Positions 1 through 62,920 of a stretch of DNA of 62,920 nucleotides are shown piece by piece (within the stretch, counting starts at the first letter, position 1; each line of letters opens with the position of its first letter). The stretch lies in IMG/VR virus record IMGVR_UViG_3300031576_000042, positions 1 to 62,920 of that record. One strand, given 5' to 3'. Both the position numbers and the translations under genes were made by a program. Source of the stretch: a virus (lineage: Duplodnaviria; Caudoviricetes). Below the pieces are notes generated by a model that was given only the letters and a program-made list of their open reading frames with translations, did not search any database and was not told the origin of the DNA.

Positions 1-207
1 AGGTAACTCAGATTGATACTACGATGACGTGGGCTAATGCCACATTCACTTGGGGGTCTGCTGAGGCGCAAAATCGTACCTGGGGTGGCCCGGTCAACCA
101 GAACAACCTGACGCTACTAATTGAAGCCAAGTATGGTACGTCAACTCCGATTAGTGCCTCTTATGAGGAGTTTATTCCAACGGAGCGATCGATTAGATAC
201 GCCAGGT
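1..207. repeat. Terminal direct repeat / circular assembly overlap (copy 1)
   Basis: 1-207 matches 62714-62920 except position 128 C vs 62841 T (synonymous GCC/GCT); implies a 62,713-bp circle. Confidence 0.95.
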
Positions 208-530
208 TCAAAGTTACCCTTGGCACAACAGATAATAAATTTACGGGCAGGCTGTCTTCATTCAAAATGATGTTCGATGTGCCGGACATTCTTGATGGGG
301 ACGAAGGAGTGTCTGTGACTGGCTCGCTTGACGTGGTGTACAATAAACCATTCACTGTGGCCAGTAGTATCTCCCTTCAAGTGACTGCCAGAGATCTTGG
401 TAATGGAGAGAGAATTGAGATACCTGCTGCACAGCGTAGTGCCACAGGCTTTAGAGTGAGAATCTTGGACACGTTAGGTATGCCACTTGGATCGGCAAGA
501 ATAGTAGACTGGTTCGCTAGAGGATATTAA
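1..530 (+). CDS. C-terminal part of tail-tip/host-specificity protein (gpJ-like), continuing across the circular junction from 59401
   Basis: ORF 24..530 (MTWANAT...) is in frame with the open frame running from 59401 through the repeat (..TTLAQVTQIDTTMTWANAT..). Confidence 0.85.
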   Translation, partial: VTQIDTTMTWANATFTWGSAEAQNRTWGGPVNQNNLTLLIEAKYGTSTPISASYEEFIPTERSIRYARFKVTLGTTDNKFTGRLSSFKMMFDVPDILDGDEGVSVTGSLDVVYNKPFTVASSISLQVTARDLGNGERIEIPAAQRSATGFRVRILDTLGMPLGSARIVDWFARGY

Positions 531-559
531 CCGCTTATTAAACGGATTTTGTAAATTTT

Positions 560-1642
560 ATGCAAACATGGAATATCCCAATCGATTCAACGGATCTTCT
601 CTCTGATTCGAGAGTAGATATTAACGATGCTCTTGCCTCACTCCAGACCAACTATGCTGGCACAGCCGATCCTGCTGGAGCTGTCCTTGTTGATAATATC
701 ATTTGGATCAATACGACCAGCAACAAGCTGAAAGGTAGAAAGGCTGGCGCGACTTTTCAGCTTGGTGATTGGGATACTGAGATGGGGCATATTCGTAAAG
801 ACGGATCGATTGCCTTCACTTCTCACCAATCTATGGGCAACTTTCGTCTGGAGAATCTTGCTGCTCCTACTGCTGATAGTCACGCTGCGAGAAAGCAGGA
901 CGTTGACGCTAGGGTCGCCAAGACTGGCGATATCATGTCTGCCGCGCTGACATTTAGTGGTATGTATGATACGTACATTCCTGCTGCTGGTGCTGCTGCC
1001 GCCGCGTCCATGTCACAAGTTAACGCTAAAGTACCGTTAACTGGTGGTGATCTTACTGGTGCGCTTACGTATAACGTATCTGTTGGATCTCTTCTTGGTG
1101 CTAGTGTCAGGACTATTCTTCACCGCGATGATATTGAGGATTTAGTTACGTTTAACACTACCGCAGGGCATAGGCATACAGGGGTTCTTGGGGATGCTCG
1201 TGCAGTCAGAATTGTTGACCTCGCTGCGATCGAAGGTGTTGGGGATACCAATATTCTAGGGAATAAGATTCTCAAGACAATTGGTAATGGTACAGTATCT
1301 GTTCTTCTTCCTCAGCCTGTTTACAATCCAAAGACTACTTTTGTAACGCTATCTACAAACTCTCCTGTCGCGTTTACTCAGATCAATGTAGCCGCGTCTA
1401 CACGAGCTGATGCGTATGCTATTTTAGTTACTATGGCAAATTCTTCTGGCTCTCCTGGGCATGGTAATTTTAGGGTGAACATTAGTCATGAAGCTTTCAC
1501 TGTTAATGTCCCTACTGGTGAAACGGTACAGTTTATCATTCCTCTTGATACTTCAAACCAAACTTATGAGTGGAACGTGACTAGTGGTCTGCCTAATGTT
1601 ACGATAAAAATGATCGGCTTTTTTGGCCACCATGTCTTCTAA
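560..1642 (+). CDS. Tail fibre / receptor-binding protein
   Basis: Follows gpJ-like gene; Gly/Thr/Ala-rich, fibre-type motifs (LAAPTADSHAARKQDVD, KVPLTGGDLTGAL, GHRHTG). Confidence 0.7.
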   Translation: MQTWNIPIDSTDLLSDSRVDINDALASLQTNYAGTADPAGAVLVDNIIWINTTSNKLKGRKAGATFQLGDWDTEMGHIRKDGSIAFTSHQSMGNFRLENLAAPTADSHAARKQDVDARVAKTGDIMSAALTFSGMYDTYIPAAGAAAAASMSQVNAKVPLTGGDLTGALTYNVSVGSLLGASVRTILHRDDIEDLVTFNTTAGHRHTGVLGDARAVRIVDLAAIEGVGDTNILGNKILKTIGNGTVSVLLPQPVYNPKTTFVTLSTNSPVAFTQINVAASTRADAYAILVTMANSSGSPGHGNFRVNISHEAFTVNVPTGETVQFIIPLDTSNQTYEWNVTSGLPNVTIKMIGFFGHHVF

Positions 1643-1659
1643 GTTCCTTTTTCCCCGCT

Positions 1660-1694
1660 AGGCAGGCGCTAATCTTCTTTGGTGCCTGCCTTTT
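1660..1694 (+). terminator. Rho-independent terminator ending the structural operon
   Basis: AGGCAGGCGC...GTGCCTGCCT stem followed by TTT. Confidence 0.7.
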
Positions 1695-1733
1695 ATAATT
1701 TACCTTACCATAAAAGATATTACAATTTTTCTC

Positions 1734-1761
1734 TTGACAACAGATTTTCATTGAATAAGAT
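1734..1761 (+). promoter_or_regulatory. Putative sigma70-type promoter
   Basis: TTGACA-N16-TAAGAT in AT-rich intergenic DNA upstream of the replication module. Confidence 0.45.
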
Positions 1762-1925
1762 TGGCATTTTTATTCTGGGACTTCTTTTTTTGTTTGAGTA
1801 ATTCCCTACCTATTACTCTCTGTCTTACTCCGATAAGGTACCAAAAAAATTAAAGAATTGAATATAAGTAGATTATATTACTCTAGAGAAAAAATAATCG
1901 AACAGATGCTTTACAAGGTACGAAT

Positions 1926-1938
1926 ATAAGCAGCTTAT
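1926..1938. promoter_or_regulatory. Genome-wide palindrome ATAAGCNGCTTAT (representative perfect copy; ~32 copies, see findings)
   Basis: Perfect copies at 1926, 3699, 6897, 10392, 23785, 35679, 46224, 47628, 56171, 58991; ~22 near-matches. Confidence 0.85.
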
Positions 1939-2215
1939 AAAGAGCCTTGATTAACCTTGTAAAGAAAATTTCTAAAAAATACCTTGACGCCATTAAAAGC
2001 CGTGGTATTGTTGGCAGAGCAATGAAGGACACAGAATCAAAAATGTATGCTGAGGTGCTTGAAAGTGGAAATATTGAGATCGGTTTTAGGAGCTACAAGT
2101 CTGATGATTTGGATCGCGTCTCTCAGTTTGATCGAATTATAAAAAGTCAGTATATTCTTTGCCAGCTCTCACGAGAACAAGCAGCCAACCTTTTTACATA
2201 GCTTAATTATGTTCT

Positions 2216-2536
2216 ATGTATAGAAGAAAAGGAGATGCTGTGAATGATGAGCAAACAGAAGTACTTTTAAATGAGTCGTTCAATAATATTGTTGAGCTTG
2301 GCCAAGCTATAAGAAAAAAGAGAAAGGAGAAGGGCTATACAATTATGTATGTTGCTCAACAAATTGGAGTCAGTGTTACTACAATTAGCCATATGGAGTC
2401 GTCTCAGAATCTTCCTGGTGCAGAGCTTCTAGAGCGAATTTGTAATTTCTTTGGGCTTTCTTTTCATAAAGCAAGACAGATACTCCTTGAATTCAAAACT
2501 GAAAAAGCTAAAAGGCGTATCGAAACAAATCTATAG
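2216..2536 (+). CDS. XRE-family HTH transcriptional regulator
   Basis: LGQAIRKKRKEKGYTIMYVAQQIGVSVTTISHMES...P...LERICNFFG is a classic HTH_3 pattern. Confidence 0.85.
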   Translation: MYRRKGDAVNDEQTEVLLNESFNNIVELGQAIRKKRKEKGYTIMYVAQQIGVSVTTISHMESSQNLPGAELLERICNFFGLSFHKARQILLEFKTEKAKRRIETNL

Positions 2537-2548
2537 GAGGTTTTTATA

Positions 2549-3388
2549 ATGAGTGTTCCTGCAATTCAAGATTTGGATGTTAATAATTTGGTGTTCGATC
2601 TGAGCGATCGAACAACGACTGAGCTGACTGAGATTGATGCCTTGGCAGAGAATATCAAGGCTGTTGGTCTTGTCACTCCGATTGTTGTTAGTCCGATTGA
2701 AGGTACAAATACTTTCAAGGTAGTTGCCGGTAAGCGTCGATTGGCAGCGGTGAAAAAGCTTGGTTTGCCTACGATCCAGGCGACTATTTTCCAGCCAAAG
2801 AATGGTAGTCATCAGACTCTGGCTATTGTGGCTGATAACTTCATGCGAAAGGACGTGTCTCCTGTCCTTCGTGCCAGAGCAATCAAGACACTACTGGACA
2901 ACAAGATTTACAAAACCCATGCTGAAGTCGCCACAGCTCTTGGTGTGAGCCAGCCAACTGTCTCCAACTGGATGGCTATCTTGAATGAAACTCCTGACGT
3001 TCAGGACGCTATCAATGTGGGAGAGCTGGCACAAAAGACTGCTAAGGGCAAGGGGAAGCGTGGACGTAAGAAGAAGGGGTCTGCCAAGGGCAGTGGTAAG
3101 TCTGCTGATGAGCTTCGTAAGGAGAAGGAAGCTTCTAGGCTTCAGCCACTTCCTGATGAGTTCCTTTTTGGGAAGTCTGGTCCTGTCGATCGTAACAAGA
3201 TCAATGTGGCTACTTCGAGCCATACTGCTGATGATTGCGAGATTGTCTTCAAGATTGCTTGCAAGCTTGCTGATTTCCAGAACGGTCCTATTGCGCTTAT
3301 CACGTCAATCCTCAATGAGATTGGTGAGACGGAGCTTCTTGAGGCAGTTAAGCGCTACCGAATAGCAAAGGGGTATGTGCAGGCATGA
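2549..3388 (+). CDS. parB: ParB/Spo0J-like protein (ParB N-domain + HTH)
   Basis: LAENIKAVGLVTPIVV...VVAGKRRLAA (GxRR motif), DNFMRKD, HTH HAEVATALGVSQPTVSNW; SD AGGAGG; Lys-rich linker. Confidence 0.85.
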   Translation: MSVPAIQDLDVNNLVFDLSDRTTTELTEIDALAENIKAVGLVTPIVVSPIEGTNTFKVVAGKRRLAAVKKLGLPTIQATIFQPKNGSHQTLAIVADNFMRKDVSPVLRARAIKTLLDNKIYKTHAEVATALGVSQPTVSNWMAILNETPDVQDAINVGELAQKTAKGKGKRGRKKKGSAKGSGKSADELRKEKEASRLQPLPDEFLFGKSGPVDRNKINVATSSHTADDCEIVFKIACKLADFQNGPIALITSILNEIGETELLEAVKRYRIAKGYVQA

Positions 3389-3660
3389 GCAAGATCATTC
3401 GGCTGAACAGTAGAGATAGGGACTACACTACGACTCTCAACAAGATTGTGGATCAGATATACAACATGGCTGGAGAGCGTAGCTGGAGTTGGTTGGTGCT
3501 GGCTGACAAAGCCAGTCTTGCTATCTCGACTGTCTATCGGCTTGGAGAGAAGATAACCAAGCTTCCAAGGTTCAAGACGGTCTTCCTTCTGTCTCGTGCG
3601 GTCGGTGCTCATTTGGAGCTTGTGTCCTCTACAGCTTCTGCCAAGTATGCAAGATCCTAA
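3385..3660 (+). CDS. Small HTH-like DNA-binding protein
   Basis: WSWLVLADKASLAISTVYRL...PRFKTVFLL resembles a Cro/XRE helix-turn-helix. Confidence 0.55.
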   Translation: MSKIIRLNSRDRDYTTTLNKIVDQIYNMAGERSWSWLVLADKASLAISTVYRLGEKITKLPRFKTVFLLSRAVGAHLELVSSTASAKYARS

Positions 3661-4108
3661 TATATGGGATAAGCGTTATGATGCTCTCGAACAGCTTAAT
3701 AAGCAGCTTATATGTCCAGACGACTTTAGCCAAATTGACAAGGCCATAAAAGTAGCTCGTCATGTTGAATCAACAGCTACTTACTATCACACTAAATTCT
3801 CACGTCTTCTCGCTGAAGCAAAGTCCAAGCTAAGCACAGTCAAGCTTATTTTCACAACTAAACTTTCTCAGCTTATATCTAACACTGAGTTTTATCCTGA
3901 AGAGTCAGAGCGCTTACGAAAAACCTATGCTGAGACAAAGCTGATCGAAGAGTTTTCTGCGGTAGAAAGAGCTAAGGATGAAGTGAGTAGCTGCCAGTTG
4001 TTTATCAAAGCCTTAGAGAGAGTTCTTGGGAATGCCAAGCATACCCGTGAAGATATTGGAAGAAAGATCAAATTAACCGAAGTTCAGAACGACATAAAGG
4101 AGCTTTAA
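3647..4108 (+). CDS. Coiled-coil protein, possibly UvsY-like recombination mediator
   Basis: All-helical, adjacent to SSB-like gene and near recA; function inferred from context. Confidence 0.35.
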   Translation: MQDPNIWDKRYDALEQLNKQLICPDDFSQIDKAIKVARHVESTATYYHTKFSRLLAEAKSKLSTVKLIFTTKLSQLISNTEFYPEESERLRKTYAETKLIEEFSAVERAKDEVSSCQLFIKALERVLGNAKHTREDIGRKIKLTEVQNDIKEL

Positions 4109-4836
4109 TGGCCGAAACTTTTGAATGGGATGATCCAAAGCTTGCTACACACAGCTCAAAAATGCTGCTTTGGTATCGCTGTGTAATCGGTAGTGTCGAT
4201 ATCCTTAGAGTAATTTCTAAATGCTATTCTGTCTTTAAGCACACTTATAAAGATAATGGTAGGTTCATGACCTCAATGTGCAGCATGGAGCAGTCAAAGT
4301 CCTGCCCATTCTGCGATCGTGCCAATAGTCTTCGAGATCATCAGCGTACCACGACCTACGCTGTATCTGTTCTGCATTTGACACGAAAGCCTGGCTCGGA
4401 GCAGCAACGGTTTGTAGGTAAGCTTCTTGGTTGGCGTTTCGGTGATGAGAAGAAGCGCGAGCTGATTGAGATTCATGAGATTACCAAAGGTCGTGGTGGT
4501 CTCACAAAGGTTGATCTTCGTATTGCTCTCAAGGGTGCCGACGCCGAGAGTGAGAAGTTCCAGAAGACTTCTATCAAGACGCTTGACTCGAATGTTGTTG
4601 CTGCTCTTTCTCCAGAGCTTCAAAAACAACTTGCTGTTATTGTACAGAACAAGGAAGAGATTGAAAAGATCAAGCGCTTGTACTGCCCACTTTTTGAGGA
4701 TTTGATGAAGTTCGTCAAGGAAGACGAAGCAACTACTTCATTCAACCCTGACGAATTTAACAATATGGGTGCTCCTGCTGTTGAGGCTGGCAACCCGTTC
4801 GTTGGAGGTGAAGATCCGCTCGCTTCCTTAGTATAG
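4108..4836 (+). CDS. Putative single-stranded DNA-binding protein (T4 gp32-like)
   Basis: H..C..CPFC Zn motif, acidic C-terminal tail (EDEATTSFNPDEF...EDPL), replication-module context. Confidence 0.55.
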   Translation: MAETFEWDDPKLATHSSKMLLWYRCVIGSVDILRVISKCYSVFKHTYKDNGRFMTSMCSMEQSKSCPFCDRANSLRDHQRTTTYAVSVLHLTRKPGSEQQRFVGKLLGWRFGDEKKRELIEIHEITKGRGGLTKVDLRIALKGADAESEKFQKTSIKTLDSNVVAALSPELQKQLAVIVQNKEEIEKIKRLYCPLFEDLMKFVKEDEATTSFNPDEFNNMGAPAVEAGNPFVGGEDPLASLV

Positions 4837-4852
4837 ACTCTACTTCACTGAG

Positions 4853-4896
4853 GCGGAAGAGCGTTCCTCGCAACCTGACGCTCTTCCGTTTTTTTT
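4853..4896 (+). terminator. Rho-independent terminator
   Basis: GCGGAAGAGCGT...ACGCTCTTCCGT stem followed by T-run. Confidence 0.8.
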
Positions 4897-4899
4897 GAT

Positions 4900-5160
4900 A
4901 TGCGCTGCTCATTATGCTTAGGGGCTGGTACGATCTTTATCGCGTCAGGTGAGATGCTTGATAGTATTACTTGCCCATGGTGTGAGTGGGAGCGCTATTG
5001 TACTGGTAATCAGCCTGCACCACTTATGGCAATCCTTCAAATGGAAGCAGAGCGAAAAGCTCGAGAGCTTGGTGTTGAGGCAGACCAAAACAGTTTTAGC
5101 TTCGTCTTATGGCGGCGCTACCTTGAGGAAGAGGCAGATATAGGTACAAAGAAGAAGTGA
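4900..5160 (+). CDS. Small Zn-finger hypothetical protein
   Basis: CxxCxGxG...CPWC. Confidence 0.5.
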   Translation: MRCSLCLGAGTIFIASGEMLDSITCPWCEWERYCTGNQPAPLMAILQMEAERKARELGVEADQNSFSFVLWRRYLEEEADIGTKKK

Positions 5161-5161
5161 T

Positions 5162-5962
5162 ATGGCAAATCAAACGTGGAAACAATTCGAGCGTGACCTT
5201 GCAAAGCTTTTTGGTGGTAGACGAGTCCCTCTTTCTGGGAGCAACTCTGGCCACGATACTCGAGCCGACCTTATGTTTCGTCTTGACGGTCCTTCTTGGA
5301 TGTATATTGAAGCCAAGAGGAGTAAGGCGTACAACAAGTTCGGTATAGACAACTACGACGAGTTCACTGATGATAAGTTTTGGGTATGGAAATTCAGTGG
5401 TCGTGTACTGTGTTTCTTCTCCCTTCAGTTTCTTGTAAAGCAATGTAAAGAGCCGACTTTGTATCTGGTTGAGCGAATGGGTGTTGTACCCGAGCTAAAA
5501 AATCTTCGTAGGGTTGCTATCCTGTACCTGAAAACTGCTGAGCTTGCTTCAGCAGAAGCAAAGTCATGTACGTTGGTCTGTCTTCGTCTCCATGGTTTGT
5601 CAAAGATAGTTTGCGTTGCTGACGTGCCGTCTTTTCAAAAGCTTAAAGAATGGGTAGCTTGCAATTATGCTTTTCAGAATCGTGTTTTGGCTGGTGGAAG
5701 GAAATCTTTGTTTATAGACAAGCGTGACCCTGTAAGAATACCAGCTCCGATCTGGGATCAGATGCCACAGCATGTGTATTGGAATGCTAAAGATCATTGT
5801 TATATGTATCGAGTAAAGTGGTACGACAATAAAAATAAGGCGTGTGGATATTACAGAACAAAAACAATAGCAAAATCATACTATCTTGATAATTTAATTG
5901 CTTGGATGAAAAAGAATGGCTATGAAGTCAAACAAAAGGAGTACATGAAAGCTCGTGTCTGA
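5162..5962 (+). CDS. PD-(D/E)XK nuclease, Holliday-junction-resolvase-like N-terminus
   Basis: KQFERDLAKLFGGRRVPLSGS...ADL...YIEAKR. Confidence 0.6.
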   Translation: MANQTWKQFERDLAKLFGGRRVPLSGSNSGHDTRADLMFRLDGPSWMYIEAKRSKAYNKFGIDNYDEFTDDKFWVWKFSGRVLCFFSLQFLVKQCKEPTLYLVERMGVVPELKNLRRVAILYLKTAELASAEAKSCTLVCLRLHGLSKIVCVADVPSFQKLKEWVACNYAFQNRVLAGGRKSLFIDKRDPVRIPAPIWDQMPQHVYWNAKDHCYMYRVKWYDNKNKACGYYRTKTIAKSYYLDNLIAWMKKNGYEVKQKEYMKARV

Positions 5963-6953
5963 CGCACCGTTTCAAAAGCTGTTGGCCTCCTTAAAAAAGG
6001 ACAGGGGTATGTTCTCTGGCAAGCCGGAGAATGTTCCCAGGTTGAAGGTTGGTATTGCTGGTGTTGACTATCTATTTGGTGGTGGTGTACCACTTGGCAG
6101 AGCTATTGAGTTGTATGGCTTTGAAGGCTCAGGGAAGACAACGCTTACTGCTGAGATAGCAAGAGCGTTTCAGCTTGCAGGTAAACGAGTGCTGTATCTT
6201 GATTATGAGCATTCTGTTGACTTGTCGTACTTCAGGCGTATTGGCTTGGCATTTGAAGAAGAGCTGTGGCTATATGACACTCCAAAGTACATGGAGCAGG
6301 GCCTTGACGCAGCCAATGAGCTTGTCAAGACTGGTGGGATCGGTCTCGTTGTGATTGATTCGGTTGCCTCTATGGTGCCAAAGGACGAGCTTGAAGGTCC
6401 CATAGAGGATTACTCTGTAGGGTTGCAGGCAAGGAAGCTCGGGCAGGCTCTTCGTGTTATTACGGGTACGCTGGATATACACAAGACCTCTATAATCTTC
6501 ATCAATCAGCTTCGGCAGAAGATTGGTGGTAATCCCTATGAGCTGAGGATTGATCCAACGACTACACCTGGCGGCGTAGCTCTGAAGTTCTATGCTTCAA
6601 TTCGTTGTGAGATGCGAAAGGTCGGCAAGGATGGAGAACGATTTGTACATCGTCTCCGGTTGACCAAGCAGAAGACAGCAGCGATTAAAACTCTTGTCAC
6701 TGAATTCTTGATTGGAGATGGTGGGATTGATCGTCTTGATCATCTCAGGCGTTGCTTGGTCAATGCTGGTGTGATATATGCTAACGGATCGCACTACTTC
6801 TTTAAACCAACAGGTAAGGAGGAAGAGCGTCTTGCCCACGGGGAGGAGAAGCTCAAGGAGTATTTCTCTGCGAATACGAACAGACTATCTGAGTTTATAA
6901 GCCGCTTATATTCTGTGTACGAGAATAACAATGCAAGCAGCGCTGGTCCTTGA
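5955..6953 (+). CDS. recA: RecA recombinase
   Basis: GGGVPLGRAIELYGFEGSGKTT, VVIDSVASMVPKDELEG, IFINQLRQKIG, PGGVALKFYASIR. Confidence 0.95.
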   Translation: MSDAPFQKLLASLKKDRGMFSGKPENVPRLKVGIAGVDYLFGGGVPLGRAIELYGFEGSGKTTLTAEIARAFQLAGKRVLYLDYEHSVDLSYFRRIGLAFEEELWLYDTPKYMEQGLDAANELVKTGGIGLVVIDSVASMVPKDELEGPIEDYSVGLQARKLGQALRVITGTLDIHKTSIIFINQLRQKIGGNPYELRIDPTTTPGGVALKFYASIRCEMRKVGKDGERFVHRLRLTKQKTAAIKTLVTEFLIGDGGIDRLDHLRRCLVNAGVIYANGSHYFFKPTGKEEERLAHGEEKLKEYFSANTNRLSEFISRLYSVYENNNASSAGP

Positions 6954-8592
6954 CGGGACTTTGTTTGTCAGAGACCTTCCAAAAGATAAGCCGACTCCAT
7001 CTTTCTTGCGAAAGGCAAAGCAGGGCGATTGGTATTGGTCTAGCTGGTGGTGGTTGCCACAGATTAGAGTAGAGTGTAAAGAGTGGTGGAAAGAGCTTGA
7101 TCTTCGCAACAGGGAGATCGAGTCTTCGAATCGTTCCTTTGCTGAAGTAATAGCCAGGTCCATTGAGTTTGCAGGTGAGTTCAAGTACCACGAGTCACTT
7201 GATACTCATTTCCGAATTCCGCTGTGGAAGGGGCAGAAACGAGCAGCGATGCTCATGTCCGTTGCCAAGCGCTTCTATCTGGCTGATGACGTTGGGCTCG
7301 GCAAAACCCTGTCGGCTATAGGTGCCTTTGTCGTTTTAAAGGCCACAGGAAGGGCTCAGACTGCCCTTGTGGTGACAACCAGCTCAGTAAAGTACCAATG
7401 GCGGCTGGAGATCCTCAATGCGCTTCAGAAGGATTTCTGGCCCTCCTATGCCCCTTCTGTGATAGATGGCGCTGCTAGTAAGAGAGATGGCGGGTATAAT
7501 GGTCCAGAACCGATCAAGATTGTCAGCTATGAATCTTTTCGTAACGATCAGGAATCAGGTCTTGCTGCTGCATTCAAGCCTGACGTAGTGATTCTTGACG
7601 AAGCCTGGAAGATCAAGAGCCGCGCTACCAAAGCTCGACATGCTCTAAAGGCTGCTTTCAAGGATACCAAGTATAAATTTGCTCTCAATGCCTCTCCTGT
7701 TGGGAATGGGTATGAAGAGGTCTATGGTATATTTGACTTTCTTGATCCGTCTGTGTTCATTAACTGGAGCAACTTTAAGGATCGTTATTGTAGGTGGGTC
7801 GAGATCAGACCAAGGAACAAGCCATTTGCACGACCATTCTCTAAGCTTATAGGGTACAAGCGTGTTCCTGAGCTTAAAGAGAAGATCAAGCCGATGCTCA
7901 TGCGACGTACTGTAGCTGATATGGGCTGGGAGTCTCCAAAGACTACCGTTACTCCTTATTGGGTTGAGTTGAGTAAGGAGCAGCGTACAAAGTATAGCTT
8001 GATCCAAGCGTCAAATGACGACCCACTTGTCAAGACAACTGCTGCAAGGATTGCTTGCCTTAAGGATAATCCAACTGAGAAGTCTTGCAAGTATCTTCAG
8101 CTTCTTGAGCTTCTCACAGAGGGGCTGGCACATGAGAAGGTGATAGTGTTCTGTGAGTCAAAGCAGTATCTTGTAGAGGTGCTTAGCTGTCTGAAGCGTG
8201 ATGGCATTCACACCTCGCTTATCTCAGGTGAAGACTCGTCTGAAGACAGAACTATGAAACAAGCTAATTTTACAACTGGTAAGATTAGGGTGCTGCTTAT
8301 GACTGCTGCTGGTGAGGCAGGGCTTAATCTTCAGGCTGCTGACGTTGTTGTTAATCTTGATCTTGCATGGAATCCAGAACGTCTTCGGCAGCGAGTTGGA
8401 AGGCTTCGTCCTCATCTTGGTGGATCAGCTCGTCATATTCGAGTTATCAATATCTTGGCTAAGAATACAATTGAGCAAAGGGTAGTGGATGTTATACAGA
8501 AAAAAATTGGAAATTTTGCTCGACTTTTCGAGGGAGAGACGGTAGACTTTATGGGTGTGTTCGAGAAGAGCTTTCTGGCAACACTACTTTAA
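6931..8592 (+). CDS. SNF2-family (SF2) helicase/ATPase
   Basis: LADDVGLGKT, ILDEAW, ASPVGN, AGLNLQAA, WNP..LRQRVGRL. Confidence 0.9.
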   Translation: MQAALVLDGTLFVRDLPKDKPTPSFLRKAKQGDWYWSSWWWLPQIRVECKEWWKELDLRNREIESSNRSFAEVIARSIEFAGEFKYHESLDTHFRIPLWKGQKRAAMLMSVAKRFYLADDVGLGKTLSAIGAFVVLKATGRAQTALVVTTSSVKYQWRLEILNALQKDFWPSYAPSVIDGAASKRDGGYNGPEPIKIVSYESFRNDQESGLAAAFKPDVVILDEAWKIKSRATKARHALKAAFKDTKYKFALNASPVGNGYEEVYGIFDFLDPSVFINWSNFKDRYCRWVEIRPRNKPFARPFSKLIGYKRVPELKEKIKPMLMRRTVADMGWESPKTTVTPYWVELSKEQRTKYSLIQASNDDPLVKTTAARIACLKDNPTEKSCKYLQLLELLTEGLAHEKVIVFCESKQYLVEVLSCLKRDGIHTSLISGEDSSEDRTMKQANFTTGKIRVLLMTAAGEAGLNLQAADVVVNLDLAWNPERLRQRVGRLRPHLGGSARHIRVINILAKNTIEQRVVDVIQKKIGNFARLFEGETVDFMGVFEKSFLATLL

Positions 8593-8606
8593 TAAGCAGA
8601 TTATAT

Positions 8607-8915
8607 ATGATCTCAGAAAAATTATTACTAGCAATCGAGTTGTATGAGCGAAAACTAGAAGATTTTGATAAAGCAGGTAAAGCACTGTGTGAGTTACAAG
8701 AAAAATTTTTTGATTCACTTTTAATCGGAAAGCAGGAACGAAATGCGATCAATCAGTTGATTCAAGCTACGGCTGAAAAACTTGTTGGGTTTACTCTTTG
8801 TAGGATGTTTGCTACCATGCTCAAGTCAGTTAAAAGCGAAGACAGCTTAGAGACTATAAATATGATCTTAAGCACAACGAAAGAAGTGTTGGATACTTTA
8901 TACAAGGAGGATTGA
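8607..8915 (+). CDS. Hypothetical protein
   Basis: 102-aa ORF starting 3 nt after a palindrome copy (8592-8604). Confidence 0.6.
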   Translation: MISEKLLLAIELYERKLEDFDKAGKALCELQEKFFDSLLIGKQERNAINQLIQATAEKLVGFTLCRMFATMLKSVKSEDSLETINMILSTTKEVLDTLYKED

Positions 8916-9068
8916 ATGGACCCTATATCACCTATACTTCTTGCTTTGGCGGTATTCTTTATGTTGTTCACCTGCCTGTTCATGCCGGTGTTCGTGTTCT
9001 TCAGCTATCTTCACATAAGGAGGATCAGGAAGAATTTTGATTGGTTACGTAGCCTAAATCAGAAGTAG
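8916..9068 (+). CDS. Small membrane protein (50 aa, not in ORF track)
   Basis: SD AAGGAGG; MDPISPILLALAVFFMLFTCLFMPVFVFFSYLHIRRIRK..., one hydrophobic helix. Confidence 0.55.
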   Translation: MDPISPILLALAVFFMLFTCLFMPVFVFFSYLHIRRIRKNFDWLRSLNQK

Positions 9069-9087
9069 TGCTCTGTGGTCTTGGAGG

Positions 9088-9369
9088 TTGGTGATGAAAA
9101 GGGAAGGCCGTACTGTAGGCAAGTGTGCCATGTGTCACTTGCCTTATGTCGGTGAGTTCATTGCTTGCGATAGCTGTCGTAAAAAAATAAGTGATAGAAC
9201 GGCAAAATGTAGAGCCAAGAAAAAGATAAAAGGTTTGTGCTATTCATGCTCAAGCCCAGCTAGATCTGGTAAGCTGACTTGCGCGAAATGCGCTCACCAA
9301 GAGAATATTAGGAAAAATGAGCAGAGAAAACGACTGAAGAAACAGGTAGAGGAGCTTCGTCGTGGCTGA
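9088..9369 (+). CDS. Cys-rich basic Zn-binding protein
   Basis: Four CxxC pairs. Confidence 0.55.
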   Translation: MVMKREGRTVGKCAMCHLPYVGEFIACDSCRKKISDRTAKCRAKKKIKGLCYSCSSPARSGKLTCAKCAHQENIRKNEQRKRLKKQVEELRRG

Positions 9370-11494
9370 AGTAGAGTTACCTAAACACGCTCGTCTTGTT
9401 ATTTCAAACAATGAGCAGGTAGAGATATTGTGTCAATACGTTGAGTCAGAGAAGAGCTTCATTATATTTGACATTGAGACTGGTGGGCTGGACTGGTGGA
9501 ATAAAGAAACATCTATTGTTGGGGTAGGATTTGGTTTCTTTAGAGATCGGGCTGTCTATTCGTTTTACTTGCCTTCTTGTTTTGGTCTTCCAGATCGAAT
9601 TGCACAGAAGCTGTATTGTGGGGTACCGAAGATTGGTGCGAACATTAAATTTGATTCGCATTTTATCCATGCGAGATATAATTTACGGTTGAATCCACTA
9701 CATGATATTCAAGTTGTGGCTAGACTTCTCAGAACACAGTACGAATCTGTTGCTCTTGACTCATTGATGGATTATGAATTTCAGGCTGAGCATATAGAGT
9801 GGAAGGAGCTTCAAGCTTGGTGTAGGGCTAACAAGATCAAGTGTAGCTCCACTTATGTAGAGCCTGGTGCTTACATCAAAGTTCCACCTGATATCCTTGG
9901 TAAGTATTGTTGCTCGGATATCTATTGGACGACGGTGCTGTACTTGAAGTACGCCCATGAGCTGAAAAACAATGCCAAGCTTCTTAGCTTGTACAACAAC
10001 GTCGAGCGATCGCTACTATATTCTGTCATTGCTGTAGAAGAAGCAGGGGTGAAAGTTGACATAGATTATCTAAAATCTCTTCAGATAGCTACAACTGACG
10101 AGATAGAGAGAAGAAGAGCAAAGGTCTTTGAGCTAGTGGGTAAGCAGTTCGATATAGATTCAAACCCTGCCCTTAAGGAAGTCTTTGTTGCCAAGGGTGT
10201 GAAGTCTGAGCTACGGACAAGAAAGAAGATCGAGAATGGTAAGCAGGTTCGTGTTGAGACTGAATCGTATGATGCCGCCTGTATAGAGAAGCAGGCAAAA
10301 CAGTTTCCGTTTATTGATGAGCTGCTCGCATACAGGTACGCCTCCAAGATCAAGGCTACTTATGTAGATCAGATCCTTGGTGTGGCGGTTAATAAGCCGC
10401 TTATATTCACGTCGCTTCGTCAGGAGTCAGCCAGGACAGGTCGGTTTGGGTGTAGCAACCCACCGCTTCAGACTCTCCCAAGGGAAACAAAGGACACGAA
10501 GGATTACTCTATTCGACGTGCAATCCTTCCAAAGTATAACTCTGTTCTGCTAACGGTAGATTTGAAGCAGATTGAGTACTGCTTGTTGGCACACTTTTCT
10601 AAAGACCCGGAGCTATTAAAGATATTTCGTGCAGGGCTTGACTTCCATGGTGCTGTAGCAGCTAAACTGTTTGATGTGCCTGCGGATCAAGTAACCAAAG
10701 AGCAGCGATCAGTCAGTAAAACTTTCTCTTTTGCCCAACTATATGGAAGCGGAATAGACAACCTTGTAGTCAAGACGGGTGTGCCAAGGCAGCGCTGCCA
10801 GCAGCTTATCAAACAGTATAATGATACGTTTCCTGGTGTGCTTGATTTCAAGAATGCCGTGGAGCGGTATGTAAAGGCTAACGGTGGCATAGACAATCCT
10901 TTTGGCAGGCACCGCGCGATTCCATGTGATCTTTCTTATACTGGTGTCAACTCTTTGATCCAGGGTACCGCCGCCGATATGATAAAGATTGCTATGATTC
11001 GTGTGGTAAGAGAGCTGAGCAATCTTCGTTCTCGATTGTTGTTCTCAGTTCATGATGAGCTTGTTGTTAACTGGCACATGCTTGATGGTATGTCTGTAGT
11101 CGATACTATAATTAAGAGCATGACTACCTTTGAGAGGAATGGAAAGAGTCTTTTCAGTGTGCCAATTGAGGCAGAAGCTTCAATATGCATCAGCAACTGG
11201 GCTGAGAAGAAAGCTATTGGATTACTTGAGGCTGGTGATATTCATTTCTTCAACTGGTACGGGTACGAAGTCATTGAAGACCGATTAAAAAATATTGGTT
11301 CCAAGTGGCTCAAGCTTATGTATGAGACATCAGTTGAAGCTAACCGTAGAAAGAAGACAGAGTACTTATGTGACGTAGAGAGTCTATTGGAGGTTGGTGC
11401 AGATGATACCACTATTGCTGGTGTCGCTGCGAAGTACTGTGGAGGTACCGCCTTTGACTTGTGCGAAGTGCAAGGGGGATCAGCATGTCTTTGA
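9362..11494 (+). CDS. polA: Family A DNA polymerase with 3'-5' exonuclease
   Basis: Exo motifs FDIETGG/NIKFD/YCCSD; RTGRFGCSNPPLQTLP; motif A DLKQIE; motif B KTFSFAQLYG (Phe at 762-equivalent); IQGTAAD; motif C VHDELV. Confidence 0.95.
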   Translation: MAEVELPKHARLVISNNEQVEILCQYVESEKSFIIFDIETGGLDWWNKETSIVGVGFGFFRDRAVYSFYLPSCFGLPDRIAQKLYCGVPKIGANIKFDSHFIHARYNLRLNPLHDIQVVARLLRTQYESVALDSLMDYEFQAEHIEWKELQAWCRANKIKCSSTYVEPGAYIKVPPDILGKYCCSDIYWTTVLYLKYAHELKNNAKLLSLYNNVERSLLYSVIAVEEAGVKVDIDYLKSLQIATTDEIERRRAKVFELVGKQFDIDSNPALKEVFVAKGVKSELRTRKKIENGKQVRVETESYDAACIEKQAKQFPFIDELLAYRYASKIKATYVDQILGVAVNKPLIFTSLRQESARTGRFGCSNPPLQTLPRETKDTKDYSIRRAILPKYNSVLLTVDLKQIEYCLLAHFSKDPELLKIFRAGLDFHGAVAAKLFDVPADQVTKEQRSVSKTFSFAQLYGSGIDNLVVKTGVPRQRCQQLIKQYNDTFPGVLDFKNAVERYVKANGGIDNPFGRHRAIPCDLSYTGVNSLIQGTAADMIKIAMIRVVRELSNLRSRLLFSVHDELVVNWHMLDGMSVVDTIIKSMTTFERNGKSLFSVPIEAEASICISNWAEKKAIGLLEAGDIHFFNWYGYEVIEDRLKNIGSKWLKLMYETSVEANRRKKTEYLCDVESLLEVGADDTTIAGVAAKYCGGTAFDLCEVQGGSACL

Positions 11495-12017
11495 TGGTGA
11501 AGCATGGGTTCCGTGTGATTGCCTTTTGGATACCAAGGCAATTCAGATCGCTGCTGATGCTGATTTACCCAATCTCAAAGAAGTGGTTGCTAAGCTAAAG
11601 GTAAAAGACCCCAAGCGTATTCTTGATAGGTTGAAAGGAGAGTTGGATAATAAGCGGTTTATATTTCTTACAGGTGGAACTTCTCTTGATCGGTTGAGCA
11701 CACTGAATGTATTGGCGTACAGTGTTATTCGATCAGGGAGGACGTTTTATTCCTGTGAGATCAACGCCTACATTGACGCCTACCTTGGTCAGCAGAACGA
11801 GACAATCAAACGCCGAGTAAAATCAACTGGTGTGCTGTGGCTCAAGTTTGATTTCTATCGAAAACATGCTTGGGCTAACATACTTCTTACTCGGCTATAT
11901 CATTTGCGAATAGACAAGCTGACGCTGCTCACTGGAGATCAAGCCATAGCTGACGCATTTCAACTCCCCAAACGTACTATCGACATAGGAGGGTTGGAAT
12001 GGATAGTCAATTCGTAG
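11394..12017 (+). CDS. DnaC/helicase-loader-like protein (degenerate ATPase); start uncertain
   Basis: N-terminal CxxCxG...CDC Zn motif, FIFLTGG P-loop remnant, directly upstream of dnaB. Confidence 0.45.
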   Translation: MVQMIPLLLVSLRSTVEVPPLTCAKCKGDQHVFDGEAWVPCDCLLDTKAIQIAADADLPNLKEVVAKLKVKDPKRILDRLKGELDNKRFIFLTGGTSLDRLSTLNVLAYSVIRSGRTFYSCEINAYIDAYLGQQNETIKRRVKSTGVLWLKFDFYRKHAWANILLTRLYHLRIDKLTLLTGDQAIADAFQLPKRTIDIGGLEWIVNS

Positions 12018-13366
12018 TCTTAAGAAAGCTGATAGACGATCCCTCTTCACGTTCAAAGATTTTGTCCAAAATTAAGCCGGAGCATTTTACTCTTACCGCG
12101 ACAAAATATATCTTCAAGATATGTGTTCAACAGCTCTTCAGCCATGAGAGTATAGTTACTGTCAACACGATTGGTGACTTCATATCTAGGCTACCTATAT
12201 CTGATGCTGCAAAGGCAAGATCACTTGAGGCAGTTGGGGTTCTTGCTGCAACCAAGTCACCGCTTGAATCGGAGGTAGATTATGCGATTGACGCTATGGT
12301 TGCTGACGCAACGACTAATCTATACTATGACCAGCTTGGTAAGGCTGTTGATGCCTTAAACAGGCAGTGCCTTTCCGAGGCTTCGGATATCATTCGTGAG
12401 CTTCCTGAACGTGCTCAGTTTTTATCTCCTGCCAATGAGCGTTGTCATTCAGCCAGGAGTATGATTAATCTTGAAACTGTAGCTGCTGATGAGCTTCGAT
12501 TAAAGACAGGGTTTCAAGTGTTTGACGGTATCTCAGGTGGAGCAAGGCTAGGGGAGCTGTGGCTATGGGCAGCCTTTACAGGAGAATGTAAATCAACTGC
12601 GCTGATCAATATTGCCCATGAGTGCTTTCTTGCCGGCCAGTCTTGTCTGTTCGTATCTCTTGAGATGGATCGTATTGAGATACAACGCAGGCTTTTCTGC
12701 TGTCATGCTTCTCGTCTTGGAATGCGATTAAAGTACTCTGACGTGGAGCGTGGTAGCCTTACTGAAGAGGCAAAGGTTGAGTTCAAGAAGGTCGCTGAGG
12801 ACTTTGACCATAATTCCTCCTATGGCGACATTCGTATCTGGCGACCGCCACTTGGCGTAACGATCCTTGATGTAGGGCGTGAGCTTGATAAACAGTGCCA
12901 AGAAAAAGATTGTAAAATTCTCATAATCGATTATATACAGAAGTTGAGACCTATCCATGAGCGAGATCGTATCCGTGAATCTCTCAACGAAACGCTGGAT
13001 CTCTCCAAACGCCTCGCTATGGAATCTCGTTCCGCTTGTGGCGCTTGGGTGCTTTCAGGATACCAAACTTCTACAGAAGGCAGGAAACAGGCTGAGAAAA
13101 ACGGCTTTTATGATCTGTGGGCACTCTCCGAAACAATCGGTGCAGGCCAGGTGGCTAATGTTGTCTTGTGGTCCCTTCTTACTGAGCGGTGTAGACAGCA
13201 TAAGGAAGTTAAGGTTGGTATGGCCAAGTCAAGGAATTCCGGCATCCGTGGTTCGACTCATTTTTTAGTTCTCAACCCAGAGTATGGTGTGATGTCAAAG
13301 GCACCTGTACGTGAGACAACTGATTTTGAGTCCAACGACTTCTTTGAGGTAAACACAGGAATATGA
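11999..13366 (+). CDS. dnaB: DnaB-like replicative helicase
   Basis: LKTGFQVFDGISGG, variant Walker A AFTGECKST, FVSLEM, IIDYIQ, AKSRN. Confidence 0.9.
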   Translation: MDSQFVVLRKLIDDPSSRSKILSKIKPEHFTLTATKYIFKICVQQLFSHESIVTVNTIGDFISRLPISDAAKARSLEAVGVLAATKSPLESEVDYAIDAMVADATTNLYYDQLGKAVDALNRQCLSEASDIIRELPERAQFLSPANERCHSARSMINLETVAADELRLKTGFQVFDGISGGARLGELWLWAAFTGECKSTALINIAHECFLAGQSCLFVSLEMDRIEIQRRLFCCHASRLGMRLKYSDVERGSLTEEAKVEFKKVAEDFDHNSSYGDIRIWRPPLGVTILDVGRELDKQCQEKDCKILIIDYIQKLRPIHERDRIRESLNETLDLSKRLAMESRSACGAWVLSGYQTSTEGRKQAEKNGFYDLWALSETIGAGQVANVVLWSLLTERCRQHKEVKVGMAKSRNSGIRGSTHFLVLNPEYGVMSKAPVRETTDFESNDFFEVNTGI

Positions 13367-14061
13367 TGTGTGTATACAGAGTACGCGAAAAGATTAAAAT
13401 GGTTTGGAAGTGGTTTACCGAAAAGTTCTGGATCAGCCTTTTGATTGGCCGTTTACTCCACAGCTTGAATCACAAATGGAAGACTGTTAATATTTCTGGC
13501 AAAGATTGTAGTATTCTTACGACGTATGTTGAGTGTTCTGTGTGTGGGAAGCGCAATTCTTACTACCAGAGTAATCCCGACTATACCAAGATAGACATGT
13601 GGATGCATGGACGGCTCGATAAGTTCCCTAAATGTGAAACGTGTGGTGGGGTATCTGATTATTGCATGTGCCACATGGAATATAGGAATGTACCTGAAGC
13701 AAAGTAATGCTTATGCACAGCTTCAAGCCAAACAAAAATCGTCGTTTGAAACGGAAGAAAAAGATGAGCGAGGAAGTCAGGAAGCAGATCAGAGCTGTAC
13801 GAATGACCAAGCTCGAGAAGGCTCGAAGGAGGAAGAATGGCTCGGGTAATTGATGAATATAGCTTCTGTGCTCCATATGAGACTCACAAGGAATGTCCGA
13901 AGTGCAATAACTCTTTCTATTCAATTGAATGGTGTAAAGAAACTAAGCCGGGCTATCATATCACAGGAGTCTGGCACGAATCTACATCTTCTTGTCATAA
14001 CGTAGTTGAGCCTGGAATTGACCACTTTCATCTTAAGTGTCAACGGTGTGGATATGCGTGA
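13363..14061 (+). other. Small Cys-rich hypothetical ORFs (13363-13707, 13837-14061)
   Basis: Tightly packed + strand ORFs with CxxC motifs. Confidence 0.5.
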
Positions 14062-14257
14062 CTGGAAGCTGGAAGTACACCACTTCATCTCATGAAGCAC
14101 GTGGAAGATTCTCCTGAGCCAAAGAAGCTCTCACTATTGGAGAGGCTCCTCGCCTGGAAAATACTAAAGTTTCATGGAAAGTGAATTTTTATACTGGGGG
14201 TCTTTTTCAACTGTAGCTTTGTAATATTTGTAAAACATTGCAAATAAGTTGCTTATA

Positions 14258-14869
14258 ATGGCCGACGCTTTTGAAATAGCTAAAATCAACAAAGCAATTC
14301 CAATTGCCAAGCTACTGTCTATCTTAAATATTTCCACAAACAACTCTGGATTTATTCACTGTCCATCTCATATCGATAAGAAGCCTTCACTAAAAATCTA
14401 CGGCCTACAAGGTCGATTTCTTGAATGGAAATGCTTCCAATGCGGGGCTCATGGTGGGTCTGTAGAGTTTGTTGCGTTGCTCTACCGAATTTCTCTTGAG
14501 CGTGCAGCTAGGCAGCTCAAGGAGAAGTTTTATAACAAGCGAGATATTTGTTGTAAACCCGTGGTGCGTAGAGACTGGTGGGCCAGGGTCTTTCGTGGGT
14601 GGGAAAGGGAGTTTTGCCGTAAGATCCTGGTTTCTATCTTCAAGCTACCCTTAGAAAAGAGAGCTGGTGTTTACGCAGCTTGGTACAGCTATTGTATTCA
14701 GCTACTTGACAATGCTAGGCTTGAAGGTGAAAATGTTTCGTTGCAGAGTCTTGAGGAGCAAATAGAGTCTTTCTTGGAATTTGTTGGTGTGGTTCAGGAG
14801 GAGCGTTGGAATGATAACACAAGAGCTATTGATGAAGTTTGCTCGCATGAGGGAGCAGCGACTTCGTGA
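14258..14869 (+). CDS. CHC2 zinc-finger protein (primase N-terminal domain only)
   Basis: CPSHIDKKPSLKIY...WKCFQCGAHGGSVEFV; no TOPRIM motifs; ATG 2 nt after palindrome copy 14244-14256. Confidence 0.8.
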   Translation: MADAFEIAKINKAIPIAKLLSILNISTNNSGFIHCPSHIDKKPSLKIYGLQGRFLEWKCFQCGAHGGSVEFVALLYRISLERAARQLKEKFYNKRDICCKPVVRRDWWARVFRGWEREFCRKILVSIFKLPLEKRAGVYAAWYSYCIQLLDNARLEGENVSLQSLEEQIESFLEFVGVVQEERWNDNTRAIDEVCSHEGAATS

Positions 14870-15110
14870 GGAGAAGGATCTCAAATACAGATTTCGTGAA
14901 GAAGAGGATCTGAAACGAAAGATTACTGCCGCCTTATCCGACGGTCTTGAGGTAGAAACTGGTGGGTATATTGCTGAAATGGTCCCCCAGGGTAGATTCC
15001 CAGACTGGAAAATTGAATTCGTTTCTGTAGCTGGTGAGAATGCTGCTGATGAGGTACTTGCTAAAACACCTTATCGTATGATCTTGGCTGTACGGGAGTC
15101 TATGGAATGA
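14811..15110 (+). CDS. Hypothetical protein, paralog of 19445..19765
   Basis: SD AGGAGGAG; shares MIxQ..L, PxWKxEF, G..AA..V motifs with 19445 ORF. Confidence 0.7.
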   Translation: MITQELLMKFARMREQRLREEKDLKYRFREEEDLKRKITAALSDGLEVETGGYIAEMVPQGRFPDWKIEFVSVAGENAADEVLAKTPYRMILAVRESME

Positions 15111-15370
15111 AAGAAAATCAACTTGGCGAGCAGCTATCTGAAGGCGAGCTGCCTCATCAGCATCCTATGCCTGGCGCTGTAAACTGTCCCTTTTGTGAGG
15201 AACTGGCTATTGCCTTGTTTGATGGTCTTTGGTCTTTTGAAAGAAATGAAAATTATTTACCGAAGAGATACAACAATTGCCCGGCGTGGAAGTGTATTCG
15301 TTGCAGTAGTATCTTTATAGTTCCCAACCCAGAGAGCATACCATTTTCCTCAAGATTGCCGACCAAATGA
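15107..15370 (+). CDS. Zn-ribbon hypothetical protein
   Basis: CPFC...CIRC. Confidence 0.5.
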   Translation: MKENQLGEQLSEGELPHQHPMPGAVNCPFCEELAIALFDGLWSFERNENYLPKRYNNCPAWKCIRCSSIFIVPNPESIPFSSRLPTK

Positions 15371-17460
15371 AAACTGCTGAGTACGAATTCTACCAGTACC
15401 CGTTTGAAAGCTTCAACCCTGTACAGTCGGCTGTTGCAGAGTACATTGGATCAGACTGCAATCTTGTTGTTGCTGCTCCCACGTCTTCCGGTAAAACGAT
15501 CTGTGGTGAGCTGATTGCTGGGTACTACCTCTTTCATACAGGGCTTATTTCTGTAGATAAGATCATCTATACGTCACCGCTCAAAGCTCTTGCTGAAGAG
15601 AAATACGAAGACTGGACCAGTCAAGAGCATCCTTGGAACAAGCATTCAGTGGTAGTCATGACGGGTGATTACCAAATGACAGAGGCGAGACAGAAGGAAG
15701 TTCATCGTGCGGACATTATCGTTTCTACATACGAGATGCTTGCAGTCAGATCACGTCGAGCCAAGCATGAGTCCATTCAGTGGCTGCTTGATACTGCTGT
15801 CATCATTATCGATGAAGCGCATTTTCTTTCCTCAGAAGGTCGTGGAGATCATCTCGAGAATGCCCTGATTGGATTCACACGTTTGAACCCAAGAGCAAGG
15901 ATTGTGTTCCTGTCTGCCACCATGAGAAACGCTAAAATCATGGCTGAGTGGCTCACACTTCTTAACGGTAAGCCTACAGAGCTGGTAGAGTCTACATACC
16001 GCCCCTGTCATCTCCAAATGCATTATGAGACCTATTCCAAGCCAAATGTGCAGCAATTCCGTCTGTTCGAGGCTGAGAAGCAAGAGATCATAGCCACAGC
16101 TCTTGATTTGATTGAGCACCATAAGCAGGATCAGTGGCTTCTTTTTGCTCATTCCAAGGCGTATGGAAGGGAAATGTGGGCAGCTCTTACTAGAAAATAC
16201 CCTGGCCAGTCTGCTTTCCATAATGCTGACCAGTCAAAAGAGTCCAGGAAGGCCATAGAAACGTCGTTTAAAGATGGGAGGCTCCGGTACCTCGTAGCTA
16301 CCTCAACTCTCGCCTACGGGCTGAATTTGCCCGCTAGGATGGTCATTATACTGGGTGTGAAGCGTGGCATGGCTTATGTGGATCCGCTTGACATTATTCA
16401 GGAGTGTGGTAGAGCTGGTAGACCAAAGTACGACACGGCTGGAGATGCTTATGTCATTCTCGAAAACTCTCAGCTACCAGAGTGGACCAAGCTTCTTTCT
16501 GAAGGAATCGACGTAAAATCAAGACTACCTCACAAGGTTGGGTTCCACTTGATTGGTGAGATAGCCGAGGGTCGTGTTGATTCGCCAGATACAGCGCACC
16601 ATTGGGCTGACCGTACACTTGCCAACAAACAAGGTTTGTGGTCAGCAAGTAAAGTATCTGAGCTGTTTGATTCATTCAAGAAAGAAGGTCTTATTTATTC
16701 TGACTTGGATGACTGGACTGATGAAGAAGTAAAATCCAACTATGCTGTCACTAAGCTAGGTAAAATTGCTTCTATCAATTACTTCGATCCGTTTGATGTG
16801 ACTGCTTGGAAGAAGAACATTGTCACCATTCGGTCAAGAGATTTGACTAAAGACGATGCTGCCGTTGCATGGGCGCTGACCAATTGTCCTTCAGTTTCTA
16901 GTGGGTTCATTCCAAAAGAAATGAGATCGCTTACTAACGAGTACCTCTTTGAGCTACGTAGGCTGAACCTGTTTGTCAGCAGTGATGGGTTCTTGTCAAA
17001 GGCTGCTGTGCTTTACAATCAGATTCAGGGGCAGGATCATGTTGTATCAGCTTTTCCTGCCATGCTCACTCCTATCGTTATGGACGCCCCCAGGATTATA
17101 AGCTGCTTATATCAGATCGATTCAATGGTGTTGTCAAACAGAGACAGGGGCTATTGGGATTCAGTTCTTACTCGTATTCTCTATGGTGTTGGATGGGAAG
17201 CGGCAGAGCTATGTAAGCTCGACGGTATCGGTCGTGTTAATGCTGAACGACTTATAGGCGCTGGTATCAACTCAATTGATTCTTTTATCCAGCAAGAGCA
17301 GTTTGTTAAAACACTTCTGTCTGAGGCCACTTTTGATAAATCAATGTCTTCAGCTAAAAAGCTAAAGGGAGCTACCAATGAAAATGACGATGTGGATTTA
17401 CACGTCAAATCTGAACGGGAAGAAAGTCCCAGTGCTAGCGGAGTACTTGACCTCTGGTGA
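15367..17460 (+). CDS. Ski2/Hel308-like SF2 DExH helicase with C-terminal HhH
   Basis: APTSSGKT, PLKALAEEK, DEAH, LSATM, ATSTLAYGLNLPA, QECGRAGRPKYD, LDGIGRVNAERL. Confidence 0.9.
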   Translation: MKTAEYEFYQYPFESFNPVQSAVAEYIGSDCNLVVAAPTSSGKTICGELIAGYYLFHTGLISVDKIIYTSPLKALAEEKYEDWTSQEHPWNKHSVVVMTGDYQMTEARQKEVHRADIIVSTYEMLAVRSRRAKHESIQWLLDTAVIIIDEAHFLSSEGRGDHLENALIGFTRLNPRARIVFLSATMRNAKIMAEWLTLLNGKPTELVESTYRPCHLQMHYETYSKPNVQQFRLFEAEKQEIIATALDLIEHHKQDQWLLFAHSKAYGREMWAALTRKYPGQSAFHNADQSKESRKAIETSFKDGRLRYLVATSTLAYGLNLPARMVIILGVKRGMAYVDPLDIIQECGRAGRPKYDTAGDAYVILENSQLPEWTKLLSEGIDVKSRLPHKVGFHLIGEIAEGRVDSPDTAHHWADRTLANKQGLWSASKVSELFDSFKKEGLIYSDLDDWTDEEVKSNYAVTKLGKIASINYFDPFDVTAWKKNIVTIRSRDLTKDDAAVAWALTNCPSVSSGFIPKEMRSLTNEYLFELRRLNLFVSSDGFLSKAAVLYNQIQGQDHVVSAFPAMLTPIVMDAPRIISCLYQIDSMVLSNRDRGYWDSVLTRILYGVGWEAAELCKLDGIGRVNAERLIGAGINSIDSFIQQEQFVKTLLSEATFDKSMSSAKKLKGATNENDDVDLHVKSEREESPSASGVLDLW

Positions 17461-18166
17461 GCCAACTGTCTACATACTTCCTGACGAAACGCATTTTTCA
17501 GCTCATTGCCAACCAGATTCTGTGTCACTTTACGAAGCTCTATACGAGCTAAAACACAACGGAACGCCATTTACATGGACTAGTCAAAATGGATCAGTCT
17601 CCAAATCAAGAGAACGACAGTTCCCAGAAAACACTGATCTCGTCCGAAATTTCGATCGCTACCTCGAAGTATTTCGATGATATAATGCAGAGGATTGTGA
17701 AGCTTAACGATAAGCTCTCTGGTATGGATCGTTGTCAGGCAGACGATAATTTTTCATTTGAAGATTTATTCTTCCATGCGATCAGGTATCTTGAGCTTGG
17801 TATCTGCAAGGCTGCCTGTGAAGTTGAAGAAGAGCACGCTCCAAAAATGATCGAAGAGCTACGAGAGTACTTGGTTGAGAAAGTAAAAAAGCTTCCAAGG
17901 CTTTCTTTTATTCTAAAGTACGCTAAGAAACATGCGTTTAGCAATGACACGGAGGAGAAGCAATGACAGAAGAAGAGCTTACTAAAAAGGTCTATCTTGG
18001 TGATTCTGTTTATGCTCGGCTTAACGCTTGTCGTCAGATAGAGCTGACTACTGAGAATGGCTATGGTCCAATCAACACAATTATTCTGGAGCAAGAAGTA
18101 CTTCTGGCTTTTCTTGGCTATCTGACTGCTGTTCGTAAATATATTTCAGACGAACAGCTTCAGTAA
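17378..18166 (+). other. Three hypothetical ORFs (17378-17680, 17589-17966, 17963-18166)
   Basis: Overlapping + strand ORFs; the last has a YLGDSVYA...I.LE pattern typical of small phage proteins. Confidence 0.5.
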
Positions 18167-18190
18167 AATAGTATTTTTTTAAAATTACCC

Positions 18191-18219
18191 TTGACAGTTT
18201 AATAACCAAGGCTTATTCT
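18191..18219 (+). promoter_or_regulatory. sigma70-type promoter
   Basis: TTGACA-N17-TATTCT with AT-rich upstream tract. Confidence 0.65.
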
Positions 18220-18322
18220 TGTAGGATAGACTACATGAAAGGAGTCTGTATGACCTACCTTTCACTAAGATCCTGCTTGATCCTTGGCTGTTAGCATAGA
18301 GGGTACTCAAGCAGGATTTTTT

Positions 18323-18733
18323 ATGCCACGTATCTATAGCGTAAGCGTTAGACGACCAAAGTACACCATTTCACCGAAATCTAAATCCGTAGCCGATACT
18401 TCTTTTACAAAGAATCATCAGCTCTCAACATTCGTTGTTGGGTTTATTGCTGTTGATATAGAGGTTCAGAAAGATTCTGAGTACCTGTACGCACGTTGGG
18501 ATGGCCCTTCATGTAGATATGTTATTTCTTTCATGTGCCCCCATGATGAGGCACCCCCACTTGAAACAAAAACAATTCTCTTCTTACGTGAGAATTTAGG
18601 AAGAGAAGGATTCGAGATACCTGAAGGTTGTAACTTCCTTGGTATAACCTCTGATTTGAAGGCTGGAATGGTCATGATGTTCAGCAAGGAGCTTAAGGCA
18701 AACGTGCTTTCTTACTGCATATCCTACTGGTGA
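18323..18733 (+). CDS. Hypothetical protein
   Basis: ORF between promoter and terminator. Confidence 0.5.
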   Translation: MPRIYSVSVRRPKYTISPKSKSVADTSFTKNHQLSTFVVGFIAVDIEVQKDSEYLYARWDGPSCRYVISFMCPHDEAPPLETKTILFLRENLGREGFEIPEGCNFLGITSDLKAGMVMMFSKELKANVLSYCISYW

Positions 18734-18766
18734 TATCGACTAAAAACGTCATCTGCTTGTATCTCG

Positions 18767-18810
18767 ATAGCCCGTTTGTAGTAAAATATAAGCGGGCTAT
18801 TTTATTTTTT
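18767..18810 (+). terminator. Rho-independent terminator overlapping a palindrome variant
   Basis: ATAGCCCGTTTGTA/TATAAGCGGGCTAT stem + T-rich tail. Confidence 0.7.
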
Positions 18811-18812
18811 AG

Positions 18813-18881
18813 ACTAAAAGACTAAAATTCAAAAAAACTAAAATTAAAATGAAAAAAAACTAAAATCGAATTTAACTAAAA
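18813..18881. repeat. Five ACTAAAA repeats in an A-tract region
   Basis: Copies at 18813, 18821, 18837, 18859, 18875. Confidence 0.8.
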
Positions 18882-19065
18882 TTCCAGGGAGCACCGGCAG
18901 CACTACCAGTACAGCACCCTAATCATAATTTTTATGACTCGTAATTTTTACGATTGTATGATTTTGATACATGTCAGGAATTCTGATACTTAACGTTACC
19001 ATAACCAAACAAAGGTTTGGCATACCAAACACGTAATTTTTATGGTCGTAATTTTTATGATACTA

Positions 19066-19082
19066 AGCAAATATCGTGCCAA
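19066..19082 (-). promoter_or_regulatory. sigma54 (-24/-12) promoter-like site
   Basis: Minus strand reads TTGGCACGATATTTGCT, full match to YTGGCACG-N4-TTGCW. Confidence 0.7.
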
Positions 19083-19088
19083 ATGTTA

Positions 19089-19104
19089 TGGCATACCGTT
19101 TGCA
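19089..19104 (+). promoter_or_regulatory. sigma54 (-24/-12) promoter-like site
   Basis: TGGCATACCGTTTGCA, GG-N10-GC spacing. Confidence 0.6.
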
Positions 19105-19120
19105 TAGGATATCATACAGT

Positions 19121-19136
19121 AGCAAATAATGTGCCG
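19121..19136 (-). promoter_or_regulatory. sigma54-like site
   Basis: Minus strand CGGCACATTATTTGCT, GG-N10-GC. Confidence 0.5.
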
Positions 19137-19444
19137 GCACGTTTAATAAGCGCCTTATTAACGAAGGCTTACCTAAGCTGCAATACAGTAACGACATAGA
19201 CAAATTTTCGGAATTTTGCTGGCAATCCCTTGTGTTGCAGAGTATAGTTGAACTCAGTAGCAGGCCGATTGTTTGTCATACATCCCCAACAACGGAAAGG
19301 AAACGAAAATGGGCGATGCGATAGAACTGAAATCCTACGAGATCATATGCCGAGGGCGACACTACATCGATGTCCCTGGTCTGGAGTATCGGCGTGTATG
19401 GGAGCGCCAATGTAGCCTATAGTGACAGTAGGAGGACATAGCAG

Positions 19445-19765
19445 ATGATTCGACAGTCTGTACTAGCAGAGTATCTTAGCATACGTGATGCGCGACGTAA
19501 TGCGGAGAGAGCAATTCGCGCGCAGAAGTCTCAGGAGGATCGCGTCAAGGACGATATCATGACTTGTCTGGCAAACGGTGACAAGATCCAACGCGGAGAC
19601 CTTATCGCACTGGTAAGGGACGGCAGAGTATCACCGTCCTGGAAAGAGGAGTTTATTGCGGCTTGTGGCGCTGATGCGGCAGAAGCAGTCATATCGCGTA
19701 CATTGCCATCGCAGGAATTGATTGTGGAGAGCAAACATGGTGCGGCCATCGCAACAACTGTATAG
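19445..19765 (+). CDS. Hypothetical protein, paralog of 14811..15110
   Basis: SD AGGAGG; full-length similarity to 14811 ORF. Confidence 0.75.
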   Translation: MIRQSVLAEYLSIRDARRNAERAIRAQKSQEDRVKDDIMTCLANGDKIQRGDLIALVRDGRVSPSWKEEFIAACGADAAEAVISRTLPSQELIVESKHGAAIATTV

Positions 19766-19985
19766 TGTGCTACCTGTCGGTAGTTTGCCGGTACGATGGG
19801 GGGCTATAGTCTTAGCTGGTATGCCACGAGAAGCTATCCTAGTGGCGATACCCGGGAAGACCTCTAATCTTGATCGTGCGGTGTGGTATGACCAAGAAGG
19901 GCAGTATCTACAGGAAGACGTACTACCACGACAACCCGAATTGTAGTTTCAGTTTTCTCAACCATTTCTTAAGGAGTAGAGTCTC

Positions 19986-20954
19986 ATGAGTCATGAATTT
20001 CAGCAGGGATTTTTCAGCAACAAACAGCCGGCTTGGCACAAATTGGGAACCGTCTTGGACGGATGTCCAGACTACGATACTGCGATTAAGCTATCGGGTG
20101 CCGATCGTCTAGTTGAGAAACGCGAGCTGTATTATGAGACTTCTTCCGGGATCTACGCTCCGGTCGATTCTCATGTCGTTAACATCCGTGGTGACATCCA
20201 GATGGGCGTTGTCGGTCGCCGGTATGAAATCGTTCAGGACACGGAAGCTTTCGCTTTCGTCAAGCCGCTTCTGGACGATGGCACCCTTACTCTTGACGCG
20301 GGAGTTTCTCTCCGTGATGGCCGTACGTTCTGTTTGACCGCAAAGATGGCAAATGGTCAAGCCGATGTGCTTCCTGGCGATGAGCAGAGGCTTTATCTTG
20401 TCTTAAGCAATTCGCACGATGGTACTTCTCCCGTCAGCATCGGATTTACTTCTATCCGTGTTGTGTGTATGAACACAAATCGCATGTTCCTTCAGGGAAC
20501 TCAAGCGGGAGACAATCATAGTCTCCGCATGAAGCATACGCGATCGGTCCATCTCGGCATCGAAACCGCAAGGGAGACGATCGACGTGATTCAGCAGACG
20601 TGGCATGCCGATCTTGACGTGTTCCGGCGCATGGCGATAAAGACCATGAGCGGCCTTGAGTTTTCCCGCTTCGCTCGCAAGCTCATCACGCCGACCAACC
20701 AAGAGGAGCCTATCACAGACCTGCACGGCAAGACAAGGAAGGCTCTCGAGACTCTTGAGGCCAATTTCGTAGCTTTCGACGGTCCGACAGAAGCAACAGG
20801 TACCGCATGGGCAGCTTACAATGCGGTCACTAGCTACGTTGACCACGACCGTTATGCAGATGAGCGCAAGGCTTTCGAGTTCTCTTGGAACGGTGCTGGC
20901 CAGGACATGCGGGAGAGCGCTCTCGCATTGCTCACGGTAGTGGTGGCCTCCTAA
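19986..20954 (+). CDS. DUF932 / TIGR03299-family protein
   Basis: PAWHKLG, VGRRYEIVQ, SNSHDG, IRVVCMNT, KHT, GTAWAAYNAVTSYVDH; SD AAGGAG. Confidence 0.9.
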   Translation: MSHEFQQGFFSNKQPAWHKLGTVLDGCPDYDTAIKLSGADRLVEKRELYYETSSGIYAPVDSHVVNIRGDIQMGVVGRRYEIVQDTEAFAFVKPLLDDGTLTLDAGVSLRDGRTFCLTAKMANGQADVLPGDEQRLYLVLSNSHDGTSPVSIGFTSIRVVCMNTNRMFLQGTQAGDNHSLRMKHTRSVHLGIETARETIDVIQQTWHADLDVFRRMAIKTMSGLEFSRFARKLITPTNQEEPITDLHGKTRKALETLEANFVAFDGPTEATGTAWAAYNAVTSYVDHDRYADERKAFEFSWNGAGQDMRESALALLTVVVAS

Positions 20955-21059
20955 TGGCGCCCCATGCTCCTGTTGCTAATTTCGGACGATTCTCCGCTAT
21001 GGGTTCTGTTACTTTTGTTCATGGTTCTCGCGAGATGCAGGTCTAGACGTAGATAGTCG

Positions 21060-21097
21060 AGGAGTCATCTGGTAAGCTACCAGATGACTCCTTTTTT
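21060..21097 (+). terminator. Rho-independent terminator
   Basis: Perfect 15-bp inverted repeat AGGAGTCATCTGGTA-AGC-TACCAGATGACTCCT + T-run. Confidence 0.85.
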
Positions 21098-21131
21098 AAT
21101 GTCCTGCTTATATTCACACAAAGGAGATTCC

Positions 21132-22746
21132 ATGAAAGTCTACACTTGCTTCTGTGACGGCTACCACGGTAGTCGCTATCTACTGGAGCATTTTTCGTCG
21201 TTGAAGGCCGCATGGAATGCGTACCGTGGTAGATTACGAGGCAGCAAATCCCCTAGTGCATTTGGATCGACAATGGCAACTATGCAGCTCTATCACGAGG
21301 AGTACGATAAGCTTCCGTTTCTTGTCTTTGAGCAGCATGCGCTTACTGGTAGGCCTATCAAAGTTATGCAGTATCTCAAAACAAGGAAACACTAATGGAT
21401 GATACACTTAAGCAATGGTTCAAAGCAACACCTAATCTCGGTCAAACTGAGTCAGTAGAGTATCTTACCAAAGCTCTACACTATGTTGCTACTCTCAGGA
21501 CAATCATTAATGCTACTCTTAACGCCAAGCTAAAGCGCCGTAATGGTGATATCCTTACCGCTCAAGTGCAAGAGGGTATTGCTGATATCGCCTACAGACA
21601 GTTACCCACGGAAGCGAAACGGTGAGCACAATGGAAGCATATTTGTACGATGCTGATATCTACTGTGCTGATTGTGCAGCGGATATCAAGCAAGGTCTCA
21701 AGCCAAACTGTAAGCACTATAGAGACGAGTCGCAATATCCTGTAGGTCCGTATCTTGACGGTGGGGGAGAAGCAGATGGCCCGCAGTATTGCGGCAATTG
21801 CCATATTCATCTTTGTAATCCGCTTACCACAGATGGCTATCGTGTCTTATTGCAGGATTATCTTGATTTTCTTTCTCGCTTGGCCAACAGTACGTTACGA
21901 TCCACCGACCATAGAATCGAAGAAGCATGGGAGTTTTACTGTTCATCTACAACGCCCTATACGCTAGGAAGGGCTCTAGGAGCACAAGTAATTCATGGCT
22001 TACTCTCTCGGGAGAATATGGGATGAGCCGATACGATATCGTGCTAGGTCACTATGTGTTCTGTCTTCTTCACCATAAGGGGCAATGGTCTCCCCTGTAC
22101 GCTCGCCTCTTTCGCATTACTGGTTACTTCTTTCCTGGCCGATTATTCTCCGAAACGAAGTTTCTTGACCCGTCTAACGAGGAGTACGTTGAGGCCATGG
22201 AGGTCTACTATCATCTCTGCCGTAAACATAAGGTGAAGGTTTAATAAGCAGATTATATTTAACAGGAGACAAGCAATGCCCACAAGAATACAAGAGAATG
22301 CTCTCCCTGGCCTATGGTATAAAGTTACTGTCGGTCGCCCCGATCCTATTCAAACTACTCCCATAATCGATCTTACACTGCTTGCTAAGGCTCTTCCGCA
22401 CGGTTCCGGTATCGATGGCAATTGGTATATCCACGTCCATAACAATGGTAGTCTCACTATCTCAGGAGAGTACCATGTTATGGATGACAATGGGTATTAT
22501 CGTCACTGGGAGAGTTTCTCATTCAGGCTCTATGCTGCTAAGGCAGACTGTATTGTCAAGCTCAAAGGACCGTGCGAGGGACAAACCCAAGTAGTCTATT
22601 ATAAGGGAGAGGCTCTCATGTCAGGCATCTATGGTCTTACGTCCTACTCCCGTGGCAGATTACTACATGAGAATCTCTGGGAGACAATAGAGTATGCTCT
22701 ATCACAAGCTGGCATTAAGGTACAGGGAGAATATGTAGCACGGTAG
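21132..22746 (+). other. Early-like operon of hypothetical ORFs (21132-21395, 21395-21625, 21622-22026, 22023-22244, 22276-22746)
   Basis: Overlapping stop/start junctions and SD sequences. Confidence 0.65.
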
Positions 22747-22770
22747 TACTATAGGCTCACTTCCTTTCTT

Positions 22771-22809
22771 ACCCTCCCACAGGCTTCCAAGCTTATGGGA
22801 GGGTTTTTA
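22771..22809 (+). terminator. Rho-independent terminator
   Basis: ACCCTCCCA...TGGGAGGGT + TTTT. Confidence 0.75.
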
Positions 22810-22946
22810 TTGCATAGCGGGAAGGGCCTTCCCTGCCCCTACAGCGAGAGTTCCTTATCATCCCCTACTGTTTCACCATACACTATCAAGTATGCCTATA
22901 TGCGATCCTAGGCTGTTTTAGAGGGTATAACAAAGAAGTTGTTACT

Positions 22947-22981
22947 TTTATAGTTTATAATTTATAGTTTATAATTTATAT
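22947..22981. repeat. Tandem 7-mer TTTATA(G/A/T) x5
   Basis: tttatag-tttataa-tttatag-tttataa-tttatat. Confidence 0.8.
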
Positions 22982-23259
22982 TTCATAAACGATAGGGTTA
23001 TTTGAAAGGTGAATATTTCACTTTTGTGGATGGATGGTGCCTCAGAAACGCTTGTAAGTCTATATCCTACAACACTTTATGATCTTAACATAATCTTAAT
23101 ATGATCTTAATGTTGTGATATAAGCTGGCTATAATCTTATTCTGTAATGACAACTTCTTTGTTACAAAATAAACTTTGAAATAATCATATTGTTGCCTTG
23201 TGTGCAGGGTATCATATGTACGGGTAGCATAGTGCTGCCCATAAGAAAGGAGTACTGAT

Positions 23260-23463
23260 ATGACCAAAGGTGAGCTAAGGCTAGCACGGAAGGCGGCAGT
23301 AGCAGCAGGCTTGCCGTGGGCGGTAGTACAAGAGAATGGGCAGATCATAGTGGTGAGGGAGCGTACACGTCGCCAGGAGGCCAAGCATGCCCGTGGTATG
23401 GAACGGTGGGCACGAGCTTATGATCGTCTCCATGGGGCACCCGAGTCTTGTGAGGATAGGTAG
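23260..23463 (+). CDS. Isolated small basic protein
   Basis: Strong SD AAAGGAG; flanked by long non-coding AT-rich DNA. Confidence 0.6.
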   Translation: MTKGELRLARKAAVAAGLPWAVVQENGQIIVVRERTRRQEAKHARGMERWARAYDRLHGAPESCEDR

Positions 23464-23835
23464 ATAAGGCATGGTGATAGGTAGGGTCTATGCTGCCCTA
23501 CCGTGACGGTATAAGTATCAGTATGGTAGGTATAGGTTAGTATGGTACCCTAAGTATATATGTCGCTTTGACATATGAATGTTTTAGTCGGTCAAACCTA
23601 TTGGCACCTACACACTCAGAATGCACGACTTTTTCTGACTTTATCTTTATGATATTTGTAAAAACAATCTACAACCTCGCAACATACGATTTTTTTGAGC
23701 TTCTACTTTACAAATGTTGTCTGTCCTTTAATAATCGGCTTATAATCTATAGTTTATACTTTATAAAGTATAGTTTATGATTTTATAAGCAGCTTATTTT
23801 AGAAAGATAGGAATACAAAATTTGGAAAATAATGC

Positions 23836-23864
23836 TTGAAGCAGTGAGGAGTGCATGGTATAAG
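23836..23864 (+). promoter_or_regulatory. Putative sigma70-type promoter
   Basis: TTGAAG-N17-TATAAG with TG extended -10. Confidence 0.45.
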
Positions 23865-23874
23865 GGGGGGTCAT

Positions 23875-24270
23875 ATGGTAAATATAGCATTGTTGAAGAA
23901 AACGGTAAAGGTGCTGAGAGAGTTAAGTGAAGAGGAGATAAGGGATTGTTGGGATCTTTCTAGCTTCATGGCAGAGGATGCAAGTACTGGAAAGCTATGT
24001 AGTTGTGCTGTTGGGTGGAGCATAAGAAAGAGAGAGATATTGGATATCGAGCTGATACCAGTTGAGAATGATGAGGTGTATCGTATCGATTGGGTAAATC
24101 ATGGTAGAATAAAGAAGATGGAAGGTGATATAAGTATTCTTGGAATTTTATTTGACATGCCTGTAGAGGATGTAGTATACCTCTTTTATCCTCAGAATGA
24201 TTGCAGACTCAATGGAGTTGATGCTACCATTAAGAGGATTGAAGAATATATTACAAGTCATGAAGTATGA
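23875..24270 (+). CDS. Hypothetical protein
   Basis: WDLSSF...CSCAVGW pattern typical of small phage proteins. Confidence 0.6.
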   Translation: MVNIALLKKTVKVLRELSEEEIRDCWDLSSFMAEDASTGKLCSCAVGWSIRKREILDIELIPVENDEVYRIDWVNHGRIKKMEGDISILGILFDMPVEDVVYLFYPQNDCRLNGVDATIKRIEEYITSHEV

Positions 24271-25217
24271 AGCACATAGAGTAGATTGCCAACGATATGT
24301 GAAGTGTTACTATTGTGGAAAGCTTAAAAGAATAGAAGAAGAATCAGATTGTGTGGTATGTAAGTGGTGTAGCAGAGCTGATAGACGGACCGTTAGAGGG
24401 AATGGTAGTGAAATATTGCATACAAATCAAGGGAAGTAAAGATAAAGTACAGGAAATAAATCTCCTAAATAAAGAAAGACTCTTGACTTATAATAAAGTT
24501 GAAGGACAACATTTTAAGCTGACTAAAGTAGTTGATGTTACATTGAACTGAGACATCCTGTAGTTAAAGGATACGGGGACTGAAAGCACTTAATTGATGT
24601 GAGTAATACGCCCTGGTCTTGAGTCTATGGGATTGTGTAGTTTGAAGGTCAAAGGCTGCCTGATAGCGTTTGGGTAATCCACGGTTGGACAGCAAATGAG
24701 ACTGAATAGCTGCTGCGCTCAGAAGGTATTTTGAAGAATGGGATGATTGACTGGGAAAGTTTTATGAAATAATAAGGTATAAAATTTGTAAAAATAGTTT
24801 AATAAGGAGATTATAGCGCTGATAGATAATCCAGCTTGGTCTTCTTTGAAAGCCATACCTGTGGAGATGTTTCAAAAGCTGCTGGAAGCAGTCACAAGAG
24901 GTTGTTTGATTACTGCTGGTAGAGTTGGAGATCTCATGACACTAAACAGCAAGTACGAATGAGCAAAGAAATTTTACAAAAATAGCCGTTTTTTGTTTGC
25001 TCTCTCTGCGGTCGTGGTATACTGCTAAGCGTTGACGAGGGTACACCGATATTTGTGTGTAAGACATGTGTTGAAATGGTTTCTTATGTGCCTCCTACTA
25101 AGCTTGAAACAAAAGATCTTGTTGCGGTGCTCGAGCTTTCTAAGCATGGATTTAGTCACAGACTTCTTGAAATTATTCCTGGTTTAATAAGTAAGTTATT
25201 AACGTACAGGAGCGCAA

Positions 25218-25496
25218 ATGCTACCAAGTCAGTTATTGAGTAGCCCTAAAAGGTGGACTCAGGGTTGCTCTGCTCGGGATAAGAGAGGCATGGTAGTATC
25301 TCCGTGCGATCGGGATGTGGTTTGTTGGTGCGTTATGGGAGCTATCCGTAAGTGTGCTGTAGGTGATAAACAGTTGAATGAGTGGATGTGCAAGTTAATT
25401 GACGTGATTGGTTTAGTAGATATTACAATTTGGAATGATGATCCCAGTACGATATTCAAAGAAGTAAAAGCTGCGCTTAAAAAGGCTGGTATTTAA
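25218..25496 (+). CDS. DUF6197-like hypothetical protein
   Basis: WTQG..ARD..G..V.P....VCWCVMGAI...WND pattern; SD AGGAG. Confidence 0.55.
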   Translation: MLPSQLLSSPKRWTQGCSARDKRGMVVSPCDRDVVCWCVMGAIRKCAVGDKQLNEWMCKLIDVIGLVDITIWNDDPSTIFKEVKAALKKAGI

Positions 25497-25527
25497 TTTC
25501 AATCTTTTTTCAAGAGAGGATATTTCT

Positions 25528-26265
25528 ATGCGTCTCAGTCAAATTATTGCAGTCGAGAAGGATTTGAAGTCCAAAGCTACTGCGGAGGTCACTGCCCTCC
25601 ATAGGGCGAGCAGCAAGCCTGAGCTGTTCGAGGGTTTTACCAAAACTTACGTGCCAAAAGATGAGAACAGTGAGTCCTACCCTCCTGAACGTAAACTGGT
25701 ACAGATGCATGTTGACGAGTCTATGCAGAAGCTTAGGAGTATTCTAAAAGAAGTCTTGGATATTGAGGCTGTCAAGGATCTTGCCAATACTCAAGCAGTT
25801 GCTGAGATAGTTGTTGATGGAAAGCCAGTACTTGGCTATCCTATACCCACTACGCTTCTTCTCTTTCTTGAGAAACAAATGAATGATATCCGCACGTTCG
25901 TTGAAGCACTTCCTGTTCTCGATCCTTCGGAGAATTGGACGTATGATCCTAACACTGGTGGATATAGGGCTGATCCTACTACCACTCATCGTACCAAGAA
26001 GACTGCGAAAGCGATTGTCAAGTATCCGGCTACGGAACAGCACCCGGCGCAGACGGAAATGATTACCGAGGATGTTACTGTTGGCCATTGGAGCCAGATA
26101 CGTCATTCTGGTGCCATGGCTTTGGATAGTAAGGTAAAGATTTTGGAGCGGGTCAACAAGCTTGCTCGTGCAATCAAGGAAGCACGGGCTGAAGCCAATT
26201 CAAAGGAAGTTTCTCAGGAAATGAAGCCAGGGAGTACGATTCTCAGCTACATTTTCTCTGAATAA
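25528..26265 (+). CDS. Conserved uncharacterised 245-aa protein, putative partner of downstream structured RNA
   Basis: SD AGAGGA; motifs RLSQIIAVEK, TYVPKDE, LLFLEKQ, LPVLDP, ATEQHPAQ, SGA, AIKEARAEAN resemble (from memory) a widespread bacterial/phage family of unknown function. Confidence 0.85.
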   Translation: MRLSQIIAVEKDLKSKATAEVTALHRASSKPELFEGFTKTYVPKDENSESYPPERKLVQMHVDESMQKLRSILKEVLDIEAVKDLANTQAVAEIVVDGKPVLGYPIPTTLLLFLEKQMNDIRTFVEALPVLDPSENWTYDPNTGGYRADPTTTHRTKKTAKAIVKYPATEQHPAQTEMITEDVTVGHWSQIRHSGAMALDSKVKILERVNKLARAIKEARAEANSKEVSQEMKPGSTILSYIFSE

Positions 26266-26590
26266 CAGAACACGACAAGCTTAGCTTTACTTTCAAGCTG
26301 ATAAATCCTACATGTAGGTTCGACTCCTACCCCCCTCGCCATGTGAGGGGGTGGCGGAATGGCATACGCAGTAGCCGGTAATACGGTTGTCGTAGGGATA
26401 AAGGTTAGCCTGTTCGTGTAAGCTTAGCATTGCGATGGTCAGTATCTCTACCGCTGTGCCATATAAACACGAGACACTGGTTCGAATCCAGTCAGACCCG
26501 CCATGTGGGCCTGTAGCTTAGTGGAAGAGCGCGTGTTCTTAGAGCTTAAAACACAGCTTAAACGTCGTTACTGACAGAAGTCATCGCCAA
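26266..26590 (+). ncRNA. Large structured ncRNA with two circularly permuted tRNA-like modules (Y-RNA-like topology)
   Basis: T-arms GTAGG-TTCGACT-CCTAC (26314-30) and ACTGG-TTCGAAT-CCAGT (26476-92), each followed by 3' acceptor strand, GCCATGT, 5' acceptor strand and D-arm; nested long-range helices; no ORF; terminator follows. Confidence 0.85.
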
Positions 26591-26593
26591 GGG

Positions 26594-26630
26594 GGGAGGG
26601 GAGTGAGGCTATATCTCCCCTCCCTTTTTT
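26594..26630 (+). terminator. Rho-independent terminator closing the protein+ncRNA unit
   Basis: GGGAGGGGAG...CTCCCCTCCC + TTTTTT. Confidence 0.85.
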
Positions 26631-29600
26631 AATAAGCCACTTATATTTCAACCATGAGCTACAAGGGAAAGACCACGGAAGAGATTCTGATCTGCTGCTT
26701 GGACAAGCTGTTCCAGCACAGCAATTGTATTGCGAAGCGCCAGCCCTGCAAGGCCGTCCCCATGGCGTTGCATAACGTCGAGGGCGCGTATTGGGACTGG
26801 CTCGAGGAGCGAGAAGCGAAGTGTCGCATGACCGACAAGAAGGACAGGTTGAAGGCAAGGGGCAAGCCATGAGTCACGCACGTACTTGTGCGATATCTCC
26901 TCTCCCTTTTTAAATAAGTTGTTTATATTCCGTTACAACTAGTTTTCAAAGTAGAGAGATTCATATGAGTAGAATTCACAAGCTAAGCACTGAGGGTAAA
27001 AGACAGGCGTTGCGAGAGGCTGAGGCTGAGTACATGCGTCTTATTTACGCAATCGAAGCTTTGGATGTGAACAGTCCTAAATCTACGAGCCACTATGCTG
27101 CGCTAATGGATTTGAGCACCAAGGCGCTTGGGGAGTGCTTTAGATTGCGATCTTTAGACTGATTGAAAGACAAAAGTGAGTTGTGTACGTGCTATTAGCG
27201 ACACTGTAACATACGGCAGTAACCCTTCGCCATGGCAACGCTGCTGGCGCTGCAAGGAGCTGGCATGGGAAGAGCGTAGTCAGGCGGCTGTACACTGGCG
27301 AGAGTGCGTTTTGTGCGTTCGGTGCGCGAAGGCAATGGGTCTTTTCAGGAAGGAGGAAGTGTCGTGACAGACGGAGGTTTTAAGAATCTTGTCGAGGCGG
27401 CGAGGGAAGTCTCAGAGACGATTGCCGAGGACCGAGAGGACGTGATGTTTCTTGGTTCTCTCGAGCGGCTCTCTCGCGCCCTTTCGACTGCACGTCCCGA
27501 CGCCGTGGCGGCGCTGGTTCAAACGATCAAGGACATGGGGCTCGAGCACGAGCTTGGCGATCGGCCTGGAACGCAAGACTGCGGTACGCGGTCAGGCAAC
27601 CCGTGCTCGTGCCTAATCGGAAAGCTTAAGGAGATCATCGCGACACTCGAGGGAATGGAGGCGAAGTGAGCGAGCACGAAGACGAGTTCGATAGAAACCC
27701 GGAGATTCAAGAGGCGGAGTTCGACAGGATAGAACGAGAGATCGAGAAGCGTATGGGCATCCCCCTTACCGACGACGAGCTGGCGAGTCTCGAGGAGGTG
27801 AAGCTCCTGCGATTCCAGCGGCATGTGTTTGAGACTGGTTGCCAGACTGCAATGGCCGAGCGCGACCAGCTACGCCTGTGCGTGGCGGCGCTGGTCGATG
27901 CGCTCAAGTACGTTTCTGGCTATTTGGAATCAGCGCGTAAGCGCTTTGGGGATGACGAGGGGCTGTATGCTCGTGAAGCGGTTTCTGTCGTCTTGTCCTC
28001 GCTCGCCTCGGTGGGCGAGGGGAAAGCGCCAACGGAGCGCGAGGCTATCAGTGTCAAGATTGTTGAGAAGTGCTTTCGTTGTTTTGGTACCGGCAAGGGA
28101 TGGTTTGAGCAGTCAGAGCAACGCTGTCAAGCTTGCGATGGGAAGGGTTGGACCAAGGAGTTTGAGGAGCCATGAATTTTGGACAAATCCAAATCGCACA
28201 GGGTCACTATATCAAGGATGGCCGGTGCGTCCTGTGCCATGAGTTAGAGGCCAAACTTGAACCTGGGCAGTGTCACGGCGGAATGGCCACCATCACGCGC
28301 CTCGAGGCGGAAAACGCCGAGCTGCACACCTGGAAGAAGCAGGTCGAGGAGGACGGCGAGTCGCCACGCAATGCTACTATTGTGCGGCTCGAGGCGGACA
28401 ATGCCGCGCTCTGTCTTGAGCTTGCTCACCAACTCGAGGATAGCGTGAGGCAAGCGTGCCGCACAGACAAGGATGGCGAGTACGATTCCTGCGCCATCTC
28501 GACTTGGGCGGACGCGATGCTGCGGCTTGCCGAGCTGGGACGCTTCACGGTGGACATTCACCATGGCCGGCGTGTCATTGGGAGGTTCGTCGAGGCGAGG
28601 GGAGACCAAGCATGATTGCATTTCACGGAGACCCGAAGATCAAAGCTTTTTATCTTAACCGGATTCGGCAGCATTGTCTTGCAGATGAGCTTGTAAAAGG
28701 TCAGTACTGGAAAAATGGTCGCGGCTGTGGAATCGGCTGCACGATTCACAGCGGCAGTCATGTGGCCTATGAGACGGATCTTGGCATCCCGCAGATTCTC
28801 GCACGGCTCGAGGACGTGACTTTTGAACGACTGGAGAATGGTGAAGCTATGCTGTGGCCAGAAAGATTCCTGGCCACAATCCCCGTTGGCGCCGACCTGT
28901 CACTCGTCTGGCCGCGCTACGCTGTGTGGATGCTTGGCGACACCACGCATGGTGTTCTGCGCCACGCAAAGACGGAGCGCATGAGGTTGGGCATCCGGGG
29001 AGTGCTCGATCTGTACCAAGAGTGGGTGGACCTCGGTATGAAGCCAGATGCCAAACGCTTTAGCGCCGCCTACGACGCCTACGCCGCCTACGCCACCGCC
29101 GACGCATGTAGGGCATGGTGGCTGGCGTCTGCGGCGAAGTTGCTCGAGTTGCTTGGCCATGCGCCCGTGGTCAGCGAGGCGAAGCCATCAGAGGCTGGCG
29201 CGATGTTGGCGGGCAAGGTCGATGTGTATCTTGGTGGTAAGCCGAAGGGAGACGAGGCGTGAAGCTCAGGAAGAAACCAGACATCAAGGTCGAGGTGATT
29301 CGACTCATTAATCACAAGCGGTTCTTCAGGCTTGAGAGGACAACGCTGCCGGGTCACCGTTGGTCCGTCACCATCGACAAGGGTCAATGTACTTTGTACG
29401 GCGAGTCCCTGCGACAGGCAGTAGAGACCGCGTTCGAGGAGCTTGAAGGGAAAAGCGCATGAACATCTCCGACCTCACGCCCGATCAGAGGCTGTGCCTG
29501 CTCGTGCGGCACCCGAAGTTTACAGGGCTCGAAAAGCGTGGTGTTAGGCCGCCAATAGCCGGCCCGTTTTGGCGGATCTATTTTGATGGGCTCCACAGCG

Positions 29601-30044
29601 TCGATGCCAAGACCATCGACGCCGCCGTTACCGCCGCGCTCGAGGCGCTGGAGGTGAAAGGTGCGTGACCCGATTCAGGAGCAGTTCGATGCGCGCCTGC
29701 TCTGGCTCGACGAATCCACCTGGTCCGCGTGGGTGCCGGAGTACCTGAAGCTCGCCCGCGAGAACGCGGCGCTGCGGCGGCTGTGCGCGCGGGCTGTTGA
29801 ACATATCGGTGATGTCGACTTGGCCAGCAAGAAGGAATGCTGTTTTCTTGATAGTCTGGTTGCCGCCGCCAGCGGTTTGGAGGTGATGTGATGGCGAAGA
29901 GGAAACGCGAGACACTCATTGACAAGGCCGAGGCTGCCGCAGACTGCATTGCCAAGGCACATGGGATTCGGCGCGGCGGGAACTGGTGGCTTGCACACGA
30001 CGGCTTCAAGGCCAGTTACCGCGCCGCGAAGCTCGAGAAAGGAC

Positions 30045-30404
30045 ATGAGAAGTGAAGACAGTCAAGGTTTAACCGACAAACACAAGCTGCGCGATGTCGA
30101 GGTTGCCGAAATCACCCACGAAATGATCAAGACGATGAACGAGCCAAACCAGATTCCGCTGAAAGTGTTCGCTGACATCATCAAGCCTTTCACCTACCAT
30201 GCGCCACGAGAAGGCCAGCCACTCACCTACCAGCAGATCCGCGACTGGGCGAAGTCGTTCGCCATGCTGCTCGCTGGGCTGTGTCCCGAATCTCGCGAGC
30301 GGTCGCTGGCACTCACGCACCTGGAGGAGGTCGTCTTCTGGGCGAACGCCTCCATTGCAAGGTCGCCAACCACCGGCGCCCCGGCGCCAGGAGAGAAGCG
30401 ATGA
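30045..30404 (+). CDS. Acb2/Tad1-hairpin-like (DUF7681-type) protein, candidate anti-defence nucleotide sponge
   Basis: FTYHAP..GQ...YQQIR..AK.FA......CPESRERSLALTHLEEVVFWANASIAR. Confidence 0.65.
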   Translation: MRSEDSQGLTDKHKLRDVEVAEITHEMIKTMNEPNQIPLKVFADIIKPFTYHAPREGQPLTYQQIRDWAKSFAMLLAGLCPESRERSLALTHLEEVVFWANASIARSPTTGAPAPGEKR

Positions 30405-31106
30405 CGTTTCCACGTTGCCCACGCTGCCGCTCAGTCACGATCTACCGTGTCCCGTCGTTGTTGTTTCCGGCGGGTTTGTTTTGTGTGAGCTGCCGGCACA
30501 TGTGGAAGCCGAGGAAGAAGCCGAGGAAGAAGCCGTGACCCGATCCGAACGAATCGAGGCGGCGGCGAGATATATCACCACGCAATTTTCGCCGCGAATT
30601 CGCTACATTGGTAACATGTGTACGGACTACGAAATCTCCGAGTACGCCATGGAGTTACTCTGCGCCGCGCTCGCCGAGCCGGAGCCAAGTACTAATGAAG
30701 TACTAATTCCTACTAAAATTAGTACTTCGCCGGCCGAGCCGGAGACGCTGGAACCGTATGGCTGGGTCGTCGATGATGAGTGCGAGGTGAACCCGCGCGT
30801 GTGCTTTGACCGGGTGGCGGCCGAGCTTGAGTCTGAGCGCCGTGGATGCGCCCTCATCGCAATCTACCATCACCCGCCCGGCGTGGCGGAGGACTCGCTC
30901 AGGAAGGAAGTTCGTCAGCTCGCAGACGACGCCGCAAGCTTCATGTATCGCGTCGGCTTCGTGGCTGGGACGCCTGACGAAGAGCTGCACCGCACGCTCG
31001 TTGCGCTCGCGGGAAAGCACATCGCCGACTGGCAGCCCAACGAGTACGGGGACCGTGGCTCCAAGGGCAAACAGCCCGGCGTGGCGGAGGAAGATGGGGG
31101 GCGGGC

Positions 31107-31571
31107 ATGACCAAGTGTTGCGACAACTGCGGCTTTGATTACCGTCGGCCGAGGTATAGCAGTAACGCACAGTGGGCCAAAATGAGGTTCTGTTCGCATG
31201 GGTGCAACGTTGAGCACCGGAGAAAAGATGGCAGCGTCGTAGCCCGGCTGATGGGCCAGATAGACTTTGGCGGATGCGCGGCGGGAGAGACCTGTTGGAA
31301 CTGGACCGGGACGCTAAGCGGCAGCGGCTACCCACGATTGAGCTTGGGGAAATATCGCAAAATTAGTGCAAGTCGCGTTGCGTATAGAGCCTTTGCAGGC
31401 CCGATTTCTGATGGCCTATTCGTCCTGCATCGATGCGACAATCCAGCGTGCGTTAACCCGGCGCACCTCTTCCTTGGAACGCCACAAGACAACATGGACG
31501 ACATGGTCCGCAAGGGGAGAGATCGGGGCGCCAAGCGCCGCCGCGCCCAGGGCGGGAAGGAGATGACGTGA
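31107..31571 (+). CDS. HNH endonuclease (HNH_3 type)
   Basis: CWNWTG...GY...ASRVAY...VLHRCDNPACVNPAHLFLGTPQDNMDD. Confidence 0.9.
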   Translation: MTKCCDNCGFDYRRPRYSSNAQWAKMRFCSHGCNVEHRRKDGSVVARLMGQIDFGGCAAGETCWNWTGTLSGSGYPRLSLGKYRKISASRVAYRAFAGPISDGLFVLHRCDNPACVNPAHLFLGTPQDNMDDMVRKGRDRGAKRRRAQGGKEMT

Positions 31572-32607
31572 ACGAAGACCTCGGTATGAAAGCCCGGCAC
31601 GCAATCATCACGCCGACGTGCCGAGAGAACCGCACAGACGGCGGAGCTTGGGGCGAGGCGTGCGACCGGCTGAAGGACAGCTATCGTCAATGCCTGTCGG
31701 GTTGGAGGATGGACGGCAAGGAGCCGACCTTTCACCTGGTGCTGTATGTTGAGAGGCCAGAAGTCCAGCCGGCGGCCGGCGACCAAACGACTGACGGAGG
31801 ACGAGCGTGAGAGACTTCCTTACCAAGAACATCAAGATTTTCTGAGCGGTGGTCGTGAGGTACGGTCGTACCTGCCCGCCTGGGTTCTTGCCCGTTTACT
31901 CGGTGTCGACGGAAGAGGAAGCCAAGAGGCTTCTCGTTCTGACCTGTCCGCGCAGTGACACCGGAGAGTTTGTTTCGAGAGAGCTTTTCAACGAGCAGAG
32001 TATCGAGTGTCTCCAGGCATTTCAGAAGCGGCTGCACCAAGCGTGGCTCTTCATGATTCGCAACCAGCCATCGGCCGGCGGGCCGAAGGGGGCAACGTGA
32101 GTTACCAAGGGTTCACACACTGCGTTCCGTCGTGGCTCTTGCCACTGTGGCGACGGATCTTCTGTCGTCGCGACTGGCACGCATGGGACGAGGTGTTGAG
32201 CGACGATCGTCATTATCTTGGGTGCGATGCGTGCGGGCGTCATGTGGATATCCAGGTAGCCGCACTGCGTGCCGATGACGCAACGGACGGCGGACAAAAG
32301 GCAAAGGAGAGTTGAACATGCAAGTGATTAGTGAAACGCGAATCTACAAGCGCATCGAGGTCAAGGCCGCGAGGTTTCAAATCTGTGGCGACGCCGACCA
32401 AGACTTTGTTCACCTGGGCATCCCTGGGATGAAGTTCAAGGTTGAGTGCGATGAGTCACATGGGTACTTCTACGACAACTGGACGTTACCAGAGTTGCGC
32501 GAGCTGTCCAATGGTATTCACGAGTTCATTCGTTTACATGATAAGGGTGCGGTGCTGGTGGGAACCGTCGAAGCCCAGCCCGTAGCTGGCGTGGTGAAGG
32601 TGGTAGA

Positions 32608-32907
32608 GTGATGGCAAAGCTCAAGGACTTCGGAAACGGTTATTTCCTCTTCTGGTGCCAGGGATGTAAAGAGCCGCACTCGTATCAGGTGCCGCTGTGG
32701 ACGTGGAACGGTTCTATGGAAGCTCCCACCTTCACGCCGTCGCTGCTTATCTTCCCGTATGAGAGGTCTGTTCCTCCTCGCAAGCGCTGTCATCTGTTTG
32801 TTACGGATGGCAAGATTCAGTTTTGTGGTGATAGCCAGCATGTTCTTGCTGGTAAAATGGTGGACATGCTGGACTGGGACGAAGCGGCAAAGGGGTGGAG
32901 TGAATAG
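32608..32907 (+). CDS. DUF6527-like protein
   Basis: FWCQGC..PH...WTWNG....PTFTPS...RCHLFVTDGKIQFCGDS.H.LAG. Confidence 0.65.
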   Translation: MMAKLKDFGNGYFLFWCQGCKEPHSYQVPLWTWNGSMEAPTFTPSLLIFPYERSVPPRKRCHLFVTDGKIQFCGDSQHVLAGKMVDMLDWDEAAKGWSE

Positions 32908-33665
32908 ATCGTGGATGTGTTCGCCCTGTAAGGTATTGCGCTGACTGAAGAGAACTAACAACCGAAAGGAGACTGACCATGCAATGGGATGTGACCGTCT
33001 ATCCTGCCAAGAACAAGATTGAGGCGCTGGATTTGTTTGGTACGGTGGCGTTGGCCATGGGAGTCGCGCACGCAGAAATGTTGAAACTGGCTCTTTATGC
33101 CAAGGACGAAGAAGCGCGGCAACGGCATCTTGGCGATGCCGGACGTAATCTTGAAGCGCAGATGAAGCTTGCTCAAATTGAGATGTTTATTCACAACCTG
33201 CCTGACGTGAAGCTATGAGACTAGAGCACGATCACAAATATAGCCATGGATGTCCAAATAGCTGATTTGTTGATTTTGAGTATTATAGGGAGATACGGAT
33301 GGCGTAAAATGGCAAGCTTTTTAGCTGGTGGATGGTGTATCAGCATACGGTGAAAAGTGATTTTTAATAAGCGGTTTATATCTTGCATAAGGTAATTGTA
33401 AATAAACAAAAACTTCACGAGTGGAAAAAGATTGCTAAAGTTGGTGGTCGTGGGTACGTTTTTTCTGGTAATCATTTAAAGGACCTTATAGAGCAGGTAG
33501 AGTTTTTACTTGAAGTCACAGAAAGATTTGTTATGTTTGACAAGTGGGTACGTTCTGATTTTGATAGGGACGATGCGTATGTTGAGCAGTATTTTCGTCT
33601 TCTTAAAGGAGTACGAGAGTCCTTAAAAAGGATAACTATCGTTACGGTAAAGCAATAAATCTTCC

Positions 33666-34367
33666 ATGGCCAGGCTTCGTAAGAAACATATTGGTCCTAG
33701 CGCTACACTTGCTGTAAATTTACAGCCTACAATCTGTAGATCTTGTGAGCTTCATGATGTATGTCCTAATTATGACCAAGATAGTATGTCGTGTAGGTTC
33801 ATTGACGCTGCTGTAAAAGACTTTATTGGAAGTGCCTGTACCTTGCCTTATGTTGAAGAGCGAGATAAGTTTGCTGTAAGGAATCTAGCGGCATTACATG
33901 CTTCAATTTTAATAACCGAATTATATTTTAAGAAGTACGGTATTATTGTCATCAGTTTGTGGAATAACATGCCAATGCCTGAATATCGTCAGCTTTATAA
34001 GGATTGGGCACGCATGGTAAGGGAGCTGAACAATGGGCTGTCCAAATTCGGATTGACTCCAGCGAGTAGAGCAGCGTTGAACTATGTTGAAGGCCGAACA
34101 AATGCAGGTGCCTTGCTAGACTACATAGAAAAGAAGGCTGAGGTACTAAAGGATGGAGCTGAATCTTCGGGAGAAGATAAACATCGTAGATTTTTGCAAA
34201 GATCCACAACTGCTGAATCTCCAGCTCCTGGAGACGCAAGTAGTGATTCTAAAGAGAGCCTACGGAATACCTTTAACGAGGAGCCAGGCAGAGCTTTGGA
34301 ATTGGATGCTGTCGGGACCGAGCTTGACGGAGAATGGGCTGAGGAATCTGTCAAAGCCGACACTTGA
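33666..34367 (+). CDS. terS: Terminase small subunit (P27-like)
   Basis: FGLTPASRA motif; immediately upstream of and overlapping TerL. Confidence 0.7.
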   Translation: MARLRKKHIGPSATLAVNLQPTICRSCELHDVCPNYDQDSMSCRFIDAAVKDFIGSACTLPYVEERDKFAVRNLAALHASILITELYFKKYGIIVISLWNNMPMPEYRQLYKDWARMVRELNNGLSKFGLTPASRAALNYVEGRTNAGALLDYIEKKAEVLKDGAESSGEDKHRRFLQRSTTAESPAPGDASSDSKESLRNTFNEEPGRALELDAVGTELDGEWAEESVKADT

Positions 34368-35679
34368 ACTATCAGAGATAATTCTTCTGCTTGGTGGTCG
34401 GTCTGGCAAAACAACCATCGCTTCTGCTATAGCAGCATACGAGACTTGCTGTACTGATTGGAGAAAGTATACACGTCTGGGTGAGCTTGCTTGGTTTTTT
34501 ATCATTGCTCGTAGGGAGCAGCAAGCTATGGATCTTGGGCGTAATATGATCTTCAGTATGATTAAGCGGTCACCGCTTCTTTCCTCGTTGATTATTCAGG
34601 ATTCGAGAGTTTCTAAGGATACTACGCTATTCCCTAACTCTAAAACAGGTGTTCTTGTTCTCGAAACAGGCTGTGCAGTAACGGCCCTGCCATGCTCGTC
34701 TACAGTAGGTCGTGGATACCCTATATGCGGGTGTATTCTTGACGAGGTAGCTTGGTTTGCCAGAGAGTCTAAAAATGATACTACAGATCGTGGTATTTAT
34801 GACGCGATTCTTCCACGTATGATTCAATTCTCTGGTAATGCTAAAATGGTGTTGATTACTACACCGGCTGATAAGAGTGGTCTGGTGTACGAGAAGTGGA
34901 AAGCCAGGCAAGACAACGCAAAGTACTACTTTATTGTTAAGCTACCAACGTGGAAAGTACGAATTGATTTCGATAAGCATTTTTTCGAGCATCATAAGAA
35001 AATGTCTCCCTTTGGATTCTATAGGGAGTTTGGCTCAGAGTTTACCGATACTGTTTCTCCGCTGCTTAAGCATTCTGAAGTAGAATCTTGTATGAGACCT
35101 GATGCAGAGCCTATACCGCCAAACAAAGATCACTCGTACTTTATGGCTATTGATGCTGCTTTCGGCGATAGGGATCGTTTTGGTCTTGCCGTAGGGCATG
35201 TAGAGAGAGATCCAGGTAAGGAAGAAGAATTTAAAGTCGTTGTTGATCTTGTTACCAAGATTGATGAGCAGTTCAATGAGGATATTGTAGACACTGCGGC
35301 AGACTTGATTGCTGAGGTATATAGGAAGTATGACGTGTTTGAGGTTCGTGGTGACGACCATCAAGGAGATGCTTTTGGTAAGATTCTCGACCAACGTGGT
35401 GTCCAGCTTACTACAGAGCCATGGAGCGCTAAAAAACATCGTTCTTGTTATGGCCGCCTTAGAAGTCTTATAAAGCAAAAGAGAATAAGCCTACCAAGAA
35501 ACGAAGATTTACTTGAAGAGTTGTGTGGTCTTCAGATAAAATACCTCACGGGATCGGGTCAGTATACTGTTGGGCATAAAGTTGGTGGTCATGATGATAT
35601 GTCAGACCCTGTGTCAGAAGTTGTGTATCAGATTACCGAAGAAGAGCAGGTTGGTGAAGTCGGTGTTCAGCTCTTTTAA
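34153..35679 (+). CDS. terL: Terminase large subunit
   Basis: Walker A GGRSGKT, Walker B ILDE, ITTP, nuclease IDAAFG..D and HDDMSD. Confidence 0.9.
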   Translation: MELNLREKINIVDFCKDPQLLNLQLLETQVVILKRAYGIPLTRSQAELWNWMLSGPSLTENGLRNLSKPTLELSEIILLLGGRSGKTTIASAIAAYETCCTDWRKYTRLGELAWFFIIARREQQAMDLGRNMIFSMIKRSPLLSSLIIQDSRVSKDTTLFPNSKTGVLVLETGCAVTALPCSSTVGRGYPICGCILDEVAWFARESKNDTTDRGIYDAILPRMIQFSGNAKMVLITTPADKSGLVYEKWKARQDNAKYYFIVKLPTWKVRIDFDKHFFEHHKKMSPFGFYREFGSEFTDTVSPLLKHSEVESCMRPDAEPIPPNKDHSYFMAIDAAFGDRDRFGLAVGHVERDPGKEEEFKVVVDLVTKIDEQFNEDIVDTAADLIAEVYRKYDVFEVRGDDHQGDAFGKILDQRGVQLTTEPWSAKKHRSCYGRLRSLIKQKRISLPRNEDLLEELCGLQIKYLTGSGQYTVGHKVGGHDDMSDPVSEVVYQITEEEQVGEVGVQLF

Positions 35680-35748
35680 TAAGCCGCTTATATTCATATG
35701 GGTACTATAGCTCAAAGTGCTGGTAGTCAGTAATAAGAAGGAGCTACA

Positions 35749-36135
35749 TTGGCACTAACAAAAGTAGACGCGATTATATTCGGTACATTACAGATCAACT
35801 TGTCTCCGTCTGCAAGCTCAACTAACTCCAGTTGGATTGACGTGCAAGGGGCGTATGCTGTGCAGGTGAATTTGAAGCTTATTAACGGTACGACAATTAC
35901 TATAGGTGCTAAGATCAAGATCGAGACTGCTTCAAGAGACCCTGGCTTAGGCGGCATTCCTGCTGATTTTACCCCTGAGTTTCAGGCTGTTGTTACTAAC
36001 AGTGTTATAACGTCATGGTCTGTTGAGCTGCCGATTGGCGTTGAGTTCTTCCGTGTGTCTGTAACTCATCCAACGTATTCTGGCGGAGTATCTACCCTTG
36101 ATGCTGAATATACAAAAATCACAAGTATAACTTAA
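35749..36135 (+). CDS. Small beta-rich virion-type protein, paralog of C-terminal domain of 36628..39336
   Basis: SSWIDV...VQVNLKLING...LPIGVEFFRV..TH...LDAEYTKIT aligns with SAWQDV...VQVHIKLTNT...LPAGVKYFRI..TH...LDCEFTKVT. Confidence 0.7.
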   Translation: MALTKVDAIIFGTLQINLSPSASSTNSSWIDVQGAYAVQVNLKLINGTTITIGAKIKIETASRDPGLGGIPADFTPEFQAVVTNSVITSWSVELPIGVEFFRVSVTHPTYSGGVSTLDAEYTKITSIT

Positions 36136-36145
36136 ACAACGAGTT

Positions 36146-36625
36146 ATGGCAAAGTCTATTATTCCTGTTAAAGATAGGTTTTTAAATCTTGTGGATTGGT
36201 CTGGTGTAGCTGCTGGCTGTTCTTGTTGGAATTTGATTGGGTCTTTAGTACGTAGTGGGTATGGGCGTGTTCATATCGGTCATAGAGGAAAAATAGTTGC
36301 CCATAGGGTTTCTTATATGTTGTTTAATGGACAAATCACAGATAATCTTTGTGTCTGCCATAAGTGTGATAACCCAAGATGTGTTAACCCAACCCATTTA
36401 TTTCTAGGTACTGCTGGAGACAATGTAAGAGATGCCGTAAAAAAGGGCAGGAAGCCTGGATTGCGAGGGGAACGTAATAATTTTTGTAAACTTACATCAG
36501 TACAGGTCAAAGATATAAGAGGAAGATACTGGCCTGGAATGGCTGCTGAATTGGCGAAAGAATTTTGTGTTAGTTGTCGAGCTATTACTGGAATTGCCAA
36601 CAGAGAGCATAGGATTTTTGGTTAA
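36146..36625 (+). CDS. HNH endonuclease (HNH_3 type)
   Basis: VAHRVSY...CHKCDNPRCVNPTHLFLGT..DN; C-terminal GERN..KLT...IR. Confidence 0.9.
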   Translation: MAKSIIPVKDRFLNLVDWSGVAAGCSCWNLIGSLVRSGYGRVHIGHRGKIVAHRVSYMLFNGQITDNLCVCHKCDNPRCVNPTHLFLGTAGDNVRDAVKKGRKPGLRGERNNFCKLTSVQVKDIRGRYWPGMAAELAKEFCVSCRAITGIANREHRIFG

Positions 36626-36627
36626 AC

Positions 36628-39336
36628 ATGACTGTCGCATATACCCTCCCAACTGCTGGCGACCATCCTCGTATTCATCTTGGCAACACTACAGCAAATG
36701 GCAAGGGGCCTTTGCTGACCATTATTCGTGATCGTGTCACAACAGGCTCTAATAAGACTCACAGGAAATGGTGGGACGGTAATAACTCTGACGGCACACC
36801 TGCTTCTCCTCAGCCCACAGGGCAGAATCTTCAGAGCTATTGTAATCAGCGTCTCAACACCTCTACCTACCCGAATACTTATTTTGCAACAAAAGAAGGT
36901 GAATACACTGGAGCGCTTGCTTTTTCTTATCTCATGGACAATGCTAATACTGCCCATGCTGACAGGGCTATTCAGATTGCTCTGTATCTCTGTACTTTAA
37001 CCGTAGGATCGTCACAGTCAGATCGTAATAAGGTCGCTGCACTTGCTATGGTCTATGATTGGGCCTACGCAAGAATTTCTACTGGAGATCGGTCTACTAT
37101 TAGGAAAAAGATTCGCGACTACGTTGACGCTCTTGAGCATATTGGAAATACAACTGAATTCTATTGGGGTGAAGCACATGGTGACGATGTTTACGCCGTA
37201 TTTGCTCTGTTAGCTATTCTTGAGGACATGTTGGCTGGTGAGGGAACTACCAATGCTCAGCTTGTCACTTGGTTGAACGACCTTCTTGATCGGTTTGACA
37301 ATGGTGTAAATAACGTATCGTATTTTGCTGGTTTCAGACATTTTGGAAATTCTGACGGTGGGACACACAAGGGTGCCGGGCCTCACGGGTATGACACACA
37401 GAGTGAGACGTTCTACATACGCCTTATGCCTGCGTTTAAGAGCTGCATTGGAGTGAATTGGAACACAAGTGAAGCTTGGTGGCAGAATCTCGGGCATTGG
37501 CGTTTATGGACTTGGCGTAATGATAGATCATTTTATCGTATCGGTGAAGGTCGGGTTTACTCTAAATATCACAACGCGATTGAAGCACATATGCTTCAGA
37601 TTGCTGATAACCAGAGTAATGTGTATGGGGAGCATTGTCAGTGGTTGGCAGACGAGATAGAGGAAGTCAACGATCCATTCGGCGGTATTTGGGGGCCTTA
37701 TCAGGTCTGGAATATTCTGTTCCGAAACACTTCCAGGGCTCGTATACGGCCTACTGTAGCGCGTATGGGAACTTATATGCGCCACTTTGCCAACGTAGCA
37801 TGCACAGTTATTCGAGATGGGTGGGATGAGGCAGGCACTTCATGGCTGTTTCATTCCGATAAGTATTTTCCTGGCGGGCACTCGTCACGCAGTGGTGGTC
37901 AGTTTCAGGCGGCTGTTAATGGGTATCCAATTTACGTTAAGCATGGTTTGTACGATCCAAACCAAACTACTACTTGGAAAAATCCTGCTGATTTAAACCC
38001 TGATCTATCATTGAGGAAGACTGGGCACAGATACACCTACATGAATCGAGCTTGTACGCATAATGTAGTTAGGATCAAGCATGATTCCGAGCCAAGCTCT
38101 AATATGTCTGACTCGTTTCAGGAAACACTTTCTGGAACGAGTAGGTTTGGTATTCGTGTTGCATCTGATACTCTGTCGACTTCTGAGGTCACGAATATTG
38201 GCGACCAGCTTTGGCCAAAAAATACAGGTGCAACCAAGTTTGAGCCGCATAGTGTAGATGATCTGATCGGTGGCTCACCTGAAGCTAAGTGGCTTATGAC
38301 GCCTACTGCACTGGCTCCTGTGGAGGAGCTTAACAAGGCTGTTTATGGTGTCATGGATCTCACTAAGTATTATTGGGCGACAAAGTTGACTTTGTATCGA
38401 CGCCATTTTCTTTGGATTGGTGCTGGTCAGATTCCTTCTTGGGATCGCCCAATCATGCTTATTTTTGACGATATTACACTTCCTTCTATCGGGACGACAC
38501 CTGGGAATAAAGCTACATTGTTTCAACTTCAAGCTAAGGTGCAGGCAGTATGGGATTCTGGTAACAAGTTGCTTACTGTGACTAATGGTACAGGTCGTTC
38601 TTTTACAAAGATTTTGTTCCCAACAACAGTTGATCGAGCTGAGATATCCGGCTTTACAGTAGACGGAAATACTTTTCCTGAGACTCTTATTGACGATTAT
38701 AGTGATTCTGTTGAGAGTGGTGCTGTAGTAGCTTATCGTAACGAGATAAATCCTACAGCAGCCGGGACAAGAATTCAGTACTTGACGTTTCATTGTCTGT
38801 GCGCGTCAAATATTGCTGTGCCGCCTACAATCACTACTATTGATACTGGAGGATCTGCCGATGTTGGCTGGCTAGGTGGCTACGTCAATGGTATTGAGTG
38901 TCGTATTGAGAAGGGCGGATCTCCATACAACTACTTTGTTGGTGTTGAAGGTCCGCCATCCCCTCCTTCTCCTGGGATTATGAAGGAGAATGTCACACTT
39001 TACAATAATCAGATACTCACTGCTGGTGGTGGGCCTACCACTTCTGCCTGGCAAGATGTGACAATGGCGCATGAGGTTCAGGTTCATATCAAGCTGACAA
39101 ATACTACTGGTATAACAACTCGTGCGTCTGTTGTCCTTGAGGTCTGTGCCAATACGACGAATAACATTGTTGCTCAGTATGAAAAGGCGCTGAATGGCAC
39201 GAAGATAAATAATGACGTGAAGTCTACGTCGATACGGCTTCCTGCTGGTGTAAAGTACTTCCGTATCAAAGCTACCCATTCTGTTGGTGGTGACACACGT
39301 CTTGATTGTGAGTTTACGAAGGTAACTGCTATGTAA
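36628..39336 (+). CDS. Heparinase II/III-like polysaccharide lyase fused to a C-terminal virion-type domain
   Basis: HPRIHL, LAMVYDWAY helical region, IRDGWD....WLF.S...GGH....GQF, HNVV; Pro-rich linker then ~115-aa domain. Confidence 0.6.
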   Translation: MTVAYTLPTAGDHPRIHLGNTTANGKGPLLTIIRDRVTTGSNKTHRKWWDGNNSDGTPASPQPTGQNLQSYCNQRLNTSTYPNTYFATKEGEYTGALAFSYLMDNANTAHADRAIQIALYLCTLTVGSSQSDRNKVAALAMVYDWAYARISTGDRSTIRKKIRDYVDALEHIGNTTEFYWGEAHGDDVYAVFALLAILEDMLAGEGTTNAQLVTWLNDLLDRFDNGVNNVSYFAGFRHFGNSDGGTHKGAGPHGYDTQSETFYIRLMPAFKSCIGVNWNTSEAWWQNLGHWRLWTWRNDRSFYRIGEGRVYSKYHNAIEAHMLQIADNQSNVYGEHCQWLADEIEEVNDPFGGIWGPYQVWNILFRNTSRARIRPTVARMGTYMRHFANVACTVIRDGWDEAGTSWLFHSDKYFPGGHSSRSGGQFQAAVNGYPIYVKHGLYDPNQTTTWKNPADLNPDLSLRKTGHRYTYMNRACTHNVVRIKHDSEPSSNMSDSFQETLSGTSRFGIRVASDTLSTSEVTNIGDQLWPKNTGATKFEPHSVDDLIGGSPEAKWLMTPTALAPVEELNKAVYGVMDLTKYYWATKLTLYRRHFLWIGAGQIPSWDRPIMLIFDDITLPSIGTTPGNKATLFQLQAKVQAVWDSGNKLLTVTNGTGRSFTKILFPTTVDRAEISGFTVDGNTFPETLIDDYSDSVESGAVVAYRNEINPTAAGTRIQYLTFHCLCASNIAVPPTITTIDTGGSADVGWLGGYVNGIECRIEKGGSPYNYFVGVEGPPSPPSPGIMKENVTLYNNQILTAGGGPTTSAWQDVTMAHEVQVHIKLTNTTGITTRASVVLEVCANTTNNIVAQYEKALNGTKINNDVKSTSIRLPAGVKYFRIKATHSVGGDTRLDCEFTKVTAM

Positions 39337-39369
39337 GCTTTATCAATTTTATAAACAATTTAATTCCTG

Positions 39370-39407
39370 TAAGATCCAAGATTTCATTTCTTGGGTCTTA
39401 TTTTTTT
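39370..39407 (+). terminator. Rho-independent terminator
   Basis: TAAGATCCAAGA...TCTTGGGTCTTA + T7. Confidence 0.7.
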
Positions 39408-39596
39408 GATAAACTACTTGTGCCAGGCTGTTTAATAAGCTGATTATATCCTTACATCTACGTGTAGTAACCAGTGGCTTATAGCTCAGATTGTGTGGCT
39501 ATAGATGATTATAAAAGGCTTGGTAAAGCGCTGTGTGCCCTACGCAGCGCTTTTATAAGCTGTTTATATGGTGAGGAGGAGTAATCCTTTGCTTGA

Positions 39597-39941
39597 ATGG
39601 ACCAGTCGCCCATGGAAACCTTTAACCGGATCGTCAAGCAATTCGGATCCATTATGGCCATGTTCGCAGTTGGAGTCGGGGCTTACTTCGAGGCACGTAT
39701 GGCCATTCGCGACAACACGCGAGAGATTAAGGAGCTTCGTGTCGCACTTGATGGCTTTGTCGCTCGTGATCTTGACCGTAGCGCTTTTGGCCCTGACGGT
39801 TTTCTCGATCCTAAGATTCGCGCAGGACTGGAAGCCAACATCCGAAAGTATCTTGAGATCCAAGGATTCACAGACAGAAGGTTCCGGGAAGCATTTTTCC
39901 AGCTCAACCCCACCATCATTAAACCAAAGGACGATAAGTAA
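39597..39941 (+). CDS. Membrane protein, holin-like candidate
   Basis: SD GAGGAG; one N-terminal TM helix (FGSIMAMFAVGVGAYF) then coiled coil. Confidence 0.4.
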   Translation: MDQSPMETFNRIVKQFGSIMAMFAVGVGAYFEARMAIRDNTREIKELRVALDGFVARDLDRSAFGPDGFLDPKIRAGLEANIRKYLEIQGFTDRRFREAFFQLNPTIIKPKDDK

Positions 39942-39944
39942 CCC

Positions 39945-40223
39945 ATGAGACGACTCATTTGGACACTTCCGATCGTTTTCGTCTGTGGCTGCGCTGGCTT
40001 CGGCGATTACGTCACGACCGACCCTGACGGCCTCGGTCCGCAAGTATCGCCCATGGTGCAGGTTGGCTCGGATGTGGTGGGTGCTCTCTCCGCCTTCGAG
40101 CAGGGGGGAATCCTTGCCGGCATCGCGGCGCTCGCGCTCACGGCCGGGAAGACTGGCCTGCGGGTCTACAGCGGCTGGAGCGCTGCGAAGGCTGCCAAGG
40201 CGGCAACGGAGGTCACGAAGTGA
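39945..40223 (+). CDS. Small lipoprotein with C-terminal hydrophobic helix
   Basis: MRR + hydrophobic + VCGC lipobox; GGILAGIAALAL. Confidence 0.55.
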   Translation: MRRLIWTLPIVFVCGCAGFGDYVTTDPDGLGPQVSPMVQVGSDVVGALSAFEQGGILAGIAALALTAGKTGLRVYSGWSAAKAAKAATEVTK

Positions 40224-42061
40224 ACAAGCTAGAGCGCTTGGTGATCTACTTCTTGCTCGGCGTTGCCATTGGCCTTGAGGTCGTCGGCTGCGGCTCTGGC
40301 TCCTCTGGCGGTTCCACGTCAACGCGCGTCGCCGCAGTCGAGAATCCAGCGCTCGCCTCACGCACGTCTGGCGTCGCGCCGCTGGCTGTCTTCTTCGACT
40401 CGGGCGCTGTCGGGGACGCTTTCCTCGGCGACGAGCACCGCTGGGACTTCGGGGACCCTGGTAGCGGAACGTGGTCACTCTCTGGCCGCTCGAGGAACAC
40501 CGAGACCGGCCCCATTGCCGGCCATGTCTACGAGGTGCCAGGCGTCTACGTCGCCACGCTGAATGGCACGGACACTGTGACGATCACGGTCGAGGACCCA
40601 GAGGTAGTATTCTCTGGCGAGGCGACCTGTTGCTTTTCCCGCACGGGGGACTTCACCGGGGCGCCGGCTGGCGCGCTGCTCGTCACCGCTACGAGCCTCG
40701 CGACTGTCGCGAGCCACCTCGCGCCCGGCCGGCGTCTTTTGCTCAGGAGAGGTGAGACATGGAGTCAAGGAAGCGCACAATTCGGGGGAGTCCTGTCTGG
40801 TCCTGGGATCATCGGGGCTTTCGGGCAGGGTTCCCGGCCGCTTATCCAAATCACTGGGCAGCTCTTTGCCCCGCGCTGGACCGACTGGCGGATCATGGAC
40901 CTGGAGATCCAAGGCTCGGGGACGAGCGCGAGAGCGTTCCGCTCTGCCGGCCAGAACAGCCAGGTGCTGGTGTTCCGCTGCCGGGCGATTAGCGTCAAGA
41001 CCGGCTTCAGCTTCTCGACGAGCCACATGGGCGGAGCGCTCTTCTCCATGCCCGCCGTGGTCGAGTGCCAGGTAGACAACCTCGTGGGTGGCCTGGGTGG
41101 CTACGGCAGCATGTTTGCCGGCTCGCAGGCGCTCTTCCTCGGCAACGTTTACCTCTCTGCTGAAGGCGGCGAGCACAACCTGCGCGTTCCGTGGGCCGAG
41201 GGCTGCGTCATCGCGCACTGTCAGCTTGAGCGACCAAGTTCGAGCAAGCACGTCGTTAAGCTCCACGGGCCACCGTGGGAAGGCACAGGGCTCGGGAATC
41301 ACCAGTACACCGAGCGCGTCATGATCGCGCGCAACGTCTTCCGCGGCGGGCTCGCAAGCTGGATCGTGGTCTCGGCTCCCGAGGATGACCACACGGACCA
41401 GCGTGTTCGCACGGTCCTTGTTGAGGGCAACCGCGTCGAGGCGGGCATCAACATGCAGAACGCCTTCCAAGTGAGCTGCATTGGCTTCCTCGCCCGCAAC
41501 AACATTGTCGTCGGCACCAGCGGGCGGTCCTGCACAGGCTTCTCGATCGGCAGGCGTGGCGGCGAGCCGTTCCCCACTGGAATCTGGATCTTGCACAACA
41601 CGGCCTATACCGCCGACCCCGATCGCTTCACGCTCGCTTCGGTTGGCTCTGGCGTCACAGATGTTCTTGTCCACGGGAACCTTGGCTCGGCGCCCAACTC
41701 AAGTAACAAGACCCTCGTCAGCGGGCCGGCGACATCTACGAGCAACCTCCTGAGCGACAACCCTCTTTTCACTAGCCCGCCCGCTGATTTCTCTCTCACC
41801 CCTGGGAGCCCCGCGATCGACGCTGCCCCGGCGATTGCCGAGGTCTGGGATGATTATCCCGGCACGATTCGCGGGGCTGCCTTTGATATTGGGGCCTACG
41901 AGGTGCCCGAGGAGGGATCGCCGCCAGTGCTGGTCGTTCTGGATGCCGACCTGGACGGCGTACCTGATTCCACCGACAACTGTCCGACGGTTACCAACCC
42001 AGAGCAGGGCGATGCCGATGGCGATCTCGTTGGCGATGCCTGCTGTGCTCTCGTGAGGTGA
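40220..42061 (+). CDS. Secreted lipoprotein: PKD domain + parallel beta-helix + thrombospondin type-3 repeat
   Basis: Lipobox VVGC; SGVAPLAVFFD/WDFGD/HVYEVPGVY (PKD); repeated GN/NN/HN ladders; DFSLTPGSPAIDA..DIGAYE; DADLDGVPDSTDNCP...DADGDLVGDAC. Confidence 0.75.
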   Translation: MNKLERLVIYFLLGVAIGLEVVGCGSGSSGGSTSTRVAAVENPALASRTSGVAPLAVFFDSGAVGDAFLGDEHRWDFGDPGSGTWSLSGRSRNTETGPIAGHVYEVPGVYVATLNGTDTVTITVEDPEVVFSGEATCCFSRTGDFTGAPAGALLVTATSLATVASHLAPGRRLLLRRGETWSQGSAQFGGVLSGPGIIGAFGQGSRPLIQITGQLFAPRWTDWRIMDLEIQGSGTSARAFRSAGQNSQVLVFRCRAISVKTGFSFSTSHMGGALFSMPAVVECQVDNLVGGLGGYGSMFAGSQALFLGNVYLSAEGGEHNLRVPWAEGCVIAHCQLERPSSSKHVVKLHGPPWEGTGLGNHQYTERVMIARNVFRGGLASWIVVSAPEDDHTDQRVRTVLVEGNRVEAGINMQNAFQVSCIGFLARNNIVVGTSGRSCTGFSIGRRGGEPFPTGIWILHNTAYTADPDRFTLASVGSGVTDVLVHGNLGSAPNSSNKTLVSGPATSTSNLLSDNPLFTSPPADFSLTPGSPAIDAAPAIAEVWDDYPGTIRGAAFDIGAYEVPEEGSPPVLVVLDADLDGVPDSTDNCPTVTNPEQGDADGDLVGDACCALVR

Positions 42062-42062
42062 A

Positions 42063-43175
42063 ATGGCTTCCGCTGGTGGACTGATACTGCCGCTCGCTGG
42101 CCCATACTGGGGCGCGAATGCTGCGTTCAATGCCCATGGCACGGTGCTCGACTTATCGACTGACAAGAACGCCTGGATCTTTCAGGCGGAGGCCGGGATA
42201 TCAATCGCCCGGCTTGGCGTCCGACTACAAGCCAAGACTGGCACAAGCCCGACCTACTCCATCAACTTGCAGGGCGTCAATGTCAGTGGGCTTCCAGACG
42301 GGACGATTAAGGGCGGCGCCTCGCCAGCCTCGGCGACCTTCACGGTGACGAGCTGGACTGTTGGGACCTTCAATTGGGTGACGCTCTCCAACGCCTATAC
42401 ATGCACACGCGGCGAGCTTCTCGCGCTCGTGGTGGAGCACTCAAGTGGCACGATCGATGGCTTGAACAATATCACCCTGACGGCATCTGTCAACCATACC
42501 GAGGGCAACTTCCAGTTCCCGAAGGTGACTGGCTCCACCGGAACGTGGGCGAACCACGCCGCCACGCAAAGGCCGATTTACGGATACGGCACCAGCACGC
42601 GAGCGTATGGCTGGCCGCTCAACAATGCGGGGACTGTCACGTACAACTCTGGCACCGTTGGAGCAGATGAGTATGCGCAGCGCTTTGTAGTGCCGACTTG
42701 GTTTTGCTCGACCTTCACCTTGCGTGGGATACGAGTGCAGTCGAACTTCATCCCAGCCCAAAATATGTCATTTGAGCTATCAGATGCGACTGGGCTTACC
42801 TATGGCACTCCGCTCGAGGTGATTTCTCTCGACGGAGATCTTGGCGGGACATCTCCATCGAATGACGTTGCGGTGGTGATGTTCGATGCCAGCTCGCTCC
42901 CGGTCCTCAACGCTGGGACGCCATACAGAATTAGTCAGAGGCCGGAGGGCACGACCAGCACCAACATTTATTGGGTTGATGTGGCAAGTGCGGCTGACTG
43001 GGAGGCATTTCCGCCATTTGGTGACCAGAGCGTTTTTGAGGAGAATGCACTCGATCAGGCTGGGAGCTGGACTCAAGTGACGACCAGAAGGTTGCTGATG
43101 GATCTCATCTTCGACGACATCACGCCGCCGACTGGCGGTACAAACATCTTCATCCCTCGAAGGAGGATCGCATGA
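42063..43175 (+). CDS. Beta-rich putative virion/carbohydrate-binding protein
   Basis: Two internally similar beta-sandwich-like halves; structural-module context. Confidence 0.5.
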   Translation: MASAGGLILPLAGPYWGANAAFNAHGTVLDLSTDKNAWIFQAEAGISIARLGVRLQAKTGTSPTYSINLQGVNVSGLPDGTIKGGASPASATFTVTSWTVGTFNWVTLSNAYTCTRGELLALVVEHSSGTIDGLNNITLTASVNHTEGNFQFPKVTGSTGTWANHAATQRPIYGYGTSTRAYGWPLNNAGTVTYNSGTVGADEYAQRFVVPTWFCSTFTLRGIRVQSNFIPAQNMSFELSDATGLTYGTPLEVISLDGDLGGTSPSNDVAVVMFDASSLPVLNAGTPYRISQRPEGTTSTNIYWVDVASAADWEAFPPFGDQSVFEENALDQAGSWTQVTTRRLLMDLIFDDITPPTGGTNIFIPRRRIA

Positions 43176-43654
43176 GAGGCGTCTACACGGGACGAATAGT
43201 CCATACTGCGTTGGCTGCCGCCAAGGATCTGCTCGTTATTACTTCTCCAACAGATCGAGTGATCGAGATCCTTGAAGCGCACGTCACGAACCGTACACAG
43301 GAAACTAACGAGCAACTCGAAGCTGCGCTTTTCCGTTGCACAGTCGCTGGCACTGGAGCTGCCACTGCCATTACAAAGAAGCCGCACGAGCCAAACGATG
43401 CCGCTGCCGGCGCAACGCTGGAGCACACATACGCTACAACGCAGCCAACGCTCGATGCTGATCCTGTCGGCGGCATGGAGCCTGGGTTCTCGTCGCTCGC
43501 TGGATGGCATTTCGCGCCGATTCCTGAATCGAGAATCTACGTCTGCGGCACGGCCGCTGAAGCTGACACTAAGATACTCGTTCTACGCCTTATCACGGCG
43601 ACATTTACGGCGTTTGACTGCGTGGCTAGCATCACCTGGAGGGAGATCGGGTAG
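43172..43654 (+). CDS. Putative virion structural protein
   Basis: SD AGGAGG; beta-rich 160 aa. Confidence 0.5.
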   Translation: MRGVYTGRIVHTALAAAKDLLVITSPTDRVIEILEAHVTNRTQETNEQLEAALFRCTVAGTGAATAITKKPHEPNDAAAGATLEHTYATTQPTLDADPVGGMEPGFSSLAGWHFAPIPESRIYVCGTAAEADTKILVLRLITATFTAFDCVASITWREIG

Positions 43655-43657
43655 ACT

Positions 43658-44560
43658 TTGCGCTCAATTGCAGGCTATGTAAGGTCTGGAATAATCTTTT
43701 CGCGCACATGGACGCGCGAGGAGCTGGTACAGCCGCGCCGTAGAAAACGAGTTGCTGTACTTTTTCCACCTTCAGGCGCTTCTATAGTCAATCCTGCGGC
43801 GGCTACAGCTACTGCAACAGCTAATAATCCAGTAGCTATTATTACGGTTGCGCCAAGCGCTGCGACTGCTACAGCTACCGCGCCAAGCCCTACTGCTATT
43901 CTTGTAGCTCTTCCTGGTGCTGCAACTGCTGTATCTACAGCTAATGCTCCAGTAGCCGTACTAATTGCTCTTCCTGGTGTCGCTGTCGCTTCTGCTACAG
44001 CTAATACGCCAGTTGGTGTCATTACAGCTATTCCGCTTCCAGGTATTTCTTCTTCTACAGCAAACAGCCCGAATGGGTTTATCGTTGCATTTCCTGGTGT
44101 TGCAATTGCGACTGCTACAGCAAACAGCCCGACGACGATTCCAGCCGGTGGTGCAGATATAGTCAATCCACTTCCAGCCACCGCAGCATCGACTGCAAAT
44201 AACCCGCTTATAATCATCACGGCTACGCCAAGCTCAGCAATTGCTTCGGCTGTAGCTAATAATCCTGTTGGCAGCCTTACAGTATTTCCATCTGTTGCTG
44301 TTGCAACCGCCTCTGTTCCAAACCATACAGTAAATGTAGTTGCTCTACCTCTTTCAGGTGTCGGATCTGCTGTAGCTAATAATCTTCTTGGATTGATTGT
44401 AGCTTTCCCATCTCCTGCTACAGCTACTGCAACATCAAACGATCCGACTACTATTCCAAGTGCGTTTACTTATGTGACTGGAGTAGACTATTGGCTAGCT
44501 CCAGATAAAGAAAATGTTTGGGAGGCGCCAGACAAATTGCAGTCTTGGAAATTTCCTTAG
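43658..44560 (+). CDS. Ala/Thr/Pro-rich repeat protein (fibre/whisker-like)
   Basis: About 11 repeats of ~20 aa: P.xAxAxATANxPxxxIx. Confidence 0.65.
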   Translation: MRSIAGYVRSGIIFSRTWTREELVQPRRRKRVAVLFPPSGASIVNPAAATATATANNPVAIITVAPSAATATATAPSPTAILVALPGAATAVSTANAPVAVLIALPGVAVASATANTPVGVITAIPLPGISSSTANSPNGFIVAFPGVAIATATANSPTTIPAGGADIVNPLPATAASTANNPLIIITATPSSAIASAVANNPVGSLTVFPSVAVATASVPNHTVNVVALPLSGVGSAVANNLLGLIVAFPSPATATATSNDPTTIPSAFTYVTGVDYWLAPDKENVWEAPDKLQSWKFP

Positions 44561-44592
44561 TTTAGAAAAACAGTTTAATAAGGAGCTTATAA

Positions 44593-45054
44593 ATGGCAAG
44601 CCATTGGTACTCTGGTGGGATTATGCGTGGGCTGGATAACACTGTCGATTTTGATGGTGCGTCTGTAAAGATCGGGCTGTCTGCTGCGGCGCATATTCCA
44701 GATATCGACGATGATTTCCTTGATATTGCAGGAACTGCTGATTTTACAGCCAATGAAGCTACCGGCACTGGGTATGTAGGTACATTTGGAGGTGCAGGTA
44801 GAAAGAATCTTGTTAGTAATGATGTGACTACGGTTGATGCGTCAAACAGGGCGATGTTTGACGCTGCTGACCTTACTTGGACAGCGTACAATCCAACAAA
44901 TGCTGCCGCTCAAGCTACTATTCTTGTTGAGATTACAAACGATACTCTCAGCCCATGCCTTGTGAATCTTGACTTTCCTGATGTTGATCCTAACGGCAAC
45001 GACTTTACTATTCAGTTTCATGCTGATGGTATTGGCTATATCACGTCAAGCTAA
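44593..45054 (+). CDS. Putative virion protein, paralog of 45763..46224
   Basis: FGGAGRKNL, FDAADLTW, NGNDFTIQFHADGI. Confidence 0.7.
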   Translation: MASHWYSGGIMRGLDNTVDFDGASVKIGLSAAAHIPDIDDDFLDIAGTADFTANEATGTGYVGTFGGAGRKNLVSNDVTTVDASNRAMFDAADLTWTAYNPTNAAAQATILVEITNDTLSPCLVNLDFPDVDPNGNDFTIQFHADGIGYITSS

Positions 45055-45467
45055 TGCATATTAGTCGCGATCCTAAAGATATCGATACTGTTGCCAAATT
45101 CAGCACGCTTTTCAAGCATGGTGAAAAGGGTAAGTTCTTCTGTCATCATTGCGGAAAGATTCTTAATGATCTGCTTAATACTTTGCCTAACGACGGTGGA
45201 AGCTATGTTCGCCCGTGTTCCAATTGTGGAACAATGCTTTTGTTCGATCCAGGTTGGCTGGCTGCAAAGATGATCGAAGAGAATTTACGTAGGAATGCCG
45301 GTCTTCCTCCTGTAGTCGAGCCTAAGAATAAAAAAATATCTGATAGGTCGCCTAAGACTGGTGTTATCAAGGAAATTGTAAAGCCTGACGGGTCTAAAAT
45401 TATCATTGCATGTCCTGAGCCTGCAATAGGCTCTTCTGTAGCGCTTGGTTGGAATAAGAGTAAGTAA
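45054..45467 (+). CDS. Zn-ribbon hypothetical protein
   Basis: CHHCG...CSNCG. Confidence 0.55.
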   Translation: MHISRDPKDIDTVAKFSTLFKHGEKGKFFCHHCGKILNDLLNTLPNDGGSYVRPCSNCGTMLLFDPGWLAAKMIEENLRRNAGLPPVVEPKNKKISDRSPKTGVIKEIVKPDGSKIIIACPEPAIGSSVALGWNKSK

Positions 45468-45763
45468 TGGCTGTCGCTAATAAGGCCACTGAGATTTTGT
45501 TCAAGACTACTTATGAAGAGGTACTCTTTGATTTTAATTTCATAGAGGTGCTTGAGGTAGGGGAGACAATTACAGGTACGCCAGCCATAACCGCTGTACC
45601 ATCTGGGCTTATAATTTCGGGTATTGTAGTCAGTGGTGCTAAGGTTCAGGCTAAATACTCTTCTGGGACAGACGACGTTAAGTATACAGTTAAGTGTCAA
45701 GCAGTGACTACTCTTCAGAAGCATGAGCTTGTTGGGGAGCTATATGTTAGGGATATTCCGTAA
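45467..45763 (+). CDS. Putative fibre-adaptor/Ig-like virion protein
   Basis: K...E...FDF...L..GETI...SG.....Y.V.C pattern. Confidence 0.5.
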   Translation: MAVANKATEILFKTTYEEVLFDFNFIEVLEVGETITGTPAITAVPSGLIISGIVVSGAKVQAKYSSGTDDVKYTVKCQAVTTLQKHELVGELYVRDIP

Positions 45764-46224
45764 TGGCTACACTGGCATTTAATGAGGGGTATAAGCTAGT
45801 CAATTCTGGTGGTATTCGCCTTACTGTCGATACTATCAAGATCATGCTTGTGAATTCTTCTGTCACCCCTACTGGTGACGAGCCAACATTGAATACATTC
45901 TCTTCTGCTGAGATCAGCGTGACAAATTACACGTCTGGATTTGGTGGGACAGGCAGGAAGACGCTTGCTTCTGGGAACATGTCGTTCACTCGTGACGACG
46001 CTAACAATTACACGTACTTTGATTACACGCTCGATCTAACTTGGAGTGCTCTTGGATCTGGTGCTACAATTCGTGCTGGTATCCTTTACAAGCATACTGG
46101 CACTACTGATACAGACTGTATTCCAATAGCGTATCTACAGCTTGCGTCAGATGTGGTAACAAATGGCGGTGACTTCACATTCCAATTTCACTCGTCTGGT
46201 ATTTGGCGGACGAGCCAGGTTTAA
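45763..46224 (+). CDS. Putative virion protein, paralog of 44593..45054
   Basis: FGGTGRKTL, FDYTLDLTW, NGGDFTFQFHSSGI. Confidence 0.7.
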   Translation: MATLAFNEGYKLVNSGGIRLTVDTIKIMLVNSSVTPTGDEPTLNTFSSAEISVTNYTSGFGGTGRKTLASGNMSFTRDDANNYTYFDYTLDLTWSALGSGATIRAGILYKHTGTTDTDCIPIAYLQLASDVVTNGGDFTFQFHSSGIWRTSQV

Positions 46225-46240
46225 TAAGCAGCTTATATAA

Positions 46241-48103
46241 ATGGCACGCAAGAGGTCTAAGATTGTAGATAAGAGCTACGGTATCACTGTGTCTGGCCCT
46301 ACACGGTTGATACCGGACGATGTGTTTACTTCTGGCCCAATGATGCCGTCAATGTCGGATCTGAGTAAGCCATACGCCAATCATGCGTATGTGTATGCTT
46401 GTGTGCGTGCTATTGCCCAGAACATTGCTCAAGTTCCGTTCATTTGTCAGACTGGGACAGGGAAAAACCCTGTTGTTATCACTGAAGAAGACACAGGTGC
46501 TAAGGGCGACTTGTTTGATGTCTTTGAAACGCCGAACGATCTATCCACGAAGTATCAGTTGTGGGAGGCGACAATCACATGGCTTAATCTTCGTGGTACA
46601 TCAATGTGGGTTCTTGATAGGGAGAACGCTACACAAGTCCCAGAAAATATTTGGGTATTCGGACCAGACAATTTTATTCCTATTGTCAACTACGACGACG
46701 CCAGGGCTACAAAGATAGTTGGTTGGGTGTTGCTTGGTCCAAATGGAAGTGTTCTTCCATTGACCAGCAATCAAGTCGTCATGTTCAAGTTCTTCAACCC
46801 GTATGACCCTATCTTTGGTATCGGACCTATTGAGGCTGCCCGTCGCGGCATTAAGTTCGATTACCTTGCTTCGATTTATGGGTCAAATTTCTTTGAGAAT
46901 TCTGCCGACCCTGCCGGGGTTCTCATGGCTGAGAGGAAGCTTACTAAACAGCAAGTAGCTGAGCTTCGTGATGCTTGGGAGCAGCGCCATCGTGGGCCAG
47001 GCAATGCTAAGAAGGTAGGCATTCTCTGGGGCGGTATGAAGTACCAAGCAATCACTGTGTCACAAAAGGACATGGAATTTATTGAACAGCGGAAGTGGAC
47101 GCTTGATGAGCTTCTTGCTGTTTTTAAGGTGCCTAAATCTGAGCTTGGGCTGTATGAGGATGTTAATCATGCAACATCCTTGTCTCAGGATAGGAGTTTC
47201 TGGCAGAAGACTCTTATTCCGATTATTCAGAATCTCCAGGCAGTTATTAGCTCTAGAATTACTACTGGTCTTCGTACAACTGTAGATAAGACACTTAAGC
47301 TTCTTTTCGATACGAAAGTTGTTCCGGCTCTACAGGAGCAGTTCTCCGAGAAGATCAAGAATGCGGAGATTCTCTTTCGTATGGGGTGGCCTATCAACTC
47401 CATTAACGAAAAACTTCAGCTTGGCTTTCCAAGTGTTCCTTGGGGCGATACATGGTGGTTGAACCAGGCTATTGTTCCTGTCGAGTTTGTTCTTGAGGGG
47501 CGAACAACCATGAACCCCAAGCCTTCTGGCCCTACTGTGCCAGGTGGTGATGGTGGTGTTCCTTCTCAAGAAGATCCGCCACATAACACACCTGACGATC
47601 CTACTGACAATCAAGGGGTTGACGATAATAAGCGGCTTATATTAGATAGGCTGCATCTAAGGGCAGCTCAAAAAAGCAAACCTGATTGTCGTGTCGAAGC
47701 TATAAATCTTTACGCCAAGCGTGTTTCTTTACTTCTGAAGAATTTTTTGTGGAGGCTTCGGAAGCACCAGCTTTGTATTGTCGTTAGGAATAATGATATC
47801 TTTTCCAAAAATGATTGGAGTGATAAACTTTCCAAAAAGCTAAAAGACTCGCTTACAGGATTTTTTATAGAGTTAGGTATTGATTTTCCAGAAGTTGTTT
47901 TAGATAATCATCCAACAATTGATGAGCTTCATGCTGTTCTTTCCTGTGCTCCGAACATCTCTCTTGGTGTTGTAAGGGACGTGTTCAACCAGCTCACTAC
48001 CGACCATAACTTGATGATCTTGTCGAAAAGGGAGCTTATTGGGGCGTATAAAACCGTTATAGGATATAAAAATGCTAAGGAAGCAAATCGAGTCTCCTGT
48101 TGA
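46241..48103 (+). CDS. HK97-family portal protein with C-terminal extension
   Basis: VYACVRAIAQNIAQVP, NPYD..FGIGPIEAA, FFENSADPAGVL, GMKYQ...SQKDMEFIE, AVFKVP. Confidence 0.93.
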   Translation: MARKRSKIVDKSYGITVSGPTRLIPDDVFTSGPMMPSMSDLSKPYANHAYVYACVRAIAQNIAQVPFICQTGTGKNPVVITEEDTGAKGDLFDVFETPNDLSTKYQLWEATITWLNLRGTSMWVLDRENATQVPENIWVFGPDNFIPIVNYDDARATKIVGWVLLGPNGSVLPLTSNQVVMFKFFNPYDPIFGIGPIEAARRGIKFDYLASIYGSNFFENSADPAGVLMAERKLTKQQVAELRDAWEQRHRGPGNAKKVGILWGGMKYQAITVSQKDMEFIEQRKWTLDELLAVFKVPKSELGLYEDVNHATSLSQDRSFWQKTLIPIIQNLQAVISSRITTGLRTTVDKTLKLLFDTKVVPALQEQFSEKIKNAEILFRMGWPINSINEKLQLGFPSVPWGDTWWLNQAIVPVEFVLEGRTTMNPKPSGPTVPGGDGGVPSQEDPPHNTPDDPTDNQGVDDNKRLILDRLHLRAAQKSKPDCRVEAINLYAKRVSLLLKNFLWRLRKHQLCIVVRNNDIFSKNDWSDKLSKKLKDSLTGFFIELGIDFPEVVLDNHPTIDELHAVLSCAPNISLGVVRDVFNQLTTDHNLMILSKRELIGAYKTVIGYKNAKEANRVSC

Positions 48104-49115
48104 GAAGATCAAGAATAACGATCAGCGAATTTACAGGTTTGTCGCTAGTGACGAACGTGTGGATCGCATGGGAGATATTATTGAGGTAGACGGGTGGGAA
48201 ACAGCGGACTGGGAAAAGAATCCGGTGATTCTGTGGGGGCATGATTCTAGAGCCCCGCCTATTGGGCGTGGTGTTGGAATACGGAAGCTTGGTCGCCCCA
48301 AGCAGCTTCTTATTGATGTGTTGTTTGCGTCAAAGGAAGTTCATGAGCTTGCCGGTACTGTCGAAGGGCTTGTTGATACAGGTTTCATTAAAGCAACGTC
48401 AGTAGGCTTTCTTCCGAAGAAGTCTGAGCCTCTGGATGACGAAGACGATTCTTGGTTTGCTCCACGACGTTACAAGGAGCAAGAGCTTCTTGAGCTGTCT
48501 ATCGTTTCTATTCCTGCTAATCCTCGCGCACTGATTGTTCAAAATGCTATTCGGACGATTGGTGTTTCCGGGTGCCAGGACGTTTGTGGGCTGGTGTTTG
48601 CCAAAGAGTTGTTTACTACAGAGCAAATTCAGCTTTGGCTCTGTGAGCATGGGTTCACGCTTGACGCCAAGGAAGAGTACAAGAAGAGTTTCTTTGTCGC
48701 AGTTAGATCGATCAAGAATAAGGAAATGCTGGATAGAGTTCCTGTTGCACCTGGAGTCGTTGCTTTGATTGACTCGGATACAGATATCAAGCACGTTGTT
48801 ACTGGAGTGTCAGATTATTCTTCTTTCACTCGTAGCAACGAAGCTGGTCAAATGGCTATCTTGCGCCTCATGCAGCAACAGCATGAAACTTTGGTGCAGC
48901 AGTTTATTGATAATACAAAGGCTATCAAGGATCTTGCAAATTCTACAGAGTCTCTTGGCACTGTAGTTCGTGAGCTGTCGGTTTTGGCTGAGTTGCTCAA
49001 CCAGGAAGCTTCTTCTCCACCTGCCTCTGGCAAAACGCCTGATGAGGCTGTGGTGGACGAGTACGAGAAGGCTCTTGGTAAGCTCCAGCTAAAAATTGAG
49101 TCGTTGAGTGTTTAA
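48072..49115 (+). CDS. HK97-type prohead protease
   Basis: ASDERVDRMGDII, NPVILWGHD, PIG, TSVGF, LLELSIVSIPANP. Confidence 0.92.
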   Translation: MLRKQIESPVEKIKNNDQRIYRFVASDERVDRMGDIIEVDGWETADWEKNPVILWGHDSRAPPIGRGVGIRKLGRPKQLLIDVLFASKEVHELAGTVEGLVDTGFIKATSVGFLPKKSEPLDDEDDSWFAPRRYKEQELLELSIVSIPANPRALIVQNAIRTIGVSGCQDVCGLVFAKELFTTEQIQLWLCEHGFTLDAKEEYKKSFFVAVRSIKNKEMLDRVPVAPGVVALIDSDTDIKHVVTGVSDYSSFTRSNEAGQMAILRLMQQQHETLVQQFIDNTKAIKDLANSTESLGTVVRELSVLAELLNQEASSPPASGKTPDEAVVDEYEKALGKLQLKIESLSV

Positions 49116-49144
49116 TAACCAGGACATATTATAGGACTAAAAAC

Positions 49145-50344
49145 ATGCCCGATGCAGTCTTGGAGGCCATTACTGGTCTTTCTACTAAGTTTGATAGTGC
49201 TGCCTCTAAATTCGATTTGCTTAATCAGCGCTTTGATGCGAGTGAGGTACGACTGACTACTCTTGAGAAGTCGTTTCGAGAGTCGCTCACGTCTAAGTAT
49301 GGTGAGGGAAATGATGTTCCCAAGAAGCAATGGAGTTGGGCACGGTATGCTTTCGCTATCGCAACGAAGGATTGGAGTGTTGCTCCATTCGAGCGTGAAG
49401 AGTGTGACAAGTGGCGCGATGTAGTGTCGAAGACAATGCAGGCGTCTTCCTTTACTGCCGGTGGGTCGCTGATTCCTCCGCAGTATATGACGGAGCTTAT
49501 TTCATTCCTTCGCCCGCTGTTGATTACGGAAACACTTGGTGTTCGTCTTCTGACGGGTCTTGTTGGCTCGCCTGTTAAGCTTCCTAAGCTGAATACTGGA
49601 GCTACTGCGTACTGGATCTCCCCAGAAGGGGCTTCGGTTCCTGCTTCGGATCAGGTCACTGGGAACATGGAATTCCAACCACATAAGGTTGGTGCTCTGG
49701 TCAAGCTTTCTAATGATCTTGTAACACTTGCCAATCCGGCTATTGAATCGATTGTACGTGCCGATATTGCCAATGCTTTGGCTGAGGAAATTGATAAGCA
49801 GTTCTTCCAGGGCACTGGCACTGGTGGCAAGCCTGAGGGTCTTAGCATCTCGCAGCCAGCTATTCTTGTTGGTGACACTGCTTGGACTGACAACGGTACC
49901 GCAGCACAGAACGTTCCCGCTCTGGTTGCGATGGTACGCGAGATTGACGAGAACAATGCTCTTCGTGGGCGTTTGTCTTGGGCGTGTAATCCTACTTCTT
50001 ACTGGCAGATTGCTCAGCTTGTTGACACTGCTGGGCGTCCGCTTATGCAGGCGCAAGGAATTTCTTCGGCTGCAACTAGTGTGCAGACTGATATGATTCT
50101 TGGCTACCCGATTCGTCGTAGCACACTTGTTTCACCAACTGGTGCCGCTGCAACGGATGACAATCTCTACTTCGGTAACTGGGATGATGCGGTTATCGGT
50201 GTGTGGAGCACAATGGAATTTGCTGCGTCTACGGAAACTTCTACTGCGTTTGAGAAGGATGAGCTTTGGATTCGTGCCTTCGCTCGTGTTGATTATGGTT
50301 TCCGTCGTAACGTGAGCTTTATCAAGCTTGCTGATGTTGGCTAA
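49145..50344 (+). CDS. Major capsid protein (HK97 fold)
   Basis: GGSLIPPQY, HKVGALVKLSNDL, FFQGTG.G.KPEG, ILGYP, YFGNW, AFEKDELWIRAFARVD. Confidence 0.95.
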   Translation: MPDAVLEAITGLSTKFDSAASKFDLLNQRFDASEVRLTTLEKSFRESLTSKYGEGNDVPKKQWSWARYAFAIATKDWSVAPFEREECDKWRDVVSKTMQASSFTAGGSLIPPQYMTELISFLRPLLITETLGVRLLTGLVGSPVKLPKLNTGATAYWISPEGASVPASDQVTGNMEFQPHKVGALVKLSNDLVTLANPAIESIVRADIANALAEEIDKQFFQGTGTGGKPEGLSISQPAILVGDTAWTDNGTAAQNVPALVAMVREIDENNALRGRLSWACNPTSYWQIAQLVDTAGRPLMQAQGISSAATSVQTDMILGYPIRRSTLVSPTGAAATDDNLYFGNWDDAVIGVWSTMEFAASTETSTAFEKDELWIRAFARVDYGFRRNVSFIKLADVG

Positions 50345-50383
50345 GCTCCATTGGTAATCGTCTTCAAATAGGAGTGTATTGAC

Positions 50384-50815
50384 ATGACGAATTCTCCCGT
50401 GTTGTACAACATGGTTAAAGTTGTACATATTCAGACCGTTGGTGCTGTGACTGCTACTGGGCAGAGCAGCTCTACTGATATGCAGGCTGTTGCACAGGTT
50501 GGTGCCTGTGGTCGTGGTCTGCTGATAATCAATGCAGGCGCAAAGTCTGGTACCTTTACTCAGTTTGATCTGAGGCTTCAGGGATCGCCTGACAACTCAG
50601 TTTGGACTGAAGTTGCTGTGATTAAAAATGCGGCTGACGCTCCGGCCGCTAACACTGATACGATTTACGATTTCAACACTGAGCTTGGGCTTAATGTAAG
50701 CAATGTTGAGTATCGTTATCTTCGTGTTCAGTGGGTAATCGCAGGCACTACGCCAAGCTTGTCCTTCTCGGCGTGTATGTTGCTTGGTGGCTTTGAGCAC
50801 CTGTCTGCCAACTAA
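50384..50815 (+). CDS. Putative capsid decoration protein
   Basis: Follows MCP before terminator; LQGSPDNSVWT...YRYLRV motif; SD AGGAG. Confidence 0.6.
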   Translation: MTNSPVLYNMVKVVHIQTVGAVTATGQSSSTDMQAVAQVGACGRGLLIINAGAKSGTFTQFDLRLQGSPDNSVWTEVAVIKNAADAPAANTDTIYDFNTELGLNVSNVEYRYLRVQWVIAGTTPSLSFSACMLLGGFEHLSAN

Positions 50816-50836
50816 CTTCTTGTATGAGTGGAATGG

Positions 50837-50870
50837 AGTGGGCCGGCAATCTCGGCTGGCCCACTTTTTT
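50837..50870 (+). terminator. Rho-independent terminator
   Basis: AGTGGGCCGGC...GCTGGCCCACT + T-run, directly followed by palindrome copy 50871. Confidence 0.8.
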
Positions 50871-50886
50871 ATAAGCAGATTATATT

Positions 50887-51474
50887 ATGGACTTGGTTTC
50901 GATAGAGTTAGTAAAGGCTATTCTAGGCCCTGGCGTTGGAACACAAGGCGACCAAGCTTTACTTGAAATTATTACGATTGTTTCAGGGCAGATAGAGAGC
51001 TATCTGGATCGAAAAGCCCAGGTAATTACTTATACTGAGCAGTTGAATGTAGAAGATGGGCAGTGGAAGTTTTTTCTTAAAGCGTACCCTATTACTTCTA
51101 TAACGTCCGTACACAATGACTACGATAGGGTATTTGCGTCGGGCAGTCTTATTGACGCAACCGACTACTACATTGATCTTGTTAGTGGCTGTCTGACGAT
51201 TGACAAGACTTCTCTTGTCTGTGGTGCAGGCATGCTCAAGGTAGTTTATGTTGGTGGAATGGCCGCTACCGAAGCAGCTTTTAAAACAGCTTATCCTGAC
51301 ATAACTGGTGCGGCAGCAATAGAGTGTGCAGCGCGGTGGCTTCGTAAAGGGCATCCGAATACAATCAATGCCACGATTGGTGGTGCAACTGTTTCTTTTA
51401 TCACAAGAGATCAGTTTCTGCCAGATGTCAAGGCGGTGCTTGATGGGCATCTGAGAATGGCTTCCTATGCCTAG
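50887..51474 (+). CDS. Head-tail connector/adaptor
   Basis: LVSIELVK..L...D..L..II..VS.QIESYLDR, YPITSITSV, VVYVGG. Confidence 0.75.
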   Translation: MDLVSIELVKAILGPGVGTQGDQALLEIITIVSGQIESYLDRKAQVITYTEQLNVEDGQWKFFLKAYPITSITSVHNDYDRVFASGSLIDATDYYIDLVSGCLTIDKTSLVCGAGMLKVVYVGGMAATEAAFKTAYPDITGAAAIECAARWLRKGHPNTINATIGGATVSFITRDQFLPDVKAVLDGHLRMASYA

Positions 51475-52087
51475 TAAGACCCGTGATAAGCTCGTGGTAG
51501 ACATTAAAGATCTTGCTAAAAAGATTCGTGCTGCTGTTCGCTTTGCGAATAAACTTCCTCGGCTTGTCTACAATGTCATGCGTAAGCTGTCTGCTCTTGC
51601 TGAGCAACGGCTTATACTTGATGCACTGACTGGGCGACCTGGTGTAAGAATTGATAGTGGAAGACTTATCCTTAGCCTCAAAAACAAAACCTTATTCGCA
51701 AAGGATAAATCTTCCATTCTTGTTACCTCTGACCATCCAGGTATTCGCGTGCATATGCATGGAGGGCGCATAGTTCCTCGTATAAAGCGAGCGCTGGCCA
51801 TACCCGTTGGAAGCTCATATGCTGCCGAGCTTCGCTATGGCAAGCCTATTAGCCCTCTTCTGAAGCTCGTTAAAGGTCATTCTGGAGCGGTTCTTGTTGA
51901 TGATCGTGGATCTTCTAATGACTTGCTTGCTCAACCACAGGCTGTAGGGACTGTAACGCACTTCCTTCGTAAACATGTCTTTGTTCCAAAGAGGATTGAT
52001 TACGAAGGTATTTCTCGTGATTTCACCATGGATACTGTCGCACCAGCAATGGTATCTGATTTGGTAAAGAGGGTGTGGCGTGGCTGA
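51467..52087 (+). CDS. Neck/tail-completion protein
   Basis: Basic; SGRL..S, HMHGG.I.P...ALAIP motifs; position. Confidence 0.55.
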   Translation: MPSKTRDKLVVDIKDLAKKIRAAVRFANKLPRLVYNVMRKLSALAEQRLILDALTGRPGVRIDSGRLILSLKNKTLFAKDKSSILVTSDHPGIRVHMHGGRIVPRIKRALAIPVGSSYAAELRYGKPISPLLKLVKGHSGAVLVDDRGSSNDLLAQPQAVGTVTHFLRKHVFVPKRIDYEGISRDFTMDTVAPAMVSDLVKRVWRG

Positions 52088-52532
52088 TTCAGTACGGGAG
52101 AAGATTGTTTCAAATATCGCTACTGTTGTAGGAAATATTACGGTAGTCAGCGGGTATGCCTTTGATATAAAGCAAGTCTTTCGGGTTCCGCAAAATCCGT
52201 TTGAAATGACTGACTATCCGTTTTCTTTGGTAGTCGATTCAACAGAAAGCAAGACAGATGGCGATCCGGCGCAGTTCACACAATGTAAGCTAAGAGTTGA
52301 AATAATCACTTGGATGCATCACACAGAAAATTTTGCCAAGGAAGTTTTGATTGGCATGGCTGAAATTGAGAAGTCATTATACCTCGATCAAACCAGGGGT
52401 GGGTTTGCGATAGATACTACGGCTGTGGATAATGAGCTGTACATTTCAGAAATGGCTATGCCTCTTGGTGGGTTCCGTATTGGAGTAGAGATTCTATACA
52501 GGCACAGAATTGGCGATCCTTATACGAAGTGA
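52080..52532 (+). CDS. Tail terminator-like protein
   Basis: SVREKI...I.V..GY, D.TRGG.A.DT; position before tail tube. Confidence 0.6.
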   Translation: MADSVREKIVSNIATVVGNITVVSGYAFDIKQVFRVPQNPFEMTDYPFSLVVDSTESKTDGDPAQFTQCKLRVEIITWMHHTENFAKEVLIGMAEIEKSLYLDQTRGGFAIDTTAVDNELYISEMAMPLGGFRIGVEILYRHRIGDPYTK

Positions 52533-52542
52533 AAGGTGAGCT

Positions 52543-53541
52543 ATGCCGCTTCTCAGAAGAAAACAAACTATTGCTGTAGCTGAAGAGGTCACTGAGGGAA
52601 CAATGGTTAGTATCTTGGCGTCTCATGCCAAGTATCTTGTCTATGATTGTAAGTATAAGATAAACCCTACTGTAATTCCTCGCCAGCTCAACGTCACTTC
52701 GTTTGCGCGTAAGATTTCTGTGATTGGCATGAAGCTCGTGACAATTACTTTCTCGACTGAGGTAGTTGGAGCTGGAACTGTTGATTCTGAGTCCGCATGG
52801 GCAATTTTCATGCGCGGCTGTGGATTCAAGCCTACGGTTAATGCTACTGTGAGCGTTCAATATGATCCCGTGACTAACGCGGCTACTTATGGGGCCGCGC
52901 AAGGAAACGTTAGCCTTACTATTTGGGTATACGAAGACGGTGTAGTCAAGAAGGCTCGTGGTTGTCGTGGAACTGGAAAGCTTACGGCTGAGTCTGGTGG
53001 TATTGCCAAGTGGGAATGGGAGTTCACTGGGATTTACGAACCTCCTGCTGATGCAGCATACCCTGCTCTTGGTGCTGGGTTCGATGCAAACATTCCGCCT
53101 CTTTTTGAGCTTAGTACGTTTACGTTCCAGGATATGACTTCTGGTACCGTGCTTATCAAGACGGCAGTAATTGATATCGGTAATACGGTTGTGCCTCGAT
53201 ACGATGCTACCAGTACGTCAGGTGTTCGCAGCTTATTTGTTTCGGATCGTGAGCTTATTGGTAGCATTGATCCTGAGCAGATGCTTGAGGTAGATTGGGG
53301 AGCTACTGATAAGAGTGAAACCAGGCGTCTTGCAGATGGTACTGTCGGTGGGCTTACTATTTTGATTGGTAGTACAGCCGGCAACAAGTTTGAAATTACT
53401 GCGCCTGCTGCTCAGGTCCAAATTACTGGTGTTGAAGAGGGCGATAGAGACGGTCTTTCCACCAATGCCGTCGATCTTGGTTTCTATGTACCACTGTCCG
53501 AAGACGTGTCAAACAAGGAAATCAGATTCAAAACACTGTAG
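52543..53541 (+). CDS. Major tail tube protein
   Basis: GCGF, YDPV, SLTIW...DG....GCRG, WEFTG.Y pattern; position. Confidence 0.75.
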   Translation: MPLLRRKQTIAVAEEVTEGTMVSILASHAKYLVYDCKYKINPTVIPRQLNVTSFARKISVIGMKLVTITFSTEVVGAGTVDSESAWAIFMRGCGFKPTVNATVSVQYDPVTNAATYGAAQGNVSLTIWVYEDGVVKKARGCRGTGKLTAESGGIAKWEWEFTGIYEPPADAAYPALGAGFDANIPPLFELSTFTFQDMTSGTVLIKTAVIDIGNTVVPRYDATSTSGVRSLFVSDRELIGSIDPEQMLEVDWGATDKSETRRLADGTVGGLTILIGSTAGNKFEITAPAAQVQITGVEEGDRDGLSTNAVDLGFYVPLSEDVSNKEIRFKTL

Positions 53542-53586
53542 CTCCGGCTTAGGTGGGATATAAGCGGGTTATTAAAAGGAAGTCTA

Positions 53587-53952
53587 ATGGCGATTGCTAT
53601 CGATCCAAAAACTCCGATTCCTTTCGTTACACCTTCGGATCGTAAGCTTCCTGTTGAGCAGCAAACAACATTTCTTTTTCTTCCATTCACTCGTCGTGAG
53701 ATCGCTCGATTTGAGCAGCTTCAGAGTACAGCGAAAGAAGGAAAGCTTAACGCGATTGATTCGTTCATTGACATTCTGAAAGACAAGCTTGTTGGGTGGA
53801 GCAATTTTAAGCGTCAAGACGGTACTGAAGTTGTCTTCAACAACACTAATCCAATTGAGAATTTCGACTGTATTGGTCTTGGAACACTGCTTCAGCTTTT
53901 CCAAGGGGTTGTCGAGATCAACCAGATTACCATTGAAGAAATAAAAAACTGA
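53587..53952 (+). CDS. Tail assembly chaperone (gpG-like)
   Basis: LVGWSNF, ends EEIKN with slippery A-AAA-AAC. Confidence 0.7.
   Translation: MAIAIDPKTPIPFVTPSDRKLPVEQQTTFLFLPFTRREIARFEQLQSTAKEGKLNAIDSFIDILKDKLVGWSNFKRQDGTEVVFNNTNPIENFDCIGLGTLLQLFQGVVEINQITIEEIKN
53943..53949 (+). other. Programmed -1 frameshift slippery site
   Basis: A AAA AAC immediately before TGA; -1 frame is continuous with ORF 53955..54278. Confidence 0.7.
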
Positions 53953-53954
53953 GA

Positions 53955-54278
53955 TTGGGGGTACTCATTTACGGTGGTGCAATCAAAACAGATTGTCATC
54001 GCTGTGATAAGTTCACCCCCGAGCAACGGAAATACAAAGGTTGTGACGGACCTTCTGCTGAGGAGCTTGAATATGATGGGGTAAAATATTCTGGTTGTCC
54101 TGGCAGGCTTGTGACGAATCAGACTCGTTTGGCTATAGAGGTATACTCTTCATGTGAGCAGTTTCATTGCTTGCCCGCTGAAGGGGGCCTGTATGACCAA
54201 ACGTTTTGTTTTTCACAGATACTCAGCACAATTCAAAAAGTCTTAGCTGACATCCAAAAAGAAAAAGAGAAAGAGTAA
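53955..54278 (+). CDS. Tail assembly chaperone extension (gpT-like)
   Basis: No good own start; LPAEGGLYDQ motif; precedes tape measure. Confidence 0.65.
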   Translation: MGVLIYGGAIKTDCHRCDKFTPEQRKYKGCDGPSAEELEYDGVKYSGCPGRLVTNQTRLAIEVYSSCEQFHCLPAEGGLYDQTFCFSQILSTIQKVLADIQKEKEKE

Positions 54279-56140
54279 TGGCTGTAGCTCAGGAAACTGC
54301 CGTACTAAATATCTCAGCAACTACGACTGCTGCGATACAAGCATTTACTGCCCTTGGTAAGCATGCAGTTGCTATCTTGACGCAGCTTCGTCAGGCTGTG
54401 TCACAGACCTCTATTGCCATGCGTGCTCTTTCTACGATCTCAAATAATGTATCAGGAACTATCAAGAGGAGCTTTGCTTCAACGACTGCTGCTGTGCAGA
54501 CTACTTCTCAGCAGGCAGTTATTTCTTTGCAGGCGATTGGTACTGCTGCCAATACTGCTGCTGGGGAGCTTGGTAAAATAGGTGGTGCGGCAGCTCGCGG
54601 TGCTGCGGCAGTTAATAATGCTGCCGGTAAGGCTAGACAGTCTGTCAATTCTCTTGGAGCAAATATTTTCAGGTTTAGGGAAAATATTACTGGGCTGTTC
54701 AACGGTGTTACCAATTTAGTAGCTAGAACATTTCGTGCGGTTGCTCGATTAAGGACTGCGTTTTTCATTCTGCTTACTGTTCTGGCAATTCGGCCAATTA
54801 TTAGATTCTTTCAGGATCTTGCTACCTACTCTGGTTCTGCGGCACTGGAGTTTAGTAAGTTTTATGACTGGGTTGCTAAGCTGCTTGCGCTTATTGGTGA
54901 GAAAGCGGCTCCGCTCCTTAAGTTTGTGTTTGAGCTAACCAAGGCTGGTATTACAAGTGCAGTAGGATTTTTAAGTTCAGCTCATGGGGTGATTGAACTT
55001 TTAGTTCAGAGTATAGAAGTACTTATTGATGGATTAAAATTAATTGGCTATGGTCTTATTGTAGTTATTCAATCTCTTCGTGCGATATATAATCTTTCAT
55101 TTGCTCTTGGTTCTGCAATTGCCTATATTCGTGCTAAGTTTCTTGAATTTATTTCCTTTATACTTTCAAAACTTACGGATCTGTCAGCTAAGATTTTTGG
55201 TAACTTGAAGGAAGCCCTATCAGGCTCTTGGTTTGTTCCCGAATGGCTTCTTGATTTTATTACCAAGCTTGAAAACTTTCAGCGTAAAGCATCGAAGGTA
55301 GCGGAAGAGTTCAAAGCGGATTATGCTGCGGTTGCTGAGGTAGCTAAAAGTACTGCTGCGGCAGCTTTTGAAGCTGCTGCCAAGAATGCTGAGTCTGCTG
55401 CGGCAGCTTTTCCAAAATTACTTGGTGTGCTTGAAGACCTTTACAGCTTATCTCCCGAGGGCAGGAAGTTTACTGAGCTACTTCAGCAGCTCGTTACAGA
55501 TACGATTCGTATTCTGAAGGAGCTTGAGGATAGTCCTAACTTAGCTGCTCTTGTAGCAGGTGTAACGACTTTTGCTGCTGGGTTTGTTCAAGCTGTTGGT
55601 GACGCCAAAGCAGCTCTATTAAGCTTTGGCCAGGCTGTTGAGCAGTCTCTTGAGCGTGGGTTCAGTGATACGTTCCTTGAGATCATGGCGTTTAGGTTCA
55701 ACAAGTTTAGAGACATCGTTGTCAATACGCTTGAATCTTTGAAGAAGGCTATTGCTGATTTTCTTGCCAAGCAAGCTGTGAGTGCCTTACTTGGTAGTGT
55801 TCTCGGACCAATTGTGTCTGGTGCTGCTAATCTATTAACAGGTGGTCTTTTTGGCGGTGGCAATGAAGGCCCTGGGACACTGATTAACGCAGCGGGGGAA
55901 GAAGTTAATATCGCAACAGGTACTGTAATTCCTGCTGGTGGTAGATTACAAGCTTCTTTACCAACAAGAACAGCCCTGCCAGTTGGGAGGACAATGAACG
56001 TTCAACTGAACATATCGTCACTTGATGGTGCTGATACGCTGGCAGTGCTCACTAAGCACAAGCAGAAGATTCTTGATATATTCAATGAGGCAGGATCTGG
56101 TGGTGATCTGGTGACTCGGACAACCATCGGCAGAAGGTGA
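54278..56140 (+). CDS. Tape measure protein
   Basis: Ala-rich helical, hydrophobic segments, position after chaperones; 620 aa suggests a fairly short tail. Confidence 0.75.
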   Translation: MAVAQETAVLNISATTTAAIQAFTALGKHAVAILTQLRQAVSQTSIAMRALSTISNNVSGTIKRSFASTTAAVQTTSQQAVISLQAIGTAANTAAGELGKIGGAAARGAAAVNNAAGKARQSVNSLGANIFRFRENITGLFNGVTNLVARTFRAVARLRTAFFILLTVLAIRPIIRFFQDLATYSGSAALEFSKFYDWVAKLLALIGEKAAPLLKFVFELTKAGITSAVGFLSSAHGVIELLVQSIEVLIDGLKLIGYGLIVVIQSLRAIYNLSFALGSAIAYIRAKFLEFISFILSKLTDLSAKIFGNLKEALSGSWFVPEWLLDFITKLENFQRKASKVAEEFKADYAAVAEVAKSTAAAAFEAAAKNAESAAAAFPKLLGVLEDLYSLSPEGRKFTELLQQLVTDTIRILKELEDSPNLAALVAGVTTFAAGFVQAVGDAKAALLSFGQAVEQSLERGFSDTFLEIMAFRFNKFRDIVVNTLESLKKAIADFLAKQAVSALLGSVLGPIVSGAANLLTGGLFGGGNEGPGTLINAAGEEVNIATGTVIPAGGRLQASLPTRTALPVGRTMNVQLNISSLDGADTLAVLTKHKQKILDIFNEAGSGGDLVTRTTIGRR

Positions 56141-56186
56141 AATGAATAGAGTCGTTCTAGTCAGGCGTTAATAAGCGGCTTATATA

Positions 56187-56873
56187 ATGGCTGAAGAATT
56201 TACAGTAATTCCTGAGTTTGAGTTTGTTGAAGCTAATGTCTACAAAACTCAACAGACAACATTTGAGATGGGCTACGTACAGACTCGTGCATACTGGATA
56301 CAACCGAAAAGAATATTCACGCTGAATTGGTCAGCGCTGCTTACAGCCGACAAAGAAAAGATCGCGTCATTCTTTAGGTACCAAGTAGGTGCTGCTGGGC
56401 AGTTCGTGTATAAGCCTGCCGATCCAGTTAGCACACCAGACTTTCCTGGCACACCTGGCACAGCCACCCAGACACTTGGTGCTTATGGCGTGAGAACATA
56501 TTACTACGCCTTATCATGGGTAACAGCTCTTGGTGAGACTAAAACGTCTGACGTGCGAACCTTTGCATTACAGGCTAACAAACTATTTACTTTTCTGTCT
56601 CCTCGCTTTCCAACGAATGTCACTATAGCCAGGCTTTATGTTGCTATTTCTGCTTCAGTGGCTCTTCAGGTAGAGATTACAGTGTCTGGCGCTTCTTGGA
56701 CTGAGCCTGACAAGCCTGCTTCGTCGGATGGATTAGGCTCTGGCTCAAGCCCGCCTACAACCAATACTGCTTATGAAAAGGTTAATGTTCACTCCTTGGG
56801 AGACGAGATTACTTTTCGTAAAGTCTCTCCAGTAAGTTATTCTCATCAGCTTGTTTTTGAAGAGATATTGTGA
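56187..56873 (+). CDS. Distal tail protein (gpM/Dit-like) with inserted domain
   Basis: T.FEMGYVQTR....P.RIFTLNW..L....E.I.SFF....G....F.Y. Confidence 0.65.
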   Translation: MAEEFTVIPEFEFVEANVYKTQQTTFEMGYVQTRAYWIQPKRIFTLNWSALLTADKEKIASFFRYQVGAAGQFVYKPADPVSTPDFPGTPGTATQTLGAYGVRTYYYALSWVTALGETKTSDVRTFALQANKLFTFLSPRFPTNVTIARLYVAISASVALQVEITVSGASWTEPDKPASSDGLGSGSSPPTTNTAYEKVNVHSLGDEITFRKVSPVSYSHQLVFEEIL

Positions 56874-57199
56874 GAACACTTTCTTCTACGATTCTTGAAG
56901 GTGCTAACAAGCTGAATCAACGTGGGGCCTGGTGTTACCTCTTTGACATAGTTATCAACTCGACGACTACTGAGCGGTTCACGAATCATCCTCACCCGAT
57001 TACTTATAGCGGAGTGACGTACCAGCCTTTTCCTGTGACAGTCAGTGAGATCAAAGAAACGTCTAAGCCAGAAATGAAGACGTTTCAAATTACTGTCGCC
57101 AACATAGATCGTAGAATTGCCTCGTACCTCGAGTCTGGGTACATAATTGGTAATAACATTACCTTGACTAAAATCTTCTTGAACCGTGGCCAAACCTAA
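56870..57199 (+). CDS. N-terminal part of gpL-like tail-tip protein
   Basis: RFTN....ITYSGVTYQPFPV........P...ITVANIDR. Confidence 0.6.
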   Translation: MRTLSSTILEGANKLNQRGAWCYLFDIVINSTTTERFTNHPHPITYSGVTYQPFPVTVSEIKETSKPEMKTFQITVANIDRRIASYLESGYIIGNNITLTKIFLNRGQT

Positions 57200-58994
57200 G
57201 ATACCAAGGATCAACTGGGCAGACCCCCTTGCGAAAGGACTCATTCTTGCTGTCCCTATCAATGAAGGGTATGGCTTTGCGTTTGATTATGGCCTAAATA
57301 AGGGTGTTGGCACGTTAAACGGTAGTGCAGCATGGGCACAAGATGAAGACGGTTGGTGTGTTGATTTCAACCGATCGACAACAACGTATATTGATATCCC
57401 GTACAATCCAATCTTCAATGTGCCCAATATTACAGTAGCTTGTCTTTGTGTTTATGATACCGCTGGGCACACACTATCAACTGCGGTGTCAAAGTGGGAC
57501 GGGACTAACAATTCTTTCTTGCTTGGGCTTGGAAGCACGGCAGACACCTTTAGGTTTGCTCCCTACGTTAGCGATGGTCTTCGCAACGGACAAAGTGATG
57601 CTTCGTACTTTTCTGCTGGAGCCAAACGATTTCTTGTTGGTACGTTCAATGGTACGGCAACAAAGCTGTTTATTGACGGAATAGAAGCAGGCTCTACAAG
57701 TCAGACACCAAATGCACCGCTTGATCCAGATCCAGTGTCTATTCGTATAGGCGGAAGGAACAGCGCTACTACTGGGCACTTCTGGGATGGAAAAATACAT
57801 TTGGTCTTGCTGTACAACTACGCAATGCATGACAACAGCATTGTAGAATTGGCGCAAGATCCCTATCGTATTTTCTATACCCGAAAATATTTTCAGATTC
57901 AGCAGCTCGTTCAAGTAGGTACGGCTGGTTTTGCACAGATAAACGTTATAGCTTTAACGCCAACTGTGGTAACGCCAACTGTTGGTATAGCTGGCCTTGC
58001 ATTGATTAACGTCAATGCTCTATCCTCTACTGGGCTTCTATCTCAGGCTGACGTGGTATTGGCTACTACGGAGACATATCAGATTCTCAAGGCAGAGTCC
58101 ACTCCTGGTGGAGCATTTTTTGTTTTGGATGTTGGTCAAGAGAACCTTTTCAAGTACCAGCTTCCGTACAACATTTGGCATGATGCCAGATGTGAGCATG
58201 TTTATCGTTCTGTCGGGCAGTGTGATTACGGTAGGAGCGAGTTCGAGGGCCTTGAGAAAATGGATATCAAGACGGGCGGTGACGGCGATAAAAAGATTCA
58301 GGGCTGGTTCGCACGTAATTTTGGCAGCACTGATATAGTATTTGCGGATATTCATATTACCAATGGAAACTACTATTCTGTAAAGTTAAAATCAATCGCT
58401 AATTTTAGGTGGAACCCAGGTGCTCAAACTGCTCCATGGTTGTACAAGAAATTTGCCGCAACTAATTTTACATTTGAGCTTGATACGAGTGGTGATGGAA
58501 ACGAGTCTGAAGAATCTGAGGGATACTTGATTGCTAAGGATGGATCTGATACTCCGTCGGTATGGCTGCACTTTAGGAAGCAGTACAAGATGGGAGTGAA
58601 CCATATCGTTGCGAGCAAGTGTACAGACGGATTCACTGAGGATACGATCTTTGACGTTTTAGCTGGCTCAGACAAACTGCTGAAGATAGAGAAGATCAAT
58701 GAAGTTTTTAACTTCTATACAAGACCAAGCGATGCTGTAGCATGGGTGAAAAATGGATCAACTACTGTAGAGGACTTAAACAACGTACCTCTTCGTATTG
58801 GATTAGCAGCTTGTACAAACTCTGCTGCTCGTACAACTGACTTCACCGCAAAGTTTGATTACTTCCGATTGCTTTCTGGTGGTCTGGCCACTTGTGATAA
58901 CGTACTAGATGGGACTAATGGATGTAGGGCGCACGACAATTCAAGACGCTATGGTGGTGCTCCTGGAATCTTGAAAGGACCGATCATTTTATAA
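57186..58994 (+). CDS. LamG/ConA domain fused to C-terminal part of gpL-like protein (four Cys, probable Fe-S ligands)
   Basis: VGTFNG....LFIDG, RIGG...FWDGKI (LamG); RCEHVY...QCDY ... TCDNVLDGTNGCRAHDN.RRYGGAPGI. Confidence 0.65.
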   Translation: MAKPKIPRINWADPLAKGLILAVPINEGYGFAFDYGLNKGVGTLNGSAAWAQDEDGWCVDFNRSTTTYIDIPYNPIFNVPNITVACLCVYDTAGHTLSTAVSKWDGTNNSFLLGLGSTADTFRFAPYVSDGLRNGQSDASYFSAGAKRFLVGTFNGTATKLFIDGIEAGSTSQTPNAPLDPDPVSIRIGGRNSATTGHFWDGKIHLVLLYNYAMHDNSIVELAQDPYRIFYTRKYFQIQQLVQVGTAGFAQINVIALTPTVVTPTVGIAGLALINVNALSSTGLLSQADVVLATTETYQILKAESTPGGAFFVLDVGQENLFKYQLPYNIWHDARCEHVYRSVGQCDYGRSEFEGLEKMDIKTGGDGDKKIQGWFARNFGSTDIVFADIHITNGNYYSVKLKSIANFRWNPGAQTAPWLYKKFAATNFTFELDTSGDGNESEESEGYLIAKDGSDTPSVWLHFRKQYKMGVNHIVASKCTDGFTEDTIFDVLAGSDKLLKIEKINEVFNFYTRPSDAVAWVKNGSTTVEDLNNVPLRIGLAACTNSAARTTDFTAKFDYFRLLSGGLATCDNVLDGTNGCRAHDNSRRYGGAPGILKGPIIL

Positions 58995-59006
58995 GCCGCT
59001 TATATT

Positions 59007-59438
59007 ATGGTCGTGACACGGCAGAGGATAAGGGATATCTCGACACAGCTACTTAATATCCCTTATAAACACCTTGGAAGAAGAAGAGAAGAGGGCCTTG
59101 ATTGCTATGGTCTTGTACTCGTATTCTACGAGATGCTTGGATTGCCGTTACGCCCATACGTTCCGCCTTACGACAAGCTTTGGTACACCACGTATAATCT
59201 TATAGAGGAAAATGCAATTGATTTTGCTCCTATTGTTACTCCTCGAGCTGGCTGTGTTATGTCAGCCAAAATTGGTACGACGAAGTATCCAAACCATCTT
59301 ATGGTGTGCATTGATAGTAGCTACGTACTCAATACCGATCAGTACGCTGGCACCTATCTTTTTCGTTGGTACGCAGTAAGAAATAAAATTGCTGGATGCT
59401 ATGAACGAATTGGATTGCAAGTCATTGATTCAGTGTAA
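59007..59438 (+). CDS. NlpC/P60 tail-tip assembly protein (gpK-like)
   Basis: IPYKHLGR..EGLDCYGLV, NHLMV; between gpL-like and gpI/J-like genes. Confidence 0.85.
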   Translation: MVVTRQRIRDISTQLLNIPYKHLGRRREEGLDCYGLVLVFYEMLGLPLRPYVPPYDKLWYTTYNLIEENAIDFAPIVTPRAGCVMSAKIGTTKYPNHLMVCIDSSYVLNTDQYAGTYLFRWYAVRNKIAGCYERIGLQVIDSV

Positions 59439-62400
59439 GGAGAGAATTTCTCCTACTGAGTCAGAACGAGTCTACTTTCTTCGCCATGAAGATTGCATGG
59501 GTAAGACTGTCTACGAGCTGCTGCCCGAAGACTTGGTTAATTCTGATGTGGTTGTCCAAATCACGTTGAACAATGTTGAGCTAAATGATGAGCAATTACA
59601 TACGACATATGTCGCGCCAGGTGACGAGCTGATCTATCGTGTAGTGCCTACGATCCCTGGGCTAACTACTGTTGTGGTTGTGAAGTTCATTATTCTTACT
59701 GCGATTGGTATCGGACTGAATTTTTTAATTCAGGCTATTATCGGCTCGCCGAGAAAGCCGAGGAGTGGTAAGGATTCTCCACACTATAGCTTTGATACAC
59801 CTGAAAACACTACACGTAATGGTACACCTATTATGCTCTGCTATGGAGAGGTGCGTGTAGCTGGGCATGTTCTTCAAGCCAAGACAGTAATCAATAGTGA
59901 AGGAAAGACTGAGCTGTTTATCCTTCTTGCGCTTGGTGAGGGCGGAGAACGTGGCTGGCAGGACATTCTTGGATTTACTCAAGACGTAGATGATCAGGTT
60001 GCTCCAAACACTCTCTTTGTTAATGGGACGCCAGCATCTTCGTATAGTGGGCTTACAGTCTCTGTTCGTCTTGGTACTAAGCATCAAGCAATCATTCCTG
60101 GTTTTGAAGATACAGTTGTGCTGTCTACCCCGTATGAAATTGTGGTGCCACAAGCTACACCATTTCTTTACACAACAATAAATGATGTCCATGAAATAGA
60201 GTTCAAGTTGAATTTTACTCGTGGATTATTTCGTTCTTCTAAGAGTGGTCTCGATAACAAGTCGGTTTCTTATCTTGTTCGTTATCGTCAAGTAGGCACT
60301 GTCATTTGGTTTGGTACGACCACAAAAACACTTACTGAGAGAACATCTTCACCATTCAAGATTTCTTATCGAATTCAAAATCTTGCGCTAGCCAAATATG
60401 AAGTTGAGGTACAGCGAGTCAGTGCTGACCCACCTGGGACTGATGGTGGTGTGTTTGAAATCTCCGAGTTCAATGAGATCATCAATGATGATATTGCTTA
60501 TGTCGGTAAAGCTTTGCTAGGGATCAAAGCGATTGCAACCGATCAGCTCCATGGAACACCACCGAGCTTTACAGCACTGTGCAAGGCATTAAAAGTTCGT
60601 GTGTACACAACACTGACATCATATACTTACCAATGGTCCCAGAATATGTCTTGGATTCTCTTGGATCTTCTTATAAATCCAAGATCAGCTTTGTCTCGAG
60701 TGATCAACATCAGTGAAATTAACGCACAGTCTTTTATTGATTACGGAGCGTACTGTTCGATTCAAGTACCTAATGAGAATATTACATCCTCAGAGGATCG
60801 GATTCAGTGCGATATCATTATTGACCAAGTGCGTCCTGCCTGGGATTGGGTGTATGATCTTGCTATAACAGGCAATGCTTCTATGTTCCGGACTAGTGGG
60901 ACGTATGAGGTCAAAGCAAATGCTGTGTTGTCTCCTGTGATGATGTTTAACGGTGGTAATTGTAATAATCTCAAAGTTGGATACACACCAATTAAGGAGC
61001 GTGTCAACTACGTTGAGTCTCATTTCTTTGATAAGATATTAGATTTCAGAGAGAATGTAATCACTGCGATTGATCCTGCTGTCACGGATACGGCTACCTA
61101 TATCAAAGAATCCGTAGAATACATTGGAGTGTCTCGTAGATCTCAGGCGCTCAGACTATCGAATCAACGAATCAATGCTGGTAAGCTGTCCAAGCGCTAC
61201 GCTTCTTGGGATACGGACATCTTTACCATGCGTGTCACTCCAAGTGATATGGTGGAGGTGGCTGATGAGAACGTGCTATGGGGTCTGTATAGCGGTCGTG
61301 TGAAGTCTGGTGCGGCTACCGCTGTCTTTACAGACCGTGAGATTGTTATTGAGGCTGGCAAACTGTACTATGTTCGTGTTTGGCATACAATTCCAGGTAC
61401 GTTTGAAGAGAGAACTTTACTTAACAATTCTGGTATTACTACAATAGTAGCTACCACAGGTGCTTTTAATACCACTCCTGTTGCTGGTGATTTCTATACG
61501 ATTGGCGAAGTTAACCAACTCATGCGGCAGATGCAAATTACGGACATCACGCAGAAGGATGACTTCACTTACTCAATCTTTGCTCTCGAATATAGCCCGC
61601 TTATATTCTCGGATGCAATAGTTGCCTTACCTGAGCAGATTGTTTCTGTTGGCTTTGATGCTCGTCTTCCTCCTCCTGACGTTACTAACCTGTCTGCTAC
61701 AGAACGAGTGATACAGCTCCAGGATGGTTCACTTGAATTTGCTCTTGACGTTTCTTGGACGCCACCTGCTAGTCCTATCCTTGCTGGGTATCTTGTTTGG
61801 ATTCGTACACTAGGATCGTCGACATTTCCTCAGAGTCCTCGTACAAGCGCGGTAAAGGGCAACTACGTTCGTGTTGACGGTGATTTACTAAGGAACGAAA
61901 CATACGAGGTTACTGTAACTCCTGTCTCTATTTTTGGAGTACGTAAGTCTCCAGAAGTTACTCCACGAGTAAGTCTCAAGATTCTCGGCTCTACTACTCG
62001 CCCACCTGACGTTACCGGGTATCAGGTGTCTCGTGTTGGTGATACACTTGTTCATTCATGGAATTCGGTGCTTGAAACAAGCACAGTCTATGAGATCCGT
62101 ACAGGTGCTAACTGGGATTCAGGTGTTGTGGTTGTTACGGATTGGACATCTGTATCATATGAAACTAGCTTGTTCTTCGCTGATACGGTCACTGCCTTTA
62201 CCCAGACGTTTTTGATTAAGGCAAAGAACTCAAGTGGAATCTACTCACTCAACGCTACGTCAGTGGCGATCTCTATTGATCCAAAGCTAGACGCTAATCT
62301 TATTCTCACTCGCAATGAGCAGGTCTTAGCTTCTATTGGAATTAACGATGCAACCAATGCTACGCCGATTGTAATTACGACCGCTGGTAATCATGGCTAT

Positions 62401-62920
62401 TCCAATGGGGATGTGATTACAGTTTATGGTGTGCTTGGCAACACGGCCGCGAATGGTAGACGGACTATTGCAGGAGTCACATCTACGACCTTCCAACTTA
62501 GTGGCTCTGTTGGCAACGGAGCATACATAGCGGGTGCTGGAGACTTTGCTATCAAGAGCTGGAATGGCGTACGAGTCAACATGGATGTTGGCAGCATTGG
62601 GCCAACTGAGTACCTTCAGCTTAACGATTCCACATCACCGTACTCTGGCACATATGAGACGCCAGAGATTGATCTTGGTGCCACGTATAGGACTATCGTT
62701 ACAACACTTGCTCAGGTAACTCAGATTGATACTACGATGACGTGGGCTAATGCCACATTCACTTGGGGGTCTGCTGAGGCGCAAAATCGTACCTGGGGTG
62801 GCCCGGTCAACCAGAACAACCTGACGCTACTAATTGAAGCTAAGTATGGTACGTCAACTCCGATTAGTGCCTCTTATGAGGAGTTTATTCCAACGGAGCG
62901 ATCGATTAGATACGCCAGGT
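59401..62920 (+). CDS. gpI+gpJ-like tail-tip/host-specificity protein (runs off window, finishes at 530; ~1280 aa in the circle)
   Basis: Open frame from ATG 59401: ubiquitin-like PGDELIYRVVP, hydrophobic segment, YSF...N....GTPIMLCYGEVRVAG, LALGEG, ALLGIKAIATDQL, WS.N.SW.L.D, FN3-like PPDVT repeats. Confidence 0.85.
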   Translation, partial: MNELDCKSLIQCKERISPTESERVYFLRHEDCMGKTVYELLPEDLVNSDVVVQITLNNVELNDEQLHTTYVAPGDELIYRVVPTIPGLTTVVVVKFIILTAIGIGLNFLIQAIIGSPRKPRSGKDSPHYSFDTPENTTRNGTPIMLCYGEVRVAGHVLQAKTVINSEGKTELFILLALGEGGERGWQDILGFTQDVDDQVAPNTLFVNGTPASSYSGLTVSVRLGTKHQAIIPGFEDTVVLSTPYEIVVPQATPFLYTTINDVHEIEFKLNFTRGLFRSSKSGLDNKSVSYLVRYRQVGTVIWFGTTTKTLTERTSSPFKISYRIQNLALAKYEVEVQRVSADPPGTDGGVFEISEFNEIINDDIAYVGKALLGIKAIATDQLHGTPPSFTALCKALKVRVYTTLTSYTYQWSQNMSWILLDLLINPRSALSRVINISEINAQSFIDYGAYCSIQVPNENITSSEDRIQCDIIIDQVRPAWDWVYDLAITGNASMFRTSGTYEVKANAVLSPVMMFNGGNCNNLKVGYTPIKERVNYVESHFFDKILDFRENVITAIDPAVTDTATYIKESVEYIGVSRRSQALRLSNQRINAGKLSKRYASWDTDIFTMRVTPSDMVEVADENVLWGLYSGRVKSGAATAVFTDREIVIEAGKLYYVRVWHTIPGTFEERTLLNNSGITTIVATTGAFNTTPVAGDFYTIGEVNQLMRQMQITDITQKDDFTYSIFALEYSPLIFSDAIVALPEQIVSVGFDARLPPPDVTNLSATERVIQLQDGSLEFALDVSWTPPASPILAGYLVWIRTLGSSTFPQSPRTSAVKGNYVRVDGDLLRNETYEVTVTPVSIFGVRKSPEVTPRVSLKILGSTTRPPDVTGYQVSRVGDTLVHSWNSVLETSTVYEIRTGANWDSGVVVVTDWTSVSYETSLFFADTVTAFTQTFLIKAKNSSGIYSLNATSVAISIDPKLDANLILTRNEQVLASIGINDATNATPIVITTAGNHGYSNGDVITVYGVLGNTAANGRRTIAGVTSTTFQLSGSVGNGAYIAGAGDFAIKSWNGVRVNMDVGSIGPTEYLQLNDSTSPYSGTYETPEIDLGATYRTIVTTLAQVTQIDTTMTWANATFTWGSAEAQNRTWGGPVNQNNLTLLIEAKYGTSTPISASYEEFIPTERSIRYAR
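62714..62920. repeat. Terminal direct repeat / circular overlap (copy 2)
   Basis: Matches 1-207 with one mismatch. Confidence 0.95.

Follow-up and report, generated by a model that had tools for sequence, protein, structure and literature searches.

A twin tRNA-like RNA encoded beside DUF7873 genes in phages and bacteria

RNAs that borrow or rearrange the parts of a tRNA have been described in several settings. In two-piece tmRNA, the T-arm is followed by the 3′ acceptor strand with its CCA, a short spacer and the 5′ acceptor strand, and excision of the spacer leaves a base-paired, two-piece RNA. In the red alga Cyanidioschyzon merolae, permuted tRNA genes give rise to ordinary tRNAs by way of a circularisation step. 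The 3′ tRNA-like structures of plant RNA viruses are recognised by RNase P, the CCA-adding enzyme and synthetases, and some bacterial non-coding RNAs mimic the tRNA L-shape. The bacterial Y RNA YrlA (RF02553) carries a permuted tRNA-like domain, and is described as having a Ro60-binding helix with a conserved GNCGAA(N0-1)G motif (Chen et al. 2014, PMC4201824).

Here we analyse an RNA locus in a 62,920-nucleotide stretch of viral DNA (IMG/VR record IMGVR_UViG_3300031576_000042, Caudoviricetes; hereafter the window). An initial annotation, made from the sequence alone, had proposed a structured RNA with two circularly permuted tRNA-like modules. All the sequence elements that it listed for the two modules are present where it placed them, and the proposal is upheld both by these elements and by conservation across a family of related loci.

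The RNA locus and its fold

The RNA element spans 26276..26587 on the plus strand (~312 nt), from the 5′ strand of an outer helix to the 3′ strand of helix P1. These bounds were set by family alignments and a covariance model, R1, and the ends are approximate; across the family the median length is ~336 nt, and overall the RNA is about 320 nt. It starts ~10 nt past the stop codon of a gene for a 245-residue DUF7873 protein (25528..26265, plus strand; Pfam PF25283, E 9.1e-89), its constant neighbour. A scan of the window showed no promoter-like site between this stop codon and the RNA. The terminator previously noted 3′ of the RNA is present as a strong hairpin followed by a T-run (26590..26632, plus strand, from sequence and fold), which a simple terminator scan misses because its loop is 11 nt. 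The RNA region has a fold z-score of -4.11. ARAGORN called 0 tRNA or tmRNA genes there, and the Rfam tRNA model (RF00005) gave 0 matches, with no contiguous cloverleaf with an anticodon arm detected in the RNA. The tRNA modules did not emerge from an unconstrained minimum-free-energy fold of the entire region; this fold was not used for structure.

All features below lie on the plus strand. In module 1, the T-arm (26314..26330), the pairs of which were 100% paired with covariation, leads into a 7-bp acceptor stem (26331..26351; 99.4% paired). This is formed by CCCCCTC (26331-37) and GAGGGGG (26345-51), with 7/7 pairs, closed by the loop G-CCA-TGT (26338-26344), and 7/7 pairs showed double changes in a 22-sequence alignment. 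Positions 8-9 and a D-arm of tRNA-Leu type (TGGCGGAATGGCATACGC) follow at 26352..26369. The D-arm matches that of a tRNA-Leu gene of Gordonia phage Phendrix at 18/18 bases, and Leu was the top-matching isotype for 3/3 module-1 D-arm types tested. Judged by these matches, module 1 is a copy of tRNA-Leu. Its core was 99-100% paired on an alignment that had not been fitted to the structure. As noted earlier, neither module has a G3:U70 pair, because G3 pairs with C70 in both.

How is module 1 joined to the rest of the RNA? The initial annotation had used the helices ACGACAA/TTGTCGT and CTAC/GTAG. These strands are complementary in the window, but in the 22-sequence alignment their columns were 40.0% paired, compared to 31-39% for slid-column controls, and forcing this scaffold cost 10.7 kcal/mol relative to the family-type fold; we have replaced it. 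When the tRNA core alone was fixed, the energy was -61.1 kcal/mol with a variable-arm-like connector, compared to -50.4 kcal/mol for the earlier helices. In this connector TCCTAC (26306..26311), its 3′ strand, pairs with GTAGGG (26392..26397) by minimum-free-energy fold and an architecture test. The constrained fold and the same test place a hairpin, GTAGCCG-GTAATA-CGGTTGT (26371..26390), where the anticodon arm of a tRNA would be. This architecture was seen in 20/34 class-II-like modules, compared to 25/680 shuffled and 114/680 swapped controls. Most likely, on this modelling, a variable-arm-like helix links module 1 of the window to the scaffold, and the anticodon arm is retained as a capped hairpin. 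A search for the longest contiguous stem (39/64 against 202/640 controls at ≥6 bp) was too noisy, and the architecture test was therefore used instead; a 13-sequence MAFFT alignment of the hairpin was unsuitable as the basis of a covariance model.

The outer helix, Pa, has CAAGCT (26276..26281) as its 5′ strand, which in the constrained minimum-free-energy fold pairs with AGC(A)TTG at 26426..26432. The latter, identified from alignments and fold, is also a conserved motif (AGCATTG), and its last base, G26432, is common to the start of P1. In the 22-sequence MAFFT alignment the Pa/Pb helix was 72.6% paired and the 5′ scaffold 72.6-77.3%; support for Pa is moderate, and the 5′ scaffold is likewise only moderately supported.

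The four helices that had been drawn around module 2 proved to be family helices with compensatory changes. The 5′ strands of P1 (GCGATG) and P2 (GTCAGTA) occupy 26432..26444 (helices 80.8-95.3% paired, with double changes in every pair), and that of P3 (GCTGTG) lies at 26453..26458 (97.4% paired). P4, the analogue of an anticodon stem, is formed by AACACG (26466..26471; 88.8% paired) and CGTGTT (26532..26537), the latter placed by family covariation, as are the 3′ strands of P3 (CACAGC), P2 (TACTGAC) and P1 (CATCGC) in 26552..26587. Within P4, module 2 consists of a T-arm (26476..26492; 98.7% paired, in the region of a weak partial YrlA match), an acceptor stem of CAGACCC and GGGCCTG with 6/7 pairs (26493..26513; 99.4% paired) around a second G-CCA-TGT loop (26500-26506), and positions 8-9 with a D-arm (TAGCTTAGTGGAAGAGC; 26514..26530; 93.7% paired). 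Column counts show two further conserved stretches, TTAAACG (26558..26564) and CTTAGAG (26538..26544). The second resembles an anticodon loop or U-turn (U-N-A-R-A), with U in 68, A in 74 and R in 71 of 75 distinct sequences. Describing the modules as anticodon-less was thus half right: module 1 appears to keep a capped hairpin at the place of the anticodon arm, and the stem of module 2 runs into this U-N-A-R-A stretch as into an anticodon loop.

An RNA family in phages and bacteria

As a distinct class, the RNA was expected to recur, with covariation, 3′ of homologs of the protein encoded from 25528, and it did. Model R1 describes the 3′ half of the RNA (P1-P4 and module 2) and was built from 18 seed sequences. 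It matched just 3′ of the DUF7873 gene in 163/171 loci (85/91 viral sources and 78/80 bacterial genome loci), with 76 of the 78 bacterial matches spanning the whole model, and on the strand of DUF7873 in all loci except one (L093). The window, itself one of the 18 seeds, scored 138.6 bits over the whole model. Module 1, which was not in the seed, matched R1 positions 56-112 (39.1 bits, E 1.4e-6), and the window therefore has a DUF7873-adjacent R1 match with a second permuted module upstream.

Among 75 distinct sequences, 93.1% of cells in the 3′ half were paired, compared to 52.5% for shuffles and 37-45% for slid controls, on an alignment that was fitted to the R1 structure and so favours it. 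Double changes occurred in 40/40 pairs, and every helix of the 3′ half showed compensatory changes. A strict permuted-module pattern was found 3′ of DUF7873 as two modules in 65/90 loci, as one in 18/90 and not at all in 7/90; in controls it occurred in 6/90 reverse complements (one module) and in 0/90 coding sequences. The pattern is far beyond chance. Full-length copies numbered one per genome or record in 5/5 searched, always at the DUF7873 locus. Remnants of tRNA genes, decayed or rearranged and without function, would be consistent with the failure of ARAGORN and Rfam to call a tRNA here, but that reading is refuted by the matches in 163/171 loci from phages and several bacterial phyla, the fixed position and the compensatory changes, and we give it practically no weight.

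The initial annotation had proposed a phage class, which is too narrow, as 573 or more stretches of bacterial genomes also have the DUF7873-RNA pair, beside the 289 viral loci of the set. Phage carriers infect Actinobacteria, Cyanobacteria, Rhizobium and Klebsiella. Bacterial carriers include Streptomyces, Frankia, Abditibacteriota, Myxococcota, Acidobacteriota and Planctomycetota, and on a Ca. Uabimicrobium chromosome the pair lies between a permease gene and kinase genes. A search for sequencing runs listed two DNA runs from one cave-metagenome sample and no RNA run. A DNA similarity search of the RNA region against phage records returned nothing, and at least one phage record annotates part of the RNA as a suppressor tRNA. 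No Rfam 15 family matched the RNA of the window, which agrees with its proposed novelty, and a literature search found no account of a twin tRNA-like RNA or of DUF7873. Part of the RNA may be included in the supplements of a published catalogue (PMC10690425) with 10,006 candidate viral RNAs. The twin tRNA-like RNA is real and widely conserved, and apparently has not been described before; RNAs so large, strongly covarying and widespread rarely stay undescribed.

The neighbouring DUF7873 protein has at least 892 relatives at E≤1e-5. Searching viral contigs with a single DUF7873 protein returned nothing, whereas an alignment-based search did find relatives. Its AlphaFold model (pLDDT 89) gave no Foldseek match at E≤0.001 against the PDB and BFVD (top-ranked TM ~0.15), no hit of a PDB profile search had an E value under 0.25, and a search of the ESM Atlas returned DUF7873 clusters only. 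Thus, DUF7873 has no structural relative in the PDB or BFVD, and we recognised no RNA-binding or catalytic domain in it. Longer fused forms were not found either, which is weak evidence. The protein is mildly acidic (pI 6.3; family median 6.33). A homodimer model scored an ipSAE of 0.58, compared to 0.00 for the best control, with ≥98% of contacts agreeing between runs and pLDDT ≥84; the score mark used was reached by 20/30 solved pairs and 1/23 single chains. On this modelling DUF7873 is probably a dimer.

Genomic context, possible processing and possible roles

The loops that close the acceptor stems carry signs of tRNA-type processing. In the window, both modules have the features of an RNase P substrate, namely a 7-bp acceptor stem on a 5-bp T-stem, G+1, U-1 and RCCA. 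Across the family, N-CCA follows the acceptor stem in 27/68 module-1 and 35/68 module-2 loops, where chance would give ~1/64; the earlier statement that both modules retain CCA therefore holds for the window and fails as a family trait. Modules tend to carry CCA where flanking tRNA genes do (17/22 compared to 15/38; Fisher p=0.007, not corrected for relatedness), and T precedes the 5′ acceptor strand in 46/68 module-2 loops. Together with YrlA of M. smegmatis, a substrate of RNase P that acquires CCA in vivo (PMC4201824), these observations point to tRNA-type processing, and tRNA enzymes, RNase P among them, probably act on the RNA. However, CCA is missing in about half of the loops, and in 3/68 module-1 and 4/68 module-2 loops a hairpin prolongs the acceptor stem, so that no end is free. 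Cleavage to CCA ends is thus not a universal requirement. Within one RNA the two loops are more alike (similarity 0.36) than loops are between RNAs (0.11; 0/2000 permutations were as high as 0.36), which could stem from gene conversion or common base composition. With the homodimer model, this likeness points to one partner for both heads.

Could the RNA simply be part of the DUF7873 message? The gap between coding sequence and RNA has a median of 46 nt and is ≤60 nt in 47/78 loci. Such spacing, with the window's ~10 nt, its lack of a promoter-like site in between and a terminator only after the RNA, would suit a cis-acting 3′ element that, in the manner of tRNA-like 3′ ends on viral RNAs, stabilises the mRNA or controls its expression and has no separate role. 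We consider this improbable. In L093 the RNA is on the strand opposite DUF7873, in another locus (L103) it is ~1.5 kb away, and in 11/85 viral loci more than 400 nt separate the end of the DUF7873 match from the start of the R1 match, all of which points to action in trans. In addition, the record of Klebsiella phage FBKp24 has a promoter annotated between gene and RNA, and ~320 nt with two full tRNA mimics exceeds what message stabilising needs.

We favour, with a probability of roughly 0.55, a trans-acting tRNA-mimic RNA gene that forms a two-part cassette with DUF7873 and works as an RNP. The RNA would consist of two long irregular helical arms joined end to end, each carrying at its tip a tRNA-shaped head, in which a T-arm and a D-arm flank a 7-bp acceptor stem with a closing loop. 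In the window, head 1 would be of the long-variable-arm kind, with the variable arm as connector and the anticodon arm as capped hairpin; head 2 would copy a class-I-type tRNA, its anticodon-like stem continuing into the scaffold. The adjacency of the two genes is what suggests that DUF7873, probably as a dimer, has the RNA as its ligand or substrate, and host tRNA machinery would recognise both heads. In many members RNase P cleavage may fall just ahead of the 5′ acceptor strand, with the 3′ strand trimmed to CCA or extended by CCA addition; the product would be a base-paired particle in several pieces that has two tRNA-like ends. By analogy with Ro60 and its Y RNA, our favoured view of this particle is an RNP that recruits, senses or titrates tRNA-binding factors.

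In a further possibility, the RNA would be the precursor of split, chargeable tRNA-like molecules, in which RNase P cleavage and trimming are followed by aminoacylation of one or both heads (head 1 by LeuRS), for use by DUF7873 or on the ribosome. Bacterial LeuRS depends on A73 and on the core of the tRNA, not on the anticodon. The D-arm of module 1 is of tRNA-Leu type and its discriminator base is A in 52/68 loops, CCA is present in both window loops, and Chen et al. (PMC4201824) consider that M. smegmatis YrlA, once cleaved, might be aminoacylated. Against this, the discriminator in the window is G, 41/68 module-1 loops have no CCA, some acceptor stems are capped by hairpins, and DUF7873 shows no aminoacyl-transferase-like fold. 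On balance we doubt that charging is the purpose of the RNA.

The genomic surroundings bear on a role in defence. In 4/10 phage records (Mimi, NiceHouse, Phendrix and RHph_Y65) the cassette lies within phage tRNA gene clusters, and the flanks differ among 35 Streptomyces loci, the cassette being a self-contained, mobile unit of two genes. Genes on the flanks of one Streptomyces locus match two defence candidates of PADLOC, PDC-M45B (E 6e-29) and PDC-S30 (E 6e-112). These features would suit a decoy or sponge, in which the heads and the U-N-A-R-A stretch absorb a tRNA-targeting toxin, an immune nuclease or an enzyme that modifies acceptor ends, so that real tRNAs are protected in phages or the cell's own toxin is buffered in bacteria. 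However, DUF7873 itself has no PADLOC match, a second Streptomyces locus has no PADLOC neighbours, a simple decoy would have no need of a conserved, covarying scaffold of ~190 nt or a dedicated protein, and we know of no target toxin. A decoy is therefore unlikely, if somewhat less so than the cis-acting and chargeable forms. The kinase genes beside the Uabimicrobium locus match PD-T4-6, which may reflect just a shared kinase domain, and we treat the defence-island context as a lead only.

For the DUF7873 family, the RNA is a first functional lead. A bolder and quite speculative proposal is that the two form a widespread and hitherto unseen RNP, in which a dimer of new fold holds an RNA with two CCA ends after RNase P cleavage, one of leucine type, charged or read as a tRNA pair, for sensing or control of LeuRS or tRNA-directed immunity or for off-ribosome aminoacyl chemistry. 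The carriers offer experimental access, as they include culturable Streptomyces strains and SEA-PHAGES actinophages.

Comparison with YrlA and other tRNA-like RNAs

As in YrlA, a permuted T-arm, closed acceptor stem and D-arm are present here, and the anticodon-side stem runs into the remaining RNA. The YrlA model aligned to module 2 only (26468-26536; model positions 23-86, in the same order of elements), with 23.2 bits and an E value of 0.019 in a search of only 701 nt. Could this be a divergent YrlA, served by Ro60/Rsr encoded elsewhere? The score falls well short of the gathering score of 69, at which neither the window nor 29 related loci gave a match, and the GNCGAA(N0-1)G motif was not found in 26262-26600. 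No TROVE (Ro60/Rsr) gene was found in the contig, which is estimated to be about 65% complete; TROVE was absent from 3/5 carrier genomes or records and lay 336-436 kb from the RNA in the other 2. One carrier genome (G004) has a separate weak YrlA-like match (29.8 bits) ~0.4 kb from its TROVE gene. We therefore regard a divergent YrlA as very improbable, and agree with the initial annotation that the domain is YrlA-like and the RNA is not YrlA.

The differences from YrlA are several. The RNA has two tRNA-like domains in ~320 nt, its module 1 resembles tRNA-Leu, and the conserved motifs of its scaffold are AGCATTG, ATCRA, TTAAACG and CTNAG repeats. It adjoins DUF7873 rather than Ro60, and is without the Ro-binding helix motif. 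Like YrlA, it is encoded beside the gene of a partner protein and occurs in bacteria and phages, and it shares a 7-bp acceptor stem with M. smegmatis YrlA, in which RNase P cleavage and CCA are described (PMC4201824).

The resemblance to two-piece tmRNA lies in the 3′ acceptor strand with CCA ahead of the 5′ acceptor strand. However, the RNA lacks G3:U70 and has full D-arms, ARAGORN called no tmRNA, and cyano_tmRNA (RF01851) scored 15.8 bits in the window, compared to a gathering score of 70. As in the permuted tRNA genes of C. merolae, the 3′ half precedes the 5′ half and the two are joined across the acceptor end; here, in contrast, each module has ~60-90 nt of conserved scaffold as its anticodon side, and would not give rise to a full anticodon arm. 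The RNA shares tRNA mimicry with bacterial non-coding RNAs that imitate the L-shape and are described as having unknown or regulatory functions. Those mimics, as described, use other connectivity and tertiary contacts, whereas canonical T-loop, D-loop and acceptor sequences occur here, in two copies; if Rfam 15 holds their families, none was among its matches. With the tRNA-like structures of plant viruses it shares tRNA mimicry on the 3′ side of a coding RNA, although those are terminal, single and unpermuted, and belong to RNA viruses of eukaryotes. Thus, the permuted tRNA-like module of Y RNAs appears also to be used outside the Ro60 system, duplicated and in a form that copies tRNA-Leu.

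Association with DUF7873 in phages

The twin RNA (roughly window 26276-26587, plus strand) is encoded by an RNA gene that is conserved, covaries and occurs as a single copy. It carries two tRNA-shaped heads and is coupled to the protein family DUF7873. The ORF directly upstream (25528-26265, plus strand) encodes a full-length DUF7873 protein (PF25283, E 9.1e-89). Direct inspection of the window found each sequence element named in the initial annotation at its position. The T-arms lie at 26314-30 (module 1) and 26476-92 (module 2), and the D-arms are TGGCGGAATGGCATACGC and TAGCTTAGTGGAAGAGC, respectively. The module 1 acceptor has the 3' strand CCCCCTC, the loop GCCATGT and the 5' strand GAGGGGG (7/7 pairs); that of module 2 has CAGACCC, GCCATGT and GGGCCTG (6/7 pairs). 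After the RNA, where a terminator was proposed, there is a strong hairpin with a T-run. The next downstream gene ends in a tract rich in C and T with a T-run behind it (26890-26912, CTCCTCTCCCTTTTT), which resembles the 3' arm and T-run of the twin-RNA terminator hairpin (CTCCCCTCCCTTTTTT), and the two may therefore represent a common terminator type of this phage. A DUF6197 protein gene (25218-25496, E 2.5e-10) lies upstream of the DUF7873 gene, and the small genes downstream of the twin RNA in the window had no family matches. There are no tRNA genes across the whole 62.9-kb IMG/VR viral contig (62,920 bases, completeness estimate 65%), in contrast to most phages carrying the cassette.

Searching with tblastn identified DUF7873 relatives in 46 phage records, from phages of Arthrobacter, Rhodococcus, Gordonia, Pseudanabaena, Microcoleus, Rhizobium and Klebsiella/Serratia. 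In all ten phage records opened, the DUF7873 gene was followed by ~110-1160 nt without an annotated gene or RNA; the features annotated inside the RNA region were two small ORFs in Gordonia phage Ronaldo (L003, 3720-3833 and 3980-4189) and a doubtful tRNA in Klebsiella phage vB_KpM_FBKp24 (L010, MW394391.1). The latter ('tRNA-OTHER / tRNA-Sup-TTA', 3919-3998) overlaps module 2, whose T-arm starts at 3971, and is probably a fragment of the twin RNA that was annotated wrongly. This record also has an annotated promoter (3703-3734) in the interval separating the DUF7873 gene from the twin RNA. Upstream of its two regular modules, Ronaldo carries one more T-arm-like element (3894-3960), whose acceptor-like stem has 6/7 pairs; this element may be a third, degenerate module.

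By eye, four of these post-DUF7873 stretches shared the permuted modules and motifs such as ATTGC and CTTAAACGT. An alignment-based search of viral contigs gave 289 relatives, and 80 loci were retained from these. We then scanned 800 nt downstream of DUF7873 at 90 loci with a strict module pattern (T-loop, 5-bp T-stem with at most one mismatch, 7/7 acceptor pairs and D-stem). Two modules were found at 65 loci, one at 18 and none at 7, compared to 0, 6 and 84 for the reverse complement, and 0, 0 and 90 inside the coding sequence.

Structure of the two halves

For the 3' half, 18 sequences were used to build the covariance model R1 (40 pairs in 176 positions), which covers module 2 (T-arm, acceptor stem and D-arm) together with helices P1-P4. 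R1 matched 85 of 91 sources (the window and L001-L090) at E ≤ 1e-8, every match lying downstream of the DUF7873 gene and on its strand. The whole model was covered in 83 of these viral matches, with a contig end cutting the other two. The sources below this threshold were L007, L008, L010, L038, L039 and L067. With the cutoff relaxed to E ≤ 0.01, partial matches over module 2 appeared in L008 and L010, and one short match (model positions 56-112) in L067. In the 75 distinct matches, whose alignment was fitted to the model and is biased towards its structure, 93.1% of cells were in standard pairs, compared to 52.5% for shuffled columns and 37-45% for slid partners. All 40 pairs showed changes on both sides (covariation score 0.979 vs 0.222). 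The pairing margin is very large despite the fitted alignment, and P2-P4 were already visible in the MAFFT-only seed alignment. Since pairing and covariation lie far above the shuffled and slid controls, the four helices initially proposed around module 2 are correct. Decayed tRNA fragments are excluded as an explanation for this conserved, single-copy, covarying gene.

Unpaired stretches are conserved too: ATCRA between P2 and P3 and, opposite it in the internal loop, TTAAACG(Y)CG. Directly after the P4 strand comes U (68/75), N, A (74/75), R, A and, slightly beyond, U (74), R, A (73 of the 75 distinct sequences). From its sequence, U-N-A-R-A reads like anticodon-loop positions 33-37 with an N-A-R 'anticodon', but may equally be a plain U-turn. 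Six to seven copies of the palindrome CTNAG (or CTNAA) are spread over the RNA, in the window (for example 26280-26284, 26421-26425 and 26538-26542) and at equivalent places in relatives; they occur in either strand of the outer helices as well as unpaired after P4. The repetition may be due to symmetry of the helices, to a protein-binding site that is repeated, or to copies that pair with one another at long range.

The 5' half was assessed in a 22-sequence MAFFT alignment that was made without a structural fit. In module 1, the T-arm, acceptor stem and D-stem covaried and were paired in 99-100% of cells, the outer helix CAAGCT.../...AGCATTG with its continuation in 72.6%, and the inner helix CTGA/TCAG in 77.3%; the whole structure reached 86.3%, compared to 71.0% shuffled and 32-48% slid. 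The scaffold originally drawn here, ACGACAA/TTGTCGT with CTAC/GTAG, was not confirmed, with 40.0% of cells paired against 31-39% for slid controls, in a region where poor alignment limits the test. With only the tRNA core fixed, the window folded at -61.1 kcal/mol, compared to -50.4 kcal/mol when the originally proposed helices were forced; in the former fold TCCTAC (26306-11) pairs with GTAGGG (26392-97) and a hairpin forms at 26371-90.

Across the family, module 1 has two architectures, split by D-arm type. In modules with TGG/TGC D-arms, a hairpin directly follows the D-arm, and then comes a strand that pairs with the segment 0-4 nt before the T-arm (20/34, compared to 25/680 shuffled downstream and 114/680 swapped upstream segments). 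Modules with other D-arms, mostly TAGCCC, showed this hairpin-plus-connector pattern in only 3/34; the stems found there were often canonical, one base past the D-arm and with a 5-nt variable loop. Compared with 210 ARAGORN-called tRNAs in the fetched loci, all three main module 1 D-arm types had Leu as their best isotype, while the module 2 D-arm was generic (five isotypes tied at 88%). The 18-mer of the window matches, at every base, the D-arm of a Gordonia phage Phendrix (L005) tRNA-Leu that has a long variable arm. The TAGCCC type shares 95% identity with the Phendrix 75-nt tRNA-Leu(TAG), which lacks the long arm. Such 75-nt genes occur beside ordinary long-arm tRNA-Leu genes in Phendrix and at other loci. 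The two module 1 D-arm types thus parallel the long- and short-arm phage tRNA-Leu kinds, and so the hairpin-bearing modules correspond to class II tRNA-Leu. The simplest interpretation equates the connector with the variable arm and the hairpin with the anticodon arm. The hairpin loops vary and include UUCG and GNRA tetraloops, and there is therefore no conserved anticodon there. Module 1 has A as its discriminator in 52/68, and G in the window; in bacteria, A73 serves as the identity base for leucine.

Bacterial loci, acceptor loops and the protein

The pair is not confined to phages, and the label of a phage ncRNA class was too narrow. Among 185,579 species genomes, an alignment-based search confirmed at least 573 stretches, the matches listed including Streptomyces, Frankia, Catenulispora, Abditibacteriota, Myxococcota, Acidobacteriota and Planctomycetota, among others. 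R1 matched 78 of the 80 kept genome loci, 76 over the whole model. Five genomes or records were searched whole, and each had a single full-length copy, located at its DUF7873 gene. The pair of Ca. Uabimicrobium amorphum is not prophage-borne; it has an amino-acid permease gene on one side and Ser/Thr kinase genes on the other. Among 35 Streptomyces loci, the gene-plus-RNA block alone is common to all, and the flanks differ. At one locus (L103) the R1 match is ~1.5 kb from the DUF7873 gene; at another (L093, 5646-5817), the only such case among 171, the RNA is on the opposite strand, ~0.9 kb downstream. In Streptomyces atroolivaceus (L140) the cassette is flanked by two PADLOC phage-defence candidates, PDC-M45B (3002-3916, DUF488 protein, E 6e-29) and PDC-S30 (5121-6272, E 6e-112), and a NERD-domain gene is nearby; a second Streptomyces locus (L149) had neither such candidates nor a NERD-domain gene.

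Acceptor loops were surveyed in the 75 distinct RNAs, each module being located by pattern in 68. Both modules had been said to retain CCA, which is true of the window, with GCCATGT twice, but N-CCA directly follows the stem in only 27/68 (module 1) and 35/68 (module 2) across the family. The stem is extended by a hairpin, leaving no free end, in 3/68 and 4/68, respectively, and T precedes the 5' acceptor strand in 46/68 module 2 loops. Modules carried CCA in 17/22 cases where flanking tRNA genes mostly encode it, compared to 15/38 otherwise (Fisher p = 0.007, kinship ignored). Several actinophages keep ACCA in module 1 while none of their tRNA genes encodes CCA. Loops within one RNA are more alike than between RNAs (similarity 0.36 vs 0.11; 0/2000 permutations as high; length correlation 0.61), and the identical loops noted in the window are the extreme case of this resemblance. 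For M. smegmatis YrlA, with its 7-bp acceptor stem, Chen et al. (PMC4201824) showed RNase P cleavage in vitro and, in vivo, two halves, one with an added CCA end, a precedent for processing of the twin RNA. Both heads would likewise be handled by RNase P and 3'-end enzymes; a precursor of chargeable ends is a possible reading.

The AlphaFold model of DUF7873 is confident (pLDDT 89), with no fold matches in the PDB or BFVD and no sequence relatives among solved structures. The protein is mildly acidic (pI 6.3). Modelled as two copies, it scored ipSAE 0.58, compared to 0.00 for the best control, and so passed the tool's mark, which 20/30 solved pairs and 1/23 single chains reach; at least 98% of contacts agreed between runs (pLDDT at least 84). 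This prediction supports a dimer, with which the twin RNA might form a particle; its purpose may be to recruit, sense or titrate tRNA-binding factors. It is also possible that the RNA serves as a decoy, or that it acts as a cis-element.

Relation to known RNA families

ARAGORN called no tRNA or tmRNA in the window, and no Rfam 15 family reached its gathering score there; nor did Rfam 15 hold a family for the twin RNA in the window or 29 related loci. At loose thresholds (701 nt), the best match was YrlA, with 23.2 bits over module 2 (gathering score 69), followed by a cyanobacterial tmRNA model (15.8 bits, gathering score 70). TROVE/Ro60 was absent from three of five carrier genomes or records searched, and 336-436 kb away in the other two. 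One of these two, an Abditibacteriaceae genome (G004), has a weak full-model YrlA match (L171, 2334-2477; 29.8 bits, under the gathering score). This match adjoins a group of at least 12 tRNA genes and is ~0.4 kb away from a TROVE/Ro60 gene, whereas the DUF7873 RNA of the genome is 435 kb distant. No description of the twin RNA or DUF7873 was found in the literature searched. In all membership tests that could be run, the twin RNA is separate from YrlA, tmRNA and tRNA. It belongs among the tRNA-mimic RNAs that have a permuted tRNA-like domain, and differs from those known in its two modules, its protein partner and its scaffold, which are new.
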